Shown here: positions 1-64,000 of the stretch, one piece after another
Layout: each line of letters begins with the position of its first letter
Numbering within the stretch: the stretch's first letter is position 1
Assembly: GCA_904419735.1 (NCBI GenBank)
Contig: CAJFSR010000014.1
Location: forward strand, 5,955-69,954
Direction: 5' to 3'
Origin: Candidatus Neochristensenella gallicola
Lineage (GTDB): Bacteria > Bacillota > Clostridia > Christensenellales > QALW01
DNA length: 64,000 bases
Notes under the pieces: generated by a model
Databases searched by the model: none
Seen by the model: the letters and a program-made list of their open reading frames with translations, nothing else
What the model was told of the DNA's origin: nothing
Program-made: the position numbers and the translations under genes

Positions 1-2
1 AA

Positions 3-953
3 GGCGTCCGGCTCCGCCGGGCAAATGTAAAATTGCCCATACTCTGCGTGGGCGCGTCCTTTAAGAGCAGCTTGGAAGAGGGGATTAAAGAAGATATAAT
101 TCTTACCCTCTATGAAACAGGCCAGTTATGCGATATGCAGGAGGCCGCTGAGCGTGCTGGAAAGAAAGCGCGCGTACATATAAAGCTGGAAACGGGCATG
201 AACAGGCTGGGCGCGCATACGGACGGCGAATTGCTACAGCTTGCGCGTGAACTAAAGAAATGCGATATGGTTCAGGCGGAGGGAGTATTCACTCATTTTG
301 CCGCCAGCGACAGCACGGACAAGACATTTACATATGAACAAGCAAGCATATTTAACCGAGGACGGGAGATTCTGGCCAATGAAGGCTTTGACCGGCTTAT
401 CGCTCATGCCGCTTGCAGCGGCGGAACCTTAGATTGCCCTGATTTATATTACGATATGGTGCGGCCGGGCATAGCGCTCTATGGCTATCCTCCCTCAAGC
501 GAGGTTATTAACCATCTGCCCCTTGAACCCATAATGCGCATTGAGAGCCGGCTGAGCCAGGTTAAGCATATTAAGGCGGGAGAGAGCGTAGGCTATGGCC
601 GCAGCTATACGGCGCAGAAGGATATGCGCATAGGGGTAGTGCCCATAGGCTACGGAGACGGATACCGCCGTGCTTTGAGCAATAAGGGCTTTGTCATTAT
701 AAACGGCTGCCGCGCAAATATTCTGGGCCGGGTATGCATGGACCAGATGATGGTGGATATAACCGACATTCCTGCCGAATCGGGCGAATTAGCGGTGCTG
801 TTAGGAAAAAGCGGCGGGGAGAAATTCGATGCGGAGGATATGGCTGAAATCTGCGGCACGATAAGCTATGAAATCACTTTAGGCTTTACGGCGCGGGTAC
901 CCAAAATATATTACGGCGAGGCGTATGACAGGCTTGACAAGAGAGGATTATAA
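3..953 (+). CDS. alr: alanine racemase, 5' end outside window
   Basis: The frame is open from the window edge, so the ORF-track start at 33 is only an internal TTG. Shows PLP-dependent racemase blocks MVRPGIALYGY, VGYGRSYTA, PIGYGDGY and GRVCMDQMMVD. Confidence 0.9.
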   Translation, partial: GVRLRRANVKLPILCVGASFKSSLEEGIKEDIILTLYETGQLCDMQEAAERAGKKARVHIKLETGMNRLGAHTDGELLQLARELKKCDMVQAEGVFTHFAASDSTDKTFTYEQASIFNRGREILANEGFDRLIAHAACSGGTLDCPDLYYDMVRPGIALYGYPPSSEVINHLPLEPIMRIESRLSQVKHIKAGESVGYGRSYTAQKDMRIGVVPIGYGDGYRRALSNKGFVIINGCRANILGRVCMDQMMVDITDIPAESGELAVLLGKSGGEKFDAEDMAEICGTISYEITLGFTARVPKIYYGEAYDRLDKRGL

Positions 954-1488
954 AAAAAACAGGGACGCTCTGCCGTTGGGTGAGCGCGAGGCCTTTTCAA
1001 AAATTGTTTGTCATGCTATAATAAACAGCAGGGAATATAAAAATGCCCGGCGGATAATGGCCTATTGGGCCATATCCAGCGAATTGTCTTTAAGCGGACT
1101 TATTGAAAATGCGCTTTCGGCCGGAAAGGAATTATATCTGCCCGTATGCGCTCCTGACGGCAGTATGGAGGGTGCGCGCTTTTTTAAAGAGGACAAGCTG
1201 CATTCAGGAATATGCAGGGTGCCCGAACCTGCGGGAGAGTTAATCCCTCCGGAGAAACTGGAGCTTATAATTGTTCCAATGCTGGCCTTTAATGCGGCCT
1301 GCTTCAGAACGGGCTGGGGCAAAGGCTATTATGACCGGTATCTTGCCCGGACGGGCGCGTTCCGCTTAGGAGCGGCTTTTAGCTGTCAGTATGACGGACT
1401 TATGGCAGTGATGCCGCATGACAGGCAGCTGGATAAAATAATAACAGAAGCGCATATCTGGACGCCGGAAGCGCGGGAAAGGTATTAA
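925..1488 (+). CDS. 5-formyltetrahydrofolate cyclo-ligase
   Basis: 187 aa with the family signature GWGKGYYDRY and a typical size. Overlaps the alr stop. Confidence 0.8.
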   Translation: MTGLTREDYKKNRDALPLGEREAFSKIVCHAIINSREYKNARRIMAYWAISSELSLSGLIENALSAGKELYLPVCAPDGSMEGARFFKEDKLHSGICRVPEPAGELIPPEKLELIIVPMLAFNAACFRTGWGKGYYDRYLARTGAFRLGAAFSCQYDGLMAVMPHDRQLDKIITEAHIWTPEARERY

Positions 1489-1491
1489 GAA

Positions 1492-2406
1492 ATGATAAGG
1501 GATACAATTAAATTTGCGGTAAAGCTGTTTTTTGTTAATCTGGCCGTTTCCTTTCTGGGAATTATAACGCTTTCACTGCTGCTTTCTGCGCAGGTGGGCT
1601 TTGCGATATGCGCTGTGGCCGGCTTTATCTTTATAGGCTTTACCCTTGGCGTGGTCTGGGACAATACCACCCGCAAGGGCGGAGAGGACTGCAAAGCCAC
1701 ACTGAATTTTTTAAAGTACGGGAGCGGGCAGCGCGCCCAGGACAGTAAGCGCTTCTATCCGGCCAAGGGCTTTATTGCGGGCTTGATTGCCATGCTGCCT
1801 TATCTTATAATATGGATAATTTATATGTGCGGGACTTTCCACGGCTGGGAAAAGGGAGTGCCGCTGGGAGTGCAGCTGCTCTATTCGGTGCTGTATCTCT
1901 CTTTTATTCCCTACGCTCCTTTTCTGCGCCTTGCGACCGTGGCCGACCCAATCGTATATCCTACTCATTATATGCCCCTGGGAAGTGAAGCCACGCAGTA
2001 TTTTAACTTAATGACCGTCAACAGCAATGTTATGCCCTATATGTTTATTATTCCAATAGTGCTTTATATACTTACTGCGGGTATCTGCTACATATTGGGC
2101 AATAAGCAGCAGCAGAAGCTTTATCCTGAGCATACCTTTAAAAAGTATTTTGAGCATCAGGAGAATGCCCAATCTGAAAGCGGCAGTGTTCAGGCGGACG
2201 CAAACCAGAGCGCTCAGGCGCAGACGTCGGAGCAAGCTGCCCGCGTTGGCGATAGCGTGCCGGACGGTGATGAGACTCAGGGCGCAGAAGGCGCGGCCAT
2301 AGAGGAAATGCCTCAAAGTGCAGAAAGCATATTGCCTGAGGAAAAGGAAGCTCCTAAAAATCAGGCGCAGGGAGCTATCAACGGCGGCGCGGGAGAAGGA
2401 GAATGA
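1492..2406 (+). CDS. integral membrane protein with an acidic, Gln/Ala-rich C-terminal tail, function unknown
   Basis: Several hydrophobic segments and a low-complexity C-terminus. Tightly packed between flanking genes on the same strand. Confidence 0.5.
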   Translation: MIRDTIKFAVKLFFVNLAVSFLGIITLSLLLSAQVGFAICAVAGFIFIGFTLGVVWDNTTRKGGEDCKATLNFLKYGSGQRAQDSKRFYPAKGFIAGLIAMLPYLIIWIIYMCGTFHGWEKGVPLGVQLLYSVLYLSFIPYAPFLRLATVADPIVYPTHYMPLGSEATQYFNLMTVNSNVMPYMFIIPIVLYILTAGICYILGNKQQQKLYPEHTFKKYFEHQENAQSESGSVQADANQSAQAQTSEQAARVGDSVPDGDETQGAEGAAIEEMPQSAESILPEEKEAPKNQAQGAINGGAGEGE

Positions 2407-2936
2407 GAATTTCGGGCGGCCAATGGCGCTCAAGACGCTTAGTATGCCCTGAGGGAAGGGATATACGTCCTACAGCGCAGCTTGTTAAAGAAGCGGTTTT
2501 TAATATGCTGCAGACGCGGGTATATAATTCAAGAGTTTTGGATATATTCGCAGGTACTGGCCAAATAGGATTGGAAGCCCTTTCACGCGGCGCGGCCCAA
2601 GCGGTTTTTATAGATAAAGACATAAGCCCGCTTTTAAAAAATATATCTTTTCTTGAAACGGCCCCCAGGGTTATTAAAGGGGATTTTGCCGGAGCGCTGA
2701 AAGTTCTGGCGGCTGAAAAAAACAGTTTCGACATTATTTTTGCCGACCCGCCTTATGAAACGGGATATTATTCTCAGATTATTGAGGAGGCTGTGCCTCT
2801 TTTAAATAAAGACGGCGTGCTGGTGCTTGAGCATGACAGGCGGGAAAACATTGAGCCTTTATGCGGCCTGGAAATAATAAAGCATAGGGAATATGGGCGC
2901 AGGGCGGTAACGCTGCTTGCGTTTTTGGAGGATTGA
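2403..2936 (+). CDS. rsmD: 16S rRNA (guanine966-N2)-methyltransferase RsmD
   Basis: SAM-binding block LDIFAGTGQIGLEALSRGA and the N6/N2-methylase motif DIIFADPPY. Shows the conserved rsmD-coaD pairing. Confidence 0.85.
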   Translation: MRISGGQWRSRRLVCPEGRDIRPTAQLVKEAVFNMLQTRVYNSRVLDIFAGTGQIGLEALSRGAAQAVFIDKDISPLLKNISFLETAPRVIKGDFAGALKVLAAEKNSFDIIFADPPYETGYYSQIIEEAVPLLNKDGVLVLEHDRRENIEPLCGLEIIKHREYGRRAVTLLAFLED

Positions 2937-3421
2937 ATATGAAACGACTTGTATATCCGGGCAGCTTTGACCCGGTCACTAACGGACATTACGACCTTAT
3001 AGAGCGGGCCAGCCGCATGACGGACGAATTAATCGTGGCTGTTCTGAACAATCACAATAAACGGCAGTTTTTCAGCGTTCAGGAGAGAAAGGATATGCTC
3101 AGGCAGGTAACGGCCGGGCTGGATAATGTCATTATTGACAGCTCGGAGGATTTGCTTGTGGAATATGTGCGTTCGGTCAAGGCGGGATTTATTCTGCGCG
3201 GACTGCGGGCAGTTTCGGATTTTGAGTATGAATTGCAGTATGCCATGCTCAATCAGCGCCTGGATAAGAATATAGAAGCCGTATATCTTATGACCAGCAG
3301 TGACAACAGCTTTTTAAGCTCGTCCATGGTCAGAGAGATAGGGAGTCTGGGCGGCGATATATCTTCAATGGTACCCCCTGTTATACATGATTATGTCAAG
3401 CAGCGACTTTTAAAAAAATAG
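2933..3421 (+). CDS. coaD: phosphopantetheine adenylyltransferase
   Basis: N-terminal YPGSFDPVTNGHYDLIERA (HxGH nucleotidyltransferase motif), about 160 aa. Confidence 0.92.
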   Translation: MNMKRLVYPGSFDPVTNGHYDLIERASRMTDELIVAVLNNHNKRQFFSVQERKDMLRQVTAGLDNVIIDSSEDLLVEYVRSVKAGFILRGLRAVSDFEYELQYAMLNQRLDKNIEAVYLMTSSDNSFLSSSMVREIGSLGGDISSMVPPVIHDYVKQRLLKK

Positions 3422-3436
3422 AGGAGGACTGTTCAA

Positions 3437-3877
3437 ATGACGGTAAATGAAATGCTGGATATGCTGTCCGAGGAGCTGGAAGGCGCCAAAAAAGGGCTTT
3501 TTACCTCAAAACATCTTGTAGATGCGGATAAATGCCTGGATCTTGTGGATGATATTAAGGATACTCTGCCTATTGAATTGGAGCGGGCGGCCAACATTAT
3601 GAAGGAACGCCGTCAGATACTGGTGGATGCCGAAAACGAGGCGCAGCAGTATATGGACGAGGCGCAGAAGAAAGCCTCGGAGCTGGTCAAGGAGACTGAA
3701 ATATATAAAAAGGCCGAGCAGGAGGCCGCCAATATAGTTAACAGCGCCAAGCAGAACGCCAAGGAGATACGCCTGGGCGCAAAAGCCTATGCCAATGAGC
3801 TGCTGCAGGAGCTGGAAAAATATCTGCTCAGATATGCCGACCAGGTAAAGAAATCCCGCGACCAGTTCGAGAAATAA
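3437..3877 (+). CDS. coiled-coil protein of unknown function
   Basis: 146 aa, Lys/Glu/Ala-rich heptad-like sequence with GGAGG 8 nt upstream. No recognisable catalytic motif. Confidence 0.5.
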   Translation: MTVNEMLDMLSEELEGAKKGLFTSKHLVDADKCLDLVDDIKDTLPIELERAANIMKERRQILVDAENEAQQYMDEAQKKASELVKETEIYKKAEQEAANIVNSAKQNAKEIRLGAKAYANELLQELEKYLLRYADQVKKSRDQFEK

Positions 3878-4880
3878 GCGCCCGCCGTATAACCGCAGTC
3901 AGGGCTATAGCGCCGGCAGAGGCGGCAAGAGGCAGAATAAGACTGCCGCATATTATATAAAGCTTGCATAGAATATAGGCTGCGCAGGCGGAAACCAGTC
4001 TTGCCCCTATAAAAAACAGAGGGTTTATTTCCTTGGGCAGAAAGGCGAGCGCCTGCATGCATATGGAAAGCCCGGAAAAGCTTAAGAGGAACGAGCAGAG
4101 GGGCAGCAGGGCGCCGAGGGGAAGCCCCATTTCGCTTAAGCGGTTTATTCCGTTGGTCATCTCCATAATTCCGGCAATTAAGGCGCCTCCCAAGCCTTTT
4201 AAAAGCCCAAAATCATCCGCCAGCGCGATTATTACGCCGAAAAGGAGCATATATCCGCCCACTGAGAGAATGGCCTTTATGGAGGACAGTATGCTTTGGC
4301 GCAGGATTTCTCCAATGGAGGTAAGGGGCGGTTCTCCCTTAAATTGGTTCCCCTGCGCGGTTCCTCCTGAAAACATCCCGTAGAGGGAGCCGGTTAAAAA
4401 ACAGGCGAGGTAATGTATAATTAATAAGGTAAGCCCCATTTCGGGCATGCCCAATATTGCCGCGGCTACGCTGCCTGTTATAAATACCGGCCCTGAGCTG
4501 TGGCACAGGGCGCTCAAGGGCTTAAGCTGGGCGAGAGAAATATATTTTTGGTTATAAAGTTCCCCGCACATGCGCGCGCCCGTAGGATAACCGCATAAAA
4601 GGCTCATGGCCAGAGCGTATCCGCCTTGGACGGGCATTCCCATTAAGCGCATAAGAGGTTTGAGTGCTTTGGCAAAAACAGGAGCGCAGCCTAATAGGAG
4701 CAGAGCCTGGGATGCGATGAAAAAGGGTAGCAGGGCCGGAAGGACGGCCTTTGCCCAAAGCAGGATAATATCTATCCCTCCCTTAAGCACCGTCTGGGAA
4801 CGGAAAACGGACAGAACAATAAGAATAATAAACAATAATATATATATAAATCTGGGCCGAAAAATCCTCTTTATTTTCAA
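3828..4880 (-). CDS. ylbJ: YlbJ-like sporulation integral membrane protein (nucleoside-recognition/Gate-type membrane domains)
   Basis: Polytopic membrane protein next to rsmD-coaD, as in Bacillus ylbH-ylbI-ylbJ. The likely start is TTG at 4880, preceded by AAGGAGG with an 8-nt spacer. The 506-aa track ORF is an artefactual 5' extension running antisense into dnaX. Confidence 0.6.
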   Translation of the reverse strand: MKIKRIFRPRFIYILLFIILIVLSVFRSQTVLKGGIDIILLWAKAVLPALLPFFIASQALLLLGCAPVFAKALKPLMRLMGMPVQGGYALAMSLLCGYPTGARMCGELYNQKYISLAQLKPLSALCHSSGPVFITGSVAAAILGMPEMGLTLLIIHYLACFLTGSLYGMFSGGTAQGNQFKGEPPLTSIGEILRQSILSSIKAILSVGGYMLLFGVIIALADDFGLLKGLGGALIAGIMEMTNGINRLSEMGLPLGALLPLCSFLLSFSGLSICMQALAFLPKEINPLFFIGARLVSACAAYILCKLYIICGSLILPLAASAGAIALTAVIRRALISRTGRGISLPGRHI

Positions 4881-4964
4881 GCGGGACGCCTCCTTGGCAG
4901 GAACCTGCCGGTATAGAGAATATATTCGGCCGTTTATCAGATTATGAGTTAAAAGGAGCAGTAA

Positions 4965-6587
4965 ATGAGCTATAAGGCGCTTTACAGAAAGTGGCGGCCC
5001 GAATTTTTCCGGGACGTAGTGGGTCAGGAGGTAATAGTGCGGACACTCAGGGCGCAGATAACTTCCGGCCATATAGCGCACGCTTATCTTTTTACCGGTC
5101 CGCGGGGTACGGGCAAGACCAGCATGGCCAAAATATTTGCGCGTGCCATTAACTGCCTTGAGCCTGAAGAAGGGGACGCCTGCGGCAAATGCGAGGTCTG
5201 CCTTGCGCTTAAGGGCGAGGCTATGGATATAATAGAGATGGACGCCGCAAGCAATAACGGCGTGGATGAAATACGGGCGCTCAGGGAGAATATAGTTTTC
5301 CCGCCGGCGGTGGGAAGATATAAAGTGTATATCATAGACGAAGTTCATATGCTCTCTCAGGGCGCGTTCAACGCTCTTTTAAAGACTCTGGAAGAGCCGC
5401 CCGAGCACGCGGTGTTTATACTTGCCACTACCGAGGTGCATAAACTCCCTGCCACTATTCTTTCCCGGTGCCAGCGCTTTAACTTTAAAAGCATCAGCGT
5501 ATCGGATATAAGCGGGTACCTTAAAAAAGTGCTTAAGGCCAGCGGCGCTGAATTTGAGCCGCAGGCAGTGGATTTAATAGCCCGCTCGGCCGAGGGGGGC
5601 ATGAGGGACGCGCTGTCCATAGCGGATATGTGTTTGTCCTACTGCGGCAGCAATGTTGGATATGAGGACGTAGTAAGCATTTTGGGTACGGCGGACAGGG
5701 AATTCATGTTTAAGTGTGCCGACGCGCTTATAAATTCGGATGTTAAGGGGGCGTTGGACGCCTGCGCGCAATTAACGGACAGCGGCGGGGATATAGGGGT
5801 ATTCATGAGGGATATCATGAGCCACCTTTCGGATGTGCTTACGGCCAAGCTGGCGGGAAAAGAGGCTTTAACAGCCCTGCCTGACGATATTGTTTCCCGG
5901 CTCCTTGAGCAGGGTGAACGTGCTGATGCGGACAGGCTTATGCGCGCGATTGAACTGCTGGCGCAGGCGGAGAGCGAGCTTAAGCAGCATTCCCGGCCCA
6001 AGGTTATATTAAGCGCCGTTATGGCCAGAATCTGTACTCCCCGTCTGGAAGAGGACGCGCTTGCGTTAAGGGACCGAATTTCCGTGCTGGAACAGGAATT
6101 AAGCAGCATTAAAGCTAATGGCATAGAGATGTCTTCTCGGCCGGCGCAGCCTGCAAAGACCGAGGATAAAAAAGAGGCTTCATCCAATTCATCCAAAGCG
6201 CCTGCGGCAGAAAAAAAGATTTCGGGCGCTGTTAAGGAAACCAAGCAGGATGCTCAGCAGGGTGAACTTTGGGAGGCGCTTTTAGCAAGAATGCGCAAAA
6301 ATGCCATGCCCGTGTATATGACGCTGAAAAGCGCCGAGGGCGGGCGCAGGCAGGATAATGCATATATAGTTATGTTTTCTCCTGAGCATGAGAGCAAGAT
6401 GAAATTTATTAATGGCAAGACAGAGGCAATATCAAAGGAACTGGAAGCTCTCACGGGGGAAAAACTGGCTGTGCGTACTGAGCAAACCGTCCCCGCACAA
6501 AAGCAAGAGGAGCAGGATGAGCTTATCGCAAATATAATTGATATATTTGGAGAAGAAAATATACATTTTAAAGATTCGGAGGAATGA
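4965..6587 (+). CDS. dnaX: DNA polymerase III subunit gamma/tau
   Basis: Walker A GPRGTGKTS, zinc module CGKCEVC, DEVHML and SRCQRF clamp-loader motifs. Confidence 0.93.
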   Translation: MSYKALYRKWRPEFFRDVVGQEVIVRTLRAQITSGHIAHAYLFTGPRGTGKTSMAKIFARAINCLEPEEGDACGKCEVCLALKGEAMDIIEMDAASNNGVDEIRALRENIVFPPAVGRYKVYIIDEVHMLSQGAFNALLKTLEEPPEHAVFILATTEVHKLPATILSRCQRFNFKSISVSDISGYLKKVLKASGAEFEPQAVDLIARSAEGGMRDALSIADMCLSYCGSNVGYEDVVSILGTADREFMFKCADALINSDVKGALDACAQLTDSGGDIGVFMRDIMSHLSDVLTAKLAGKEALTALPDDIVSRLLEQGERADADRLMRAIELLAQAESELKQHSRPKVILSAVMARICTPRLEEDALALRDRISVLEQELSSIKANGIEMSSRPAQPAKTEDKKEASSNSSKAPAAEKKISGAVKETKQDAQQGELWEALLARMRKNAMPVYMTLKSAEGGRRQDNAYIVMFSPEHESKMKFINGKTEAISKELEALTGEKLAVRTEQTVPAQKQEEQDELIANIIDIFGEENIHFKDSEE

Positions 6588-6590
6588 ATT

Positions 6591-6926
6591 ATGGCAAAAG
6601 GCGGTTTTGGAGGCTTTGGCGGAGGCAATATGCAGCAGCTTATGCGGCAGGCACAGAAGATGCAGCAGGATATGGAGAAAGCGCAGCAGGAATTAGGCGA
6701 AATGCAGATTGAAGCCAGCGCGGGCGGCGGCATGGTCAGCTGCACTGTAACGGGACTTAAGGAGATAGTTTCTATAAAGATTAATCCCGAAATAGTAGAC
6801 CCGGAAGATATAGAGATGCTGGAGGATACCGTTACGGCGGCCGTTAAGGAGGCTATGGCTAAGGCTGAAGAGGCCCACAGCGAGCGCATGGGACGTATAA
6901 CGGGCGGCATGGGAGGTATGTTTTAA
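6591..6926 (+). CDS. ybaB: YbaB/EbfC family nucleoid-associated protein
   Basis: 111 aa in the conserved dnaX-ybaB-recR order, with the typical N-terminal MQQLMRQAQKMQ. Confidence 0.9.
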   Translation: MAKGGFGGFGGGNMQQLMRQAQKMQQDMEKAQQELGEMQIEASAGGGMVSCTVTGLKEIVSIKINPEIVDPEDIEMLEDTVTAAVKEAMAKAEEAHSERMGRITGGMGGMF

Positions 6927-6928
6927 CC

Positions 6929-7528
6929 TTGAGCATGTATATAGAGCCTCTGGCGCGGGCGGTTAATGCGCTTTCCAAGCTGCCGGGCGTAGGGGGCAAA
7001 TCTGCGCTCAGGCTGGCCTATCATCTTATAGATATGCCCAAAGAGGAAGTAGAGGAATTGGCAGACGCTATTTTAAGCGTGAAGGAAAGAGTGAAGTACT
7101 GCCAGATATGCGGCAACTTCTGCGAAGAGGATACCTGCTCCATTTGCCGGGACGACGGCCGGGATAAGGGCACTGTTTGCGTAGTGCGCGATCCCAGGGA
7201 CGTTATAAGCATGGAGCGTATGCGGGATTACCGCGGAGTTTATCATGTTTTGCACGGCACTATTTCTCCCATGAACGGCATAGGGCCGGAGGATTTAAAA
7301 ATCAAGCAGCTTCTGGACAGGATTGCCCAGGGCGGGATAAAGGAGATAATTCTTGCTACTAATCCCGATGTAGAAGGGGATGCCACTGCGCTTTACCTTG
7401 CGCGGCTGCTTAAGCCCCTTGGTGTAAAAGTGACCCGTATAGCATACGGCATACCTATAGGCGGGGAGCTTGAGTATATAGATGAGGTTACTCTCTCCCG
7501 TGCCATGCAGGGCAGGCGGGAGATGTAG
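6929..7528 (+). CDS. recR: recombination protein RecR
   Basis: Helix-hairpin-helix LPGVGGKSALRLA, a C4 zinc finger CxxC...CxxC, and a Toprim domain. Confidence 0.93.
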   Translation: MSMYIEPLARAVNALSKLPGVGGKSALRLAYHLIDMPKEEVEELADAILSVKERVKYCQICGNFCEEDTCSICRDDGRDKGTVCVVRDPRDVISMERMRDYRGVYHVLHGTISPMNGIGPEDLKIKQLLDRIAQGGIKEIILATNPDVEGDATALYLARLLKPLGVKVTRIAYGIPIGGELEYIDEVTLSRAMQGRREM

Positions 7529-7572
7529 TTATTTGCTCTTGAAGTTTTAAGAGGAAGCTTTTCCTTTTGTAG

Positions 7573-7710
7573 GTTCTTTCAGGGGTAGCAAAAAGCAGGG
7601 GGGCGGCTCTTGCGGCCCGTGCGGGCCGCCGGGCCGGGCCTGGGCCCGGTCCGGGCAGGCATTTTGCCTGCCAAGAGCCGCCCCCTGCTTTTTGCTACCC
7701 CTGAAAGAAC
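7573..7710 (+). repeat. GC-rich cloverleaf palindrome, copy C1
   Basis: A 37-bp outer stem (GTTCTTTCAGGGGTAGCAAAAAGCAGGGGGGCGGCTCTT / AAGAGCCGCCCCCTGCTTTTTGCTACCCCTGAAAGAAC) closes three GC hairpins: GCGGCCC-GTGC-GGGCCGC, CGGGCCGGGCC-TG-GGCCCGGTCCG and GGCAGGC-ATTTT-GCCTGCC. Lies 45 nt 3' of recR. Confidence 0.85.
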
Positions 7711-7746
7711 AAGAGGATTTGCGGTAATTTATTTTGCTTTCAGTTA

Positions 7747-8017
7747 CCCCCCGGTTTACAAGGAACTGCACGGTCAGGATGAGTAAAATCTGCCTTTTTC
7801 TGTGCTGCTTTCATTCCATGCACGCTACCTGCCGTTCGGCTATGCTTTACCCGGCATAAATTTTATACATTCTGACTCTACAGCCCCGAACGGAGAGAAT
7901 TTCTTTATTTTTAAAGGCAAACGATAGAAGCGTACTGGATGTATACCCCTTGAGGATAACTCAGAAAAAGAAGGAATTATCCCGTTATGAGGCTTGCAGT
8001 TCCTTGTAAACTGAGGG
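7747..8017 (+). mobile_element. MITE family A, copy A1 (271 bp)
   Basis: Ends are TA|CCCCCCGGTTTACAAGGAA and TTCCTTGTAAACTGAGGG|TA. Collinear with the reference copy 34172-34438 over its whole length. No ORF. Confidence 0.85.
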
Positions 8018-8179
8018 TATTAACAGCCTTAATAAAGGATATATTGCAATTTAGACAATTTAATCTTATTTTAATCATATATGGCGCTATAAATATCTCC
8101 AAATTTTTATTGAATTTTCTTATGTTGTATGCTATACTCTATTATCAGAATTATATTTATATTGGAGGTGGTTCCATAC

Positions 8180-8254
8180 ATGGACGACGGCCCTAGTTGT
8201 CATCATAAAAAATGCCGCAATGCAATAATTCCGTGTAGCGCTATGCATTGCTGA
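8180..8254 (+). CDS. candidate 24-aa Cys-rich small ORF (MDDGPSCHHKKCRNAIIPCSAMHC)
   Basis: GGAGGTGG lies 8 nt upstream of the ATG. A possible promoter is TTGAAT-17 nt-TATACT about 50 nt upstream. Below the ORF-track size cutoff and has no homology support. Confidence 0.2.
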   Translation: MDDGPSCHHKKCRNAIIPCSAMHC

Positions 8255-8424
8255 GGCAAGGCTTTTTTCCTTTGAAAGGAGAAAGGCCGGAATGCTTTAG
8301 CTTTATAAAACGGGGAAAGAGTAAAATTATATAAAGCAAGCTCTCTAAAGGCTGTTCTTTTCGGCCTGTCCCTAAGCATTATTGCCCTTAATAAATCGGG
8401 CATACTATTTTTGGAGGAATTATT

Positions 8425-9783
8425 GTGTTGTCATCAGTTATTTTGTTGATTGTACTTATTTTTATTAATGCTGCTTTTGCCAGCGCTGAAATAGCCGTTA
8501 TTTCCTTAAATGACGTTAAGCTTAAAAAGCTTGCTCCCAAAGGGGAGAAGGATAAGCGGGTCAAGCGCCTGAAAAAGCTTACCGAACAGCCGGCCCGGTT
8601 CCTGGCGACTATACAGGTTGCCATTACTTTGGCCAGCCTGCTGCAAAGCGCGTTTGCCGCTGATAATTTTGCCGAGCCTTTGGCGGCTGCTCTGCTTAAC
8701 GCCGGCGTGCCTCTTTCGCAGGGAGCGCTGGAGACTATTTGCATAATTGTAATTACACTTATCCTTTCATATTTTTCTCTTGTTTTTGGCGAATTGGTTC
8801 CTAAACGTATAGCTATGAAAAAAGCTGAAACCATGGCGCTGGGTATGTCGGGAGTGCTTTATGGCGTGTCCAAAATTTTTGCGCCCCTTGTTTGGCTGCT
8901 GACCGTATCCACCAACGGCATACTGCGTCTTATGAAAATTAATCCTGAGGAAGAGGAAGAAAAGGTAACCGAAGAAGAGATCCGCGGCTTGCTTTTGGAG
9001 GGTAATGAACAGGGCACCATTCAGTCGGAGGAAAATGAAATAATTCAAAATGTCTTTGAATTTGACGATACCGACGTGCAGGAAATATGCACCCACCGCC
9101 GGGAAATTGTCGCTCTGCATATGGAGGACGATGAAGAGGACTGGGCGCAGACCATCTTTGAAAACAGGCACACCTTTTATCCAATCTGCGATAAAACCAT
9201 GGATGACGTTATAGGCATTCTGGATACAAGGGATTATTTCCGAATGAGCGACCGCAGCAAGGAGAATTTAATTGCGCATGCTATGCAGATGCCCTTGTTT
9301 ATACCTGAAACCATGACGGCCAATGTGCTTTTCCGCAAGATGAAGGAGAGCCGGACATATTTTGCGGTAATAGTGGACGAATACGGCGGGCTAACGGGTA
9401 TTATCACTCTTCATGACATTATGGAATCTCTGGTAGGGGATTTAGAGGAAAAGAACGAGCCGCCCAGACCCTCGGATATTGAGCAGCTTAAGGAGGATGA
9501 ATGGTCCATTCAGGGCTGCGCGCCATTAGACGATGTGGCTGAAGAACTGGATGCAGTTTTGCCTACAGATACTTATGACACTTTCGGCGGATATATCTGC
9601 GGAATGATAGACAGGGTGCCTAATGACGGCGAGCGCTTTAGATGCGAGAGCGAGGAGCTTGTTATTGACGTTATGGAAGTAGAAAACCATACTATAGGCG
9701 CGACCGTTGTCAAGCGCAAGGAAAAAGCTCCTGACGAAGATGAGAATACAAAGCCTAAGCGCAAGGCGCTGGAAGCAGAATAA
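8425..9783 (+). CDS. CNNM/HlyC-CorC family transporter (DUF21-CBS pair-CorC_HlyC)
   Basis: GTG start with GGAGG upstream. N-terminal DUF21 membrane domain, a CBS region (FAVIVDEYGGLTGIITLHDI) and a C-terminal CorC/HlyC domain. Confidence 0.85.
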   Translation: MLSSVILLIVLIFINAAFASAEIAVISLNDVKLKKLAPKGEKDKRVKRLKKLTEQPARFLATIQVAITLASLLQSAFAADNFAEPLAAALLNAGVPLSQGALETICIIVITLILSYFSLVFGELVPKRIAMKKAETMALGMSGVLYGVSKIFAPLVWLLTVSTNGILRLMKINPEEEEEKVTEEEIRGLLLEGNEQGTIQSEENEIIQNVFEFDDTDVQEICTHRREIVALHMEDDEEDWAQTIFENRHTFYPICDKTMDDVIGILDTRDYFRMSDRSKENLIAHAMQMPLFIPETMTANVLFRKMKESRTYFAVIVDEYGGLTGIITLHDIMESLVGDLEEKNEPPRPSDIEQLKEDEWSIQGCAPLDDVAEELDAVLPTDTYDTFGGYICGMIDRVPNDGERFRCESEELVIDVMEVENHTIGATVVKRKEKAPDEDENTKPKRKALEAE

Positions 9784-10057
9784 GATTTTAAGTCTGTCTC
9801 GTCCGCCCATTCCGACACACCGGCATTTATACTTTTAAGTCTTACTCCCGATGTCCTGTCCGAGAAATCGGAGGGACATCGTGGAGGGACATTAAAAACC
9901 ATTTACATATTGAGTTGTCAAAAGCCCTGATAAATCAAGGGTTTTCGCCATAGTGGTAGTAATAGGCGAAGTAGATTTTGAATTTAACGCTGCGGGCAAG
10001 CATTCCGCGGCGTTTTTTCATGCGTTTAAAGCAAGCTGATTTTTTATTATGAAGCTA

Positions 10058-10283
10058 CCCTCAGTTTACAAGGAAGACGGTCAGAAGGCATAAAATATGC
10101 GTTCTGCTGCGTTGCTTTGATTCCATGTACGCCCGGTACATGTCGTTTCTGCGCGCTTTACCTGGCACAAATTTTATGCCTTTTGACTCTGGAGACCTCA
10201 AACGGAGAGAATTTCTTCATTTTCAAGGCAGACGAAGAAGGCGTACTGGGAGTACGCTGATTGAGGATAACGCAGAAAATGAT
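10058..10283 (+). mobile_element. MITE family A, copy A2, right end truncated
   Basis: The left end TA|CCCTCAGTTTACAAGGAA is intact. Homology to the reference copy stops after GAGGATAACGCAGAAAATGA (about 10283) and the right TIR is absent. Confidence 0.8.
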
Positions 10284-10457
10284 TGACTGCGAATGCAAGT
10301 TGCGTTAGAATATTTTAAGTTAGTTTTGTTTAACTGCTGGCCCGAACTGGCCGCGTTTGCTCTGCAAGCAGGCCTGGGGTTCAAAAGCAGCCGGAATTTT
10401 CGCGGCATACGGCATGATATTAATGTAATTAATTGTGCAGTGGATGATAAAAAACCG

Positions 10458-10485
10458 TTGTAAACTTATGAGAAACAGCTATAAT
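10458..10485 (+). promoter_or_regulatory. candidate sigma-70 type promoter of copA
   Basis: TTGTAA (10458-10463), a 16-nt spacer, then TATAAT (10480-10485), 20 nt before the GTG start. Confidence 0.4.
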
Positions 10486-10505
10486 AAATTAAGGTAGGTG
10501 ATAGA

Positions 10506-13112
10506 GTGAAAACTGAAAAATATAATGTTACCGGCATGACTTGTGCGGCCTGCCAGGCAAATGTGACACGCTGCGTTCAAAAACTGGACGGCGTAGAGGA
10601 TGTAAACGTGAGTCTGCTGGCAAATCAGATGACCGTATCATATGACGAGAATAAGCTCAGGCCTGAAAATATAATAAGCGCTGTGGAGGGAGCCGGCTAT
10701 GGGGCGTCCAGCATGGAAAAAGCCCTTGAAAAAGATACCGGCTTCAGGGGAGAATGGCAGTTAAGAAAAAAGCAGGCTGAGGACAGCCGGCAGAGTATGA
10801 AAAAACGGCTGATTTATTCGGTTGTTCTGCTGGTGCCCCTTATGTATATAGCAATGGGTTCAATGCTGGGCCTGCCTGTCCCCGGCTTTTTTACAGGCAC
10901 TCAGAATGCGCTTGTTTCTGCGCTGGCTCAGCTGCTTTTAACTGTGCCTATAATTTTTATAAACAGGCATTTTTATCAAAGTGGATTTAAATCTCTGTTC
11001 CATGGCGCGCCCAATATGGATTCCTTGGTTGCCATAGGCTCAGGGGCGGCTCTGGTATATGGGCTTTTTGCAATGTTCCGCATGGCCTACGGCTTTGGCC
11101 ATGGGGACATGGAGCTTGTGCATGAATACGCCCATGCGCTGTACTTTGAATCGGCGGCCATGATTCTGACGCTGGTAACGGTGGGCAAATATCTTGAAGC
11201 CAGAAGCAAGGCTAAGACTTCGGATGCTCTGGATAAGCTTATGGATTTGGCGCCGAAAACGGCGGTTGTATTGAGAAACGGGGAAGAAGTAACTATACCT
11301 GCCGAGCAGGTGGCCGCTGGCGATATTGTTGTAATCCGTCCGGGCGAGGGCATACCGGTTGATGGTGTTGTACTTGAGGGGCACGGCTATGTTGACCAGG
11401 CCGCCATAACGGGCGAAAGCATTCCGGTAGAAAAAAATCCCGGCGATACAGTTATATCGGCTACTATTAATAAAAACGGTTCCTTTCAGTTTCAGGCCTC
11501 TAAAGTAGGGGAAGATACTACTCTTTCGCAGATTATCCGCCTTGTGGATGAGGCGAGCAATTCCAAAGCGCCTATTGCGCGTCTGGCTGATAAGGTAAGC
11601 GGTATTTTTGTGCCGGTAGTTATAGGCATAGCTATTGTAACCGCTGTTGTATGGATGGCTGTTGGCGAAGGATTTGAGTTTGCCCTTTCAAATGCCATAT
11701 CGGTGCTGGTTATTTCCTGTCCCTGCGCACTGGGGCTGGCTACTCCCGTTGCTATAATGGTGGGCACGGGCAAAGCTGCCGAAATGGGCATTCTTATTAA
11801 ATCGGCCGAGAGCCTGGAAAACCTTCATAACGTAGATACGATAGTTTTGGATAAAACGGGCACCATAACCTCAGGCAAGCCGGCCGTTACCGATATAGTG
11901 CCGCTGACGGCGGAGTTAAACGGGGAAGAATTGCTTATCCTTGCAGCCTCTGCCGAGATGGGCAGCGAACATCCTCTGGCGCAGGCGATAGTAGATAGGG
12001 CCAAAGCTGAAAAGCTGCCTTTGATCCAGGCTGAAAGCTTTGAGGCGGAGTCGGGCCGGGGAATAAGGGCTAAAGTAGACGGCAAAGATATTTTAGCGGG
12101 CAACGCCGTTTTTATGGAGGAAAACCGACTGCTGGACGGCGCTGACGCGGGAACGGCTTCTGAGCGTGCGCGCGCTCTTGCGCAGGAAGGCAAGACCCCG
12201 TTGATATTTGCGCAGGATGGGAAATTAATAGGTATAATAGCCGTAGCAGATACTATACGCGAATCCAGCAGAGCGGCCATAAAAAGGTTTGCCCAAATGG
12301 GGCTGAAGGTGGTTATGCTGACAGGGGACAATAAAGTGACTGCCGAAGCTATCAGGAAGGAGCTCAATATCAACGAGGCCATAACCGATGTGCTGCCTAC
12401 TCAGAAGGAGGCCCATATCCGCGCGCTTCAGGAGCAGGGACATAAAGTGGCTATGGTGGGAGACGGCATTAATGATGCTCCCGCTCTTACACGCAGCGAT
12501 GTGGGCATAGCTATAGGCGCAGGAACGGATATTGCTATTGAATCGGCCGATGTGGTTCTGATGAAGGATTCGCTTAATGACGTAGCGGCGGCCATTCAGT
12601 TAAGCAGAGCGGTTGTGCGGAACATCCATATGAATTTGTTCTGGGCCTTCTTTTATAATATTCTGGGCATTCCCCTGGCGGCAGGCGTGCTTTTCCCCGT
12701 ATTTGGATGGCGGCTTAGCCCCATGATAGGATCGGCGGCAATGAGCCTAAGCTCTGTATGCGTTGTAACCAACGCTCTAAGGCTGCGCTTCTTTAAAGAT
12801 AAGGATAAAATTCCGGATAATGAGGAAAATGACGGTACAATAGAAAAACAGGAGGCAATTACCGCTGATGAAGCGGAAGAGAAAGGAGAAATATTGATGA
12901 CAAAGATAATAAAGGTAGAAGGCATGATGTGCGCGCATTGCCAAGCGCATGTGTTTAAAGCGCTCTCGGCAGTAGAGGGAGTTCAGAAGGTTGAGGTAAG
13001 CCTTGAGGATAAGCAGGCGGTTGTTACTTTGGCAAAGGATGTAGCCGACCAGCTTTTAATGGATGCAGTAACCGAGGCGGGCTATACCCCTGTAAGCTGC
13101 GAGAAGGCCTGA
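10506..13112 (+). CDS. copA: copper-translocating P1B-type ATPase with N-terminal and C-terminal heavy-metal-binding domains
   Basis: GMTCAACQ HMA domain, CPC in SCPCALGLATP, DKTGT and GDGINDAP motifs, and a second HMA (GMMCAHCQ) fused at the C-terminus. Confidence 0.93.
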   Translation: MKTEKYNVTGMTCAACQANVTRCVQKLDGVEDVNVSLLANQMTVSYDENKLRPENIISAVEGAGYGASSMEKALEKDTGFRGEWQLRKKQAEDSRQSMKKRLIYSVVLLVPLMYIAMGSMLGLPVPGFFTGTQNALVSALAQLLLTVPIIFINRHFYQSGFKSLFHGAPNMDSLVAIGSGAALVYGLFAMFRMAYGFGHGDMELVHEYAHALYFESAAMILTLVTVGKYLEARSKAKTSDALDKLMDLAPKTAVVLRNGEEVTIPAEQVAAGDIVVIRPGEGIPVDGVVLEGHGYVDQAAITGESIPVEKNPGDTVISATINKNGSFQFQASKVGEDTTLSQIIRLVDEASNSKAPIARLADKVSGIFVPVVIGIAIVTAVVWMAVGEGFEFALSNAISVLVISCPCALGLATPVAIMVGTGKAAEMGILIKSAESLENLHNVDTIVLDKTGTITSGKPAVTDIVPLTAELNGEELLILAASAEMGSEHPLAQAIVDRAKAEKLPLIQAESFEAESGRGIRAKVDGKDILAGNAVFMEENRLLDGADAGTASERARALAQEGKTPLIFAQDGKLIGIIAVADTIRESSRAAIKRFAQMGLKVVMLTGDNKVTAEAIRKELNINEAITDVLPTQKEAHIRALQEQGHKVAMVGDGINDAPALTRSDVGIAIGAGTDIAIESADVVLMKDSLNDVAAAIQLSRAVVRNIHMNLFWAFFYNILGIPLAAGVLFPVFGWRLSPMIGSAAMSLSSVCVVTNALRLRFFKDKDKIPDNEENDGTIEKQEAITADEAEEKGEILMTKIIKVEGMMCAHCQAHVFKALSAVEGVQKVEVSLEDKQAVVTLAKDVADQLLMDAVTEAGYTPVSCEKA

Positions 13113-13212
13113 TTAAGCAAGAGCAGGATATTGCAGAGAAATTTCCGCTTTATGCCGATGGGCTCTGAGGTTTTCGGGGTTGGTAGGCCGGTTGCGGCCA
13201 TTTTGCAATTAA

Positions 13213-13341
13213 GGCGCATAAGAAAATGCCCAGGGGGCGGCGTTCGCGGCCGCAGGCCGCGCGGCCGGGCCGAAGGCCCGGCCGGAGGCAGGTGCTTCGC
13301 GCCTGCCAAACGCCGCCCCCCTGGGCATTTTCTTATGTGCC
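13213..13341 (+). repeat. GC-rich cloverleaf palindrome, copy C2
   Basis: The outer stem GGCGCATAAGAAAATGCCCAGGGGGCGGCGTT / AACGCCGCCCCCCTGGGCATTTTCTTATGTGCC closes three hairpins: CGCGGCC-GCA-GGCCGCG, GCCGGGCC-GAA-GGCCCGGC and GGCAGGTGC-TTC-GCGCCTGCC. Lies 100 nt 3' of copA. Confidence 0.85.
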
Positions 13342-13539
13342 TGAACAACGAAGGTAATGGTCAGCTCGGATTAAAAGCACTGTATAATGGCGCAGATATT
13401 GCCCGCAAAAGCTTAAAAGCAGGAAAATACAGATACACTTAGACAATAATGGTGCTGCGGCCAAAAGCCGGCGGCTTGGCCCAAGGCCGGAGGGCGGCGG
13501 TGCGTCAGGCGGTTAAGCTGTTATATATGCGTGTTTTTG

Positions 13540-16017
13540 TTATATATATCTGCCCGTAATGCTGTTGCTGCTGCCGGCAATTTGCTGAGGAGTTCCAACT
13601 GCTACTATCTGTCCTCCGGCTTCGCCCCCGCCCGGCCCCATATCTATTATATAGTCAGCATTGCGGATAATATCTAAATCGTGCTCAATTACAATAACTG
13701 TTGCACCGCTGTCAATTAAAGTCTGGAACACGCGCAGCAAAACTTGAACGTCCAGCGGATGCAGACCAATGCTCGGTTCGTCAAATACAAAAACAGAATC
13801 TGTCTGTGTTTTTCCAATTTCGCTGGCCAGTTTGAGCCTTTGCGCTTCTCCGCCTGAAAGGCCGGGCGTTTCTTCGCCAAGCGTCAAATACCCCAGTCCA
13901 AGCTGCTTAAGTATATTTAATTTTTGATTCACGGTTTTCATTTCGCTGCAAAACTCTATAGCGGAATTTACATCCATATCCATTAATTCAGGTAAAGAGC
14001 AGGATTGCCCTGCCTTGTTTGTTAGTTTTATACCGTATGCTTCTCTTGAATAGCGTGAGCCGCGGCAGTCGGGGCAGGGAATATTGACATCGGGCAGGAA
14101 TTGGACATCCAGGCTGACAATGCCTGTGCCGTCACAGCCCGGACAGCGCAGGCTGCCGGTGTTATAGGAAAAGTCGCTGGCCTTAAAGCCTCTTTCCTTG
14201 GCAATTCTCTCTCTTGCATAGAGCTTTCTGAGCTCATCGTGCACTCCTGCATAGGTCGCTACGGTGGAGCGTACATTGACGCCGATAGGCGCGGCGTCAA
14301 TCAGCTTGATATGCTTTATTCCTTCGGCTTTTATTTCACGGATGTGCTTGGGCAGCTTAACGCCATTTATCATTGTCTCCAGTGCAGGCACCAGGCTTTC
14401 TAGGACCATTGTCGTTTTCCCGGAGCCGGATACGCCGGTCACGACGGTAAGCCGTCCTTTTGGGATATCCACCTCCAGCGGTTTTACGGTGTGGAGCTGA
14501 TTAGTGGCCAGGCGGAGCGTTCCGTTTTTGAACATATCGTCAAGGGCAGGGCAGTGCCGCAGCTTGGTCCGGGCTTTTCCGGACAGGAAACTCCCGATTT
14601 GCGAAGAAGGGTTTTCCTGTATGGAAGGGACTGTGCCTTGGGCGATGACCTGTCCGCCCTTTGCTCCCGCCTGCGGGCCCATTTCAATAATCCAATCTGC
14701 TTCCTTCAGAATCTGGGTATCGTGGTCAACAAGAATTATCGAGTTTCCGTCTGCAACTAGGTCGTGCATTACGCCGTTAAGCCCAACAATATTGGAAGGG
14801 TGCAGCCCGATAGAAGGCTCGTCCAGTACATATAAAACGCCGGTTGTACGGTTGCGGACAGCACGGGCAAGCTGCATCCTCTGCCGCTCTCCCGTTGAAA
14901 GGGTAGAGGACGAGCGGTCAAGAGAAAGGTAGCCAAGCCCCAGGTCCATCAGCCGCCGGGCGGTATTTATAAAGGTTTCGCAAATGCTTTGAGCCATAGG
15001 GCGCATTTCCTCGGCCAGGGTTCCGGGTACATCCCGCACCCAGCAAACCAGTTCGGATAGGGGCATCATGCAGGCCTGGTCAATGGAAATCCCGCGCAGC
15101 TTTGGAAAGCGGGCCGCTGCGGAAAGCCGTGTCCCGCCGCAATCCGGGCAGATATCTTCTTTCAGGAATTTTTCCACCCGCTTCATACCTTTTTCGTCCT
15201 TGACCTTAGCCAAGGCGTTTTCCACTGTATAAACGGCGTTATAGTAGGTGAAATCCAGCTCTCCCGCCTGATTGGAGTTTTTGGCCTTGTAAAAAATATG
15301 CTTCTTGACTGCCGGGCCGTGGTATACTATCTCTTTTTCCTGCGCGGTGAGTTCCCGGAACGGGATGTTTGTGCGGACGCCCATTTTCCTGCAAACATCT
15401 GTCATCAGCGACCACATAAGGCTGTTCCACGGGGCCACAGCGCCCTCATCAATGGTGAGCGAATCGTCCGGCACTAGGGATTCTATATCTACCGTGCGGA
15501 TACTTCCCGTTCCGCCGCACTTAGGGCAGGCTCCCTGTGAATTAAATGCCAGTTCCTCAGCAGAAGGAGCGTAAAAATGCATGCCGCATTCAGGACAGAT
15601 TAGTTCTTTGCCCGCCGCAACTGCCAGGGAAGGGGAAAGGTAATGTCCGTTCGGGCAGCGATGGCTTGCCAGGCGTGAATACATCAGGCGCAGGCTGTTG
15701 AGCAGTTCTGTGCCGGTGCCGAAAGTGCTGCGGATACCGGGGATGATAGGCCTTTGGTGCAGTGCGAGCGCCGCAGGTACATAGAGCACCTCTTCTACAG
15801 CCGCTTTTGATGCCTGGGTCATTCTTCTGCGAGTATAGGTGGACAGCGCCTCCAGGTACCGCCTTGAGCCTTCTGCATAGAGTACGCCTAGTGCCAGCGA
15901 GGATTTTCCTGAGCCTGAAACGCCGGCAATCCCCACAATTTTATTTAAGGGGATGTCAACATCTATGTTTTTTAAATTGTGCACCTTTGCGCCCCTGACG
16001 AGCATTTTATCAATCAT
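13540..16017 (-). CDS. UvrA-like excinuclease ATPase paralogue (short, 825 aa)
   Basis: Two ABC ATPase halves (GVSGSGKSSLA and GVSGSGKTTMV, with LSGGE signatures) and UvrA-type zinc modules (CPxC...CxxC). About 115 aa shorter than a canonical UvrA of roughly 940 aa. Confidence 0.85.
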   Translation of the reverse strand: MIDKMLVRGAKVHNLKNIDVDIPLNKIVGIAGVSGSGKSSLALGVLYAEGSRRYLEALSTYTRRRMTQASKAAVEEVLYVPAALALHQRPIIPGIRSTFGTGTELLNSLRLMYSRLASHRCPNGHYLSPSLAVAAGKELICPECGMHFYAPSAEELAFNSQGACPKCGGTGSIRTVDIESLVPDDSLTIDEGAVAPWNSLMWSLMTDVCRKMGVRTNIPFRELTAQEKEIVYHGPAVKKHIFYKAKNSNQAGELDFTYYNAVYTVENALAKVKDEKGMKRVEKFLKEDICPDCGGTRLSAAARFPKLRGISIDQACMMPLSELVCWVRDVPGTLAEEMRPMAQSICETFINTARRLMDLGLGYLSLDRSSSTLSTGERQRMQLARAVRNRTTGVLYVLDEPSIGLHPSNIVGLNGVMHDLVADGNSIILVDHDTQILKEADWIIEMGPQAGAKGGQVIAQGTVPSIQENPSSQIGSFLSGKARTKLRHCPALDDMFKNGTLRLATNQLHTVKPLEVDIPKGRLTVVTGVSGSGKTTMVLESLVPALETMINGVKLPKHIREIKAEGIKHIKLIDAAPIGVNVRSTVATYAGVHDELRKLYARERIAKERGFKASDFSYNTGSLRCPGCDGTGIVSLDVQFLPDVNIPCPDCRGSRYSREAYGIKLTNKAGQSCSLPELMDMDVNSAIEFCSEMKTVNQKLNILKQLGLGYLTLGEETPGLSGGEAQRLKLASEIGKTQTDSVFVFDEPSIGLHPLDVQVLLRVFQTLIDSGATVIVIEHDLDIIRNADYIIDMGPGGGEAGGQIVAVGTPQQIAGSSNSITGRYI

Positions 16018-16203
16018 TGTTTTTGCCTCACTTTAAATTCCATTAGTTGTTTTATAACAAAGCTGTCTTTTTGAATACACAGTTCAAGATTAATCTGCAA
16101 TGTAGTATAATATAAATGTCAAAAACGTCAAGCGCGCCGGTACTGGTTTTTATTTCTGCAAAAGTTTGTATTGTCCTTTACCGTATTTCATATAGTAAGG
16201 ATA

Positions 16204-16471
16204 GCGTTAGTTTACAAAGAATAATGCGTTTAAAAACAGCTGGATTTGCGTTCCTGCTGAATTGCTTTGACTCATGTACGCCCGGCACATGCCGTTTCTG
16301 GGCCTTGCAGGAATGCAAATTTAATTATTTTTGGCTCTGCGGCCTCAGCCTGTGAAAATTTGTATGTTTTTAAGGCAGACGAGGGAAACGTGCAGAAACA
16401 CCGGCTGAGGATAATACAGAAAACGGGCAAAATTTCCCGGCTTCGGCGTGTTATCCGCTGTACATTGTTGC
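16204..16471 (+). mobile_element. MITE family A, diverged subfamily, copy A3 (268 bp)
   Basis: Ends are TA|GCGTTAGTTTACAAAGAATAATGCG and CGTGTTATCCGCTGTACATTGTTGC|TA. Shares the central blocks CATGTACGCCCGG, AAGGCAGACGAGGGA and GAGGATAA with the main family. The closest copy is 40527-40853. Confidence 0.7.
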
Positions 16472-16493
16472 TAAATTATACGGCTAAACTATC

Positions 16494-16628
16494 ATTCTGG
16501 TCCATTAGAAAAGGTCCGGGGCGGCGTTTGGCAGGCGCTTTGCGCCTGCCTCCGGCCGGGCCTTCTGCCCGGCCGCGCGGCGTGTCCGCCGCGAACGCCG
16601 CCCCGGACCTTTTCTAATGGACCAGAAT
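16494..16628 (-). repeat. GC-rich cloverleaf palindrome, copy C3 (core inverted relative to C1/C2)
   Basis: A perfect outer stem ATTCTGGTCCATTAGAAAAGGTCCGGGGCGGCGTT / AACGCCGCCCCGGACCTTTTCTAATGGACCAGAAT closes three hairpins: GGCAGGCGC-TTT-GCGCCTGCC, CGGCCGGGC-CTTCT-GCCCGGCCG and CGCGGCG-TGTC-CGCCGCG. Confidence 0.85.
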
Positions 16629-16655
16629 TTATCCTGAAATTCAAGTATAACTAAT

Positions 16656-16686
16656 AAAGGCGGCGCAATAAAATTGCGCCGCCTTT
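16656..16686 (-). terminator. intrinsic terminator of hsp20 (palindromic, could act in both directions)
   Basis: AAAGGCGGCGCAA-TAAAA-TTGCGCCGCCTTT, a 13-bp stem located 14 nt after the hsp20 stop. Confidence 0.6.
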
Positions 16687-16699
16687 ATTAATTAATCAT

Positions 16700-17146
16700 T
16701 TATTCAATGGCGATATTATGGCTCTCAGGCAACTTCTTAACTTCCTTTTTAGGAACGGTTATCTTCAAAATGCCGTCTTCAAATCTAGCCTTAATATCTC
16801 CTTCCTTCACGTCCTCGCCTACATAGAAGCTCCTGCTGCATTGGCCCATATAACGCTCCCTGCGTATATAGCGGCCTTTTTTGTCCTTTTCGTCCCTGTC
16901 CACGCCCTTAGAGGCACTGATAATAAGGTACCCGTCTTTTACCTGCGCGTTTATTTCCTCCTTTTTAAAGCCGGGCAGGTCAACGTCCAGTTCATAGCTG
17001 TCATCTGTTTCCCTTACGTCTGTCTTCATAAGGTTTTTGCCATGCTTTCCGTAAAGCGGATTGCGATGGTTAAAAGAAGGCATCATCTCAAAAGCATCAT
17101 CAAACATTTCATCAAATAAGTTTTCTCCAAAAATACTCGGTAACAT
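16700..17146 (-). CDS. Hsp20/alpha-crystallin family small heat-shock protein
   Basis: 148 aa with an alpha-crystallin domain (MKTDVRETDDSYELDVDLPGFKKEEI...GILKITVPK). Confidence 0.9.
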   Translation of the reverse strand: MLPSIFGENLFDEMFDDAFEMMPSFNHRNPLYGKHGKNLMKTDVRETDDSYELDVDLPGFKKEEINAQVKDGYLIISASKGVDRDEKDKKGRYIRRERYMGQCSRSFYVGEDVKEGDIKARFEDGILKITVPKKEVKKLPESHNIAIE

Positions 17147-17257
17147 AAATCATTCCTCCATTTCATTTGCCTTCCTGTTGCTGTGGAATAATTTTCGCAG
17201 CGGCAGTTAAGTGCCATTTGTTAATCTGTACTTATTCCTTTTTCTAAGTACAATTAT

Positions 17258-17285
17258 ATTATATCCCGAAAATTAGCACTGTCAA
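17258..17285 (-). promoter_or_regulatory. candidate sigma-70 type promoter of hsp20
   Basis: On the minus strand: TTGACA (17285-17280), a 16-nt spacer, then TATAAT (17263-17258). The -35 box overlaps the CIRCE element. Confidence 0.55.
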
Positions 17286-17299
17286 TAGGAGAGTGCTAA
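17273..17299. promoter_or_regulatory. CIRCE operator (HrcA binding site)
   Basis: TTAGCACTG-TCAATAGGA-GAGTGCTAA matches the consensus TTAGCACTC-N9-GAGTGCTAA at 17 of 18 repeat positions. Confidence 0.8.
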
Positions 17300-17355
17300 T
17301 TTTAACAAAAATACAATACTTTATTTACATTTGAAGGCATATTTTAGCACGCTAA

Positions 17356-18252
17356 TTAGGATAAAAACGACTGTTTGCTATGTGATAAAATCCAATTCAG
17401 GATGGATTCGTCCTCAAATAATATATTGCCGCCGCCGTGATAATTGCCGGTAATGCCGTGCGAGTTAAAGTAAGCGTTGTCCGGAATTTCAAGCTGCAAA
17501 ACGGCATCAATCTGTGCGTCTGTCCAGCCTAGGCGTTCATAGGCGGAACGCAGCCCGTTATAAGCTTCTCTTGCCCTGTCCGAGCCATAGTATTCATCAT
17601 TCTGGGCCATAAATATGTATACCGCTACTCTGTTTTCCGCTACTGAAGCGTATTCTCCGTCCCATTGTGAGGCGCCGTGCAGGTAGGCTGCGTATAAATC
17701 TGGGCGCATGGCTACTGCCCGGGACATGGTTTCTCCTCCGGCTGAATAGCCCGCCGCATAAATCCTGGATGAATCAACTGCAAAATTGTCCGCAAAGTAC
17801 TGGGTCAGCTCTATGGCCTGCCGGGCAGAAGTTTCTCCCCAATCGGTCAGCTGGGCGGATACCACTATTATATCTTCATCCAGCTCCGTCCAGCAGCGGA
17901 AGCCGCGCCAGTTCAAGTTAGAGCCGGAGGAGTCCTGGCCGAACCACATCATATCATATCCGGGCATAACCATCATTAAAGGATATTTACTTCCGGCATC
18001 ATAGTTTTTGGGCAAATAATAGCTGTAATGTATTTGGCCGCTCTCTCCGTTTAAAAGCTGTTCGGCTATCAGACCGGTTTTAATAGGCGCGGAAATATCA
18101 TTATCCGCCGGGGCGGAGCTGCTTGCAGGCGTGCTGGTGCTGTAAAGAGCGTCTGAACTGCTGGCGCCAGGTGTATTTTGCAGAACGCTTTGGGCAGAGC
18201 ATGCGCTGAGCAGCATGACGGTGCAGAATATGAGGCTCAATTTTTTCTTCAT
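17356..18252 (-). CDS. lipoprotein alpha/beta-hydrolase (esterase-like)
   Basis: Signal peptide with lipobox LLSAC and a nucleophile elbow GYSAGG. Fold assignment is based on motif and size only. Confidence 0.65.
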   Translation of the reverse strand: MKKKLSLIFCTVMLLSACSAQSVLQNTPGASSSDALYSTSTPASSSAPADNDISAPIKTGLIAEQLLNGESGQIHYSYYLPKNYDAGSKYPLMMVMPGYDMMWFGQDSSGSNLNWRGFRCWTELDEDIIVVSAQLTDWGETSARQAIELTQYFADNFAVDSSRIYAAGYSAGGETMSRAVAMRPDLYAAYLHGASQWDGEYASVAENRVAVYIFMAQNDEYYGSDRAREAYNGLRSAYERLGWTDAQIDAVLQLEIPDNAYFNSHGITGNYHGGGNILFEDESILNWILSHSKQSFLS

Positions 18253-18746
18253 ATAGCTATTCTCCTTTTTGGAAGATTTTTATGGCGTAAACGTCAATAT
18301 TTAATTTCCGGACTTGAGGGTTTTATCCATGCCTGCAAGCGTTTCTGCGGCTGCGGGGGACGGCTTTCTTCCTGCTTCAGCCTGCGCCAGCGTGTCCGTA
18401 TCGCTGTTTCCAATATTAATGCTTTGCCGCGCGCTGCGCACTAAAGGCTCTTTGATTTTTAATACTTAAAAGTGCCGCCGGCCGTTTTCTACCGCCGCGT
18501 ATCATCCTTCCTTTATTATAGTGTCAAATAAAAATTTTCGGAAGTTCCGGTTTGTTATGCAGTAGAAACTTTGGGGTTTCAATACATTTGCTCAGGGTCT
18601 CCTGGGAAAACGAACTTTTTGTTGGACCGGTATTCTGGACCTTCCGTATGAGGGTGAAACTTTCTGCGCCTTAGCCTGTCCTGTTGCCTGCTGCGTTAGC
18701 TGCTTGCAGACAGCTGGATAACTGGATATAATAAAACTGTACGGAA

Positions 18747-19356
18747 TTGCGAACAGAAACAATCAAGGGAATTACCGCCAAAGCATTCGCATATACGGAT
18801 AAAAAGGCACGGTCAAAACCATTCGCATACACGAATAAAAAGGGTGCGGATATGGAATATCAGGTGGGCAAGCGCTACACCTTCTGGCTCCATATTCTGG
18901 ATGGGGAAGCCGGCTCCAGCGAGATGGATCTTATTGACGGACGGTTTGGCTTCCAGTTCTACGTTATGGGAACGCTTGGCGTAAGGGCCGGCGTCAAGGC
19001 TGAAATTGCTTTCGGCCTGCTCAGCACGAGCATTGCCAGCGTCGGCGTCAATGTGGAGTTCGGCGTTTATGTGAAGCTGCATGGGTATTTTATCTATTAT
19101 TTTGAAAAGCTCAGGCCGGAGGGCGCTGAAAAACGGGAAGTTTATCCTCAGTCCCGCAGAAGGCGAGCAGAGGATAGCTGCCGCCGATAAGGCCGGCAAC
19201 AGCGTCACTGCTAGCGTCACAGTAAAGGAAAAGGAAAATGAAGAAAGTCCCGACACGGGCGATCAAGGACATATCGCACTTTGGAGCACTCTGCTGTTTG
19301 CATCGGGCAGTGTGCTGGCAGCATTTATAATCAAGAGAAAGAAGCAGGAAAGATAA
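18747..19356 (+). pseudogene. remnant of a cell-wall-anchored surface protein (two frames)
   Basis: The frame changes near 19100-19190. The C-terminus has a sortase-type sorting signal: SPDTG, a hydrophobic stretch (HIALWSTLLFASGSVLAAFII), then KRKKQER. There is no N-terminal signal or start region. A hairpin GCCTGGATATC...GATATCCAGGC follows. Confidence 0.45.
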
Positions 19357-20346
19357 TAAAAGCAATCCTCCTAAAGAACAGCGCCTGGATATCACTTATA
19401 AGGTCGATATCCAGGCTCTGTTCTATTGGTCTTTATATTTATCGCTGGCCGCCTTAATTCTAAAGCTTAAAAACTGGGTAAGAGGGAGGCTGGTGTATTT
19501 CTTTTTAAAAGGCCGGAATGCTTTGGAAAATTTTTCAGAAAAGAATCCCGGCCGGCTAAAAAGGAACGGGCAGTCACGCGGAGAAACTGGAACAGGCAGG
19601 AAAACTGCCCGCAGGTGCCGGCCAGCGTGTATTTTCACAGACGGGCAATCCAGGCAGCTTAGCGGGCGGTATCCGGCAGGGCGAAAATCTTAAAAGCAAG
19701 TACTTCCTGCTTAAAACAGAATCTGCTGAAGGATAGGACGAACCGGACAGCATGAAAAGCTTTCTCGCCATTTCGGACCGGCATCCGGACGCACCCGAGC
19801 TGACACATGACATCCTGAGGGATTTTTTTAAAAATATACATGAGTGTTCGGGTCTTACGGGGAAAAATTTTAGAATTAAGATGTTGACGTCTATTTCCAT
19901 TATATCTGAATGATATAATGACCCAGGGCATATCCAAAGATATGCCCTGGGCTGTCAGTCTGCTAAATATCCTTATTGTGCCGGAGCTATTGGGCATCTC
20001 CGGTAAGGAAGTATGTCTGTAAAGCAAGCCGGGAATCTGCCGTACAAATCCCCTGCCTGCTGCTGCGGTATAAGACAAAACCACTTGAAGAAGAACAAAA
20101 GAGTTCTTTTTCGAGTGGTATCTTATTTTGTGAAGTTTCAAACCTTCGGTTTGAAGTGAAGCTGTAATAAATTACAGCGAAGTATTTGTCAAATGTGAAG
20201 TTAAGTTTGCCGCAAAGCCATTGCGCAACAAGCTTCACTGTAAAATAACCTCACTGCCGCAAGGAAACTTAACTTGCCCATTAGGGCAAGCGCCGTTTGG
20301 GCACAGCGCGGTGCATTATATAAAATACTGCCGTATTGCGCCGGAG

Positions 20347-21087
20347 CTATCCCGCCGGCTCGTTTTTATTATTGCCGTTCACATAGCGCAGCCAAAGACA
20401 GTTTTGGTCTATGGTCCGGATCTCTTTAAGAGCAAAAGCCGCTGGTTTTTGCGGCGGCAGGAAAGGCGCCTGCTCAAAAATAGAGATGTGAGGAGCGCTG
20501 GGATCTGCAACCGGGGCAATAACCAGGCTTAATTCGTCAATAAGTCCCTCCTGGAGGAAGGAACAGTTGACAATCCCTCCTCCGGCCAGCATAAGCCGTT
20601 TTATTCCCAGCTGATGCGTCAGCTTTTTAAGCAGGCAGTTGCAGTTTATGCGCTTCTGCCCGGCAAAAAGATAGGAAATTCCCAGCTCGCGCAGATAGTT
20701 GAGATAAGAAGAATCAGCCTGCTCGGTCAGCGCCTGGACGACGTGCGCAGCGGGCCGCCCCTTTTTTTCCAGTATGCTTGAATGAAAGCCCATTATGCCA
20801 TTTGGGTCTATGGAAATAATAAAATTTTCCGCCTTTTTGCCCTGGGCGCTTATATAGTCTTCTTTGGGAATGCTTTTATTATTTTTTGGGAGCGCTGGCG
20901 CAGGACCGTCGGCATAACTCTCCAGCATAGTGGAGGTGCCGTACAGCGTGGCCGGGCAGCCATAATATTTCCTAAGTTCTCCGTAGGCTTTTAAAGCGGG
21001 CGCAGTTTGGGGAGCGCTGAAAAATTCCCCGTCAATACGGCCGTTTAAAGAGGCCAGCATATGGCATACTACAAAAGGACGGTCCAT
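20347..21087 (-). CDS. RibD C-terminal domain / dihydrofolate-reductase-like family protein
   Basis: N-terminal VVCHMLASLNGRIDG and C-terminal LMLAGGGIVNCSFLQEGLIDELSLVIAPV are typical of the family. Confidence 0.75.
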   Translation of the reverse strand: MDRPFVVCHMLASLNGRIDGEFFSAPQTAPALKAYGELRKYYGCPATLYGTSTMLESYADGPAPALPKNNKSIPKEDYISAQGKKAENFIISIDPNGIMGFHSSILEKKGRPAAHVVQALTEQADSSYLNYLRELGISYLFAGQKRINCNCLLKKLTHQLGIKRLMLAGGGIVNCSFLQEGLIDELSLVIAPVADPSAPHISIFEQAPFLPPQKPAAFALKEIRTIDQNCLWLRYVNGNNKNEPAG

Positions 21088-21088
21088 T

Positions 21089-21412
21089 TTATTCCTCGCC
21101 GTATACTTCTTTTGCCATTCTCAGCGCGGCCCAGGCTTTGGGCCAGCCTGCGTAAAAGGCAAGCTGTGTCAGAGCCTCGCTCATTTCGGTGCTGCTTACG
21201 CCGTTGAGCTTTGCCCGCTGGATATGGTGCAGCAGGGAAGAGTCCAGTATGCCGCTGGCCATGAGCGCGGAGACGGTAATCAGGCTCCTGTCCCTGGGGG
21301 AGAGCTTGTCCTCGCGGGACCAGACTTCTCCAAAGAGCACATCGTCGTTCAGCTCTGCAAATTTGGGCGCAAATTTATTCATGGCGTCTCTGCCCGCCGT
21401 AACTTTATCCAT
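21089..21412 (-). CDS. carboxymuconolactone decarboxylase (CMD) family protein
   Basis: Shows LSPRDRSLITVSALMASG and AFYAGWPKAWAA blocks. The start is placed at the second ATG (21412), which has AAAGGAAG upstream. The track start at 21448 lacks an RBS. Confidence 0.75.
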   Translation of the reverse strand: MDKVTAGRDAMNKFAPKFAELNDDVLFGEVWSREDKLSPRDRSLITVSALMASGILDSSLLHHIQRAKLNGVSSTEMSEALTQLAFYAGWPKAWAALRMAKEVYGEE

Positions 21413-21502
21413 ACAAAAATCTTCCTTTCTTGCTTTGGCTATTTTCATACTTTTAAACTGTCCGAAATGGCCGGAAATACTTTTTTAAAGCGCTTTGATA
21501 AA

Positions 21503-22060
21503 TTATTTGAGCTGTGCGCCGTCTTTAAAGGCATTTCCTACCCTCTGGCCCATAACGTGATAGCCGCCGCGGGCGGGTTCAAAGGAAATGGGCCGGAATT
21601 TATTAAAGTCTATGCCGCCGTCCTGGGCCAGCACATTTTCTTCAGCGCTCACATTTACAATGCGCCCTATGATATTGCCGTCCTCGTTCACTTTTATAAA
21701 ACTGCATTCCAGCGCTACGGGCAGTTCATTAATAAGGGGCGCGTCCACAAATTCGCTTCGGGTAACGCTGAAGCCTGCTTTTTCCAGCTTGCGGGGCTGA
21801 CTGTTGGCCGAAACTATTCCTACATAATCAGAAGGGACAACATTATCCGCATCGGCAAAGCTTACGGTAAAAGCTCCTCTTGATTTGATGTTTGCGGTGG
21901 TCCTGTGGCCCTCGCTCAGGCACAGCACCACCTTATCCGCATCGTACAGGCCTCCCCAGGCGGCATTCATCGCGTCAGGGGAGCCGTCGGGATTATAAGT
22001 GCCTATAATAAGCACGGGCAGCGGATAGAACCAGGATTTTACACCGAAATTTTTACGCAT
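21503..22060 (-). CDS. flavin reductase-like (FMN-binding split-barrel) protein
   Basis: 185 aa with PLPVLIIGTYNPDGSPDAMNAAWGG, typical of the flavin reductase domain. Confidence 0.75.
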   Translation of the reverse strand: MRKNFGVKSWFYPLPVLIIGTYNPDGSPDAMNAAWGGLYDADKVVLCLSEGHRTTANIKSRGAFTVSFADADNVVPSDYVGIVSANSQPRKLEKAGFSVTRSEFVDAPLINELPVALECSFIKVNEDGNIIGRIVNVSAEENVLAQDGGIDFNKFRPISFEPARGGYHVMGQRVGNAFKDGAQLK

Positions 22061-22077
22061 ATCTGTTCTTCCTTTCC

Positions 22078-22923
22078 TTATTTTTGTTCGTCTACAGGCG
22101 GTACCATCTCAGCGTAGCTTCTAAGCAGTTCGGGAGTGCTGGTATAATAGCGCTTCATTTTATCCATATCTGCAATTTTGTCCATTTCCTCCTGGGTGAG
22201 GGAGAAATCAAATAAATCAAAATTGTCCCGGATATGGGCGGGGTTTTTGGAGCCGGGAATGACTATATTGCCGCTTTGGATGTGCCAGCGCAGTATAATC
22301 TGAGCGCTGCTCTTATTGTATTTTTTGCCCAGCTCGGCAAAAAGAGGCTCCTCAATAAGCGCTTTGTCTCCGTGTCCAAGGGGATACCAGGCCTGAATTA
22401 CGATGCCCTTTTCTTTTAGATAGCTTTTTAATGCCTTTTCCTGTGAATAGGGATGTACTTCAGTTTGCAGAACCGCCGGCTTGATTTTGCAGATGCTGAA
22501 AATTTCCTCTATCTGTTCCCGGCTGAAATTGGACAGCCCTATGGCTTTTACTTTGCCTTCCTGATAAGCTTTTTCCATTAATTTATAGCCGGCAATATAA
22601 TTGCCTGCGGGCTGATGTATGAGCAGAAGGTCGATATAGGGAGTGTCAAGGCGCTCAAGAGTTTTTTCCACCGCGTCTGCCTGTTCGTAAAAGCTGGGCC
22701 AGAGCTTTGTCTCCAAAAAGATTTCCTCCCGCTTGAGCCCGGATTTTTTGATGGCCCTGCCCACCGCCTTTTCGTTGACATAGGCGTTAGCGGTATCTAT
22801 GAGCCTGTAGCCGCATTCCAGGGCGCTGAGGACTGAAGCTTCAGCTTCATCCGGGGTCAAAAGGAATGTGCCTATTCCCGCCATTGGCATTTTGATTTGA
22901 TTGTTTAAAACTGCATAATCCAT
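22078..22923 (-). CDS. aldo/keto reductase (diketogluconate-reductase-like)
   Basis: AKR blocks GYRLIDTANAY, LIHQP and IVIPGSKNPAHIRDN. The start is at 22923 with AGGAG 8 nt upstream. Confidence 0.85.
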   Translation of the reverse strand: MDYAVLNNQIKMPMAGIGTFLLTPDEAEASVLSALECGYRLIDTANAYVNEKAVGRAIKKSGLKREEIFLETKLWPSFYEQADAVEKTLERLDTPYIDLLLIHQPAGNYIAGYKLMEKAYQEGKVKAIGLSNFSREQIEEIFSICKIKPAVLQTEVHPYSQEKALKSYLKEKGIVIQAWYPLGHGDKALIEEPLFAELGKKYNKSSAQIILRWHIQSGNIVIPGSKNPAHIRDNFDLFDFSLTQEEMDKIADMDKMKRYYTSTPELLRSYAEMVPPVDEQK

Positions 22924-23016
22924 TGTTTTCGCTCCTTTTATTTTAATCATTATAAATAACCGGCTTAATTAAGCTCCGGTCGTGTTTGAGAAACAGTTTT
23001 ATTGCTTTTGGTATTC

Positions 23017-24018
<1,002 letters not shown>

Positions 24019-24085
24019 TTCATCTCCTTATGCCTATATTATAAAGCTTTTTATATTAAAGAGAAGTTTCGGTTAGTTATGCTGT

Positions 24086-25746
24086 TTAAACTATAGGTTT
24101 ATACTGGCTTTGCTCCGCAGGCTTAAGCCGTTTGAACGTATGAGCATATATTCCTAAAGAAATGGGCAGCATAATTATTTCCACGGCGAGCTGTGTCCAT
24201 ATCATGCCGTAGAGGCCAAAAAGCCGGTTCATCAGTATAAGCAGGGGGATGTTCAGCAAACCCTGGCGGCTGAAGGTAAGAAGGGCTGACTGCGCTCCCT
24301 TTCCCATGGCCTGGAGGGTATAGCTTATAAGAAAATTTACCGAAGTCAGGGGCACGGCCAGACAGGCAATGCGCAGGAAAGAGGCGCCCAAGGTGCTGGT
24401 CTGCTCTTCCCGTATGAACAGACGCAGTATTTGGGGCGCTCCCAGAGCAAAGCAGGCTACAAAGCAAGCTGACATAACAAGGGCGGTTTTCCAGGAGAAT
24501 ACGGCGACGTGGCGCATGCGCTTATAGTTTTTGGAGGCAAAAGTATACCCTAAATTGACAAGGGGATATACGCCTCCAGCGGCCTGATTCCGGCATTTTC
24601 TGCGTCGTCGTCAATAGGTGTACGTTCAGTACACCTCATTCCGCTTCCTTGAAAATGCCGAAATTAAACCTGCTGGAGGTCGAAGAGTCAGACAGCGGCC
24701 GTTTGGGTGCCCTGCAAGGCGCTTGAACGACGTGTACTGGACGTACACGGAGCGAAAAGCAACAGCGAAAAGCAACACAGCAGGACACCGAAACAGCCCT
24801 GTCCTGACCGTATATGCCCTTGTCAATTTAGGGTAGCCTACCAAAGGCATAAAACCCTGGCACAGCCCATGGATACGTTGAGCGGGAACTGATCTATGCG
24901 CTTGACTATGCCGTATGCCGCTACGGGTATATCCCCGTAATTCGAGGCCAGACTCACCATTACCATATTTGAAGCGTTGCCCAGAGCGGTAGCCAGGGCG
25001 GAAGCCAGCCCTACTGAAAAAACCGGCCGGGTGAAGGAGAAGGAAAAATATTTAGGATTCAGCGAAAGCTGGGTTCTGCCATGCAGCCGTTTGAACTGGA
25101 AGGCAAAAAAAGCGACAGAGGCCGCATTGGAAAAGGCGGTGGCTATTGCCGCGCCCGCAACGTCCATATCAAATAAGAATATGAGCACCGGATCCAGTAT
25201 TACATTCAGAATGCCCCCGAACATCATGCCTGCACTGGCCTGTTTGGCGTGTCCTTCGCTGCGCAGCAGATGGCCTAAGGTCAAGCTGGCTACAGTGGGT
25301 ATTCCGCCCAGAACAACCACCCATATAAGATAGCTTTCCGCATAACTGTAAGTATCGCTGCTTGCTCCTAAAAAATTCAAAAGGGGGTTCCGCGCAAAAA
25401 GGGTAACCAGAGAAAAAACCAGAGCCGCCGCTGCGCCGCCCCAGATGCCGAAAGCTGAGACATGCTTTATTTCCTGGTGCTTCATTGCTCCCAGCATTCG
25501 GGAGATAAGGCTGCTTGCGCCTAAACCGAACAGGTTCCCAATAGCGGTAAGCAGGTTGAACCAAGGGGAAACCAAGGAAACTGCGGCCACCATTAAAGGG
25601 TTCCCAATCTGGCCTATGAAAAAAGTGTCCGCCAGATTGTATATCATGGTAACAACCTAGCTTATAATGGTGGGAATGGCCAGAGTAGCTACGGCCCTTG
25701 GTACGCTCATGCTCTCAAACAGCTCTTTTTCGTTTTGTTTGTCCAT
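24086..25746 (-). pseudogene. MATE family efflux transporter inactivated by three lesions
   Basis: Lesion 1 is an in-frame TAG at 25657-25659 within PTIIS*VVTMIYNLADTFFIGQ, a position that my recollection of MATE N-termini would fill with Gln (unverified). Lesion 2 is a 1-nt frameshift near 24865-24875 (NVSMG then LCQGFMPLVGY in another frame). Lesion 3 is a MITE insertion at 24548-24833. Confidence 0.85.
24548..24833 (-). mobile_element. MITE family B, copy B1 (286 bp), inside the MATE gene
   Basis: TA|CCCTAAATTGACAAGGGGATATACG ... CGTATATGCCCTTGTCAATTTAGGG|TA, a 25-nt TIR matching 24/25. Carries an internal 13-bp tandem duplication GCGAAAAGCAACA x2. Strand is given relative to family A reference copy 34172-34438. 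Confidence 0.9.
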
Positions 25747-25935
25747 AATTTTAAATTTCCCTTCTTTCTGCGGAGCTGCTTAAAAAGATTATAAGCTTCT
25801 ATTGAGGATGGCGGTTTTTTATAAAAGAAGCTTAAAAGCAGGCCCTTCCGGGGCGTCCGAAAGGGCGTAATGCATTGCTGAGGATAAATTTTGCTGCAAG
25901 GCTTATTTTCATGCCGGGTTTTTAAAAGCAAGCTG

Positions 25936-26207
25936 CCCTCAGTTTACAAGGAATTACATGCCTCGTAACGGGATAATATCTTCATTTTCTGCGTTATCCT
26001 CAATCGTAGTACGTCCAGTGCGCCTTTATCGCTTGCCTGGAAAACAAAGAAATTCTCGCCGTTTGAGGCCGCAGAGTCAGAATGCATAAAATTTATGCCG
26101 GGTAAAGCGCGCTTGAACGACATGTACCGAGTGTACATGGAATCAAGACAGCGCGCCGGTACGCAATTTTATGCATTCTAACCGTGCAGCTCTCTGTAAA
26201 CTGAGGT
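25936..26207 (-). mobile_element. MITE family A, copy A4 (inverted orientation)
   Basis: CCCTCAGTTTACAAGGAA ... CTCTCTGTAAACTGAGGT|TA. The left flank is TG instead of TA. The right end abuts the stop codon of the 26207-27568 gene. Confidence 0.85.
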
Positions 26208-27568
26208 TAATTGCCGGTGAAAATATTTGACAGCCAGCTGTCAAAAGTAGGGATCCAGCCGCCTCTAGAGCCGAAGCCGTGAGGCATGTTATCCAGCTGA
26301 AGGCGTTCAACATTTACGCCCGCTTCTTCGGCAGCATCGGCATTGGCCAGGAATTGGCGGTAAAACGGGTCTCTGGTGCCGTAGCAGTAGAAAGTGGGAG
26401 GCAGATTGCCCCTCCGGAGCAGTTCCACATCGGTTGTGCCTACGCTCAGGCGCCCGTAAAAGGAATATATCATTCCGCATGCCGCAGCGTCGGCCGACAG
26501 CATGTCCAGCTGGTCAGGTATGTAATCAGAATCCAGCGCCGTGCCGTTAACTTCCCCGTCAAAATTTAAGAGCATTTCGCCGCTGAGGATTCCGCCTGCG
26601 GAAAAACCCATTACTGCTATGTCCTTTTCCTCTATGCCGTATTCCTCAGCGTGAGCGCGGACAAAGCGCACCGCCCTGGCCAGGTCGAGGGCCCCTTCCT
26701 GCTGGGTATAGGGCCGCAGACGGTAATCCACGACAAAGCTCTGGTATCCAAGGGCGCTCAGAGCCTGGGCGACCTCTATCCCTTCGGGCTGGTCGCTGCG
26801 GAACTGGAATGCCCCGCCGGGACAGATAAGCACGGCCCCTTTGATTTCTACGCCCTGCGGTACCGGAAAGCTGGTAATATAAGGCCGGAAATCCGGGTCG
26901 TCCGAATAAGCGCCATTATTCTGCGTATATTGGGTTACTGCGGGAGCGTTGTTTTCTTCCCAGAGATAAAGAGTTTGCTGCGAATGGGGCGTTACTGCTG
27001 CGCTTAATACAGTGTTGCCGCCGCTTTCTTCGGGCATGCTGTCCTCTTTAAGCAGATTAAGGCTCTGCGCCCAGGCGACAATGGCTTGGTCCTGTGTTTC
27101 TTCTAAAATTATGAGGGCGCCGCCCAGCAGCGCGCCGGGCTGAAGCTGTGAGACTGCGTTTAAAATGCCGTCCGCATTATTGCCGCTGCCGGCGGCAAAA
27201 GGAAATATTGTCTTTGCTCCAAAATCATTTTGAGTTAAAAACTCCGCTATCTCTTCGGGCAGAATATTATTTTCTGCTTCAAAGCCCAGCAGGATAAATT
27301 CATACATGCCATAATCCTTTTGGGGATTTTCAGAAATAGGCAGTACTTGGGCGTTTAATGTTTCTCCCAGCAAAGAGGCGGCCCGGCTTATGGGGCTGTT
27401 CTCCTGGGAAGAAACATATGCAACGAGGATATTGCTCTGCTGGGGGGATGTGAAAATATTTCCCTGGCTGGGTGCGGCACTTTGCTGGGCTGGGCTTTGG
27501 GGGCTGCTGCAAGCGGCCATACAAAAAATCATACTGGATATAACTATCATTACCGCTGTTCTTTTCAT
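26207..27568 (-). CDS. lipoprotein with an N-terminal flavodoxin-like region and a C-terminal alpha/beta-hydrolase (esterase/lipase) domain
   Basis: Lipobox FCMAAC and nucleophile elbow GFSAGG within VMGFSAGGILSG. Also HAEEYGIEEKDIAVMG, typical of hydrolase fold-3 esterases. Confidence 0.7.
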   Translation of the reverse strand: MKRTAVMIVISSMIFCMAACSSPQSPAQQSAAPSQGNIFTSPQQSNILVAYVSSQENSPISRAASLLGETLNAQVLPISENPQKDYGMYEFILLGFEAENNILPEEIAEFLTQNDFGAKTIFPFAAGSGNNADGILNAVSQLQPGALLGGALIILEETQDQAIVAWAQSLNLLKEDSMPEESGGNTVLSAAVTPHSQQTLYLWEENNAPAVTQYTQNNGAYSDDPDFRPYITSFPVPQGVEIKGAVLICPGGAFQFRSDQPEGIEVAQALSALGYQSFVVDYRLRPYTQQEGALDLARAVRFVRAHAEEYGIEEKDIAVMGFSAGGILSGEMLLNFDGEVNGTALDSDYIPDQLDMLSADAAACGMIYSFYGRLSVGTTDVELLRRGNLPPTFYCYGTRDPFYRQFLANADAAEEAGVNVERLQLDNMPHGFGSRGGWIPTFDSWLSNIFTGN

Positions 27569-27749
27569 AAGGCCTCTCTTTTTCTATTTTAATGTGCCGG
27601 CGGCAGGCGCTGGACGCAGGGGGTAGCGCGTCCAGGCCTGCCGCCCGAAAATACATTTTGCTTATAAATGCCGGAGCACGCAGCGCCGTATTTGCCGGCT
27701 TAAAGGTTTAACGCCGGGGCTGCTGCGTGCGGCCGGGATAGCCTGCCGT

Positions 27750-28421
27750 TTACAGATTCAGGCTGTCCAGCCAGGCCTGCACATCCTCCTGGCTTACGCG
27801 GGAGGAGAAACGGTGGCCCTCCAGCCAATTACCTGTGCCGGCCATATCCTCAAGCAGCTCGCCGCTCTGGCCCAGGCCCGAACTTGCCGAGGTGCAGAAG
27901 GGTATTACGGTTTTCCCGGTAAAGTCGTTGTTTTGGATAAATGTGTCCACTGGCCAGGCCGCTATGCCCCACCATATGGGGTAGCCGATAAATATGGTGT
28001 CGTATTCGCTCCAGTTTTCTACTGTATTAGCCACCAGCTCTATATTTCGGGCGTCGGGATTGTCATGCTCATAAACTACTCTGCTGTCTTGATTGCTGTA
28101 ATTAAGGTCTTCGTCGGTATAGGGGTCGGCGGGCACCAGTTCAAATAAATCGCCGCCGGTAAGCTGGGCTATATAATCAGCCGCTTCCTGGGTATTGCCT
28201 GTCGCTGAAAAGTATACTACCAGCGTCCGGCCTCCGCCTTGCGCGGGAGTTTGGGCTTCTTCGCTGTTCTGCGCCGAGGGGGCGGAAGAGACTGCGGGAT
28301 TTTCCGAAGAAGAGGGAATATAAGCCGAAGGGGATGAGGAGGCCTGAGGGGTCTGGCTGCTGCAGGATGCGAGTCCTATGGCCAATATCAGGCCAAGTAC
28401 GAGGGAAGTTAATTTTTTCAT
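27750..28421 (-). CDS. flavodoxin-like lipoprotein
   Basis: The start at 28421 (MKKLTSLVLGLILAIGLASCSS) has AGGAG upstream. A Ser/Pro/Ala linker precedes a flavodoxin-type core (LVVYFSATGNTQEAADYIA ... PFCTSASSG). Confidence 0.75.
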   Translation of the reverse strand: MKKLTSLVLGLILAIGLASCSSQTPQASSSPSAYIPSSSENPAVSSAPSAQNSEEAQTPAQGGGRTLVVYFSATGNTQEAADYIAQLTGGDLFELVPADPYTDEDLNYSNQDSRVVYEHDNPDARNIELVANTVENWSEYDTIFIGYPIWWGIAAWPVDTFIQNNDFTGKTVIPFCTSASSGLGQSGELLEDMAGTGNWLEGHRFSSRVSQEDVQAWLDSLNL

Positions 28422-28437
28422 TTTATTCTTTCTCCTT

Positions 28438-29607
28438 TCATTTAAAACACTCATTGAAGATTTGAAGTATTTCTTCATGAGTCATTTTCATATAACTGCC
28501 CGCAGAAATGCCGCATGAATAGGCAATTTCTTTTAACGGCGCTTCATCGCTGAGGCCCAGCTCCTTTAAAGTGGAGGGCAGGCCGATTTCCTTGATGAAA
28601 GCCTCCAGGGCGTCTATGCCTGCCAGAGCCAGCGCCTCGTCTGTTTTCCCGTTTCTGGGGATATTCCAGACATTTTGCGCAAACCGGACGAATTTAGGCA
28701 GGCCATATTTGTAAATATGACGGTAATAGGTTGGGTGCAGCACTGCCAGGCCGCAGCCGTGATTGCAGTTTGTATAAGCGCCCAGCTGGTGCTCCATATT
28801 GTGACATTCAAAATCACATTTTTTGCCCATTTTTATAAGACGGTTCTCCGCCATGGTGGAATCCCACATTAAATTGGAGCGGGCTGTATAATCAGTTGGG
28901 TTGATAATGGCGGCTCTCAGATTCTTAATGACGCTTTTCATGAGCGCCTCCATTATATCGTCCGAAACATTGTCCTGGTCGGGCTGGCTGAAATAAGTTT
29001 CCATGATATGGCTTAAAATATCAAAGCTGCCCGATACCATCTGTTTTTTGGGTACGCTGTATGTGTAAGTCGGGTCCATAAGGGCAAATGCGGGATTAAG
29101 CTTAGGATAGTCCCTGCCGGTTTTTATTTTTTTTGCTTCATTGGTTATGACTGCGCCTCCGTTGCATTCGCTGCCAGTACCCGCCGCGGTTACTATCACG
29201 CCTAACGGGAGGGGCTCAATTTCAATTACGCCCTGCCTTGCCCAGAAATCATCCCATATGTCTCCTTCATATCTGGCGGCAAGGGAGACAGCCTTAGAGC
29301 AGTCCATCACGGAGCCGCCGCCTACGGCCAGAATCATGTCTGCCTTTTCGCTTTTGGCCAGGCGGGCGCCCTCAAGCACTTTGGCGTAAGCAGGGTTGGA
29401 CATGATGCCTGAAAATTCTATAATTCTTTTGCACGCATTATTTAAAATGCCGGTTACTTCTTCGTATACGCCGTTTTGTTTTATAGAGCCGCCGCCGTAG
29501 GCAAGCATTACTGTTTGGGCTCTTTTTGTCAGGCAGGCAAGATATTCTTTGACGCAGCCCTGCCCGAAATATACTTTAGTTGCGTTTTGGAAAATAAAAT
29601 TGTTCAT
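28438..29607 (-). CDS. iron-containing alcohol dehydrogenase (butanol dehydrogenase/YqhD-like)
   Basis: 389 aa with GGGSVMDCSKA and the metal-binding His cluster CHNMEHQLGAYTNCNHGCGLA. Confidence 0.88.
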   Translation of the reverse strand: MNNFIFQNATKVYFGQGCVKEYLACLTKRAQTVMLAYGGGSIKQNGVYEEVTGILNNACKRIIEFSGIMSNPAYAKVLEGARLAKSEKADMILAVGGGSVMDCSKAVSLAARYEGDIWDDFWARQGVIEIEPLPLGVIVTAAGTGSECNGGAVITNEAKKIKTGRDYPKLNPAFALMDPTYTYSVPKKQMVSGSFDILSHIMETYFSQPDQDNVSDDIMEALMKSVIKNLRAAIINPTDYTARSNLMWDSTMAENRLIKMGKKCDFECHNMEHQLGAYTNCNHGCGLAVLHPTYYRHIYKYGLPKFVRFAQNVWNIPRNGKTDEALALAGIDALEAFIKEIGLPSTLKELGLSDEAPLKEIAYSCGISAGSYMKMTHEEILQIFNECFK

Positions 29608-29746
29608 AAAAACATCTCCTTAAATTGTATTTCGGCTGCTGTTTTCCGGCTATAGCGTGCGGGAAAAATATGAGGCCGCTGCGCCGCCGTCAAAGGGACA
29701 GAATATAATAGGATGCCGGGGAGGCGATTTTCTGGTCTGCCAGGGC

Positions 29747-29828
29747 GGGATCATTTGCAATATTGCGGCATCCCTGATTTTTTTCGGTTTGCCAGGTTGG
29801 GATTATTTGCAATATTGCGGCATCCCTG
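29747..29828. promoter_or_regulatory. two 30-bp direct repeats, each containing the perfect palindrome GCAATATTGC
   Basis: GGGATCATTTGCAATATTGCGGCATCCCTG (29747-29776) and GGGATTATTTGCAATATTGCGGCATCCCTG (29799-29828), 52 bp apart. Each is bracketed by GGGAT/ATCCC. Located 140-220 nt upstream of the ADH start. Confidence 0.4.
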
Positions 29829-29865
29829 CCTTCTGCTGCTTTGCCAGGTCAAAGGGTGCCCTCAT

Positions 29866-30945
29866 TTACATCTGGGCCTCCCAAAAGGCGACTGCTTCGT
29901 CCAGCCAGCCCTGGGCTATGGTGCCGGTGCCCAGGCCGAATCCGTGGCCCAGGCCGGGGTAATGGCGGAACTGGGTGGGGATGCCCAGGCTGCTCATTGC
30001 GTTGAGCCTGTTTTGCATAGTGCGCCAGTTGGCTATTCCGTCCCTTTCGCCTACGCAGGCAAAGGTAGGCGGATCGTTGGGTGTATAATCGGTATGCCCG
30101 GTATACTGCATGATTACGGCGCCCGGCCTGGGAAGCTGGTCCCCGTTAAAGGCTGCAGGCCCGTAGGAGCCAAGCCAGGCAGCCATTCTTCCGCCTGCCG
30201 AACCGCCCCATAGCGAATAGCAGTCCGTATCCACTCCAAGCTCTTCTGCATTTTTGAAGATAAAGCTTATGGCACGGGCCAAATCCTCGCAGGCGGTTTG
30301 CGCTCCGGGACGGTATATCAGCGCAAAAGCATTATAGCCCCGCTTGGATAATTCCAGCGCGTGGGGGAAGCTGTCCTGCATGGCGCCGACATAGGCGAAT
30401 CCGCCGCCTGCATTGCATATGGCGAATTTTTCGCCCTGATTGCCTCTGAAGAAAAATAATCCGGTATCTTCTTTAGCGGGATCCTCCGCTTTTTCCTGGG
30501 GAGTATAAATATCATAAAATATGGTTTCGCCCGCCAGAACGCTGTCCTTAAAATAATTTGCTATTTCCACAGTTTTGTTTGCGTCAATATTGCTGTACCA
30601 TGTCAAACGCAGTCCGCCCAGCGTTTCGCCGCTGTAGTAAGCGCTGTTTACGGGGAAAATCAGCCTGCCGTATCCTTCAAACGCCGGATAGTTTATAACT
30701 TCGTCTATTCTTGTTTCAGCTGTAAAAGCTTGATTGAGATTCTGATGGGACTGCATGTTATCCGTTCCTTGGGTCTCCTGTGCGGAAGCTTTGGGCGGCT
30801 GCGCCCCATGGGAGGGGAGCGCCGTGCCGTTTAGGGAAGCCTGAATGCTGCATGCGGTCAGACAAAGCGTTAAGCAGAGTACCGTAAGCGTGAGCCTGAT
30901 TCTTTTCAATTTGTTACCGCCCGCCTTTCCTTTGTTTCTGCTCAT
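29866..30945 (-). CDS. lipoprotein alpha/beta-hydrolase
   Basis: The start is at 30945 (MSRNKGK...LCLTACS lipobox), and the nucleophile elbow is GGSAGG in LWGGSAGGRMAA. The 456-aa track ORF is a 5' extension overlapping the LysR gene. Confidence 0.7.
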   Translation of the reverse strand: MSRNKGKAGGNKLKRIRLTLTVLCLTLCLTACSIQASLNGTALPSHGAQPPKASAQETQGTDNMQSHQNLNQAFTAETRIDEVINYPAFEGYGRLIFPVNSAYYSGETLGGLRLTWYSNIDANKTVEIANYFKDSVLAGETIFYDIYTPQEKAEDPAKEDTGLFFFRGNQGEKFAICNAGGGFAYVGAMQDSFPHALELSKRGYNAFALIYRPGAQTACEDLARAISFIFKNAEELGVDTDCYSLWGGSAGGRMAAWLGSYGPAAFNGDQLPRPGAVIMQYTGHTDYTPNDPPTFACVGERDGIANWRTMQNRLNAMSSLGIPTQFRHYPGLGHGFGLGTGTIAQGWLDEAVAFWEAQM

Positions 30946-31072
30946 ATTATAAAAAAATAGAGACTTCAGCGGAAGTCTCCATTTGTTAATCAGCATATAC
31001 TTAAAGGTTAACAGCGCTTTCTGCGGCGTCAGAATAAAGAATTTATGCGCTTTTGCGGCAGTTAAAATAAAA

Positions 31073-31966
31073 TCAAGCGCTTTTGGTTTTTTCAACGGCC
31101 TGTAAAAACTTTTGGACGGTGGGAGAGGGGTGAGGCGAATGCAGCAGGCCGAAGGGAATAGAATATCCCCAGTCAACCGGCATGATTTTGAGCAGAGGAT
31201 GCACATATCTCCAGTTTTCCACGGCCATGAGCACACAGTTATTGTTTTCGCATTGGTTAAAGGCAGCTACGTCATAAAAATCAAAATCTACAATATGAAT
31301 CTGCGGATGGTTCTTCCAGATATCGTCCCTCAGCAAATCTACATAATGGCTCCAATCCCGGCGCATGAGCATCAGGTTTTCGCCGTAAAGGTCCTGAAAA
31401 GTTAATTTTTCCTTCTGCGCCAGCTTATGATGAACAGATACTGCGCAGCAGATAGGCTCCCTTGAAAGCTCAAGGCCGGCGCATTGGCGCAGCTTAAGCA
31501 TGGTTTCGTCAAATATGCCTGCTACTACGTCGATATTCTGTCCCATATTGCCTAAAATTTCTCTGGCGTTTTCGGGGGTGTTGTCAAAGGGAATAAGCTG
31601 AAATTTTATATTGGGGCAGTATTCCTGAAGCTTGGGCCATAAATCTACCAGCACCTGAGCGGGAGTCATGGGGGAGGTGCCTATGCGGATAATGTCGGTG
31701 CTGTCCTGCATGGCGTTTTTGGCCCGCGTTACTGAATCCTTGCAGTATTGGATTATGTATCTGGCATCCTGATAAAGGGATTTTCCGGCCTTAGTGAGCA
31801 GCAGGCCCCTGTGGGTGCGTGTAAAAAGCTGTAAATCCAGGCTTTCCTCTAAAAGATTGATTTGCTTGATAACTGCGGGAGGAGAAATATAAAGCTTTTC
31901 GGCGGCCTTGTTGAAACTGCCCGATTCGGCCACATATAAAAAAGTTTCAAGCTGCGGATTATACAT
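31073..31966 (-). CDS. LysR family transcriptional regulator
   Basis: N-terminal wHTH (FLYVAESGSFNKAAEKLYISPPAVIKQINLLEESL) plus a LysR substrate-binding domain. Confidence 0.88.
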   Translation of the reverse strand: MYNPQLETFLYVAESGSFNKAAEKLYISPPAVIKQINLLEESLDLQLFTRTHRGLLLTKAGKSLYQDARYIIQYCKDSVTRAKNAMQDSTDIIRIGTSPMTPAQVLVDLWPKLQEYCPNIKFQLIPFDNTPENAREILGNMGQNIDVVAGIFDETMLKLRQCAGLELSREPICCAVSVHHKLAQKEKLTFQDLYGENLMLMRRDWSHYVDLLRDDIWKNHPQIHIVDFDFYDVAAFNQCENNNCVLMAVENWRYVHPLLKIMPVDWGYSIPFGLLHSPHPSPTVQKFLQAVEKTKSA

Positions 31967-32287
31967 TTAGAACAGCCGTCCTTTCTTTGATGCAATAAGG
32001 AGGAGGCTGAATTGGGCCGCTTGCGCAATCTGCATATATTCCCAGACGAGCATTTGAAAAATCTGTTTTATGCCGTGCAGACAGTTTTATCAAATATCAG
32101 CTTAAAGCCCGGTTTTTCCAAAGCTAAGATATAGTCCCTCCACAAATGCGAAAATATCAAATATAACAGATATATTTTATTCGATTTTTGGCAGTATGTC
32201 AATATTTGCAGAGCACTCTTGAAATAGCTTAGTTTTTATTCCTTAAAAATGAAAAGCGGCGCATATTTTTATGCGCCGCTTACCCTA

Positions 32288-32539
32288 CCCTCAGTTTACA
32301 AGGAAGACGGCCAGAAGGTATAAAATATGCGTCCTGCTGCGTTGCTTTGACTCAATGTACGCCCGGTACCTGTCGGCACAAATTTTATGCCTTCTGACTC
32401 TGAGAGCTCAAACGGAGAGAAATTTCTTCAATTTTAAGGCCAATGATGGAAGCGTACTGGGAGTAAGCCCATTGAGGATAACGTGGAAAATGAAGAAATT
32501 ATCTCGTTATGAGGCGTATAATTCCTTGCAAATTACAGT
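32288..32539 (+). mobile_element. MITE family A, copy A5 (252 bp, decayed right TIR, internal deletion)
   Basis: TA|CCCTCAGTTTACAAGGAA ... TTCCTTGCAAATTACAGT|TA, with about 17 bp missing after CGGTACCTGTCG relative to the reference copy. Confidence 0.8.
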
Positions 32540-32550
32540 TAACGCAGTCT

Positions 32551-32721
32551 TTATAATTTTTCCTCCGCCGTATCCGTTTGAGTTTTGGTCTGCTGCTTTT
32601 TCTTAAGATTCCTGATTTCGCGGTTTATTCTCTGGCATACCCCCGCGTTATTGCGGTCTTTTCGCGTATTTAATATGTGCAGCCTGTTTTCTAAAAGAGC
32701 GATTTTGGTTGAAATATCCAT
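32551..32721 (-). CDS. candidate 56-aa basic small protein (MDISTKIALLENRLHILNTRKDRNNAGVCQRINREIRNLKKKQQTKTQTDTAEEKL)
   Basis: Below the ORF-track cutoff. Uninterrupted frame with a weak RBS (GAAAGGAT). No homology evidence available. Confidence 0.3.
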   Translation of the reverse strand: MDISTKIALLENRLHILNTRKDRNNAGVCQRINREIRNLKKKQQTKTQTDTAEEKL

Positions 32722-32903
32722 ACTTTTATCCTTTCTTCCGAATAATTTTTTTTCAATTTTAACTAAAAATCATACCGTCTTCAAAACAAGACGGCGCCCG
32801 TTAAGAGCTTTTTCCTGCTGTGGAATACATAATATATTAATTTGCGGCAGCTCTCCTTCCCTGGCCTAACCAGCCTCTAAGTGTTTGTTTTTCTCTGTGC
32901 TTT

Positions 32904-32939
32904 ATCCGAATACGGATTATATTATATCCGATATCGGAT
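32904..32939. promoter_or_regulatory. pair of palindromic operator-like sites ATCCG-N4-CGGAT
   Basis: ATCCGAATACGGAT (32904-32917) and the perfect palindrome ATCCGATATCGGAT (32926-32939), about 40-70 nt upstream of the putative marR promoter. Confidence 0.45.
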
Positions 32940-32975
32940 AAAAGCCAAGAGGCCGAATAAAAAATTAAAAAATGC

Positions 32976-33004
32976 TTGACAATGCGGCGGCAGTTATATA
33001 TATT
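32976..33004 (+). promoter_or_regulatory. candidate sigma-70 type promoter of the marR-ABC operon
   Basis: TTGACA (32976-32981), a 17-nt spacer, then TATATT (32999-33004). Confidence 0.5.
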
Positions 33005-33055
33005 GTCAAACGTCCGAATTAATATTGTATGATTTCGGATGATGGAGGGCTGTAT

Positions 33056-33514
33056 ATGAATAAAGGAGCTTCGCCCCCTGAAACTCTTGCCGGCTTTAGG
33101 GAGGCTACGATGGAATTGGATAATGTCTATTCCGCGTTTCCCAAGGCATGCGGCTTGTCAGACGCTGAATACTGGTCTCTGCTTATGGTTTACGAAGGCG
33201 CTGCGACCCAGAGCCAAATCAGCGGCCAGCTGTTTCTCAGCCGCCAGACATTAAATTCAGCTTTTAAGCAGTTAAGGAAAAAGGGACTGATTAGGTTAGA
33301 GCCGTTTGAAGAAAACCAGCGTTCAAAGCGGGCGTTCTTAACAGAGGCGGGCAAGCTGTTTGTGGAAAAGTATGTTATTCAAATGCACCGGGTAGAGGAA
33401 GAGGCATGGCGGCGGCTGGATGAAGAAGAGCGTATAAAGCTCACATCCCTTACGCGGAAATTCAGCGGCCTGGTCCGCCGGGAATTAAAAGCTTCAAAAT
33501 TTAATATTCATTAA
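33056..33514 (+). CDS. MarR family transcriptional regulator
   Basis: The start at 33056 has GGAGGG upstream. Shows a winged-helix block (TQSQISGQLFLSRQTLNSAFKQLRKKGLI). Confidence 0.85.
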   Translation: MNKGASPPETLAGFREATMELDNVYSAFPKACGLSDAEYWSLLMVYEGAATQSQISGQLFLSRQTLNSAFKQLRKKGLIRLEPFEENQRSKRAFLTEAGKLFVEKYVIQMHRVEEEAWRRLDEEERIKLTSLTRKFSGLVRRELKASKFNIH

Positions 33515-33517
33515 TGC

Positions 33518-33601
33518 TCATCGGAGGTTTGCGGCCGTAGCCGCAGCGACCGGAGAAGATGTCGAGTGCGCTCGGTTATTTAAAAGTAACCGGGCGTTTT
33601 T
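33518..33601 (+). promoter_or_regulatory. leader/attenuator element E1 (structured region, SD-ATG mini-ORF, intrinsic terminator)
   Basis: Starts with TCATCGGAGG and has the hairpin TGCGGC-CGTA-GCCGCA. GGAGAAGATG opens a 20-codon ORF (33559-33621). The terminator CGCTCGGTTA-N8-TAACCGGGCG plus T5 lies at 33569-33601. Homologous to E2. Confidence 0.5.
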
Positions 33602-33617
33602 ATGTTTGGAGGCAATT

Positions 33618-33860
33618 ATGAAAAAAATTATAAACGGAATTACATATGATACCTCGGCGGCGCAGCAGTTATCTGCCTTTTATTTTTCATTGCATGGCAT
33701 TGCAATAGAGGAAACTGCCTATTTAATGCCGGAGGGGCACTATTTCATTGTTCGGAGCATTAACGGGCAGGAAACGGTATTATTAACTGCATCGGCTGAA
33801 GATATACCCCGCTGGAAAAAATATCGGAGCCAGTTCCCTGAACAGCTCTGGCTTGGATAA
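33618..33860 (+). CDS. hypothetical 80-aa protein
   Basis: ATG at 33618 with GGAGG 5 nt upstream. No recognisable motif. Flanked by the two E elements. Confidence 0.4.
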   Translation: MKKIINGITYDTSAAQQLSAFYFSLHGIAIEETAYLMPEGHYFIVRSINGQETVLLTASAEDIPRWKKYRSQFPEQLWLG

Positions 33861-33953
33861 GGAGGAAAAAGCCGTGCAGAGCATGATTTGTATTCCTGCG
33901 CCGGTATGGGGGCGTTCTCCTCCAAATAACGGCAAATTAATATTAAATAACGG

Positions 33954-34058
33954 TCATCGGAGGACTGTCTGCCGCAATGGCGGGCTGAACGGATATTCAG
34001 CCGCAGTCGAGGAAGATGCCGGGTACGCCCGGATTATTACGGTAATCCGGGCATTTTT
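33954..34058 (+). promoter_or_regulatory. leader/attenuator element E2
   Basis: Starts with TCATCGGAGG and has a larger structured insert. GAGGAAGATG opens a 9-codon ORF (34016-34045). The terminator GCCCGGATTA-N6-TAATCCGGGC plus T5 lies at 34027-34058, directly upstream of the ABC exporter start. Confidence 0.5.
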
Positions 34059-34093
34059 CTGCTGAATTATATAGGAAAGGATTAAATGATTCA

Positions 34094-36095
34094 ATGAAGC
34101 TTATATTGAGGTTTATAAAGCCCCACTGGAAATTGTGCGCGGCTACCATTTTGCTTTTGATTGTGGACGTACCCTCAGTTTACAAGGAAGACGGTCAGAA
34201 GGCATAAAATATGCGTCCTGCTGCGTTGCTTTCGCTCCAAGTACGCCCGGTACATGTCGTTTCTGCGCCTTGCATGACACAAATTTTATGCCTTCTGACT
34301 TTGAGACCTCAAACGGAGAGAATTTCTTCATTTTCAAGGCAGACGAAGAAAGCGTACCGGGGAGTACGCTGATTGAGGATAACGCGGAAAATGAAGAAAT
34401 TATCACTTTGAGGCGTGTAGTTCCTTGTAAACTGAGGGTAACGGGAACCTTAATAATTTCTACGTTTGCCGCGGAAATGCTCAATCAGGGGACATCGGGA
34501 GCGTCCTTTGAAATGCTGCTTAATACCGGGCTGAAAATGGCGGCTGCATCAATTATCTCCAGCGTATGCGCTATTTTGGGCGGATATGCCTGCGCCGCTC
34601 TTTCAGCGCGGGTAGGCAAGGATATGCGGCTGGCTATTTATAATAAATCCTTAAAACTCGCCATATATGATTTCCGCCAGTTTGGAACGGCTTCTATTAC
34701 CACCAGAACGGTTTCGGATATTACCACCATTCAGTTTGCATTGACCAGCTTTATACAGATGGTGCTGCCTGTTCCGGTAATTTTCGTTGTGGCGCTTCTT
34801 TTGGCCTTCGGCCTGGATGTGGAAATGGGCGCTATACTGTTAATTGCAGTAGCGGTTGTTTTAGTTATCGCCCTGTTTATTATGAAAAGCGCTTCGCCTT
34901 TGTTTAGAAAATTACAAAAGCTGCTGGACAGGATGACCACTATTTTACTGGAAAACATAACCGGAGTCCGCGTGGTCCGCGCCTTCAATAATGAGCGCAG
35001 GGAGGAAGCGCGCATGGGAGAGGCTTTTTCCAATTACGCCCAGACTTCCATAAAGGCCAACCGGCGGTTCGCCAATCTGGACGGACTTTCCTTCCTGTTC
35101 ATAAATCTTTTTATAGTTATTGTATATTGGCTCAGCGGCGGGAGAATCAGCTCCGGGCATCTTCAGATTGGCGATATAACCGCCGTTATCGGTTATGCAA
35201 TGATGGTGCTGTTCTTTTTGATGATGGCCCAGATGGTTGTTCTGACCATGCCCCGCGCTTTGGAATGCTGCGGCCGCGTGCAGGCGGTTCTGGAGCATAC
35301 GCCCGAAATCCAGGACATGGTTCCGGAAAAAATGCAGGCTGCGTGCGAAGAGAAGAAGGACGAGGTGCTGGCATTTAAAGATGTTTCCTTTAGGTTTGCA
35401 GACGCGGAGGAGGATACTTTAAGCCATTTGAATTTCGTATGCAGACGAGGGGAGACCACGGCGATAATAGGCGGCACAGGCAGCGGCAAGTCCACCGTAG
35501 CTTCCCTGATCCTGCGCTTTCATGATGTTACCGGGGTGCGGTATGCTTAAACGGCACGGACGTCCGGCAGCTTACCCAGCATTATCTTAGGGATCACTTA
35601 GCCTATGTCCAGCAGAAGGCGTGGCTGTTTTCCGGCAGCATTGCGGACAATCTGCGGTACGGCAATAAAGACGCCGGGGAAGAAGAATTAATGCATGCAG
35701 CAGACGTAGCGCAGGCGGGGGATTTTATACGCGCTTTGCCTGAGGGGCTGGATTCCTATGTGGCGCAGGGCGGCACTAATTTTTCGGGCGGGCAGAAGCA
35801 GAGGCTGTCCATTGCCCGCGCGCTGGTGAAAAAGCCTGAGCTCTACATATTTGACGACAGCTTTTCCGCCCTGGATTTTAAAACTGATGCGGCTCTGCGC
35901 AAGGCGCTGGCGAAGGAAACCAAGGATTCCGCAGTGTTGATTATTGCCCAGAGGGTGAGCACCATCCAGCATGCAAATCAAATAGTAGTGCTTAACCAGG
36001 GGCAAATGGCCGGCATCGGCACCCATGAGGAGCTGCTGCAAAATTGTCCGGTTTATCGGGAAATCTATGAATCGCAGACCAAGGAGGCACATTAA
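34094..36095 (+). pseudogene. ABC exporter (fused TMD-NBD, MdlB/MsbA type) disrupted by a MITE insertion and a frameshift
   Basis: The N-terminus MKLILRFIKPHWKLCAATILLLIVDV (34094-34171) is separated from the rest of the TMD by the element at 34172-34438. The Walker A region GGTGSGKST is followed by a -1 frameshift in a G-run (35533-35536). The NBD continues in another frame (LSGGQKQRLSIARAL, IFDDSFSALD). Confidence 0.85.
34172..34438 (+). mobile_element. MITE family A, reference copy A6 (267 bp) inside the ABC exporter gene
   Basis: Has a perfect 20-nt inverted terminus including the flanking TA (TACCCTCAGTTTACAAGGAA / TTCCTTGTAAACTGAGGGTA). TA lies on both sides (34170-71 and 34439-40). 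Removing the element plus one TA restores the reading frame. Confidence 0.92.
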
Positions 36096-36097
36096 GC

Positions 36098-37196
36098 ATG
36101 AAGCCCGAAATGAAAAAACAGAGAGGCCGGAGCACCGTATCCAGGCTGTTTGGCCAGCTTAAGGGCCAGCGTGTCCGGCTCAGCGTTGTCGCTCTTTCCA
36201 TTATTGTTTATGTGGGCCTGAGCATATATACTCCCATGTTCAGCGCGACTGTAATAGACCATCTTTGGCAGAGCATTCAGGCGGCCTGGAAAGAGGGAAT
36301 ACCATTTAGCATTACCTGGACTAATATGGGCGCGGAATTGACCCAATTAAGCGTGCAGTATCTGCTTACCTGGATTTTCTATTATCTGCAATCCTACCTT
36401 ATGGCAAACGTAGCCGAATGCCTTAATTTGGAGCTGCGCAGCCAGATTGCCAGGAAATTGAACCGGCTGCCCTTAAGCTTCTTTGACAGGAATAAGGCCG
36501 GTGAAATTTTAAGCCGTGTTACCAGCGACCTGGATAAAATTGCCGAAGTGCTTCAGACGGGTTTGCTCAAGCTTATAGTGGCTGTGGGGACTATTATAGG
36601 TTCTTTGGCGGTAATGTTCTATTACAGCGCGGCGCTGACCTGCATTTTCCTGGGCTTTATGCTGGTAAGTATGATAATTACACAGATTGTAGCCAAAAAG
36701 AATCTGCGCTGTGCGGCTGAGCGTCAGGAAACTATAGGAGAACTGACGGGTATAGTGGAGGAATATTATAACGGACGTAACGTGATTAAAGCATACAATC
36801 ATGAGGAGGAAAGCATCCGGCAGGTTGCCGCCGCTACGGAAAAAAACCGCATTGCCAACCAAAAAGCGGACTTTTTAACCAACTGCGTCAATCCGCTTAT
36901 CAGGCTGCTTACCCGCCTGGCTAATGTTGTTATTGCAATTATTGCAGGCAGGGCCATGCTTAACGGCACAATGACGGTAGGCGTTGTGCAGGCGTTTTTC
37001 CAATATGTCAATCAGACGGCCGAGCCTCTGACCGAGGCCTCCTTTATGATTAATTCGCTTCAGTCGGCGCTGGCCTCGGCTAAACGTACTTTTGAATTAT
37101 TAGACGAAGAGGAGGAGCGACCCGATCCATCTCATCCTGCCGTATTGGAGCGCGCTCAGGGCAATATCGCTTTTAGTCATGTAAGCTTCGGGTACC
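36098..37196 (+). pseudogene. second ABC exporter, 3'-truncated (TMD only, NBD lost)
   Basis: A typical type I exporter TMD runs up to NIAFSHVSFGY. After about 37196 the frame runs antisense through the FGE-like gene, so the 591-aa track ORF is chimeric. No Walker A, signature or Walker B follows. Confidence 0.8.
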
Positions 37197-37921
37197 CATT
37201 CTCCTACGTTCCCGTGCATATTGTAAAGGCCCCAGGCATTGGGGGAAAAGCTGCTGACCTCTACGGTGGTACGGCGGTAAACGCCTGGCTGGGTTTCCAG
37301 GTTCTCCTGGCTGAAGTAATTATCCTCTATCATATAGGGATAAGTGCCATAATAGTTGGCTTCCTCTGCGCTGATGGAGGTTTCCGTGTTGAACGGGGTT
37401 GTCGTCCCTGCGCGGCAGGCATATTCCCATTCTGCCTCGGTGGGCAGGCGGTAGCCATTGGCACTGCGCTCCCAGCTCACGCTGGCGCCGTCAATGGTAT
37501 AGGCGGGGGTAAGTCCTTCCTGCTCGCTGCGGGCGTTGCAGTATGCAACCGCATCCAGCCAGGAGATATTTTCCACCGGCAGATTTTCGCCGGAAAAGCT
37601 GCTGGGGTTATTGCCCATTACATTCTGGTATTCCTGCTGTGTCACCTCATAGGCGCTCATATAGAAATCATCGACCGTGACAGAGTGCTGTATTTCATCA
37701 TTGCTCCGCCAGGCCTCGCTGTCCGGGCTTCCCATATTAAAAGTCCCTCCGGTAATCAGCAGAAAGCCTTCGGGTACTTCAATTTCTTCGGTGACATCTG
37801 CGCCGGCGGAGGGCTGCCCCTGCGCCCATTCGGAGGGCTCCGATTCAGGAGCTTGGAAACCGCAGGCCGATAAAGAAACAGCCATTATGCCGGCCAGCAA
37901 TATGATAATCCATCGTTTCAT
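37100..37921 (-). pseudogene. FGE-sulfatase (SUMF1) domain lipoprotein, 3'-truncated
   Basis: The start at 37921 (MKRWIIILLAGIMAVSLSACG) has GAGGTG upstream. Shows domain blocks RLPTEAEWEYACRAG and NAWGLYNMHGNVGEWV. As I recall this domain, roughly 60-80 further residues (an RGGSW-type block and a GFR-type block) should follow but are absent. Instead the tail after about 37196 is antisense ABC sequence. Confidence 0.7.
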
Positions 37922-37931
37922 GCTTTCACCT

Positions 37932-38972
37932 CTAATCGTCAATGCTTACCAGCTTGTATGTCCGGCTGCCCAGGCCGATTTCGCCGGCGTGTTCCAGCGT
38001 CAGAAGGCCGTTGCGGCTTTCAATACGCTGGATTAGGGAAGCGCCGTCTTGGGCAGAATATACTAAATCAACACACGCCTGATCCAGCGCCACCGGGTCA
38101 AAGGAAGCCAGAATGCCAATATCGTGCATATCAGGCTCGGCCGGGCTGCCGTCGCAGTCGCAGTCCACTGAGAGCCGGTTCATGACGTTGATATACAATA
38201 TCCGCCCGTCCATGTAGTCGCTCACCGACTTTGCCGCTTCAGCCATGGATTCCAAAAAAGCGTCCTGATCGCCGCCCCACATGCTGCCGCCCGTCCCGCC
38301 GGAGTGGATGTGGGCCTTTCCGTCAGAGGAGGCAATGCCGATGGAGGTATTCTTGATGGCCCCGCCGAAGCCTGCCATGGAATGTCCCTTAAAATGTGAA
38401 AGAACTATATAATAATTGTAATTGGCGAAGTTTGCGCCCACATAGTTTTCCGTAAGGCGGGTGCCGCCGGTAACAGGTAAGGTCATGGAACCGTTTGCGT
38501 CCATGATATCCACATCCGCAATGGCGGTATAACCGTGATCCTCCGCCACCTGGAGATGATAAGCGGTATTGGCCCGCTGGCCGCCGTAAGCGGTATTGCA
38601 TTCTACAATGGTGCCCTTCACCGACTGTACCAGATCCCTGATAAGCTCCGGCCGCAGATAATTGCTGCCCGGCTCTCCCGTGCTGATTTTGACGGCGATA
38701 TTTCCCTCCGGGAGCTCGGCACCCAGCGCCTCGTAGACAGCCATCAACCCTTGGGAGGAAATATCGACGGTCATGTATACAATGGGCGCTCCGCCGGGGA
38801 TTTCCCCCGATGGGGCGGTTCCGCCCGCTGATGACTGCTGGGGTCCTAAGGAGGACGAACTGGAGCCGGCTGCTCCGCTTATGGATGCAGCAGGCGCCTG
38901 CCCGGATGTGCATCCTGCTGATATTCCCATGCATAACAGAATTGAAAAACAGAGAGAAAATAGCTTTTTCAT
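37932..38972 (-). CDS. DUF362-like lipoprotein
   Basis: Lipobox ISAGC with a Ser-rich linker. Blocks HFKGHSMAGFGGAIKN, RLSVDCDCDG and ASFDPVALDQACVDL recall DUF362. This assignment is from memory of the family only. Confidence 0.6.
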   Translation of the reverse strand: MKKLFSLCFSILLCMGISAGCTSGQAPAASISGAAGSSSSSLGPQQSSAGGTAPSGEIPGGAPIVYMTVDISSQGLMAVYEALGAELPEGNIAVKISTGEPGSNYLRPELIRDLVQSVKGTIVECNTAYGGQRANTAYHLQVAEDHGYTAIADVDIMDANGSMTLPVTGGTRLTENYVGANFANYNYYIVLSHFKGHSMAGFGGAIKNTSIGIASSDGKAHIHSGGTGGSMWGGDQDAFLESMAEAAKSVSDYMDGRILYINVMNRLSVDCDCDGSPAEPDMHDIGILASFDPVALDQACVDLVYSAQDGASLIQRIESRNGLLTLEHAGEIGLGSRTYKLVSIDD

Positions 38973-39104
38973 TGGAACCTCCTTATATTTTATTATGCTT
39001 TTATAAAACGCCGAAGCGTCCCCGATGTCGGGGTCTGCGCCCTGGGCGCCGCCTGGCCGTTCCCAGGCTCAGGCAGTCCCGGACGGTATAACATTCTTCA
39101 GCCC

Positions 39105-39791
39105 TTATTTATGCTTTTTTCCTGACAGCTTTTTTAGCAGTCTGGAAATATAATGAGCCAGGAAAACGAAGGTACCCGTCATGGCCAGATAGTCCAAATA
39201 GAAAAGAGGTACGGATTCGCCGAAATCCAGGAATACGAACTGTGTTTGCAGCAGCATATAGGTAAGGAAATCGCGCTGAATAAATACCGTAAAGCCATAG
39301 ACGGCGATTCCCGCGCCCAGGACGGGCAGCAGAACCTTCCGCAGGCGGGAGGGGGACCGCAGCTTCAGTGCTTTTCCGGCCATACCCATGAACATGCCCC
39401 AATGCAGGCCCAAATGCAGCGCCATCAGGACAAAGCCCCAATGGGAGGCCGCCATATGCAGCAGGCGTGCAAAGGACATGCCGCCCCGGATGCCTAAAAA
39501 TGTAAAGACGCGGCTGGACAGCATAATCCCGCTGACCATCAGGCCGAGCATGGCGAGGAATACCAGTATGTCAACTATCAGCTGAAAAATGCGGAACGGC
39601 GTGTATTTGCCCTTAAAAAGGGATTCGTACCAGTTCCCGTTAAGGATATGATGCAAAATAAACAGGAGGAACATACCGGCTCCCGCCCATTCGTGGGCGG
39701 CGTCGCCCCAGAACTGGTACCCCATCAGAAACAGCAGGGCCAGCGTCATCAGAATGTCTATCGCGGTTTTTATAATAGCTTTGGGCTTCAC
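39105..39791 (-). CDS. DUF4405-like polytopic membrane protein with conserved His residues
   Basis: 228 aa with about 6 hydrophobic helices. His-containing motifs include [21 protein letters not shown] and [20 protein letters not shown]. Confidence 0.6.
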
Positions 39792-39816
39792 GGGTTATTC
39801 CTCCTTTCCTTTATAA

Positions 39817-40506
39817 TCAATCCAGCTCCAGGCCGGCTATCCAATCGGCTATGTCTTCTCTGGTCCCGGACACGCGGCTGCCGGACACATGAAGTCCCGT
39901 TAAGATTGCGGCTCCTGGCGCGCTGCTTGGGAGCTTGTCCAGGCTGCGGCCAAAGGCGCTGCCGCCGCTGGTGCAGAAGGGGACGAGGGTCTTGCCCTCC
40001 CAATTATAAGCTTCCAGGAACGAGTAGATAAGCATGGGCGCGTCGTTCCACCAGTTGGGGTATCCCACAAATACGACGTCGTAGCTGTCCCAGTTTTCCA
40101 CTGAATTGGCCAGCTCCGGCCGTGCGTTGTCCGCCTGCTCCTGCTGTGCAATGTCGAGGAGCTGGTTGTAATCGTCTGTGTACGGGGTGGCAGGTTCAAT
40201 TTCAAACAGGGTGCCGCCCGTTTCGGCTTGGATCATCTGCGCCATCTGCTGGGTATTGCCCGACCAGGAAAAGTAAGCGATGAGTATTCCGCACGTTCCG
40301 GCCGCGGGGAGTGTTGCTTCTGCGGACGGTTCAGAACCGGAAGGCGTTTGCGGGGACGGTGTTTCAGAGGCCTGCGCGGACGGCCCGGAGAGCTGGGAAG
40401 AAGGCCGGGAGGAGCCATTGCCGCCCGAAGAGGTGTTTTCGCCGCCGCAGGCAGTCAGGGACAAGACCAGTGCCATGGACAGCAGAAGAGGTAATAATTT
40501 TTTCAT
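39817..40506 (-). CDS. flavodoxin-like lipoprotein (paralogue of 27750-28421)
   Basis: Start at 40506 (MKKLLPLLLSMALVLSLTACGG). A Ser/Pro linker precedes a flavodoxin-type core (ILIAYFSWSGNTQQMAQMI ... PFCTSGGSAFG). Confidence 0.75.
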   Translation of the reverse strand: MKKLLPLLLSMALVLSLTACGGENTSSGGNGSSRPSSQLSGPSAQASETPSPQTPSGSEPSAEATLPAAGTCGILIAYFSWSGNTQQMAQMIQAETGGTLFEIEPATPYTDDYNQLLDIAQQEQADNARPELANSVENWDSYDVVFVGYPNWWNDAPMLIYSFLEAYNWEGKTLVPFCTSGGSAFGRSLDKLPSSAPGAAILTGLHVSGSRVSGTREDIADWIAGLELD

Positions 40507-40526
40507 TTTGACCATTCCTTTCTTTA

Positions 40527-40853
40527 TTGTCAGCGAGCAGGGTATAATGCGGTTTAAAACAGCTTAATTTTCCTTCCTGCTGTGCTGTTTTTTCTCAATA
40601 CACGCCAGGTACAGCCGTGTATGTACCTTGCAGGGACGCAAATTCAACCGTTTTTGACTCTGCGGCCCCGGCCCATGGAAAATTGCCCGCTTCCAAGGCA
40701 GACGAGGGAGGCCCAGAGGCGCGCCCGCTGATCGGGGATAACGCCGAAAAGCATACCGGCCTGGGATAGCGCATAAAAGTACAACAACCGGGGTCAGCGC
40801 AGAAAACGGGCGAAATTTCGGGCTGCGGCGCATTATTCCCTGTACGCTTAACT
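40527..40853 (+). mobile_element. MITE family A, diverged subfamily, copy A7 (about 327 bp, ends approximate)
   Basis: TA|TTGTCAGCGAGCAGGGTATAATGCGGTTTAAAACAGC ... CAGAAAACGGGCGAAATTTCGGGCTGCGGCGCATTATTCCCTGTACGC. Collinear with 16204-16471 and shares AAGGCAGACGAGGGA and GGGGATAACGCCGAAAAG with the main family. Confidence 0.6.
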
Positions 40854-40893
40854 TTATTTATTTGCTAAAATGCAGCCGCACTGCTGCATAGCT

Positions 40894-41487
40894 TTATTTG
40901 TACGGGAGGGGCGGGTTCCATTTGCGTATTTTGCAGGGATTCCCGCAGGCAACGGCGTTATCCGGAATTGATTGGGTTACTACGCTTCCCGCGCCGATGA
41001 CCGCATTGTCTCCAATGATAACGCCGGGAAGAATGACGCTTCCGCCGCCAATCCAGGTGAAGCTGCCAATTTTAACCGGCGCCGTCTGCGTCTTTACCGC
41101 GGCAGTGCCGTCCTCTTCCAGCCAAAAGCGCTCGGCTCCGTCTAAAGCATGGACAGCCGTATAGATTTTAACATCCGGGCCGATCAGGGTATTTTCCCCA
41201 ATGATTATGGGTGCGGTGTCCAGCAGAGTACAGTGCATATTAATAAAGCTGTTGTCCGCAAGCTGTATGTTATATCCGTAGTCCACATAGACCGGCTGAT
41301 TCACGCGGGCGTTTTTCCCCAAGCGTCCGAACAGCTCGGATAAGACCCGGCTGCGTTCTTTAATATCTTCGGCAGGCAGGGAGTTATAGGTAATTGCCAG
41401 ATTTTTGGCCCGGCTCTGCTGTTTTCTTAGCTCAGGGTCACGGGCGTCGTAAATCTGCCCGTTTTGCTTCTTTTCAAATTCGGTCAT
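40894..41487 (-). CDS. sugar (maltose/galactoside-type) O-acetyltransferase, left-handed beta-helix
   Basis: The start at 41487 has AGGAG upstream. Shows an N-terminal Mac-type region (MTEFEKKQNGQIYDARDPEL) and hexapeptide repeats (IGDNAVIGAGSVV). Confidence 0.85.
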   Translation of the reverse strand: MTEFEKKQNGQIYDARDPELRKQQSRAKNLAITYNSLPAEDIKERSRVLSELFGRLGKNARVNQPVYVDYGYNIQLADNSFINMHCTLLDTAPIIIGENTLIGPDVKIYTAVHALDGAERFWLEEDGTAAVKTQTAPVKIGSFTWIGGGSVILPGVIIGDNAVIGAGSVVTQSIPDNAVACGNPCKIRKWNPPLPYK

Positions 41488-41522
41488 CACTCTTGCTCCT
41501 TTGCCTATGGGCCGCGAGCCGC

Positions 41523-42059
41523 TCACTGCAGCCGGTTTCCCAGATTATACGCCTGCTGAGGAAATTTGGAGTGCCGTGTCATGGAGGGGGTTCCGCAGCC
41601 GGCGCCCAGCACCATCCCCATATCCGTCAGGTTCAGATAGCGCACCAATGTTTTGTAGTGTGATTCCAGTGCTTCAAAGGTCCAGTCATCGCTGTTCCAA
41701 GCCGCGGCCAGCAGGGCGGATTTCATATGCCTGCGCTGGACAGAGCTGTTGAAGGCGCAGAAGCGGTCAATTAAGACCTTCAGCTGGGCGGACATTCCAT
41801 AATAGTACAGGGGTGTGGCAAACACCAGCATGTCCGCCTCAAGGATTTTGGGACGGATCCGGTCCATTTCATCCTTCTGTACGCAGGGCCCTTCGTATCC
41901 GCAGTGGATGCAGCCGGTGCAGGGATGAATGTCGGCGTGGGCGGCGTCTATGATTTCCACCGTGTGGCCGGCTTCCTCCGCTCCCTGCTTAAAGCAGTCT
42001 GCCAGCAGGTTGGAGGAGCCCTTTCTGTTGGGACTGCCCTCTAAAATAATAATTTTCAT
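41523..42059 (-). CDS. flavodoxin-fold NAD(P)H-dependent FMN reductase / iron-sulfur flavoprotein-like
   Basis: MKIIILEGSPNRKGSSN plus a Cys cluster CTGCIHCGYEGPC. Confidence 0.72.
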   Translation of the reverse strand: MKIIILEGSPNRKGSSNLLADCFKQGAEEAGHTVEIIDAAHADIHPCTGCIHCGYEGPCVQKDEMDRIRPKILEADMLVFATPLYYYGMSAQLKVLIDRFCAFNSSVQRRHMKSALLAAAWNSDDWTFEALESHYKTLVRYLNLTDMGMVLGAGCGTPSMTRHSKFPQQAYNLGNRLQ

Positions 42060-42307
42060 TGCATGTTCCTCCTTGTAAATATATAACTGCGGTTGCCCTG
42101 CGGTGGATTTCGGTACATTTCTTTGAACGGCCCTCTGCCTGAACCGCCTTTTCCGGCTTATACAGCGCGGAATTTACGCTGTAATTGCCGTAAACCATCA
42201 TTGCGCTTCTTCAAAATGATTTTCTGTTTTTATTATAGCGGGGGCGGTGGGCAATGTCTAATGCCTATATTTTATCTTTTTCCATGCATTTTTTTTATGA
42301 ATGATGC

Positions 42308-42343
42308 AAAAAAGCCCCTCCGGGGCAACAACCCTGGAGGGGC
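42308..42343 (-). terminator. intrinsic terminator (minus strand)
   Basis: On the minus strand: GCCCCTCC-N14-GGAGGGGC followed by TTTTTT. Lies about 275 nt downstream of the LysR stop. Confidence 0.5.
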
Positions 42344-42618
42344 GGCAGACTGCCGATAAACCTGAAATCTAACTTTTTGCGGCGTTTAGCTTCATTTTGT
42401 TTTCCGCCGGCAGGTGCTGCGGGGAAACTTCTTGATAAGCGGAAAATGCTTTATAAGCGGTTTTCCAAGGGAACTGGGGTATTGGCGAGATAGAGGTAGG
42501 TTCGGAAAGCTTTGATTTCTGAGCAAAGGGCATTTCCGAATAAAAGCGTGCCGGCTTTTTTGACATGCTCAAGCCTCTCCAGTGCTTATAATCCCTGGAG
42601 GAGCTGCTAAAACAATAT

Positions 42619-43506
42619 TTATTCCATTCTGGCGCGCAGCATATTGATTTCCTGAATAAACAGAGAGGTGGCGGGGGAAAACAGGTGATTTTTCTTCCAG
42701 ATCAGCACGCTGCGAGTCGTGTGTTCGGGGTGGATGGGGATAAACCGCAGATGCGGGCTGCTGTGGATTGCCAAAGCGCCGTCCAGGCAAAACGCGCATC
42801 CCAGGCCTTCCTCTACCAGCAATGCGGCGTTGGACAGGAGCGTATAGCTGAGCGGGGTAGTTAGATCCTTTTCTTCCCGCTTCAGCCAGTTCAGGATTTC
42901 CGCGCGCACCCTCTCGCGCAGCGGGAGAATAAGAGGATATGCCGCTATCTCCTCCGGCATTATAAATTCCCGGCCGGCCAGAGGGTGATCATCCCGCATA
43001 AGGATTCCCCAGGTCTCCTTTTGGGAAAGGCGGATAAAGTCATATTTTGCTGTATCTACCGGTTCCAGCAGCAGGCCTACATCCACCAGCCCTTTATCCA
43101 GCCGGTCTTTGATATTGTCGGCCGTTTCGTTATACAGATGAAACTCAACCAGAGGATATTTTTCGGAAAATTGTTTTATAAGCTTGGCAAACAGGCGGCT
43201 CCCCACCGCTTCGGAGGCCCCTATGGCAACCAGCCCGCTGACGTCGGCATTCCGCTCCGCAAAAGCCTGTTCCAGCCGGTCTGCCAGCTCTACAATTTCT
43301 TCAGCACGCTGGCGGAAGAAGATGCCCTCGTCAGTCAGGGTCAATCCATGCTTGCCGCGGAGCATCAGCGTCGTGCCCAATTCCTTCTCCAGATCCATTA
43401 TCTGCCGGCTCAGAGTGGGCTGCGTTATGTGAAGGATATCCGCGGCCCTTGAGATGTTCGCCTCCTGCGCTGCCGCTAAAAAATAACGAAGTGTGCGTAA
43501 CTCCAT
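42619..43506 (-). CDS. LysR family transcriptional regulator
   Basis: Start at 43506 (MELRTLRYFLAAAQEANISRAADILHITQPTLSRQI), followed by a LysR effector domain. Confidence 0.88.
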   Translation of the reverse strand: MELRTLRYFLAAAQEANISRAADILHITQPTLSRQIMDLEKELGTTLMLRGKHGLTLTDEGIFFRQRAEEIVELADRLEQAFAERNADVSGLVAIGASEAVGSRLFAKLIKQFSEKYPLVEFHLYNETADNIKDRLDKGLVDVGLLLEPVDTAKYDFIRLSQKETWGILMRDDHPLAGREFIMPEEIAAYPLILPLRERVRAEILNWLKREEKDLTTPLSYTLLSNAALLVEEGLGCAFCLDGALAIHSSPHLRFIPIHPEHTTRSVLIWKKNHLFSPATSLFIQEINMLRARME

Positions 43507-44126
43507 TCCCCAAACCTCTTTCTCATTGGTTTTCGCTATAATAGCACATCTATACAAAAAATGCAATAAACCGTATGAACCATACGTTAAATTTATGACG
43601 CTGCATATGAGGTAAACATGAAAGCTGCCGCGCCGTTAATTTAGGCAAAGGCGCTGAGCGTTAATTGTTAGAAGGGGCAAAGCTGCGGCAGGAGCAGGCA
43701 AGAGCCCGCTGCGGAGTTATGCATATTTATATGTCAGCGGCAAACGCCGGTTAAATATAAGACGGACGGCCGCAGTAAAATTCGTTTAATTTCAGCACGG
43801 TCAAACTGCGCTTTATCCATTCGTGAGCTGTCATACGGTGCGGGCGGCTCAACAAACAATGCATGAATAATTTTATTTTTATTCCATGGGGTATGCCAGC
43901 GCCGCCGCGCCGGCCAGGAACGGGCCGCTGCCGGAATACTTGCAGGCGGGGCGGCTGGATGGACAATAGGGGATTTACAGGCGGCCATGAACCATTATCT
44001 GAATCTGGCCGACAGGCTGAACGAAAACGGGCGGAAAGTGCTGAAGAAGCTTTATCAGATAGACAAATTTTTATTTTTAATGATATTTTAGGCGCGCGCT
44101 TGGAAAATGATTAAAGCGGCATTGAC

Positions 44127-44176
44127 GAGAAAAACCAGAGCCGTTTGACGCAATGAACATCAAATGGCTCTGGTTT
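44127..44176 (-). terminator. intrinsic terminator of the GGGtGRT operon
   Basis: AACCAGAGCC-N23-GGCTCTGGTT with a T-run on the minus strand, 33 nt after the stop at 44209. Confidence 0.65.
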
Positions 44177-44208
44177 GTGAAAACTCTTATTTATTGCGGT
44201 ATTTCAGC

Positions 44209-45207
44209 TTATTTGCCCGCTTCTTCCACCGCCACGGCGCAGGCCACGGTAGCGCCGACCATGGGGTTGTTGCCCATGCCAATAAGCCCCATCATTTCAA
44301 CGTGCGCAGGCACGGAGGAGGAGCCGGCAAACTGTGCGTCAGAATGCATGCGGCCCATGGTGTCGGTCATGCCGTAGCTGGCAGGGCCGGCGGCCATATT
44401 GTCGGGATGCAGCGTGCGGCCCGTGCCGCCTCCGCTTGCAACTGAGAAATACTTTTTGCCGTTTTCCACGGCCCATTTTTTATATGTGCCCGCAACGGGA
44501 TGCTGGAAGCGGGTGGGGTTGGTGGAATTGCCCGTAATGGAAACATCCACGCCCTCTTTAATCATTATTGCCACGCCCTCTGAAACGTCGTCCGCGCCGT
44601 AAACCTTAACTTTTGCGCGGTCCCCGTCTGAAAATGCCTTCTCGCTTATGACCTTTAATTCGCCGGTGGAATAATCATAGGCGGTTTCAACAGAGGTAAA
44701 GCCGTTAATGCGGCTGATTATATAGGCGGCGTCCTTGCCCAGGCCGTTAAGGATTACCCTAAGAGGATTCTTGCGCACCTTGTTGGCCGTTTTGGCAATG
44801 CCTATAGCGCCTTCAGCGGCGGCAAAGGATTCGTGTCCCGCCAGGAAGCAGAAACAGCTTGTCTCTTCTCTAAGGAGCATAGCGCCTAAATTACCGTGGC
44901 CCAGACCAACGCTGCGCTGATCCGCTACCGAGCCGGGTATGCAGAAGGCCTGAAGCCCAATGCCTATGGCTTCGGCGGCTTCAGCGGCTGTTTTGCAGCC
45001 TTTTTTAAGAGCTATGGCCGAACCCAGTGTATAGGCCCAAACGGCATTTTCAAAGGCTATGGGCTGTATGGAACGGACTATCTGCTCCGCGTCCACTCCT
45101 TTTTCCAGGGCGTAAGCCTTTACCTGCTCTAAATCGGAAAAGCCATACTGGGCGAGACATTTGTTTATTTTGTCTATACGTCTTTCATATCCTTCAAAGG
45201 TTATCAT
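44209..45207 (-). CDS. GGGtGRT family protein (function unknown)
   Basis: 332 aa containing the eponymous motif in VASGGGTGRTLHPDNM. Confidence 0.8.
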   Translation of the reverse strand: MITFEGYERRIDKINKCLAQYGFSDLEQVKAYALEKGVDAEQIVRSIQPIAFENAVWAYTLGSAIALKKGCKTAAEAAEAIGIGLQAFCIPGSVADQRSVGLGHGNLGAMLLREETSCFCFLAGHESFAAAEGAIGIAKTANKVRKNPLRVILNGLGKDAAYIISRINGFTSVETAYDYSTGELKVISEKAFSDGDRAKVKVYGADDVSEGVAIMIKEGVDVSITGNSTNPTRFQHPVAGTYKKWAVENGKKYFSVASGGGTGRTLHPDNMAAGPASYGMTDTMGRMHSDAQFAGSSSVPAHVEMMGLIGMGNNPMVGATVACAVAVEEAGK

Positions 45208-45221
45208 ATTCCGCGTCCCTC

Positions 45222-45914
45222 CTATTGCTTTCTGGGATCGATTACCTTAACTGCTTCATTAAAGCGGCCGTAGGTACCGATAAATTTATTGTACGCTTCA
45301 TTAGGCTCCATGCCTTTTTTGATAGCCTCCATCATCTTGCCCAGATGAACGAATTTATAGCCGATTACTTCGTCATTTTTATCCAGGCCCATTTCCAGGA
45401 TGTAGCCCTCGGCCATTTCCAGATAACGCACGCCTTTTTTGTGGGTGGAGAACATGGTGCCCACCTGGGAACGCAGGCCTTTGCCTAAATCTTCAAGTCC
45501 TGCGCCTACGGGCAGCCCGTTTTCGGAAAAGGCAGTCTGAGTGCGGCCGTAAACAATCTGCAGGAATAATTCGCGCATCGCTACGTTGATAGCATCGCAG
45601 ACAAGGTCGGTATTGAGCGCTTCAAGAATGGTCTTGCCGCTTAATACTTCAGCGGCCATGGCGGCAGAATGGGTCATGCCTGAACAGCCCAGGGTTTCCA
45701 CAAGCGCTTCTTCAATTATGCCGTTTTTGACGTTAAGGGTAAGCTTGCAGGCGCCCTGCTGAGGCGCGCACCAGCCAACTCCGTGGGTAAGTCCGCTTAT
45801 ATCGGTTATTTCCTTGGCGTATACCCACTTTCCTTCTTCAGGAATAGGAGCGGGATTATGCTTGGCGCCCTTGGCAACGCATATCATCTGCTCTACCTCG
45901 TGAGAGTATTGCAT
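45222..45914 (-). CDS. IscU/NifU-N-like protein with a C-terminal extension
   Basis: GVGWCAPQQGACKLTLNVKNGIIEEALVETLGCSGMTHSAAMAAEVLSGKTILEAL has the spacing of the IscU scaffold Cys motifs. An extra domain of about 100 aa follows. Confidence 0.55.
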   Translation of the reverse strand: MQYSHEVEQMICVAKGAKHNPAPIPEEGKWVYAKEITDISGLTHGVGWCAPQQGACKLTLNVKNGIIEEALVETLGCSGMTHSAAMAAEVLSGKTILEALNTDLVCDAINVAMRELFLQIVYGRTQTAFSENGLPVGAGLEDLGKGLRSQVGTMFSTHKKGVRYLEMAEGYILEMGLDKNDEVIGYKFVHLGKMMEAIKKGMEPNEAYNKFIGTYGRFNEAVKVIDPRKQ

Positions 45915-46120
45915 AGACGAGATTCCTCCTTTGTTTATTTCTTTATGCTTTTTACGCCGTTAAGTTTACCACAGGTCGGCTAAATTGTAAACCGAAACGG
46001 GGAGGGGAGACGGATGTTATATTTTCTCATAAAATGTTATTAATTTTCACTAAATGGATTTTGAGATAGCTGTATCTTGCAAAGTTTATTAAAAAAATAT
46101 CTATATTTTACCGATTTATC

Positions 46121-46149
46121 TTGACAACGGGTATGCCAGCCTTTATTAT
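46121..46149 (+). promoter_or_regulatory. candidate sigma-70 type promoter of hppA
   Basis: TTGACA (46121-46126), a 17-nt spacer, then TATTAT (46144-46149). Implies a leader of about 240 nt. Confidence 0.45.
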
Positions 46150-46398
46150 ATTAATATACGCAGGGCACGGCTTTGCTTTGGACGTCCAGCCTGCAAAAAT
46201 AAACGCTGCTGCGTTTTTGTTCCGCATGCGGGCATTGCGGCTGAACAGAAGGCGAAAGGCATTTGCAAGAGGGGCGCGCTTAAGCCCTGTTTAATTTGCC
46301 TGATATTTTAACATGGCGTTCATAATGCAATTTTAAGCTTGCTTTTCCTGCAAAAAACGTATCTGTCCATAAAAATTTATTATGAGGTGAAAAAAGTC

Positions 46399-48516
46399 AT
46401 GGATCTGATGTTCTTTGTGACCCTGACGGCTGTTATCGCTCTGGCCTTTGCGCTTTTCACTGCTGAGAGGCTGTTAAAGAGGGATAAGGGCCCGGAGGAG
46501 ATAAGCCGGATAACCGGTATAATCCGCCGTGCCGCCGATGCTTTTCTTAAGAGGCAGTATAGGGGAGTGGCCATCTTTTTCGGAGCTGTATTCATAGTGC
46601 TTATAATTATGCACTTTGGCTTTGGTTTGGGAAATGCGTATACTCCCTTTGCTTTTTTGACAGGCGGGATTTTTTCGGGCCTGGCCGGATATATCGGCAT
46701 GAAGATAGCTACCGCTTCAAACGGCCGGACGGTCATGGCGTGCAAAAAAGGACTAAATCCCGGACTGCGCACGGCATTTTCCAGCGGGACGGTTATGGGA
46801 ATGGTGGTGGTAGGCCTGGGCCTGCTGGATACCAGCCTTTGGTATACCGTGCTGCGTTATGTGTTTAATGTAAATGACGCAACTCAGCTTGCCAACACCA
46901 TGGTATGTTTCGGCATGGGCGCGAGCAGTATGGCCCTCTTTGCGCGTGTGGGCGGCGGAATTTTTACAAAGGCCGCTGATGTGGGGGCTGATCTCTGCGG
47001 CAAGGTAGAGGCGGGCATACCTGAGGATGACATACGCAATCCTGCCGTAATAGCAGATAATGTAGGGGATAATGTAGGGGACGTAGCGGGCATGGGCGCC
47101 GATTTATACGAATCCTATGTCGGCTCGGTGCTTTCGGCCAGCGCTCTGGGCGCTTTTGCCGGTTTGGGCGACAAAGGTTTTTGGACTCCTTTTATTTTAG
47201 CCGTGGCGGGCGTGCTGGCGTCTATTATAGGTACGTTTTTTGTGCGCACGGGCGAAAAAGCCGACCAGAAGCAGCTATTGCGCGCTCTGCGCAAGGGGGT
47301 TTATGTGGCTGGCGGCATTATAGTAGTGGCGGCGTTTTTCGTGATACATTTCCTGCTGGGGGACACTTCCATAACGCTGGAAAACGGCACTCAGTATACC
47401 GTCAGCACCTGGGGCCTTTACGGCGCAGTGCTATGCGGCCTTGTAGGCGGAGTAATAATGGGGACTGTTACTGAGTTTTATACTTCTGAAACTTATAAGC
47501 CTACCAGGAACCTTGCTCAGTCCTCTTCTACAGGACCGGCTACAGTAATAATAGACGGTCTTGCTTTGGGCATGAAATCTACGTTTTTCCCGATAATTAT
47601 AGTAGTAGCTTCTATTGCAGGCAGCTATTATCTGGCGGGCGGCGCGCATAGCAGCAATCTGGGCTTGTTCGGCGTTGGCATTGCGGCTGTGGGCATGCTT
47701 TCCACGCTGGGCATAACTTTGGCTACTGACGCATACGGCCCTGTTGCAGATAATGCGGGGGGCATAGCCCAGATGTCGGGTCAGCCTGAAATTGTGCGCG
47801 AAAGAACGGATGCTTTGGACAGTCTGGGAAATACCACTGCTGCAACGGGCAAGGGCTTTGCAATAGGTTCGGCGGCCTTAACGGCCATAACCCTTATAGC
47901 GGCATTTAAGAGCACGGTAGAGGGAAGCCTTAATTTTACCTTTGATTTGAATCTTTTAAATCCCCAGGTGCTTATAGGCTTCTTCATAGGAGTTATGCTG
48001 CCCTTCCTCTTTTCCTCTATTACAATGCAGGCGGTAGGGCGGGCCGCTTCCAAAATAGTTATGGAAGTGCGCAGGCAGTTCAGGGAGATAAAAGGCATAA
48101 TGGAGGGCACGGGTCAGCCTGATTACGAAGCGTGCGTGGATATATGCACGCGCTCAGCCCAAAGAGAAATGATACTGCCCGCAGTTATAACTGTGCTTGC
48201 TCCTATTATAGTGGGCATACTGCTTTCCTTTAACGGCATAGCGGGCATGCTGGCCGGTTCTGCCGCGTCAGGCTTTGTTATGGCCATAATGATGAGCAAC
48301 AGCGGCGGCGCTTGGGATAACGCTAAAAAATACATAGAGTCGGGCCAGCTGGGCGGCAAGGGTTCCGAATGCCATAAGGCAGCCGTAGTGGGGGATACGG
48401 TAGGGGATCCTTTTAAGGATACCGCCGGGCCTTCCATCAACATTTTAATTAAGCTTCTCAGTGTGGTCGCTATCGTATTCGCGCCTATTATTAATGCTGT
48501 GGCGGGGCTGTTCTGA
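46399..48516 (+). CDS. hppA: membrane-bound ion-translocating pyrophosphatase, K+-dependent type
   Basis: The start at 46399 has GAGGTGA upstream. Shows motifs [35 protein letters not shown] and [18 protein letters not shown]. Ala rather than Lys in the GNTT(A/K)A motif marks K+-dependent enzymes. Confidence 0.92.
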
Positions 48517-48588
48517 GCGCTATAAGAGACAATCGGCGATATTCTATGGCAAAAGATTTGCCAACAAAAAAGGGGTATTTTGAATTTT

Positions 48589-48627
48589 GGGGAACGCGGC
48601 GTTAATAAGCGTTCCCCGATGTTTTTC
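48589..48627 (+). terminator. intrinsic terminator of hppA
   Basis: GGGGAACGC-N11-GCGTTCCCC followed by GATGTTTTT. Confidence 0.75.
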
Positions 48628-49170
48628 AATATTAAAATATATTTGCGCTCAGTTGACAAATAATATGCCCTTATATAGCGCTTTTGCGCGCTGTATTCAG
48701 TCGGCGCGTGCGGAACGGGCCGGTATCCGACTTAAAAATAAGGGAAATGCCCGATGTAGTTAGAAACGGCAGGGGAACCTGCTTTGTTTGCTGTTTGAGG
48801 CGGGTTTTCCTTCATATTGGCGTATATGCAGAGAGAAAACAGCGGATTATTGCTTATAAGAGATTTGGTTATATGGTTTGCCGCATACTAAATATCTTTT
48901 CTATGTATGCCAGGCAGGGGTACAGCGCTGCAAAAGGATGTTCATAGAAGAAAACGGCAGAGGCTTCCGGTATTTTAGCAATGAAGACTTTTAATCCCTG
49001 CGCCCGCCCTCCGCCGCTTCTCCCGAAATGCCGCAGGTATTTCGGATATCGCATAACCGGCGGCACATGCATATACTCCGTTTTATTGATATACCGTTGA
49101 AAATGTAAATATACTTTTGTTTTTCCCTTTTATATGATATAATTTTAAAAAAGCAATCCAGGGGTGCAAG

Positions 49171-50013
49171 ATGAATCTGCTGCATTTAAAATATGCTCTT
49201 GAGGTGGAAAAAACACGTTCAATAAATAAAGCGGCTGAAAATCTCTTTATAGGCCAGCCCACCCTGAGCAAAAGCATAAAAAAGCTGGAGGAGGATTTGG
49301 GGTTTACCCTTTTTATACGAACCCCTTCAGGCATAATGCCTACTGCTGACGGTGAACGCTTTTTAGCGCGTGCGCATGATATTATGGCGCAGGCGGAGGA
49401 ATTGGAGGCGGAGTATAAATCCATGCTTTCCCGCCCCGGCGCTTATTCCTTGACCCTTCCGCGGTGTCCGCTGGCCTATAGGGTGCTTAAACGCTTTTCA
49501 AACAGGACGGATATGGATGTTAAGGCGGATTTCGGACAGCTTTCGCGGGCTGTGCGCAATATATTGCAGAATAATTTTGATATGGCTGTTATCCGGTACT
49601 GTCCCAAGCTTCAGCCTATGATGACAGAACGTCTTGAGCAGGAGGGCCTTGCCTGGCGCCTTCTGGGCAAGGGCCGCTTTATGCTTACCTTTAAGGGCGA
49701 AAATGCGCCTGATATTTTAAGCGAAAAGAGCGTGCAGGTGGCATACGAGGATTCTCCTCTGCCGCATTCGGAAGTAGGCAGGCGTATTTTAGTGCGGGAC
49801 AGCGCGGCATTTCTGAATCTGCTCGGCATTCCTGAATCATATGCCTGGGTTGTTCCGCTCAGGGGCGAATATGGCCTAAAACAACGAAATGAACCGATGG
49901 GAGCGGAGTATGCAGATATGAGCATATGTAAGCGCAGCCGAAATATGACTAAGAACGATAAGCTTCTGCTTTCTTTGTATTGCGAACTTATGGGATATGA
50001 TACTGATTTATAG
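49171..50013 (+). CDS. LysR family transcriptional regulator
   Basis: N-terminal wHTH (LKYALEVEKTRSINKAAENLFIGQPTLSKSIKKLEEDLG). Confidence 0.8.
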   Translation: MNLLHLKYALEVEKTRSINKAAENLFIGQPTLSKSIKKLEEDLGFTLFIRTPSGIMPTADGERFLARAHDIMAQAEELEAEYKSMLSRPGAYSLTLPRCPLAYRVLKRFSNRTDMDVKADFGQLSRAVRNILQNNFDMAVIRYCPKLQPMMTERLEQEGLAWRLLGKGRFMLTFKGENAPDILSEKSVQVAYEDSPLPHSEVGRRILVRDSAAFLNLLGIPESYAWVVPLRGEYGLKQRNEPMGAEYADMSICKRSRNMTKNDKLLLSLYCELMGYDTDL

Positions 50014-50185
50014 TTTTTTGAGCGCATAAGTAAACTTTTAATTGGCTGAACAAACGTAAGTTCCTTGTTAAAAACAAATTAAATAATAAATTATCGATAA
50101 AGGAATATCGATATTCATTTAATGAATTACCCCGAATTTTGAAATCATGCTAAACTAATTGCGAGATTTGAAAGGAGGGGTTTTT

Positions 50186-50815
50186 TTGATAAGCGCCGTA
50201 TCCCGGCAGACAATATCCAGGCTTCCGGTTTATCTGGGATACCTTCGCTCGCTGGAAGGCTCTTTGCCCACAATTTCGGCAACTGCCATAGCCGAAGCGC
50301 TCAGCCTTAACGATGTTCAGGTGCGCAAGGATCTGGCCGCCGTCAGCTCGTCGGGAAAGCCTAAGATCGGCTATGTTACTGCCGACCTTATAAAAGAGCT
50401 GGAGGATTTTCTGGGCTATAACCGTCCAAGCGACGCCATATTGGCGGGCGCGGGCAAATTGGGCAGGGCGCTTATGTCCTATCAGGGCTTTAACGCTTAC
50501 GGCCTTAATATTGTGGCCGCCTTTGATACCGATTCAAAGCTGGTTAACTCTCAGGAGGCCGGTAAAAGCATTTTGCCGCTGGACCAGATGAAGCCGCTTT
50601 GCGAGCGGCTGAATGTGCGCATAGGGATTATAACCGTCCCGGCTGCCTGCGCGCAGGGGGTATGCGATATGATGGTCAAAAGCGGCATCCTGGCCATATG
50701 GAATTTTGCTCCAGTCAGGCTGAACGCGCCTGAATCAATACTGGTGCAGAATGAAAATATGGCTTCGTCCCTGGCGCTGCTCCGCAGCCATCTCAGACAG
50801 CGCGCCGGATTATAA
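50186..50815 (+). CDS. rex: redox-sensing transcriptional repressor Rex
   Basis: TTG start at 50186, placed 8 nt after AAAGGAGGGG. Shows ISRLPVYLGYL and the Rossmann motif AILAGAGKLGRAL. Confidence 0.88.
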   Translation: MISAVSRQTISRLPVYLGYLRSLEGSLPTISATAIAEALSLNDVQVRKDLAAVSSSGKPKIGYVTADLIKELEDFLGYNRPSDAILAGAGKLGRALMSYQGFNAYGLNIVAAFDTDSKLVNSQEAGKSILPLDQMKPLCERLNVRIGIITVPAACAQGVCDMMVKSGILAIWNFAPVRLNAPESILVQNENMASSLALLRSHLRQRAGL

Positions 50816-50859
50816 AAATTAATAACTATTTAAAGAATTTTTAAAAGGAGATATTACTT

Positions 50860-53475
50860 ATGAGCAGAATTAAAGAGTATGACATTGTGGACAGCGTGGA
50901 AAAGCTGGAAGCGGCTCTTGCAAAGGTACGCGAGGCGCAGAAAAAGTTCGCCCTGTATACTCAGGAGCAGGTAGACGCCATTTTCCTGGCCGCCGCTTCG
51001 GCTGCCAATAAGCAGCGCATTCCTCTTGCCAAAATGGCGGTAGAGGAAACAGGCATGGGCGTAGTTGAAGATAAGGTTATAAAGAACCACTATGCCGCCG
51101 AATACATTTACAACGCCTATAAGAATACCAAAACCTGCGGCGTTATAGAAGAGGATAAGGCTTACGGAATCAAAAAAATAGCCGAACCCATCGGCGTTAT
51201 CGCGGCTGTTATTCCTACTACCAATCCCACTTCTACGGCCATTTTCAAGACCCTTTTAGCGCTTAAGACCCGCAACGGCATTATCATAAGCCCCCATCCG
51301 CGCGCCAAGAAAAGCACTATTGAGGCTGCCAAGGTGGTCCTGGAGGCAGCCGTGGCTGCGGGCGCGCCTGAAGATATCATTTCCTGGATAGACATTCCTT
51401 CTCTTGAATTAACCAACCTTGTTATGAAGGAAGCGGATATTATCCTGGCCACCGGCGGCCCCGGCATGGTTAAGGCCGCGTATTCCTCCGGCAAGCCTGC
51501 TGTAGGCGTGGGCGCCGGCAATACCCCCGCCATAATAGACGAGTCGGCCGATCTGCTCTTAGCCGTCAATTCCATTATACATTCCAAGACATTTGATAAC
51601 GGCATGATTTGCGCATCCGAGCAGTCGGTTATAGTTTTGGAACCCGTTTATGCCAAAGTAAAGGAAGAATTTAAAAAGCGCGGCTGCTATTTCCTTAATA
51701 AAGAGGAAACTGAAAAAGTCCGCAAGACCATTATAATAAACGGCGCGCTTAACGCCAAGATAGTGGGTCAGCCAGCGGCCAAAATAGCGGCTCTGGCAGG
51801 CGTAGAAGTTGCTCCCGAAACTAAAATCCTCATTGGCGAAGTAACCAGCGTGGAATTAAGCGAAGAATTTGCCCATGAAAAGCTGTCTCCCGTGCTGGCT
51901 ATGTATAAGGCCAAGAATTTTGACGACGCTCTGGATAAGGCCGACCAGCTTATAGCCGACGGCGGCTACGGCCATACTTCCTCTGTTTATCTGGATGTTG
52001 TTACTCAGCAGGAAAAGCTTAACAAATTCTCTGAGCGCATGAAGACCTGCCGTATATTAGTAAATACTCCCTCTTCGCAGGGCGGCATAGGCGACCTTTA
52101 CAATTTCAAGCTTGCTCCTTCCTTAACGCTGGGCTGCGGCTCCTGGGGCGGCAACTCGGTATCTGAAAACGTTGGAGTTAAGCACCTGCTCAATATTAAA
52201 ACCGTAGCCGAGAGGAGAGAGAATATGCTTTGGTTCAGAACGCCCGGAAAGGTGTATATAAAGAAGGGCTGCCTGCCCGTTGCCCTGGATGAACTTAAAA
52301 CTGTAATGGGCAAGAAAAAAGCGTTTATAGTTACAGATACCTTCCTCTATCAGAACGGCTATACCAAGCCTATCACCGATAAGCTGGACGAAATGGGAAT
52401 AACCCATACTACTTTCTACGACGTTGCCCCCGACCCGACTCTGGCCTGTGCTAAAGAGGGCGCTAAGGCTATGGCTTCTTTCCAGCCCGACTGCATTATA
52501 GCTCTGGGCGGCGGTTCGGCTATGGACGCCGGCAAGATAATGTGGGTGCTTTACGAGCATCCCGAAGCGGACTTCATGGATATGGCCATGCGCTTTGTGG
52601 ATATCCGCAAGCGTGTATATACCTTCCCCAAAATGGGCGAAAAGGCATATTTCATAGCCATCCCCACATCGGCTGGTACGGGCAGCGAGGTTACTCCCTT
52701 TGCCGTTATAACTGATGAGAAATCAGGCGTAAAATATCCTCTGGCCGATTACGAGCTGCTTCCCAACATGGCTATAATAGACGCTGATCTGCATATGTCC
52801 GCTCCTAAAGGACTTACAGCCGCTTCAGGTATAGACGCAGTTACCCATGCGCTTGAAGCTTATGCTTCCATGATGGCAACAGATTATACCGACGGCTTGG
52901 CCTTAAGAGCCTTGAAGGTAATATTTGAATATCTGCCCCGTGCTTATGATAATGGTACCAACGACCCTGTTGCGCGCGAAAAGATGGCTAACGCGGCTAC
53001 TATGGCCGGTATGGCTTTTGCTAACGCTTTCCTGGGCGTCTGCCACTCCATGGCGCATAAACTGGGCGCCTTCCATCATCTGCCCCACGGCGTTGCCAAC
53101 GCTCTTATGATAGACGAGGTGCTGCGCTTTAACGCCTCTGAAACTCCTGTGAAGATGGGTACATTCCCGCAGTATGACCATCCGCACACTCTGGCTCGCT
53201 ATGCCGAGGTAGCTGATTATCTCGGAATTAAAGGCAAGAATGATGCGGAAAAATTTGAGAATTTCATAGCCGCCCTGGATGAGCTTAAGGAGAAAGTGGG
53301 CATAAAGAAGACGATTAAGGATTACGGTATTGATGAAAAAGACTTCCTGGAGAGATTGGACGACATGGTAGAGCAGGCCTTTGACGACCAGTGCACCGGT
53401 GCCAATCCGCGCTATCCGCTTATGAGCGAAATAAAGCAAATGTATCTTAATGCCTATTATGGCAAAAGAGAATAA
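50860..53475 (+). CDS. adhE: bifunctional acetaldehyde-CoA / alcohol dehydrogenase
   Basis: 871 aa with an N-terminal ALDH domain (catalytic Cys in DNGMICASEQS) and a C-terminal Fe-ADH domain (GGGSAMDAGK, HSMAHKLGAFHHLPHG). Confidence 0.95.
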   Translation: MSRIKEYDIVDSVEKLEAALAKVREAQKKFALYTQEQVDAIFLAAASAANKQRIPLAKMAVEETGMGVVEDKVIKNHYAAEYIYNAYKNTKTCGVIEEDKAYGIKKIAEPIGVIAAVIPTTNPTSTAIFKTLLALKTRNGIIISPHPRAKKSTIEAAKVVLEAAVAAGAPEDIISWIDIPSLELTNLVMKEADIILATGGPGMVKAAYSSGKPAVGVGAGNTPAIIDESADLLLAVNSIIHSKTFDNGMICASEQSVIVLEPVYAKVKEEFKKRGCYFLNKEETEKVRKTIIINGALNAKIVGQPAAKIAALAGVEVAPETKILIGEVTSVELSEEFAHEKLSPVLAMYKAKNFDDALDKADQLIADGGYGHTSSVYLDVVTQQEKLNKFSERMKTCRILVNTPSSQGGIGDLYNFKLAPSLTLGCGSWGGNSVSENVGVKHLLNIKTVAERRENMLWFRTPGKVYIKKGCLPVALDELKTVMGKKKAFIVTDTFLYQNGYTKPITDKLDEMGITHTTFYDVAPDPTLACAKEGAKAMASFQPDCIIALGGGSAMDAGKIMWVLYEHPEADFMDMAMRFVDIRKRVYTFPKMGEKAYFIAIPTSAGTGSEVTPFAVITDEKSGVKYPLADYELLPNMAIIDADLHMSAPKGLTAASGIDAVTHALEAYASMMATDYTDGLALRALKVIFEYLPRAYDNGTNDPVAREKMANAATMAGMAFANAFLGVCHSMAHKLGAFHHLPHGVANALMIDEVLRFNASETPVKMGTFPQYDHPHTLARYAEVADYLGIKGKNDAEKFENFIAALDELKEKVGIKKTIKDYGIDEKDFLERLDDMVEQAFDDQCTGANPRYPLMSEIKQMYLNAYYGKRE

Positions 53476-53490
53476 AAGGAGGAAGGCATA

Positions 53491-54240
53491 ATGAAATTTG
53501 ACAACCCTATCGCAGTCCGGGCAACCAAGACGGTCTACAGAGACGGAGATTTGGCTATTAAGCTGTTTAACGAAGGCTATTCCAAATCGGATATACTCAA
53601 CGAGGCGCTTAATCAAGCGCGCGTTGAGGAGACCGGCCTGTTAGTACCCAAGGTGCTGGAGGTAGGCATTTTTGACGGCCGCTGGGCTATTGTGAGCGAA
53701 TTTATAGAGGGCAAAACTATGGCGCAGCTTATGACTGAGCAGCCCGAAAAGAAGGAGGAGCTTATGAGCCGGTTCGTGGATATTCAGCTTTCCATCCACG
53801 CCCGCCGCGCCCCGCTGCTTAATAAGCTCAAGGACAAGATGGAACGCAAGATAGACGAGACCTCTTTAGACGCGACCACCCGCTATGAGCTGCACACCCG
53901 TCTTGAATCCATGCCTAAGCACAAAAAGGTTTGCCACGGTGATTATAACCCGTCCAATGTTATAATAACCGAGAGCGGCGACGCTTATATAATTGACTGG
54001 TCACACGCGACACAGGGCAACGCCTCGGCGGATGCGGCCCGCACATATTTGCTGTTCTGGCTTGCCGGGGATGTAGACAGCGCTCATTTGTACATGGATC
54101 TTTTCTGCCGCAAGAGCGATACCGCTAAACAGTATGTGGAAAAATGGCTGCCTATCGTGGCCGCTTCCCAGTCTGTTAAAGGTAAACCGGAAGAAAGAGA
54201 ACTGCTCATGCATTGGGTGGACGTTGTGGACTACGAATAG
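53491..54240 (+). CDS. aminoglycoside phosphotransferase (APH)/choline-kinase family kinase
   Basis: Catalytic loop HGDYNPSNVII and the IIDWSHA motif. Confidence 0.75.
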   Translation: MKFDNPIAVRATKTVYRDGDLAIKLFNEGYSKSDILNEALNQARVEETGLLVPKVLEVGIFDGRWAIVSEFIEGKTMAQLMTEQPEKKEELMSRFVDIQLSIHARRAPLLNKLKDKMERKIDETSLDATTRYELHTRLESMPKHKKVCHGDYNPSNVIITESGDAYIIDWSHATQGNASADAARTYLLFWLAGDVDSAHLYMDLFCRKSDTAKQYVEKWLPIVAASQSVKGKPEERELLMHWVDVVDYE

Positions 54241-54326
54241 AATACAGCGGGCTTAAAAGGCTTCCCTGAGAACAGGGACTCTTCAGCTCGCTGACAGGTT
54301 GACAAATTCAGGATTTCTCTATACAG

Positions 54327-54385
54327 AAAAACAGCTTGGGCGTTTTGAGCTTTAATACGGCTCAAAACGCCCAAGCTGTTTTTTT
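54327..54385. terminator. bidirectional intrinsic terminator
   Basis: A5-CAGCTTGGGCGTTTTGAGC-N9-GCTCAAAACGCCCAAGCTG-T7, a 19-bp perfect stem. Confidence 0.8.
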
Positions 54386-54898
54386 CTGTCTTGGGGCAGT
54401 TGAGCAAATAAAATAAGCGCCTGCCCGCAAGGGGGAGAGGAAAAGAAGCTATACGATAATATTTAGCGGTTGCAATAGAGGATTTTAGGCCTGTTGCTGT
54501 AAAATAAAAGCAACATGTATGGATAAACGAATGGTATGGGGCATACTAAACGGGCGTGTGAATATCAAGCGGCGTTAATATCGTAGAATCATAGGCAGGG
54601 AGTACTCAAAAAGGCATGCATAAGATAAAACACTATGCGAGTACAAAGGAGCAAGGGCGTCAATTACGTCCAGTTAAGCAATACGCCGGTGAGCATGCCG
54701 CGGGAAGAAAGTGTGTGCAAGCTGTAGGGTGTATTTTACGGAAAAAACGCTTTAATTTATTTGACCAGCATGCAAAGTTACAGTAGAAATGCGGGGACAG
54801 ACGCTTCTGTTCGGCGGCTATGTTTCAGGGATGAGATTCAACGGGCCGCAATTCGGTGCCGTGACGGGGCAAGGTGAGATATCGTTCGGGACATGCCA

Positions 54899-55171
54899 GC
54901 CTAAATTGACAAGGGGATACACGCCTCCAACGGCCTGATTCCGGCATTTTCTGCGTCGTCGTCAATGGGCGTGCGTTCAGTACGCCTCATTCCGCTTCCT
55001 TAAAAATGCCGGAATCAAACCTGCTGGAGGTCAAAGAGTCAGACAGCGGCCGTTTGGGTGCCCTGCAAGGCGCTTGGACAACGTGTGCTGGACGTACGCG
55101 GAGCGAAAAGCAGCACGGCAGGACACTCAAACAGCCCTGTCCTGACCGTATATGCCCTTGTTAATTCAGGG
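54899..55171 (-). mobile_element. MITE family B, copy B2 (273 bp)
   Basis: Collinear with B1 but lacks its 13-bp duplication. The left end is decayed (GCCTAAATTGACAAGGGGATACACG). The right end is TATATGCCCTTGTTAATTCAGGG|TA. Confidence 0.8.
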
Positions 55172-55455
55172 TAAGCGTAAAAGAATATGATAGAGATGTC
55201 TTTTATAAGGGAAGAAGGTAAACGCTCCCGACAGGAAGGAAAAGGTGATAAAACTTTTTAAAGGGAGCAGGCCAACGCCTTTTATGTGCCGGCAGGCGAC
55301 CGGGGCTTTCGGCCTTTAGACCAAAAGCCCTGTTTGACAGGTGCCTGTGATTATTATAATTAGATGAAAAAGCAATCTCCAATTTGGATTGAACCGTTCC
55401 AGGCCGCAGCGCATCAGACGGTCAAGCCGCCGGCCGTTCCGTTAATATGTTTCAG

Positions 55456-57150
55456 TTAATCCTCCATGGCGGCTTTTTTGGTATTTATCCGTCTTATGGC
55501 TTCTATATCTACTTTTGGCTGCCGGTCGTAGGTATAAAGGCCGTTCTGTTCCTGCTCTATATCATAAAGCTGGGTATAGCAGAAACCTATCATTTTGGGA
55601 TTATCTATTAAAGCAGTGGTAAGTCCTTCATATCTTTTTAAAAACTGCGCTTCATCTTCCACCGGCTGGCCATATCCCCAGGCATTGTCTTTAAAGCGAA
55701 TGGTTGTGCCTCCGTATTCGCTCATAAACACGGGTTCGCCGGTATACGGCTGCCTGTACGCGTATTTGTCAAACAGCTCGCCCGTTTTAAAGAGCAAATC
55801 GTACCTTTCTTTAAATACTTCGACATCCTGCTCGTAATCATGCACGTCAAAAATGTCCGTCTGGACATGGAAATTGCCGCTTGTATCAATGCAGGGGCGC
55901 ATGCCGTCCAACTGCTTTGTCGCCCTGTAAACCGTCCTTATCATGTCGTCGTCCTGGCGCCGCCATGCGTAATCCCAGGTTTCGTTAAAGGGGCACCAGC
56001 CTATAATGGAGGGATGATTGTAATCCCGGTTTAAAATTTCCAGCCATTCCATGAGCATATTGGGCAGCGCTCGCATATCTGAGTAATCCATGCCCCAGTT
56101 GCCGTACTCTCCCCATACCATATATCCCATTTTATCGCAGTGATAAAGGAAGCGCGGCTCAAAGGCTTTTTGGTGCAGCCGTGCGCCGTTAAAGCCTGCC
56201 GCCAGCGAAAGCTCTATATCCTTTACAAAGGAGGCGTCCTCCGGGGCGGTATAAATGCCGTCGGGATAAAAGCCCTGATCCAGCACCAGCCGCTGGAATA
56301 TATGCTTTCCGTTCAGCATCAGCCCATTTTCGTCAAGAGCTATATCCCTGAGGCCGAAATAGGTATGCACAGTATCCTCGCCGAATTTCAGCTCCACATC
56401 ATATAAACGTCCGCAGCCCAATTCCCAAAGGTGTATTTCGTTAAGCTTTATTGAAAAATTAACGCTCTGCCGGCAGTTATTTATAGTGCATTCGCCCATA
56501 ATGCTGCCGTCGTAAAAAACTTTTGCGGAAAAATCTTCCGCCCCTGCAAGCTGAACTGACATTTCCACGCTTCCGGCCGCGGCGCAGGGCGTGATTTTAA
56601 AATCCTTTATATATTCCCGCGGTGTAAATTCCAGCCAGACAGTCTGCCAAATGCCGGTTGTGCGCGTATAATCGCAGACGCGGGAGGCGTAGGTTTCAGA
56701 TTGCTTTCCGCGGGGCTGAAGGGGACTGCGCACATTATCCTCGGCGCAGACTGTAATAATGTTTTCGCCTGGCTTTAAAAGAGCTGTTATGTCAAAGCTG
56801 AAGGAGGCGTATCCGCCCTTATGCGTTCCGGCGCTTTTGGCGTTTACCCAGACCTCTGTATAGTAATCGCTTGCGCCGATATGCAGAAAAATCCGGCCGT
56901 CCAGCTGTTCAGGTGAAATGCTTATGTTTTTTTTATACCAAACGGCATTAATAAAATCCGTCCGGCTTATTCCTGACAGGATGCTTTCAGGGCAGAAGGG
57001 CAGGGTAATTTCTCCGCTTAGGTTTTGCGCCTCTATCAGGCCGCGCTCGCGTCCGCTTATGGAATCATCTATTTCAAACTGCCACTGTCCGTTTAAATTC
57101 TGCCAGTTTTTCCGCTCAAATTGAGGGTTGGGATGCTCTAACCTTCTCAT
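55456..57150 (-). CDS. glycoside hydrolase family 2 enzyme (beta-galactosidase/glucuronidase/mannosidase-like)
   Basis: Start at 57150 (MRRLEHPNPQFERKNWQNLNGQWQF). Sugar-binding and Ig-like domains, and a TIM-barrel block DYNHPSIIGWCPFNE with the acid/base Glu. Confidence 0.85.
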   Translation of the reverse strand: MRRLEHPNPQFERKNWQNLNGQWQFEIDDSISGRERGLIEAQNLSGEITLPFCPESILSGISRTDFINAVWYKKNISISPEQLDGRIFLHIGASDYYTEVWVNAKSAGTHKGGYASFSFDITALLKPGENIITVCAEDNVRSPLQPRGKQSETYASRVCDYTRTTGIWQTVWLEFTPREYIKDFKITPCAAAGSVEMSVQLAGAEDFSAKVFYDGSIMGECTINNCRQSVNFSIKLNEIHLWELGCGRLYDVELKFGEDTVHTYFGLRDIALDENGLMLNGKHIFQRLVLDQGFYPDGIYTAPEDASFVKDIELSLAAGFNGARLHQKAFEPRFLYHCDKMGYMVWGEYGNWGMDYSDMRALPNMLMEWLEILNRDYNHPSIIGWCPFNETWDYAWRRQDDDMIRTVYRATKQLDGMRPCIDTSGNFHVQTDIFDVHDYEQDVEVFKERYDLLFKTGELFDKYAYRQPYTGEPVFMSEYGGTTIRFKDNAWGYGQPVEDEAQFLKRYEGLTTALIDNPKMIGFCYTQLYDIEQEQNGLYTYDRQPKVDIEAIRRINTKKAAMED

Positions 57151-57522
57151 TTTATATATCCTCCGTGCTTTATTGTATTTCGCCAGCAGGTTAATTTTAA
57201 AACAATGATTGCATAACGTCAACAGTTTGAAGGGATATTTAGCTGACTTTTTATATAAAGCCCCTCTCTTTTTTATTTATATATGAGCAGATGAAAACCG
57301 GCACGGAAATTAAGCAACACTTTTATCCGGAAGGCGTTGTACTTGAGCAGACTGCGGCCAAAGGGACGAGCCTGGGCGTAGGAAGGCTTTTTTAGGACTG
57401 CCTGCGCGTGTGGAATACAGTTAGGCCATAAGCAATCCTCAATGGTTCAATAAAAAGTGCAGGAGATCTCATAAGAGATTTTCTGCCTGATGTTAGTCGT
57501 ATTCAGGTTGATAGTTTTTTTC

Positions 57523-58446
57523 CTATATCAGCTTTGTGATCCCTTCTATCGGGCCGTCAATGTCCGTTCCGCTTTTCCGGCTTATCTCTGAAAGCGTAAC
57601 CCTGCCCATCATGACTTTGCCGAGCGGAGAATTTAAGAGACTGAACTTCGGATTGATCTCAGCCGGATAGGGCTTTAAGCCGGGGTATGCCGGCAAAACG
57701 TCCTTTCGTTTTGTATAACGGTTCAATTCCGTCATATGCGCCTCGCACTACTTTGATATCGGAGTTTTTCTCGCCGAACTTTTCCCTCGGTCCGTTGCAT
57801 ATCTCTCTGCGAGAAGTTTTTTCTTCTCCGCCTGCTTTATAAATGTATATGCTGCGAAGAACGTGGACGGAGCAATCTCAGAACTGAAATATCCAATGCC
57901 CTGATTCCACACAAGCAGCTCAGAAACATCGTCCGGCGCAGCGCTGTCCGGATCGTGGATGTAAGTTTTGAGCAATTCCCGCATCGCCTGCCGCATGCGT
58001 CCCGCGCCTACTGTATTTGCAAGGGAAAGAAGCAGTCCCGTTTTATAAAGGAGATAGCGTTTTTATCGTTACAGGTTAGATCCCCAAAAGTCACGACGAT
58101 ATCCGCAAGGTCTTTGCCGATGAACGGGAAGCTGGTAAGAGCCGCCGGCCTAATGACGGTATCTCCCGCGTCCTTTTTTTCTTCTATACGATAAAAGTAT
58201 ACATGGATACCCGCCTGTGGCGACCTGATCCGTGAAACGCTCATAGCCAAGCTGTTCCATCACTTCGTAAAGAGGGATGGGTTCAAAGCTTTGAATGATA
58301 TGTAACCCCTTGTGAACAGGCATCTGCTCCGCCCGCTTCTTTAATCCGGGGAAGAAACTGCCCGAAATTCCTCTTACGTCTGCAACCTGAAACTCGCTTG
58401 TTTTGTCTCTCCAGTTTTCAAAACTCATTTTCAGCGGTCTTGTCAA
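57523..58446 (-). pseudogene. fragmented gene (four pieces in different frames); N-terminal part is DUF2249/TusA-like
   Basis: ORFs 58150-58446, 58008-58250, 57748-57996 and 57523-57735 follow each other on one strand with frame changes. The first piece carries VADVRG...HIIQSFEPIPLYEVMEQLGYE. Confidence 0.45.
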
Positions 58447-59177
58447 TCAATGATTTTACCGTCTGTAGATATCGTAACCACCTGCCAGGGAATAAATTTA
58501 CCGCTCGCCTGCAATGCCTTTTGCGCTGCATTCTGGATCCCGCCGCAGCAGGGAACCTCCATCCGGAGAATGGTTACAGACTGAATATTGTTGTTTTGAA
58601 TGATTTGCTTCAGCTTTTCCGTGTAATCCACAGCATCCAGCTTCGGGCAGCCTATCAGCGTCACTTTTCCTTTCATAAATTCTTCGTGAAAATTGCCATA
58701 AGCGTAAGCGGTGCAATCGGCTGCGATCAGGAGCTTTGCTCCGTCAAAAAACGGCGCATTAACCGGCACAAGCTTGATTTGGACCGGCCATTGCTGAAGG
58801 CGGGAAACCGCCTTTGCCGGTGCAGACGGAAGATTATCCTGGGCCTCTGCCCTTATTGCGGCTACCCTTGAGCCGGGACAGCCTCCGCTGTGGTGGGAAT
58901 GATCTGTATGTTCCATTGCCGTTTCTCCTTTCTTTAGCTGGCTTTCTTTTACGGCTGCTTCATCATATGCTTCGGCTTCGCGCTCTTCAAAAGAAATTGC
59001 TCCAGCCGGGCAGCTCGGAAGACAATCTCCAAGACCGTCGCAGAAGTGTTCCCTTACAAGCTTTGCCTTTCCGTCCACAATATCTATTGCGCCTTCGTGA
59101 CAGGCCGTGGCGCACAGTCCGCAGCCGTTGCATTTCTTTTCATCAATTCTAATGATTTTTCTAAGCTCTCTGGCCAT
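58443..59177 (-). CDS. 4Fe-4S dicluster domain protein
   Basis: ATG at 59177 with AGGAGG 9 nt upstream. Shows CNGCGLCATAC and CDGLGDCLPSCP ferredoxin motifs plus a C-terminal Cys-rich domain (VPCCGG). Confidence 0.75.
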   Translation of the reverse strand: MARELRKIIRIDEKKCNGCGLCATACHEGAIDIVDGKAKLVREHFCDGLGDCLPSCPAGAISFEEREAEAYDEAAVKESQLKKGETAMEHTDHSHHSGGCPGSRVAAIRAEAQDNLPSAPAKAVSRLQQWPVQIKLVPVNAPFFDGAKLLIAADCTAYAYGNFHEEFMKGKVTLIGCPKLDAVDYTEKLKQIIQNNNIQSVTILRMEVPCCGGIQNAAQKALQASGKFIPWQVVTISTDGKIID

Positions 59178-59233
59178 ATTCAAATTCCTCCTTGCTTTTC
59201 TAGGCTGATTATAGTATCATTTGCAGAGAAAGT

Positions 59234-59251
59234 ATGTGGTTTTAACCACAT
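59234..59251. promoter_or_regulatory. Crp/Fnr-type palindromic box
   Basis: ATGTGGTT-TT-AACCACAT, with 8-bp perfect arms of the TGTGN-N6-NCACA class. Lies in the divergent intergenic region between the 4Fe-4S gene and the Crp-family regulator. Confidence 0.5.
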
Positions 59252-59263
59252 TTCTCAAGAGGA

Positions 59264-59929
59264 GTGATTTTTTTGAACTATGAGGCGCTTCAAAACAACC
59301 GGCTTTTCCTGGATATGAATGCGCTTGAAATTAATACCGCATTATATGTCCTTAATGCTAGATATCAGACATTTGAAAAGGGGGAAATAATTCTTCATGC
59401 CGGAGGTCAGACAGATTGTGTGTGTCTCGTAATCTCCGGCAGTGTTACCATAGAAAACAATGATATGTGGGGCAACCGTACTATACTGAATATCGTGGAT
59501 TCTGATGATTTTTTTGCCGAGACGTATGCCATTTTAAAGGATGAGATAATGATGGTTGACGCAGTGGCTAATGAGCAGTGCGCCATTATGTTTCTGCGGA
59601 TAGGCGGCTTATTCGGAAGCGGCTTTGAAGGGCAGCCTTGGTCGAATAAATTAGTCCGGAACCTTCTAATGATTTCTGCAAACAAAAACCTTATATTGTC
59701 CGGGCGTTCCTTTCATATTTCGCCCAAAACAGCACGGGGCAGAATTATGGCTTATCTTAACTCTGTTTCGCTGAAAAAGCATAGCAAAGTTTTTGATATT
59801 CCTTTTGACCGCCAGCAAATGGCCGACTACTTAAATCTCGAAAGGACGGCTCTATCAAAGGAACTCAGCCGAATGAAGCGGGAAAAGATTATTGACTTCA
59901 AGAAAAATCACTTTGAAATCCTCCCTTAG
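59264..59929 (+). CDS. Crp/Fnr family transcriptional regulator
   Basis: A cNMP-binding-like beta-barrel plus a C-terminal HTH (RQQMADYLNLERTALSKELSRMKREKII). The true start may be TTG at 59273, 9 nt after GGAG. Confidence 0.85.
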   Translation: MIFLNYEALQNNRLFLDMNALEINTALYVLNARYQTFEKGEIILHAGGQTDCVCLVISGSVTIENNDMWGNRTILNIVDSDDFFAETYAILKDEIMMVDAVANEQCAIMFLRIGGLFGSGFEGQPWSNKLVRNLLMISANKNLILSGRSFHISPKTARGRIMAYLNSVSLKKHSKVFDIPFDRQQMADYLNLERTALSKELSRMKREKIIDFKKNHFEILP

Positions 59930-60154
59930 CAGAATGCTTAGGCGATGTCGAATGGAGGGGATGGAATCCTGGCATATCGTTGGATGGATATTGCTTTGGA
60001 ATTTTAGTTTTTTCAGTAGGTTTTCCTGTGTTGCAAAAAGACCATAAGCTTATTTTGGGAGATCTTAATTGCTTTAAATAAGCTGCATGGTAAAGAAGTG
60101 ATTTTGCATGCGGATTTTTTGGGCAGCTGCGCGGTCTACAGCGATAAAATGGTG

Positions 60155-60312
60155 ATTTTTATTTTCAGTGAGGCCGGCTTAAGGGCCGCTCCCCGCGGCG
60201 TTGGGCAGGGCTGGAAGCCCTGCCCTGGCCGGGCAACAGCCCGGCTGCGCGGCCGAAGGCCGCGAACGCCGCGGGGAGCGGCCCTTAAGCCGGTCTCCCT
60301 GAAAATAAAAAT
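60155..60312 (-). repeat. GC-rich cloverleaf palindrome, copy C4 (core inverted, longest outer stem)
   Basis: The outer stem ATTTTTATTTTCAGTGAGGCCGGCTTAAGGGCCGCTCCCCGCGGCGTT / AACGCCGCGGGGAGCGGCCCTTAAGCCGGTCTCCCTGAAAATAAAAAT closes three hairpins: GGGCAGGGC-TGGAA-GCCCTGCCC, GCCGGGC-AACA-GCCCGGC and CGCGGCC-GAA-GGCCGCG. Confidence 0.85.
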
Positions 60313-60460
60313 ATACAGAGGCTCCCTTTGGCCCTGTTTGTTTTTATTGGGCCGCCGCAAGCGTGCAGCAGCAAAAATACAGGCTTTTATGAACGCTCTT
60401 TTGCAAGAAATCTGCCTCATGCACGGCGTTTTTTCAGATGTCTTAAGCGCCGTTTAGTTC

Positions 60461-60489
60461 CTTGACATTAATCGATGTTCAGGCTATAA
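60461..60489 (+). promoter_or_regulatory. consensus sigma-70 type promoter of the PFOR gene
   Basis: TTGACA (60461-60466), a 17-nt spacer, then TATAAT (60484-60489), 112 nt upstream of the ATG. Confidence 0.65.
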
Positions 60490-60585
60490 TTGTAACAATG
60501 CGGATAATTCCGCCGCATACAGCAGTTTAACTTCCTCCCGGATGTTTTTTAAGGGCGGTTGTTTGACAAAATATTATATTTTTAA

Positions 60586-64000
<3,415 letters not shown>

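What the first reader, a model, noticed from the sequence alone, without database searches (positions are those of the whole stretch)
33518..34058. Duplicated leader in the MarR-ABC operon: conserved 5' box, SD-ATG mini-ORF running into an intrinsic terminator
E1 (33518-33601) and E2 (33954-34058) are homologous. Each has TCATCGGAGG, a variable GC hairpin region, GCCGCAG(C/T)CGA, then GGAGAAGATG or GAGGAAGATG, then a strong terminator. In both copies the conserved SD-like sequence plus ATG opens a short ORF of 20 or 9 codons. Its first codons cover the 5' arm of the terminator. In E1 the mini-ORF ends in ATGA overlapping the start of the next gene. Small alternative hairpins also overlap the terminator arm and covary between copies: CGAG-TGCG-CTCG in E1 and CCGGG-TACG-CCCGG in E2. 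This is the layout of translation-dependent attenuation, as used by antibiotic-inducible resistance genes. Here it occurs twice, in front of the small gene and in front of the ABC exporters.
Basis: partly seen in the sequence, partly recalled or inferred. Interest (0 to 1): 0.6.

Follow-up and report, generated by a model that had tools for sequence, protein, structure and literature searches.

The report
Uncatalogued efflux-pump leader RNA, duplicated

Summary
E1 (33516-33603) and E2 (33952-34060) are homologous, and each ends in an intrinsic terminator.

They belong to a family of more than 100 distinct sequences in Clostridia. It occurs in 13 of 399 sampled species and 12 of 217 genera, and has no Rfam match.

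The fold has four parts:
- P1, pairing CAUC with GAUG.
- A purine-rich internal loop.
- A variable P2 capped by a CGYA loop. P2 is a plain hairpin in E1 and a three-way junction in E2.
- P3, a 5-bp hairpin (UCGRG-UGCG-CYCGG) whose loop and 3' arm form the 5' arm of the terminator.

Covariation supports P1, P2 and P3.

It becomes ACG or GUG only with a compensating change in P1. The Shine-Dalgarno (SD)-like purines are often absent, and the mini-ORF runs from 3 to more than 600 codons. Mini-ORF attenuation is therefore not supported.

Stand-alone copies sit 6-25 nt behind a consensus promoter. They occur in genomes that lack the MarR clade and lie upstream of MATE, ABC, GNAT and other genes. 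The RNA is therefore autonomous.

Best reading: a riboswitch-like ON attenuator with an unknown effector, in which a stabilised P3 blocks the terminator.

Separately, a translated upstream ORF (uORF) with a WGRSPP motif, which resembles known ribosome-arrest motifs, precedes E2.

The parts
32976..33004 (+). Sigma-70-type promoter of the marR operon (TTGACA-17-TATATT)
   Evidence: Promoter scan, 11 of 12 matches.
33056..33514 (+). MarR-family regulator gene. Its stop codon TAA (33512-33514) ends 4 nt before the CAUC of E1.
   Evidence: Pfam MarR_2 and MarR.
33516..33603 (+). E1: a complete copy of the leader RNA family, of the simple-hairpin P2 type
   Evidence: Model R1 gives 95.2 bits, E 8.5e-21. 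Fold z-score is -3.8.
33519..33522 (+). E1 P1 5' strand, CAUC.
   Evidence: P1 covariation: A-U 86 and G-C 2 at one pair; U-A 84, C-G 2, G-C 1 and U.G 1 at the next.
33526..33551 (+). E1 P2 stem, with the conserved CGUA loop at 33536-33539
   Evidence: All six inner P2 pairs show compensatory changes, and 98% of cells are paired.
33562..33575 (+). E1 P3, the proposed antiterminator hairpin UCGAG-UGCG-CUCGG, directly 3' of P1
   Evidence: Covariation at the fourth pair: A-U 50, G-C 35, G.U 4, mismatch 0. Folding energy is -3.9 kcal/mol against -18.6 for the terminator.
33568..33601 (+). E1 intrinsic terminator (stem 33568-33597 plus U tract). Its 5' arm reuses part of the P3 loop and all of the P3 3' arm.
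   Evidence: Terminator scan, 13 pairs. Fold.
33618..33860 (+). Gene for an 80-aa protein lying between the two leaders; function unknown
   Evidence: No Pfam or NCBIfam match. Only 4 clusters in the protein database. The AF2 model has pLDDT 85, with weak PUR-repeat-like hits.
33874..34065 (+). Conserved uORF. It starts at GTG 33874 or ATG 33883 and carries WGRSPP at 33907-33924. In this genome it reads through E2.
   Evidence: The motif occurs in 19 loci at this position (between E1 and E2, or ahead of the ABC gene), with synonymous codon variation. The PP codons lie 22-38 nt upstream of the E2 5' box in the 16 loci that have one. RSPP is reported as a RAPP-like arrest motif (PMC12992588).
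33952..34060 (+). E2: the second copy of the leader RNA family, of the three-way-junction P2 type. It is partly degenerate in this genome.
   Evidence: R1 gives 49.9 bits, E 1.1e-9. P2a carries mismatches and the P3 loop is UACG instead of UGCG.
33955..33958 (+). E2 P1 5' strand, CAUC. It pairs with GAUG at 34015-34018 (ATG at 34016-34018).
33963..34008 (+). E2 P2 domain. The base helix pairs GACUG (33963-33967) with CAGUC (34004-34008). Hairpin P2a carries the CGCA loop (33973-33976). An extra hairpin, P2b, spans 33984-34001.
   Evidence: The sequences of 36 branched copies show covarying base helix, P2a and P2b.
34019..34032 (+). E2 P3 hairpin, CCGGG-UACG-CCCGG
   Evidence: -7.8 kcal/mol.
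34027..34058 (+). E2 intrinsic terminator (stem 34027-34052 plus U tract)
   Evidence: Terminator scan, 11 pairs. Folding energy is -18.9 kcal/mol.
34094..36095 (+). ABC exporter subunit A, the regulated gene. It is disrupted here by a 267-bp MITE (34172-34438) and a frameshift near 35535.
Evidence: tblastn of the intact L010 orthologue matches in three pieces in different frames. Pfam ABC_membrane and ABC_tran.
36098..37195 (+). ABC exporter subunit B, truncated after residue 366 so that the ATPase domain is missing
Evidence: tblastn of the L010 orthologue matches residues 1-366 only.

Best explanation
E1 and E2 are two ancient paralogous copies of an autonomous, cis-acting structured leader RNA. 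It works as a transcription terminator/antiterminator switch in front of efflux and detoxification genes.

Anatomy, 5' to 3':
- P1 (CAUC pairing with GAUG).
- An internal loop, with GGAG on the 5' side and G-R-(0-5 nt)-AA on the 3' side.
- P2, a variable helix capped by a conserved CGYA tetraloop. An extra hairpin is optional.
- P3 (UCGRG-UGCG-CYCGG), directly after P1.
- An intrinsic terminator whose 5' arm is made of half the P3 loop plus the P3 3' arm.

P3 and the terminator are mutually exclusive, and P3 is much weaker. The default outcome is therefore termination, with the pump genes off.

I infer that an effector stabilises the compact P1-P2-P3 fold. The effector is most likely a small toxic molecule that the downstream pumps export. 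The fold may be held by docking of the P2 loop (CGCA) onto the complementary P3 loop (UGCG), with P3 stacked on P1. The terminator's 3' arm then cannot displace the P3 5' arm, RNA polymerase reads through, and the pump genes turn on. This makes it a riboswitch-like ON switch.

In this operon the switch occurs twice in series. One copy lies behind marR and one lies in front of the ABC genes. This adds to repression by MarR and, at E2, to a WGRSPP uORF.

What is shown: the family, its helices, the overlap with the terminator, the position directly behind promoters, and independence from MarR and from upstream ORFs.

What is inferred: the direction of switching, the loop-loop contact, and the nature of the effector.
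For: Family and chance.
- 79 elements (73 unique) lie next to MarR homologues in 52 genomes.
- The model gives 91 matches, plus 21 more from metagenomes.
- 13 of 399 Clostridia species and 12 of 217 genera carry it.
- There is no Rfam match even at E <= 10 or E <= 1.

Structure.
- On a MAFFT alignment that was not fitted to the structure, 98.5% of cells pair, against 19.6-37.5% when the partners are slid.
- All six inner P2 pairs carry compensatory changes.
- One P3 pair reads A-U 50, G-C 35, G.U 4 with no mismatch. P1 has four double compensations plus a wobble.
- Metagenome copies add the P3 variants UCGGA/UCCGG and UCGCG/CGCGG.
- G.U pairs, such as U.G at the base of P3 in 83 of 89 sequences, fit only the + strand RNA.

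Switch geometry.
- The P3 3' arm is part of the terminator 5' arm.
- P3 folds at -3.9 to -7.8 kcal/mol, against -18.6 to -18.9 for the terminator.

Autonomy.
- Stand-alone copies follow TTGACA-17-TATAxT promoters. The -10 box ends 6-25 nt before the element, which leaves no room for an upstream ORF.
- Five genomes with stand-alone copies have no MarR of this clade.

Gene associations typical of a toxin-responsive ON switch.
- Heterodimeric ABC exporters form the majority.
- About 14 downstream genes read as MATE transporters; five were confirmed by Pfam or NCBIfam.
- Others are GNAT acetyltransferases, an MBOAT, and an RlmN/Cfr-family gene.

Loop-loop contact.
- CGCA with UGCG occurs in 70 sequences.
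- The variants CGUA (16) and CGCG (1) keep wobble pairing.
- One copy has a double compensation, CGCU with AGCG (L119).
Against: - No ligand is known, and none can be inferred from genes whose substrates are unknown.
- The stems P1 and P3 are almost invariant in sequence. This could equally mean recognition by a protein or another macromolecule rather than a small molecule.
- The loop-loop contact has exceptions: UGAG with CGUA in 7 copies, CGGA in 2, UACG in 2 and GGCG in 1. Four pairs between two tetraloops are also sterically demanding.
- In MarR-linked copies the marR stop codon lies within about 25 nt of, or inside, the 5' box. At E2 a uORF precedes the element. Translation may therefore modulate folding in those contexts.
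- The AUG and a GGAGG box are nearly universal. This keeps a ribosome-based reading alive at low probability.
Confidence: 0.55

Rival explanations
1. Protein-dependent (or other macromolecule-dependent) antitermination. A trans-acting RNA-binding factor recognises the invariant P1/P3 block and the two conserved tetraloops. It holds P3 closed, or opens it, in response to a signal, as in PyrR-, LicT- or HutP-type systems.
For: Paired regions show extreme sequence conservation: AAGAUGUCGRGUGCGCYCGG is almost invariant while MarR proteins fall to 50% identity. There are two conserved tetraloops. A MarR-like gene lies upstream of most copies. In some operons an 80-aa protein with a weak PUR-repeat-like, nucleic-acid-binding fold is encoded between the two copies.
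Against: No protein gene is always adjacent. Stand-alone copies carry only a promoter and a pump gene. Five carrier genomes lack the MarR clade. The 80-aa gene is present in only about 10 loci. The PUR-like match is weak, with Foldseek E 0.04 and TM 0.47.
Confidence: 0.2
2. The SD-like purines and the ATG open a translated mini-ORF, and a ribosome initiating or stalled there covers the terminator's 5' arm. This would give antibiotic-inducible read-through, as in the bmrB-bmrCD and erm/cat leaders.
For: About 95% of copies have an AUG, and many have GGAG 3 nt upstream. A ribosome at that AUG would cover P3 and the terminator's 5' arm. The downstream genes are efflux pumps, GNATs and an RlmN/Cfr-family gene, and resistance genes of these kinds are often controlled this way. 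The BmrCD precedent is PMC4191407.
Against: The AUG is the P1 3' strand. It is replaced by ACG in two copies that sit upstream of intact pump genes, each time with a compensating change in P1. The SD is absent in many copies, and the 3-nt spacing is poor. ORF length runs from 3 to more than 600 codons, and the stop codon shifts with indels in the terminator loop even between close relatives: 20 codons in the window against 10 in L013. There is no synonymous variation in the shared codons. P1 sequesters the AUG.
Confidence: 0.08
3. Upstream-ORF coupling is the real sensor. A ribosome terminating at the marR stop codon (for E1), or translating or arresting in the WGRSPP uORF (for E2), occludes or frees the P1 5' strand. 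Ribosome position would then set the fold and report translation stress.
For: The marR stop codon ends most often 4 nt upstream of CAUC. In about 10 loci the MarR ORF ends inside the element, with C-termini such as ...SSED(L) encoded by the 5' box itself. The WGRSPP uORF is translated, judging by its synonymous variation. It carries a RAPP-like arrest motif 22-38 nt before the E2 5' box, and it often reads into E2.
Against: Stand-alone copies begin a few nucleotides after the transcription start and have no upstream ORF, yet they keep the whole fold. Single-element operons with no uORF are common. Coupling can therefore be only an added layer in MarR-linked operons.
Confidence: 0.1
4. An unregulated element: a constitutive partial terminator or insulator between marR and the pump genes. 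The upstream hairpins would be conserved only for RNA stability or processing.
For: The terminators are strong. No condition-dependent data exist.
Against: A plain terminator does not need a 60-nt upstream domain with covarying helices, invariant junctions and a competing hairpin. Such a domain would not be kept across 12 or more genera, nor in front of unrelated gene families directly behind promoters.
Confidence: 0.05

Closest known systems
Guanidine-IV riboswitch (mepA motif) and its Gd4v variant
   Same: Both are transcriptional ON switches in Firmicutes. Both are built from hairpins with conserved loop nucleotides that are proposed to dock loop to loop, next to an intrinsic terminator. 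Both lie upstream of MATE transporters and GNAT acetyltransferases. Gd4v, like this family, is found mainly in gut samples and has no known ligand (PMC7736828, PMC9788692).
   Different: There is no detectable similarity: Rfam 15 gives no hit at E <= 10 or E <= 1. In those motifs the pseudoknot involves the terminator hairpin's own loop, and there is no separate antiterminator. Here a P1/internal-loop/P2 domain is followed by a distinct 5-bp hairpin P3 that competes with the terminator. The main gene partner here is a heterodimeric ABC exporter behind a MarR gene. No sugE/Gdx or transaminase genes are associated.
bmrB-bmrCD ribosome-mediated transcription attenuator of Bacillus subtilis
   Same: Both have a leader with an intrinsic terminator in front of a heterodimeric multidrug ABC exporter in a Firmicute. 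Both provide induction on top of promoter control (PMC4191407).
   Different: BmrCD control depends on translation of a leader peptide gene. Here the candidate mini-ORF fails the conservation tests, and the RNA has a covarying sensor-like domain that works without any upstream ORF.
Terminator/antiterminator riboswitches in general, for example the fluoride, ZTP and guanidine-I ON switches (from general knowledge)
   Same: The order is promoter, then a conserved structured domain, then a helix competing with an intrinsic terminator, then a transporter gene. The junctions are highly conserved, the peripheral helix is variable, and the default state is off.
   Different: No ligand is known and no binding has been shown. 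The most conserved block includes the antiterminator and the base of the terminator itself, whereas expression platforms are usually the least conserved part.
RAPP-like ribosome arrest peptides (ApdA, ApdP, SecM RAGP), for the neighbouring uORF only
   Same: It is a short ORF upstream of a regulated gene with an R-x-P-P core. RSPP is reported as partly arrest-competent and is avoided in proteomes (PMC12992588).
   Different: The motif lies at about codons 13-18 of a peptide too short to leave the exit tunnel, so force-dependent release is unlikely. It is not at the C-terminus in most loci. The downstream genes are drug exporters, not Sec/YidC components. Arrest has not been tested.

Membership tests
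Leader-peptide (ribosome-stalling) transcription attenuator | A translatable leader ORF with a conserved start codon and ribosome-binding site | tested here: not met
   The start is ACG in L044 and L071, GUG in three copies and CUG in one. The SD-like purines are absent in many copies and lie 3 nt from the AUG where present.
Leader-peptide (ribosome-stalling) transcription attenuator | A leader peptide, or at least its length and stop position, conserved with a coding-type substitution pattern | tested here: not met
   ORF length runs from 3 to more than 600 codons and the stop is not conserved. The shared first six codons are invariant at all three positions.
Leader-peptide (ribosome-stalling) transcription attenuator | Ribosome stalling on the leader ORF changes termination | not testable with these tools
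   This needs toeprinting, Term-seq or reporter assays.
Riboswitch with a terminator/antiterminator expression platform | A conserved structured domain supported by covariation | tested here: met
   P2 has six covarying pairs. P3 reads A-U 50, G-C 35, G.U 4 and mismatch 0. P1 has compensated changes.
Riboswitch with a terminator/antiterminator expression platform | It lies in the 5' leader of the regulated gene, on the sense strand, directly behind a promoter | tested here: met
   Stand-alone copies lie 6-25 nt after the -10 box of a consensus promoter. Every copy is on the sense strand upstream of a gene.
Riboswitch with a terminator/antiterminator expression platform | An intrinsic terminator that overlaps an alternative helix | tested here: met
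   The P3 loop and 3' arm form the terminator's 5' arm.
Riboswitch with a terminator/antiterminator expression platform | Association with several non-homologous gene families of related function | tested here: met
   ABC exporters, MATE, GNAT, MBOAT and RlmN/Cfr-family genes.
Riboswitch with a terminator/antiterminator expression platform | Direct, selective binding of a small molecule that changes the fold | not testable with these tools
   This needs in-line probing, SHAPE or ITC, and single-round transcription with candidate ligands.
Guanidine-IV (mepA) / Gd4v motif | A match to the family's covariance model or consensus | tested here: not met
   cmscan against Rfam 15 gives no such hit, either at E <= 10 on the window or at E <= 1 on nine other loci.
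Guanidine-IV (mepA) / Gd4v motif | Association with sugE/Gdx (guanidine-IV) or the PRK07324 transaminase (Gd4v) | tested here: not met
   Neither gene is among the downstream genes listed.
Kink-turn (considered for the P1/P2 internal loop) | Tandem sheared G.A/A.G pairs next to a 3-nt bulge | tested here: not met
   The would-be G1b is A in several copies, such as GGAAAAGAUG and GAGAAAGAUG. The length of the 3' strand varies by 0-5 nt.
Intrinsic (Rho-independent) terminator | A GC-rich hairpin followed by a U tract | tested here: met
   13 and 11 pairs, each followed by a T run. The feature is conserved in all full-length family members.
RAPP-like arrest peptide (neighbouring uORF) | An R-x-P-P core in a short ORF upstream of the regulated gene, conserved at the protein level | tested here: met
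   WGRSPP occurs in 19 loci with synonymous codon changes. The status of RSPP is taken from PMC12992588.
RAPP-like arrest peptide (neighbouring uORF) | Demonstrated translation arrest at the motif | not testable with these tools
   This needs in vitro translation with toeprinting, or an in vivo arrest reporter.

The most novel reading that the evidence does not exclude
This is a new riboswitch class that directly senses a gut xenobiotic or toxic metabolite and switches on multidrug-type ABC and MATE exporters, and some modifying enzymes, in Clostridia. It would work through ligand-locked docking of two conserved tetraloops, which protects a 5-bp antiterminator. A loop variant (CGUA with UGAG) may mark a second ligand specificity. 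In marR operons the switch would be used twice in series and combined with a RAPP-like arrest uORF.
Probability: 0.4. Interest if true: 0.85.

Novelty: new member of a known kind. Interest (0 to 1): 0.68.

Why it matters
Most riboswitch classes that remain to be found are expected to be rare and narrowly distributed. This family is reasonably common in human and chicken gut Clostridia. It has clear covariation and sits in front of two unrelated multidrug pump families.

If it binds a small molecule, finding that ligand would show which compound these pumps handle in the gut, and would give a natural sensor for it. If instead it senses a protein or the ribosome, it is a new antitermination system for resistance-type genes.

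The family also offers a compact, testable design: a 5-bp antiterminator held by tertiary contacts. The marR operons provide a natural case of layered control, with a repressor, two RNA switches in series and a candidate arrest peptide.

For genome annotation, the family explains the strongly conserved 'intergenic' sequence behind this MarR clade, which is more conserved than the protein itself.

Tried and rejected
- **Exact-pattern search.** CATCGGAGG..GAAGATG in the own genome and 60 relatives found only the window's two copies plus chance hits. The family emerged only after anchoring on MarR homologues.
- **Rfam.** There was no relevant hit in the window at E <= 10 or in nine other loci at E <= 1.
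- **Literature.** Full-text search for the conserved strings found nothing relevant. Keyword searches for a described motif found none either.
- **Kink-turn.** This reading of the internal loop was rejected, because the G.A tandem is not conserved.
- **MarR protein as the RNA's partner.** Rejected as a general mechanism, because five carrier genomes lack the clade.
- **Upstream-ORF coupling as the general mechanism.** Rejected because of the stand-alone copies that lie directly behind promoters.
- **rRNA mimicry.** GAUGUCGG is identical to the 23S peptidyl-transferase-centre strand. In these organisms the rRNA reads GAUGUCGGCUCGUCGCAUCC, so only an 8-mer is shared. By my own estimate that is close to chance expectation for rRNA-sized sequence, so I dropped the idea.
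- **Loop-loop contact.** Kept only as a hypothesis, because of the exceptions listed.
- **Covariance-model alignment of the branched copies.** The model misaligned P2a in these copies. P2 statistics therefore come from the MAFFT alignment of the simple copies and from direct reading of the branched ones.
- **Earlier notes of this scan.** They hold no look-alike of this RNA.
Full report
**The observation.** The window carries a + strand operon.
- A consensus-like promoter lies at 32976-33004.
- A MarR-family gene lies at 33056-33514.
- Element E1 follows, then an 80-codon gene of unknown function (33618-33860), then element E2.
- Two ABC exporter genes come last.

The two elements align over their ends at 74% column identity. 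Both fold better than shuffled controls, with z-scores of -3.8 and -3.6. Each ends in a hairpin plus T run that the terminator scan reports, at 33568-33597 and 34027-34052.

**Finding relatives.** Searching for the exact boxes in the genome and 60 relatives gave only the two window copies. Rfam gave nothing relevant at E <= 10.

The 80-aa protein is rare, with four clusters. Its contigs nevertheless showed the same operon with both elements. One of them, L010, has intact ABC genes of 577 and 593 aa.

The MarR protein has many homologues. Fetching 52 MarR loci from species genomes showed the element directly behind the MarR gene in nearly all of them. A fuzzy search found 79 elements, 73 of them unique.

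I built a covariance model (R1) from 46 simple-type copies.
- It finds 91 elements in the held loci. E1 scores 95.2 bits and E2 scores 49.9 bits.
- It finds a third copy in the window's own genome, behind a second MarR-like gene and in front of a MATE gene (L079).
- It hits 13 of 399 sampled species of the class, in 12 of 217 genera, and 3 of 401 species in a phylum-wide sample.
- A metagenome pattern scan added 21 more copies.
- Nine further representatives also have no Rfam match.
- Full-text searches for the conserved strings and for a described motif found nothing.

**Structure.** The family consensus reads:

N-UCAUC-GGAG-[P2 ... CGYA ... P2']-G-R-(0-5 nt)-AA-GAUG-UCGRG-UGCG-CYCGG-UUA...UAACCGGGCGC-U5+

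- **Overall.** On the MAFFT alignment of simple copies, which was not fitted to any structure, 98.5% of cells pair, against 19.6-37.5% when partners are slid.
- **P2.** All six inner pairs carry compensatory changes.
- **P1.** On the 91-sequence alignment, CAUC/GAUG is compensated as CGUC/GACG in L044 and L071 and as CACC/GGUG in L028 and L077. L073 has a U.G wobble.
- **P3.** The fourth pair reads A-U 50, G-C 35, G.U 4 and mismatch 0. Metagenome copies add UCGGA/UCCGG and UCGCG/CGCGG.
- **P2 in E2-type copies.** P2 is a three-way junction: a base helix, hairpin P2a carrying the same CGCA loop, and a variable hairpin P2b. All three covary across 36 sequences.

E1-type and E2-type copies occur together in about 18 operons from different genera. 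The duplication is therefore old and is not specific to this genome.

**The mini-ORF.**
- Across the family it is ATG in most copies, GTG in three, ACG in two and CTG in one degenerate copy.
- In four of the five ACG or GTG copies the 5' box carries the compensating change. In the fifth (L073) GUG pairs with CAUC through a U.G wobble.
- The two ACG copies precede intact pump genes.
- The SD-like purines are replaced by GAUAAG or GAAAAG in many copies. Where present they lie only 3 nt from the ATG.
- The ORF is 3 to more than 600 codons long. Its stop moves with indels in the terminator loop: 20 codons in the window and L010, but 10 in the close relative L013.
- The six shared codons are invariant at all three positions.

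I keep it at about 8%.

**Autonomy.** In MarR-linked copies the marR stop codon ends most often 4 nt before CAUC. In about ten loci the MarR frame ends inside the element. Upstream of E2, 19 loci carry a short ORF with the motif (V/I/L)WGRSPP. Its codons vary synonymously, so it is translated. The PP codons lie 22-38 nt before the E2 5' box. RSPP is a RAPP-like motif reported as partly arrest-competent and avoided in proteomes (PMC12992588).

This raised the idea that upstream translation sets the fold. Stand-alone copies argue against it as the general mechanism.
- They follow consensus promoters whose -10 box ends 6-25 nt before the element. L084 has a 12/12 promoter ending 11 nt before the element. 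L072 has an 11/12 promoter with an extended -10 ending 6 nt before it. The transcript therefore starts at or just before P1, with no upstream ORF.
- Five genomes with such copies have no MarR of this clade.

The RNA is thus a self-contained unit. Coupling to marR or to the uORF can only be an added layer.

**Mechanism.** The P3 3' arm and half of the P3 loop form the 5' arm of the terminator, so the two helices exclude each other. P3 alone folds at -3.9 to -7.8 kcal/mol, against -18.6 to -18.9 for the terminator. Without help the terminator wins and the genes stay off.

The conserved junctions, the conserved CGYA loop of P2 and the complementary UGCG loop of P3 suggest a compact fold in which P3 stacks on P1 and the two loops dock. 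The evidence on the loop-loop contact is mixed.
- In favour: CGCA with UGCG occurs in 70 sequences. CGUA (16) and CGCG (1) keep wobble pairs. L119 has the double change CGCU with AGCG.
- Against: seven copies have UGAG, and these always occur with CGUA. By my own hypergeometric estimate from the counts, that association has p of about 1.5e-5, ignoring relatedness. A few other copies have mismatches.
- I therefore treat the contact as a hypothesis. The UGAG/CGUA set may be a variant subclass.

Downstream genes are mostly heterodimeric ABC exporters. About 14 are MATE transporters. There are also GNAT acetyltransferases, an MBOAT, an RlmN/Cfr-family gene and a sigma factor. Export and modification genes behind a default-off terminator are what one expects of an ON switch that responds to a toxic compound.

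I therefore read the family as a riboswitch-like ON attenuator with an unknown effector, at about 0.55 for the whole statement. That it is a structured RNA attenuator rather than a leader-peptide device I hold at about 0.85. A trans-acting protein remains the main rival (0.2), because the paired regions are unusually invariant.

**Comparison with known systems.**
- *Guanidine-IV and Gd4v.* The nearest design is the guanidine-IV (mepA) riboswitch and its orphan variant Gd4v. These are hairpins with conserved loops, a proposed kissing contact, a terminator, ON logic, MATE and GNAT partners and, for Gd4v, a gut bias (PMC7736828, PMC9788692). The present RNA has no detectable similarity to them. 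It has a separate antiterminator hairpin and lacks their signature genes, so it is not a member.
- *bmrB-bmrCD.* This attenuator (PMC4191407) is the nearest precedent for the regulated genes, but it depends on a leader peptide.

**State of this genome's copies.**
- ABC-A is split by a MITE and a frameshift near 35535.
- ABC-B stops after residue 366 (earlier notes).
- The MATE gene behind the third copy is fragmented.
- E2 here has a weakened P2a and an unusual P3 loop.
- The regulated genes thus look inactive in this assembly, by decay or by assembly error. The intact arrangement is seen in L010.

**Limits.** Only 878 genomes were searched. The effector is unknown.

Noticed in passing
window 33874-34065 (WGRSPP at 33907-33924); also L010, L012-L013, L015-L018, L021, L023, L024, L026, L027, L029-L032, L040, L054: A conserved short ORF with the motif (V/I/L)WGRSPP lies between E1 and E2, or directly before the ABC gene. 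Its codons vary synonymously, so it is translated. RSPP is a RAPP-like ribosome-arrest motif. The whole peptide up to PP (about 15-18 residues) would still be inside the exit tunnel, which suggests small-molecule-dependent arrest rather than force-dependent arrest.
   Followed up: partly
window 33618-33860: The 80-aa protein between the two leaders has no family match. It models confidently (pLDDT 85) as six strands plus a helix, with weak resemblance to PUR repeats, a nucleic-acid-binding Whirly-like fold (Foldseek E 0.04, TM 0.47). It is present in only about 10 of the operons.
   Followed up: partly
window 34094-37195; L079 1673-3020: All pump genes behind this RNA in this genome look broken. 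ABC-A has a MITE (34172-34438) plus a frameshift near 35535. ABC-B lacks its ATPase domain after 37195. The MATE gene behind the third copy is split into three frames. This could be gene decay or MAG assembly error.
   Followed up: partly
own genome G000:C64:2940-3044 (L079 1501-1605): A third copy of the leader RNA, of the branched type (67.9 bits), lies 6 nt behind a second, diverged MarR-like gene and in front of a MATE gene.
   Followed up: partly
L064, L055, L065, L057, L042, L048, L062, L073, L026, L022 (element 5' ends): In these loci the MarR reading frame runs into the RNA element, so the conserved 5' box UCAUCGGAGGAC also encodes the MarR C-terminus ...SSED(L). In most other loci the stop codon ends 2-25 nt before CAUC. 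A terminating ribosome would cover the P1 5' strand.
   Followed up: partly
L015 (- strand copy), L016, L017, L021, L056, L068, L026:1790-1880: Copies behind a second MarR subfamily (...LTQKHIGLLEEELNQIIE) are followed by a small conserved ORF of about 46-80 aa (M-D-I-S-T-R-I-A-F-L-E-S-R-L-H-R-L-S...R-K-I-N-R-E-I-R-N-L-K) with no family match.
   Followed up: no
L035:3718-3830, L070, L072, L076, L077, L078, L140: This is a loop-variant subclass, with P3 loop UGAG always paired with P2 loop CGUA. Most members are stand-alone copies upstream of MATE, GNAT or RlmN/Cfr-family genes. It may mark an altered specificity.
   Followed up: partly
They are candidate MarR operators and were not examined here.
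   Followed up: no
L039, L060, L063 (downstream of MarR): These are degenerate leaders that keep only the P3/terminator part (for example GAGCUGUCGAUGCGCUCGAUUA...) and have lost P2. In Christensenella they lie in front of MATE genes.
   Followed up: no

What the first reader, a model, noticed from the sequence alone, without database searches (positions are those of the whole stretch)
34172..34438. MITE insertion in an ABC exporter gene with exact in-silico restoration of the reading frame
The sequence upstream of the element (34094-34171) encodes MKLILRFIKPHWKLCAATILLLIVDV. Downstream, the frame continues TGTLIISTFAAEMLNQGTSGASFEMLLNTG... The element has an 18-nt perfect TIR, or 20 nt counting TA, and TA on each side. 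Deleting 34172-34440 (267 bp plus one TA, 269 nt) joins GAC GTA | ACG GGA in frame. The result is a normal N-terminus for a type I ABC exporter transmembrane domain. Duplication of a TA target is the signature of IS630/Tc1-mariner transposition and of Correia-like MITEs. This demonstrates transposition rather than mere repetition.
Basis: partly seen in the sequence, partly recalled or inferred. Interest (0 to 1): 0.7.

Follow-up and report, generated by a model that had tools for sequence, protein, structure and literature searches.

The report
Small mobile element splits transporter gene
A 267-bp non-coding mobile DNA element has inserted into, and split, an ABC exporter gene of an uncultured human-gut bacterium; a closely related genome still carries the intact gene, so this is a clearly documented but fairly ordinary transposon insertion from an apparently undescribed, very abundant element family.

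Summary
Element 34172-34438 is 267 nt, has a perfect 18-nt terminal inverted repeat (TIR), and has TA on both sides.

Removing 269 nt rebuilds the ABC exporter N-terminus. The predicted empty site, GACGTAACGGGA, exists in a related human-gut metagenome contig (L001) whose intact protein is 97% identical. An independent assembly (L002) has the same insertion, so it is not an assembly artefact.

The element belongs to a dense family:
- 9 copies in this 64-kb window, about 3.8% of the DNA.
- 186 copies or fragments in about 1 Mb of TIR-selected metagenome contigs.
- TA flanks both sides at 56 of 74 distinct-flank copies.
- Five occupied/empty site pairs each show a single TA at the empty site.
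- A second copy in the window splits a MatE efflux gene.

Copies fold as a 20-bp terminal stem plus two long hairpins. Pairing is kept between subfamilies by compensatory changes. There is no conserved ORF and no Rfam match.

[quoted passage not shown] That points to IS630/Tc1-mariner-type mobilisation, but no cognate transposase or autonomous copy was found.

Verdict: a new member of a known kind, of modest interest.

The parts
34094..34171 (+). 5' fragment of the ABC exporter gene (26 codons, MKLILRFIKPHWKLCAATILLLIVDV). Its last two bases, 34170-34171, are the left TA of the target duplication.
   Evidence: It matches residues 1-26 of the intact orthologue P0001.
34172..34189 (+). Left terminal inverted repeat, CCCTCAGTTTACAAGGAA.
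34192..34300 (+). Internal hairpin A (about 110 nt, apex GTACGCCCGGTAC).
   Evidence: Fold. Pairing is kept across 70 copies (helices 4-9).
34307..34413 (+). Internal hairpin B (about 107 nt, apex GTACCGGGGAGTAC), with a conserved internal loop AAGGCAGACGA / ATTGAGGATAACGC.
   Evidence: Fold; helices 10-12; alignment.
34421..34438 (-). Right terminal inverted repeat, the exact reverse complement of the left one.
34439..34440 (+). Right copy of the duplicated TA target.
   Evidence: The empty site in L001 has a single TA.
34441..36095 (+). Remainder of the ABC exporter gene (transmembrane domain plus nucleotide-binding domain). It has a 1-nt homopolymer deletion near 35537 in this assembly.
   Evidence: Pfam domains ABC_membrane and ABC_tran are recorded for orthologues.
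24548..24833 (-). Family copy of subfamily 2 (TIR CCCTAAATTGACAAGGG, 286 nt) flanked by TA. It splits a MatE efflux gene into fragments 24086-24517 and 24838-25647.
   Evidence: The empty site in L001 reads GGCAAAATTATAGCCTACC, and L001 has an intact 451-aa MatE.
7747..8017 (+). Family copy, intergenic (between recR and a downstream gene), flanked by TA.
10058..10282 (+). Family copy, 92% identical to the focal copy, with its 3' end truncated.
16204..16471 (+). Divergent family copy (about 67% identity) with degenerate ends, flanked by TA.
25936..26207 (-). Family copy, intergenic. It is also present at the orthologous site in L001 (85% identity) and in L002 (100%).
32283..32539 (+). Family copy with variant ends (an extra CCCTA on the left; the right end reads ...CAAATTACAGT), flanked by TA. 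It is absent from both L001 and L002.
40566..40750 (+). Partial, divergent family remnant.
54899..55171 (-). Family copy of subfamily 2, intergenic.

Best explanation
Positions 34172-34438 are one copy of a non-autonomous DNA transposon (a MITE of about 270 bp).

**Shown**
- It inserted at a TA dinucleotide inside codons 26/27 of a type I ABC exporter gene and duplicated the TA. The insertion splits the first transmembrane helix and shifts the frame by 269 nt.
- The element has 18-20-nt terminal inverted repeats and no coding capacity.
- Its interior forms two long palindromic hairpins.
- It belongs to a lineage-restricted, very abundant family in an uncultured human-gut Bacillota bacterium. 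Several members interrupt genes and are present or absent between close relatives.

**Inferred**
- Copies are mobilised in trans by a DDE transposase of the IS630/Tc1-mariner type, which binds the terminal repeats and integrates at TA by a 2-bp staggered cut. That enzyme was not found.
- The hairpins are kept because the transposing source copies need them, as DNA or as single strands. Alternatively, palindrome arms correct each other.
- The interrupted exporter is non-functional in this lineage.
For: **Anatomy and in-silico excision:**

**Real empty site:** it lies in an orthologue encoding a protein 97% identical to the restored one. The same insertion is present in an independent assembly.

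**Ancestral state:** all 80 orthologous ABC loci from other genomes lack the element, so the uninterrupted gene is ancestral.

**Family size:**
- 9 copies in the window.
- 186 copies or fragments in about 1 Mb of metagenome contigs.
- 94 full-length copies at 55 distinct sites.

**TA target:** TA is on the left at 66/74 distinct-flank copies, on the right at 64/74, and on both sides at 56/74. Five occupied/empty pairs each have a single TA at the empty site.

**Other gene hits:** in-silico excision rebuilds long ORFs at other sites, and the window's MatE gene is also split.

**Not coding, not a known RNA:** no conserved ORF and no Rfam or tRNA hit.

**Structure:**
- Fold z-score is -9.7 for the plus strand and -11.5 for the minus strand.
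- 90% of cells are paired across 70 copies, against 36-47% when the partners are slid.
- 47 pairs change on both sides, against 31 in shuffles (0 of 500 shuffles reach the observed value).

**Literature:** bacterial MITEs typically have TIRs, terminal TA and target-site duplications. RUP is linked to IS630-Spn1 by TIR similarity and TA targets (PMC2229807).
Against: - No autonomous copy or IS630/Tc1-type transposase was found in 2.3 Mb of fetched sequence. That total includes about 1 Mb selected for carrying the exact TIR.
- The TIR matched nothing informative in plasmid or phage records, and it appears in no paper.
- Compensatory conservation of the internal hairpins is not required by a simple TIR-binding cut-and-paste model.
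- Elements lying between co-directional genes share the genes' orientation 15 times against 5 (p = 0.04). This hints at some selection after insertion.
- At about 270 bp the element is longer than most described bacterial MITEs, which are under 200 bp (PMC2229807).
Confidence: 0.85

Rival explanations
1. It is a MITE, but it is mobilised by a transposase outside the IS630/Tc1-mariner group. Candidates are an IS30-like enzyme (2-3-bp duplications) or an undescribed enzyme that recognises the hairpin-rich single strand.
For: No IS630-type gene was found. The internal hairpins are conserved by compensatory change, which a TIR-only model does not need. Deletion derivatives that keep only the outer ~80 nt of each side are still flanked by TA at different sites.
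Against: Strict TA duplication at five empty sites and at most copies is, to my knowledge, the hallmark of IS630/Tc1-mariner among bacterial IS families. Only a small fraction of the host genome was sampled.
Confidence: 0.15
2. The repeats are primarily a host-useful structured element. They could be an RNA or DNA module affecting transcript stability, termination or nucleoid protein binding, like REP/BIME or ERIC, and they happen to be mobile. The ABC insertion would then be an accidental by-product.
For: The Y-shaped fold is conserved with compensatory changes. Internal-loop sequences in hairpin B are conserved across subfamilies. There is a weak orientation bias with transcription. Density is very high.
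Against: - G.U versus A.C mismatches give no clear strand asymmetry, and both strands fold equally well.
- There is no Rfam match.
- Promoter and terminator matches are not enriched.
- Copies disrupt genes.
- Most of the covariation separates two subfamilies, so it reflects few independent events.
Confidence: 0.1
3. The empty allele in L001 arose by precise excision, or by recombinational replacement, of an ancestral insertion rather than representing the pre-insertion state.
For: Allele replacement is plausible in gut bacteria. At copy 32283-32539 the flank is locally divergent from both relatives, so there presence or absence may reflect an imported allele.
Against: For the ABC site, every one of 80 orthologues in other genomes is uninterrupted. 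The flanks are 97.5% identical to L001. The uninterrupted gene is therefore ancestral and the insertion derived.
Confidence: 0.04
4. The insertion is an assembly artefact, with a repeat wrongly placed inside the gene by a metagenome assembler.
For: The window comes from a metagenome-assembled genome. Repeats of this family often end contigs. The window shows homopolymer-length differences from L002.
Against: An independent assembly from another sample (L002, ERZ24671715) has the element at exactly the same TA with the same flanks.
Confidence: 0.01

Closest known systems
RUP (repeat unit of pneumococcus), a MITE attributed to IS630-Spn1
   Same: Non-coding, bounded by terminal inverted repeats, inserts at TA with duplication, many copies per genome, Firmicutes host, and can inactivate genes (PMC2229807).
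   Different: RUP is 107 bp, and its repeats match a known IS630-family element. This element is about 270 bp, has two internal hairpins, and no partner IS was found. I did not align the two sequences.
Correia / CREE elements of Neisseria
   Same: An abundant MITE with terminal TA and a TA duplication, whose transcript folds into a stable stem-loop. As far as I know, no cognate transposase has been identified.
   Different: Correia elements are 100-155 bp with 26-bp repeats and an IHF site, and they are restricted to Neisseria. This element occurs in a different phylum, is about twice as long, and forms a Y-shaped two-hairpin interior. The resemblance is one of kind, not of family.
Stowaway-type MITEs / Tc1-mariner non-autonomous elements of eukaryotes
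   Same: TA target duplication, short terminal repeats, and high copy number from a few source copies that give subfamilies.
   Different: These are eukaryotic and mobilised by mariner-like transposases. No homology was tested.
ERIC, YPAL and Bacillus cereus bcr repeats (structured bacterial interspersed repeats)
   Same: Whole-length imperfect palindromes whose pairing is conserved. From my own knowledge, bcr repeats are reported with compensatory changes.
   Different: These have different sequences, sizes and hosts. YPAL makes variable 3-26-bp duplications (PMC2229807), whereas this family always duplicates TA.

Membership tests
MITE (non-autonomous DNA transposon) | Small size with no coding capacity | tested here: met
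   Copies are 258-299 nt. No frame is open in more than 6 of 70 copies.
MITE (non-autonomous DNA transposon) | Terminal inverted repeats | tested here: met
   The focal copy has a perfect 18-nt repeat. The terminal helix is paired in 93.5% of cells across 70 copies, and the two ends change together between subfamilies.
MITE (non-autonomous DNA transposon) | Target-site duplication shown by occupied versus empty sites | tested here: met
   Five site pairs each have a single TA at the empty site and TA on both sides of the element.
MITE (non-autonomous DNA transposon) | Many dispersed copies | tested here: met
   There are 9 copies in 64 kb, 186 hits in about 1 Mb, and 55 distinct sites among the full-length copies.
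IS630/Tc1-mariner-mobilised element | Strict TA target with a 2-bp duplication | tested here: met
   A 3-bp duplication is excluded at site 24548, where the flanks read ATA and GTA.
IS630/Tc1-mariner-mobilised element | An autonomous IS with matching terminal repeats | tested here: inconclusive
   No repeat pair 400-5000 bp apart encloses an ORF in the roughly 1.1 Mb of host-lineage sequence scanned. All solo ends are truncated MITEs.
IS630/Tc1-mariner-mobilised element | A DDE (DD34-35E) transposase of this family in the host | tested here: inconclusive
   A motif search and phmmer with a mariner sequence recalled from memory found none in 2.3 Mb. The complete genome was not searched.
Correia/CREE family | Sequence homology to the Neisseria consensus, 26-bp repeats and an IHF site | not tested
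Host, length and architecture differ.
Any curated RNA family (Rfam 15) | A match at gathering score | tested here: not met
   No match in the window at gathering threshold. Only chance-level microRNA hits appeared at E up to 10.
Type I ABC exporter (the interrupted gene) | ABC_membrane transmembrane domain fused to an ABC_tran ATPase domain | tested here: met
   Precomputed Pfam domains PF00664 and PF00005 are recorded for P0001 and 119 relatives, and the gene table lists them.

The most novel reading that the evidence does not exclude
The family may be more than a passive IS630-type MITE. It could be a structured mobile module whose two internal hairpins and conserved internal loop are under selection. 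One version is that it moves through a single-stranded hairpin intermediate using an unrecognised enzyme, which would explain why no IS630 partner is seen. The other is that its transcript has a host-level role; the co-orientation with genes hints at this.
Probability: 0.12. Interest if true: 0.6.

Novelty: new member of a known kind. Interest (0 to 1): 0.35.

Why it matters
- It is a clean natural example of gene inactivation by a MITE in an uncultured human-gut bacterium, with occupied and empty alleles both present in public metagenomes.
- The family makes up about 4% of this window and differs in copy number between close relatives. It is therefore a likely driver of strain-level variation: efflux and exporter genes are hit twice in this window alone.
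- It is also a cause of contig breaks in gut metagenome assemblies.
- The missing transposase and the conserved hairpins are small open questions for people who study mobile DNA. Otherwise the phenomenon is textbook.

Tried and rejected
- **Rfam** at gathering and permissive thresholds, and **tRNA/tmRNA** search: nothing.
- **Coding potential:** no conserved ORF, so this is not an RPE-like in-frame insert.
- **RNA-strand test** by G.U versus A.C counts: no clear asymmetry.
- **Genome-collection scan with the ABC protein:** 80 loci from many Clostridia and others, none carrying the element.
- **Autonomous-copy and transposase hunt, all negative:**
  - distant TIR pairs;
  - solo ends;
  - IS630 motif regex;
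  - recurrent contig ends;
  - phmmer with Mos1 (its only weak hits, E about 1e-3, were 160-180-aa ORFs just upstream of the ABC genes, probably MarR-type HTH regulators rather than transposases);
  - paralogue-context analysis (uninformative);
  - ORFs flanked by inverted repeats (host genes only).
- **BLAST** of the element and of its end against plasmid and phage records: nothing useful.
- **Literature search** for the repeat sequence: no paper. A search for MITE plus Christensenellaceae returned only house-dust-mite papers.
- **Promoter/terminator scan:** not above shuffles.
- **L134 9365-10036** looked like a longer element, but it is a MITE with an unrelated 400-bp insert.

Full report
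**1. The observation**

Reading 33900-34700 confirms each stated coordinate:
- The ABC gene starts at ATG 34094.
- TA lies at 34170-34171.
- CCCTCAGTTTACAAGGAA lies at 34172-34189, and its exact reverse complement at 34421-34438.
- TA lies at 34439-34440.

The element is 267 nt. Deleting it with one TA (269 nt) joins GAC GTA | ACG GGA. The translation then reads MKLILRFIKPHWKLCAATILLLIVDV|TGTLIISTFAAEMLNQG.... With up to three mismatches the 18-mer occurs 7 times in the window against 0.03 expected. The repeat is therefore real and part of a family.

**2. The decisive test: a real empty site**

I searched with the restored protein, also repairing a 1-nt homopolymer gap near 35537.
- It found an intact 577-aa orthologue, P0001, at 97% identity.
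- It also found a 527-aa product, P0002, at 98% identity, which starts downstream of the insertion point.

P0001's contig (L001, human-gut metagenome) reads GATTGTGGACGTAACGGGAACC.

P0002's contig (L002, another sample) is 97.8-99.0% identical to window 24248-45720. It carries the element at the same TA, so the insertion is not an assembly artefact.

Eighty orthologous ABC loci from other genomes are all uninterrupted and lack the element. The uninterrupted gene is therefore the ancestral state.

**3. The family**

*Copies in the window.* BLAST of the element against the window finds nine copies or remnants at 62-92% identity. That is about 3.8% of the 64 kb.

In that ~1 Mb, a profile built from the window copies finds 186 copies or fragments, 87 of them full length. 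All have the same order: TIR, hairpin A, hairpin B, TIR.

*Host range.* The 1.25 Mb of loci from other Clostridia has none, so the family is lineage-restricted. The host is an uncultured Bacillota bacterium from a metagenome-assembled genome. Some 90%-identity cluster-mates of its AdhE are labelled Christensenellaceae.

*TA target.* Among 74 copies with distinct flanks, TA is on the left at 66, on the right at 64, and on both sides at 56. The flanks are A+T-rich with no further consensus.

*Occupied/empty pairs.* Besides the ABC site there are four more, each with a single TA at the empty site:
- 24548-24833 against L001.
- 32283-32539 against L001 and L002.
- L157:2511-2786 against L097 (flanks 98.8% identical).
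- L151:1888-2164 against L111.

At site 24548 the bases next to the TA differ (ATA and GTA). This excludes a 3-bp duplication.

*Gene hits are not unique to the ABC gene.*
- Copy 24548-24833 splits a MatE efflux gene whose 451-aa orthologue is intact in L001. In-silico excision rejoins ...GFMPLVG|Y(T/N)FASKNY... in frame.
- In-silico excision also rebuilds long ORFs spanning several metagenome sites, 797, 665, 612 and 379 aa among them.

*Copy number differs between relatives.* In the stretch shared with L001 (window 24486-37194), the window has four copies, L002 three and L001 one.

*A caveat on recency.* Copy 32283-32539 has degenerate ends, and its flank is locally divergent from both relatives. 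Its presence or absence may reflect an imported allele rather than a very recent jump.

**4. Anatomy and structure**

*Fold.* Either strand folds into a 20-bp terminal stem (TA plus TIR) closing two long hairpins. The energies are far below shuffles, with z = -9.7 for the plus strand and -11.5 for the minus strand.

*Conservation.* On an alignment of 70 copies, this structure is paired in 90% of cells, against 36-47% when partners are slid. Forty-seven pairs change on both sides, against 31 in shuffles, and 0 of 500 shuffles reach the observed value.

*Source of the covariation.* Most double changes separate the main subfamily from a second one of about 12 copies. That subfamily has TIR CCCTAAATTGACAAGGG and hairpin stems such as GGCTGTTTGAGTG/CACTCAAACGGCC in place of ATAAAATATGC/GCACAAATTTTAT. 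They therefore represent few independent events. They still show that the transposing source copies kept all three helices.

*RNA-level evidence.* G.U versus A.C counts give no clear strand preference. Both strands fold equally well. There is no conserved ORF and no Rfam family. I therefore see no evidence for a specific RNA, only for palindromy at the DNA level.

*Deletion derivatives.* Derivatives exist in both subfamilies, still flanked by TA. The commonest, about 166 bp, fuses the left arm of hairpin A to the right arm of hairpin B at the two similar apical GTAC palindromes.

*Orientation.* Between co-directional genes, elements point the same way as the genes at 15 sites and the opposite way at 5 (p = 0.04). 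This is only suggestive.

**5. Mechanism**

*Shown:* insertion at TA with a 2-bp duplication, by a non-coding, TIR-bounded, multi-copy element.

*Inferred:* mobilisation in trans by a DDE transposase of the IS630/Tc1-mariner type. To my knowledge this is the bacterial IS family characterised by TA duplication. RUP in pneumococcus is attributed to IS630-Spn1 on just such grounds (PMC2229807).

*Not shown:* the enzyme. The following found no candidate:
- No repeat pairs 400-5000 bp apart enclose an ORF.
- All solo ends are truncated MITEs.
- No YSPxxNPxE-type motif appears, and phmmer with a recalled Mos1 sequence gives no credible transposase hit, in 2.3 Mb.
- The only recurrent contig end is the MITE itself.
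- ORFs flanked by inverted repeats are host genes.
- The element end has no informative match in plasmid or phage records, and the TIR appears in no paper.

Only a small part of the host genome was accessible, so this absence is inconclusive.

**6. State of the interrupted gene**

The insertion splits transmembrane helix 1 and shifts the frame. One frame happens to be open through this copy, but that frame is not conserved in the family.

In the same lineage (window and L002), the partner ABC gene and a convergent FGE-sulfatase gene are truncated by a deletion. Its junction reads AGCTTCGGGTA|CCCATTCTCC at 37194.

The window has a G4 run where L001 and L002 have G5 at 35537. L002 has its own 1-nt difference in the partner gene at the position matching window 36847. 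These may be real decay of an already dead operon, or homopolymer errors of the assemblies. I cannot tell which. It is also unknown whether the MITE or the deletion came first.

**7. Comparison with what is known, and verdict**

The element meets every defining feature of a MITE that I could test. It meets the TA-duplication criterion of IS630/Tc1-mariner-mobilised elements, but not yet the criterion of a matching autonomous partner.

It works like RUP, Correia elements and Stowaway MITEs. It is not demonstrably a member of any named family. It is also longer and more elaborately structured than most described bacterial MITEs, which are under 200 bp (PMC2229807).

I found no prior description of this family. 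I rate it a new member of a known kind. The finding is correct and nicely provable, but the phenomenon is textbook. The abundance, the hairpin conservation and the missing transposase give it modest specialist interest.

Noticed in passing
window 13223-13338, 16508-16615, 60155-60312; also L134 9600-9740: A second, unrelated repeat family. It has a GC-rich core of about 90 nt bounded by CGGCGTT...AACGCCG, with three short conserved hairpins. In every copy the core sits inside a longer, copy-specific perfect stem followed by a T-rich run. It looks as if a small element had inserted into the loop of intrinsic-terminator hairpins. One copy is nested inside a MITE.
   Followed up: partly
window 24086-25647 (minus strand): A MatE efflux gene is split by MITE copy 24548-24833. 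The intact 451-aa gene and the empty TA site are present in L001. Two transporter genes in this window are therefore hit by the same family.
   Followed up: yes
window 37194: A deletion junction (AGCTTCGGGTA|CCCATTCTCC) truncates the second ABC exporter gene after about 365 codons, and also truncates the 3' end of a convergent FGE-sulfatase gene. It is shared with L002. The junction falls at a TA, but no link to the MITE could be tested.
   Followed up: partly
window 35537 and 24865: The window has one-base homopolymer deletions relative to L001 and L002: G4 versus G5 in the ABC gene, and C3 versus C4 in MatE. L002 has its own single-base difference in the second ABC gene at the position matching window 36847. 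This is either real pseudogene decay or assembly error.
   Followed up: partly
window 34255-34305 versus L002 9740-9795: The copy at the same insertion site differs between the two assemblies by a block in the upper 3' arm of hairpin A (GCGCCTTGCATGACAC versus GCGCGCTTTACCTGGCAC). Both variants are common alleles elsewhere in the family. This suggests gene conversion between copies, or chimeric assembly of the repeat.
   Followed up: no
L094 12388-12557, L138 9613-9778, L086 3703-3868, L085 606-773, L160 4251-4372: Short derivatives of the MITE (122-170 bp), still flanked by TA. Several fuse the left arm of hairpin A to the right arm of hairpin B at the two similar apical GTAC palindromes, giving a single long hairpin.
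   Followed up: partly
L003-L082: The ABC exporter pair is found at 57-89% protein identity in very different taxa (Lachnospiraceae, Oscillospiraceae, Atopobiaceae, Bifidobacterium, a Treponemataceae bin). Several of these identities look too high for such distant taxa, which would suggest horizontal spread of the operon.
   Followed up: no
window 29728-29831: Two tandem 52-nt units, 85% identical (TTTTCTGGTCTGCCAGGGCGGGATCATTTGCAATATTGCGGCATCCCTGATT). They lie where L001 has an extra short-chain dehydrogenase gene that the window lacks.
   Followed up: no
window 32283-32590: MITE copy with an extra CCCTA at the left end and a diverged right end. The sequence just to its right is only about 65% identical to both L001 and L002, although the wider region is 98-99% identical to L002. 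This looks like a locally imported allele.
   Followed up: partly
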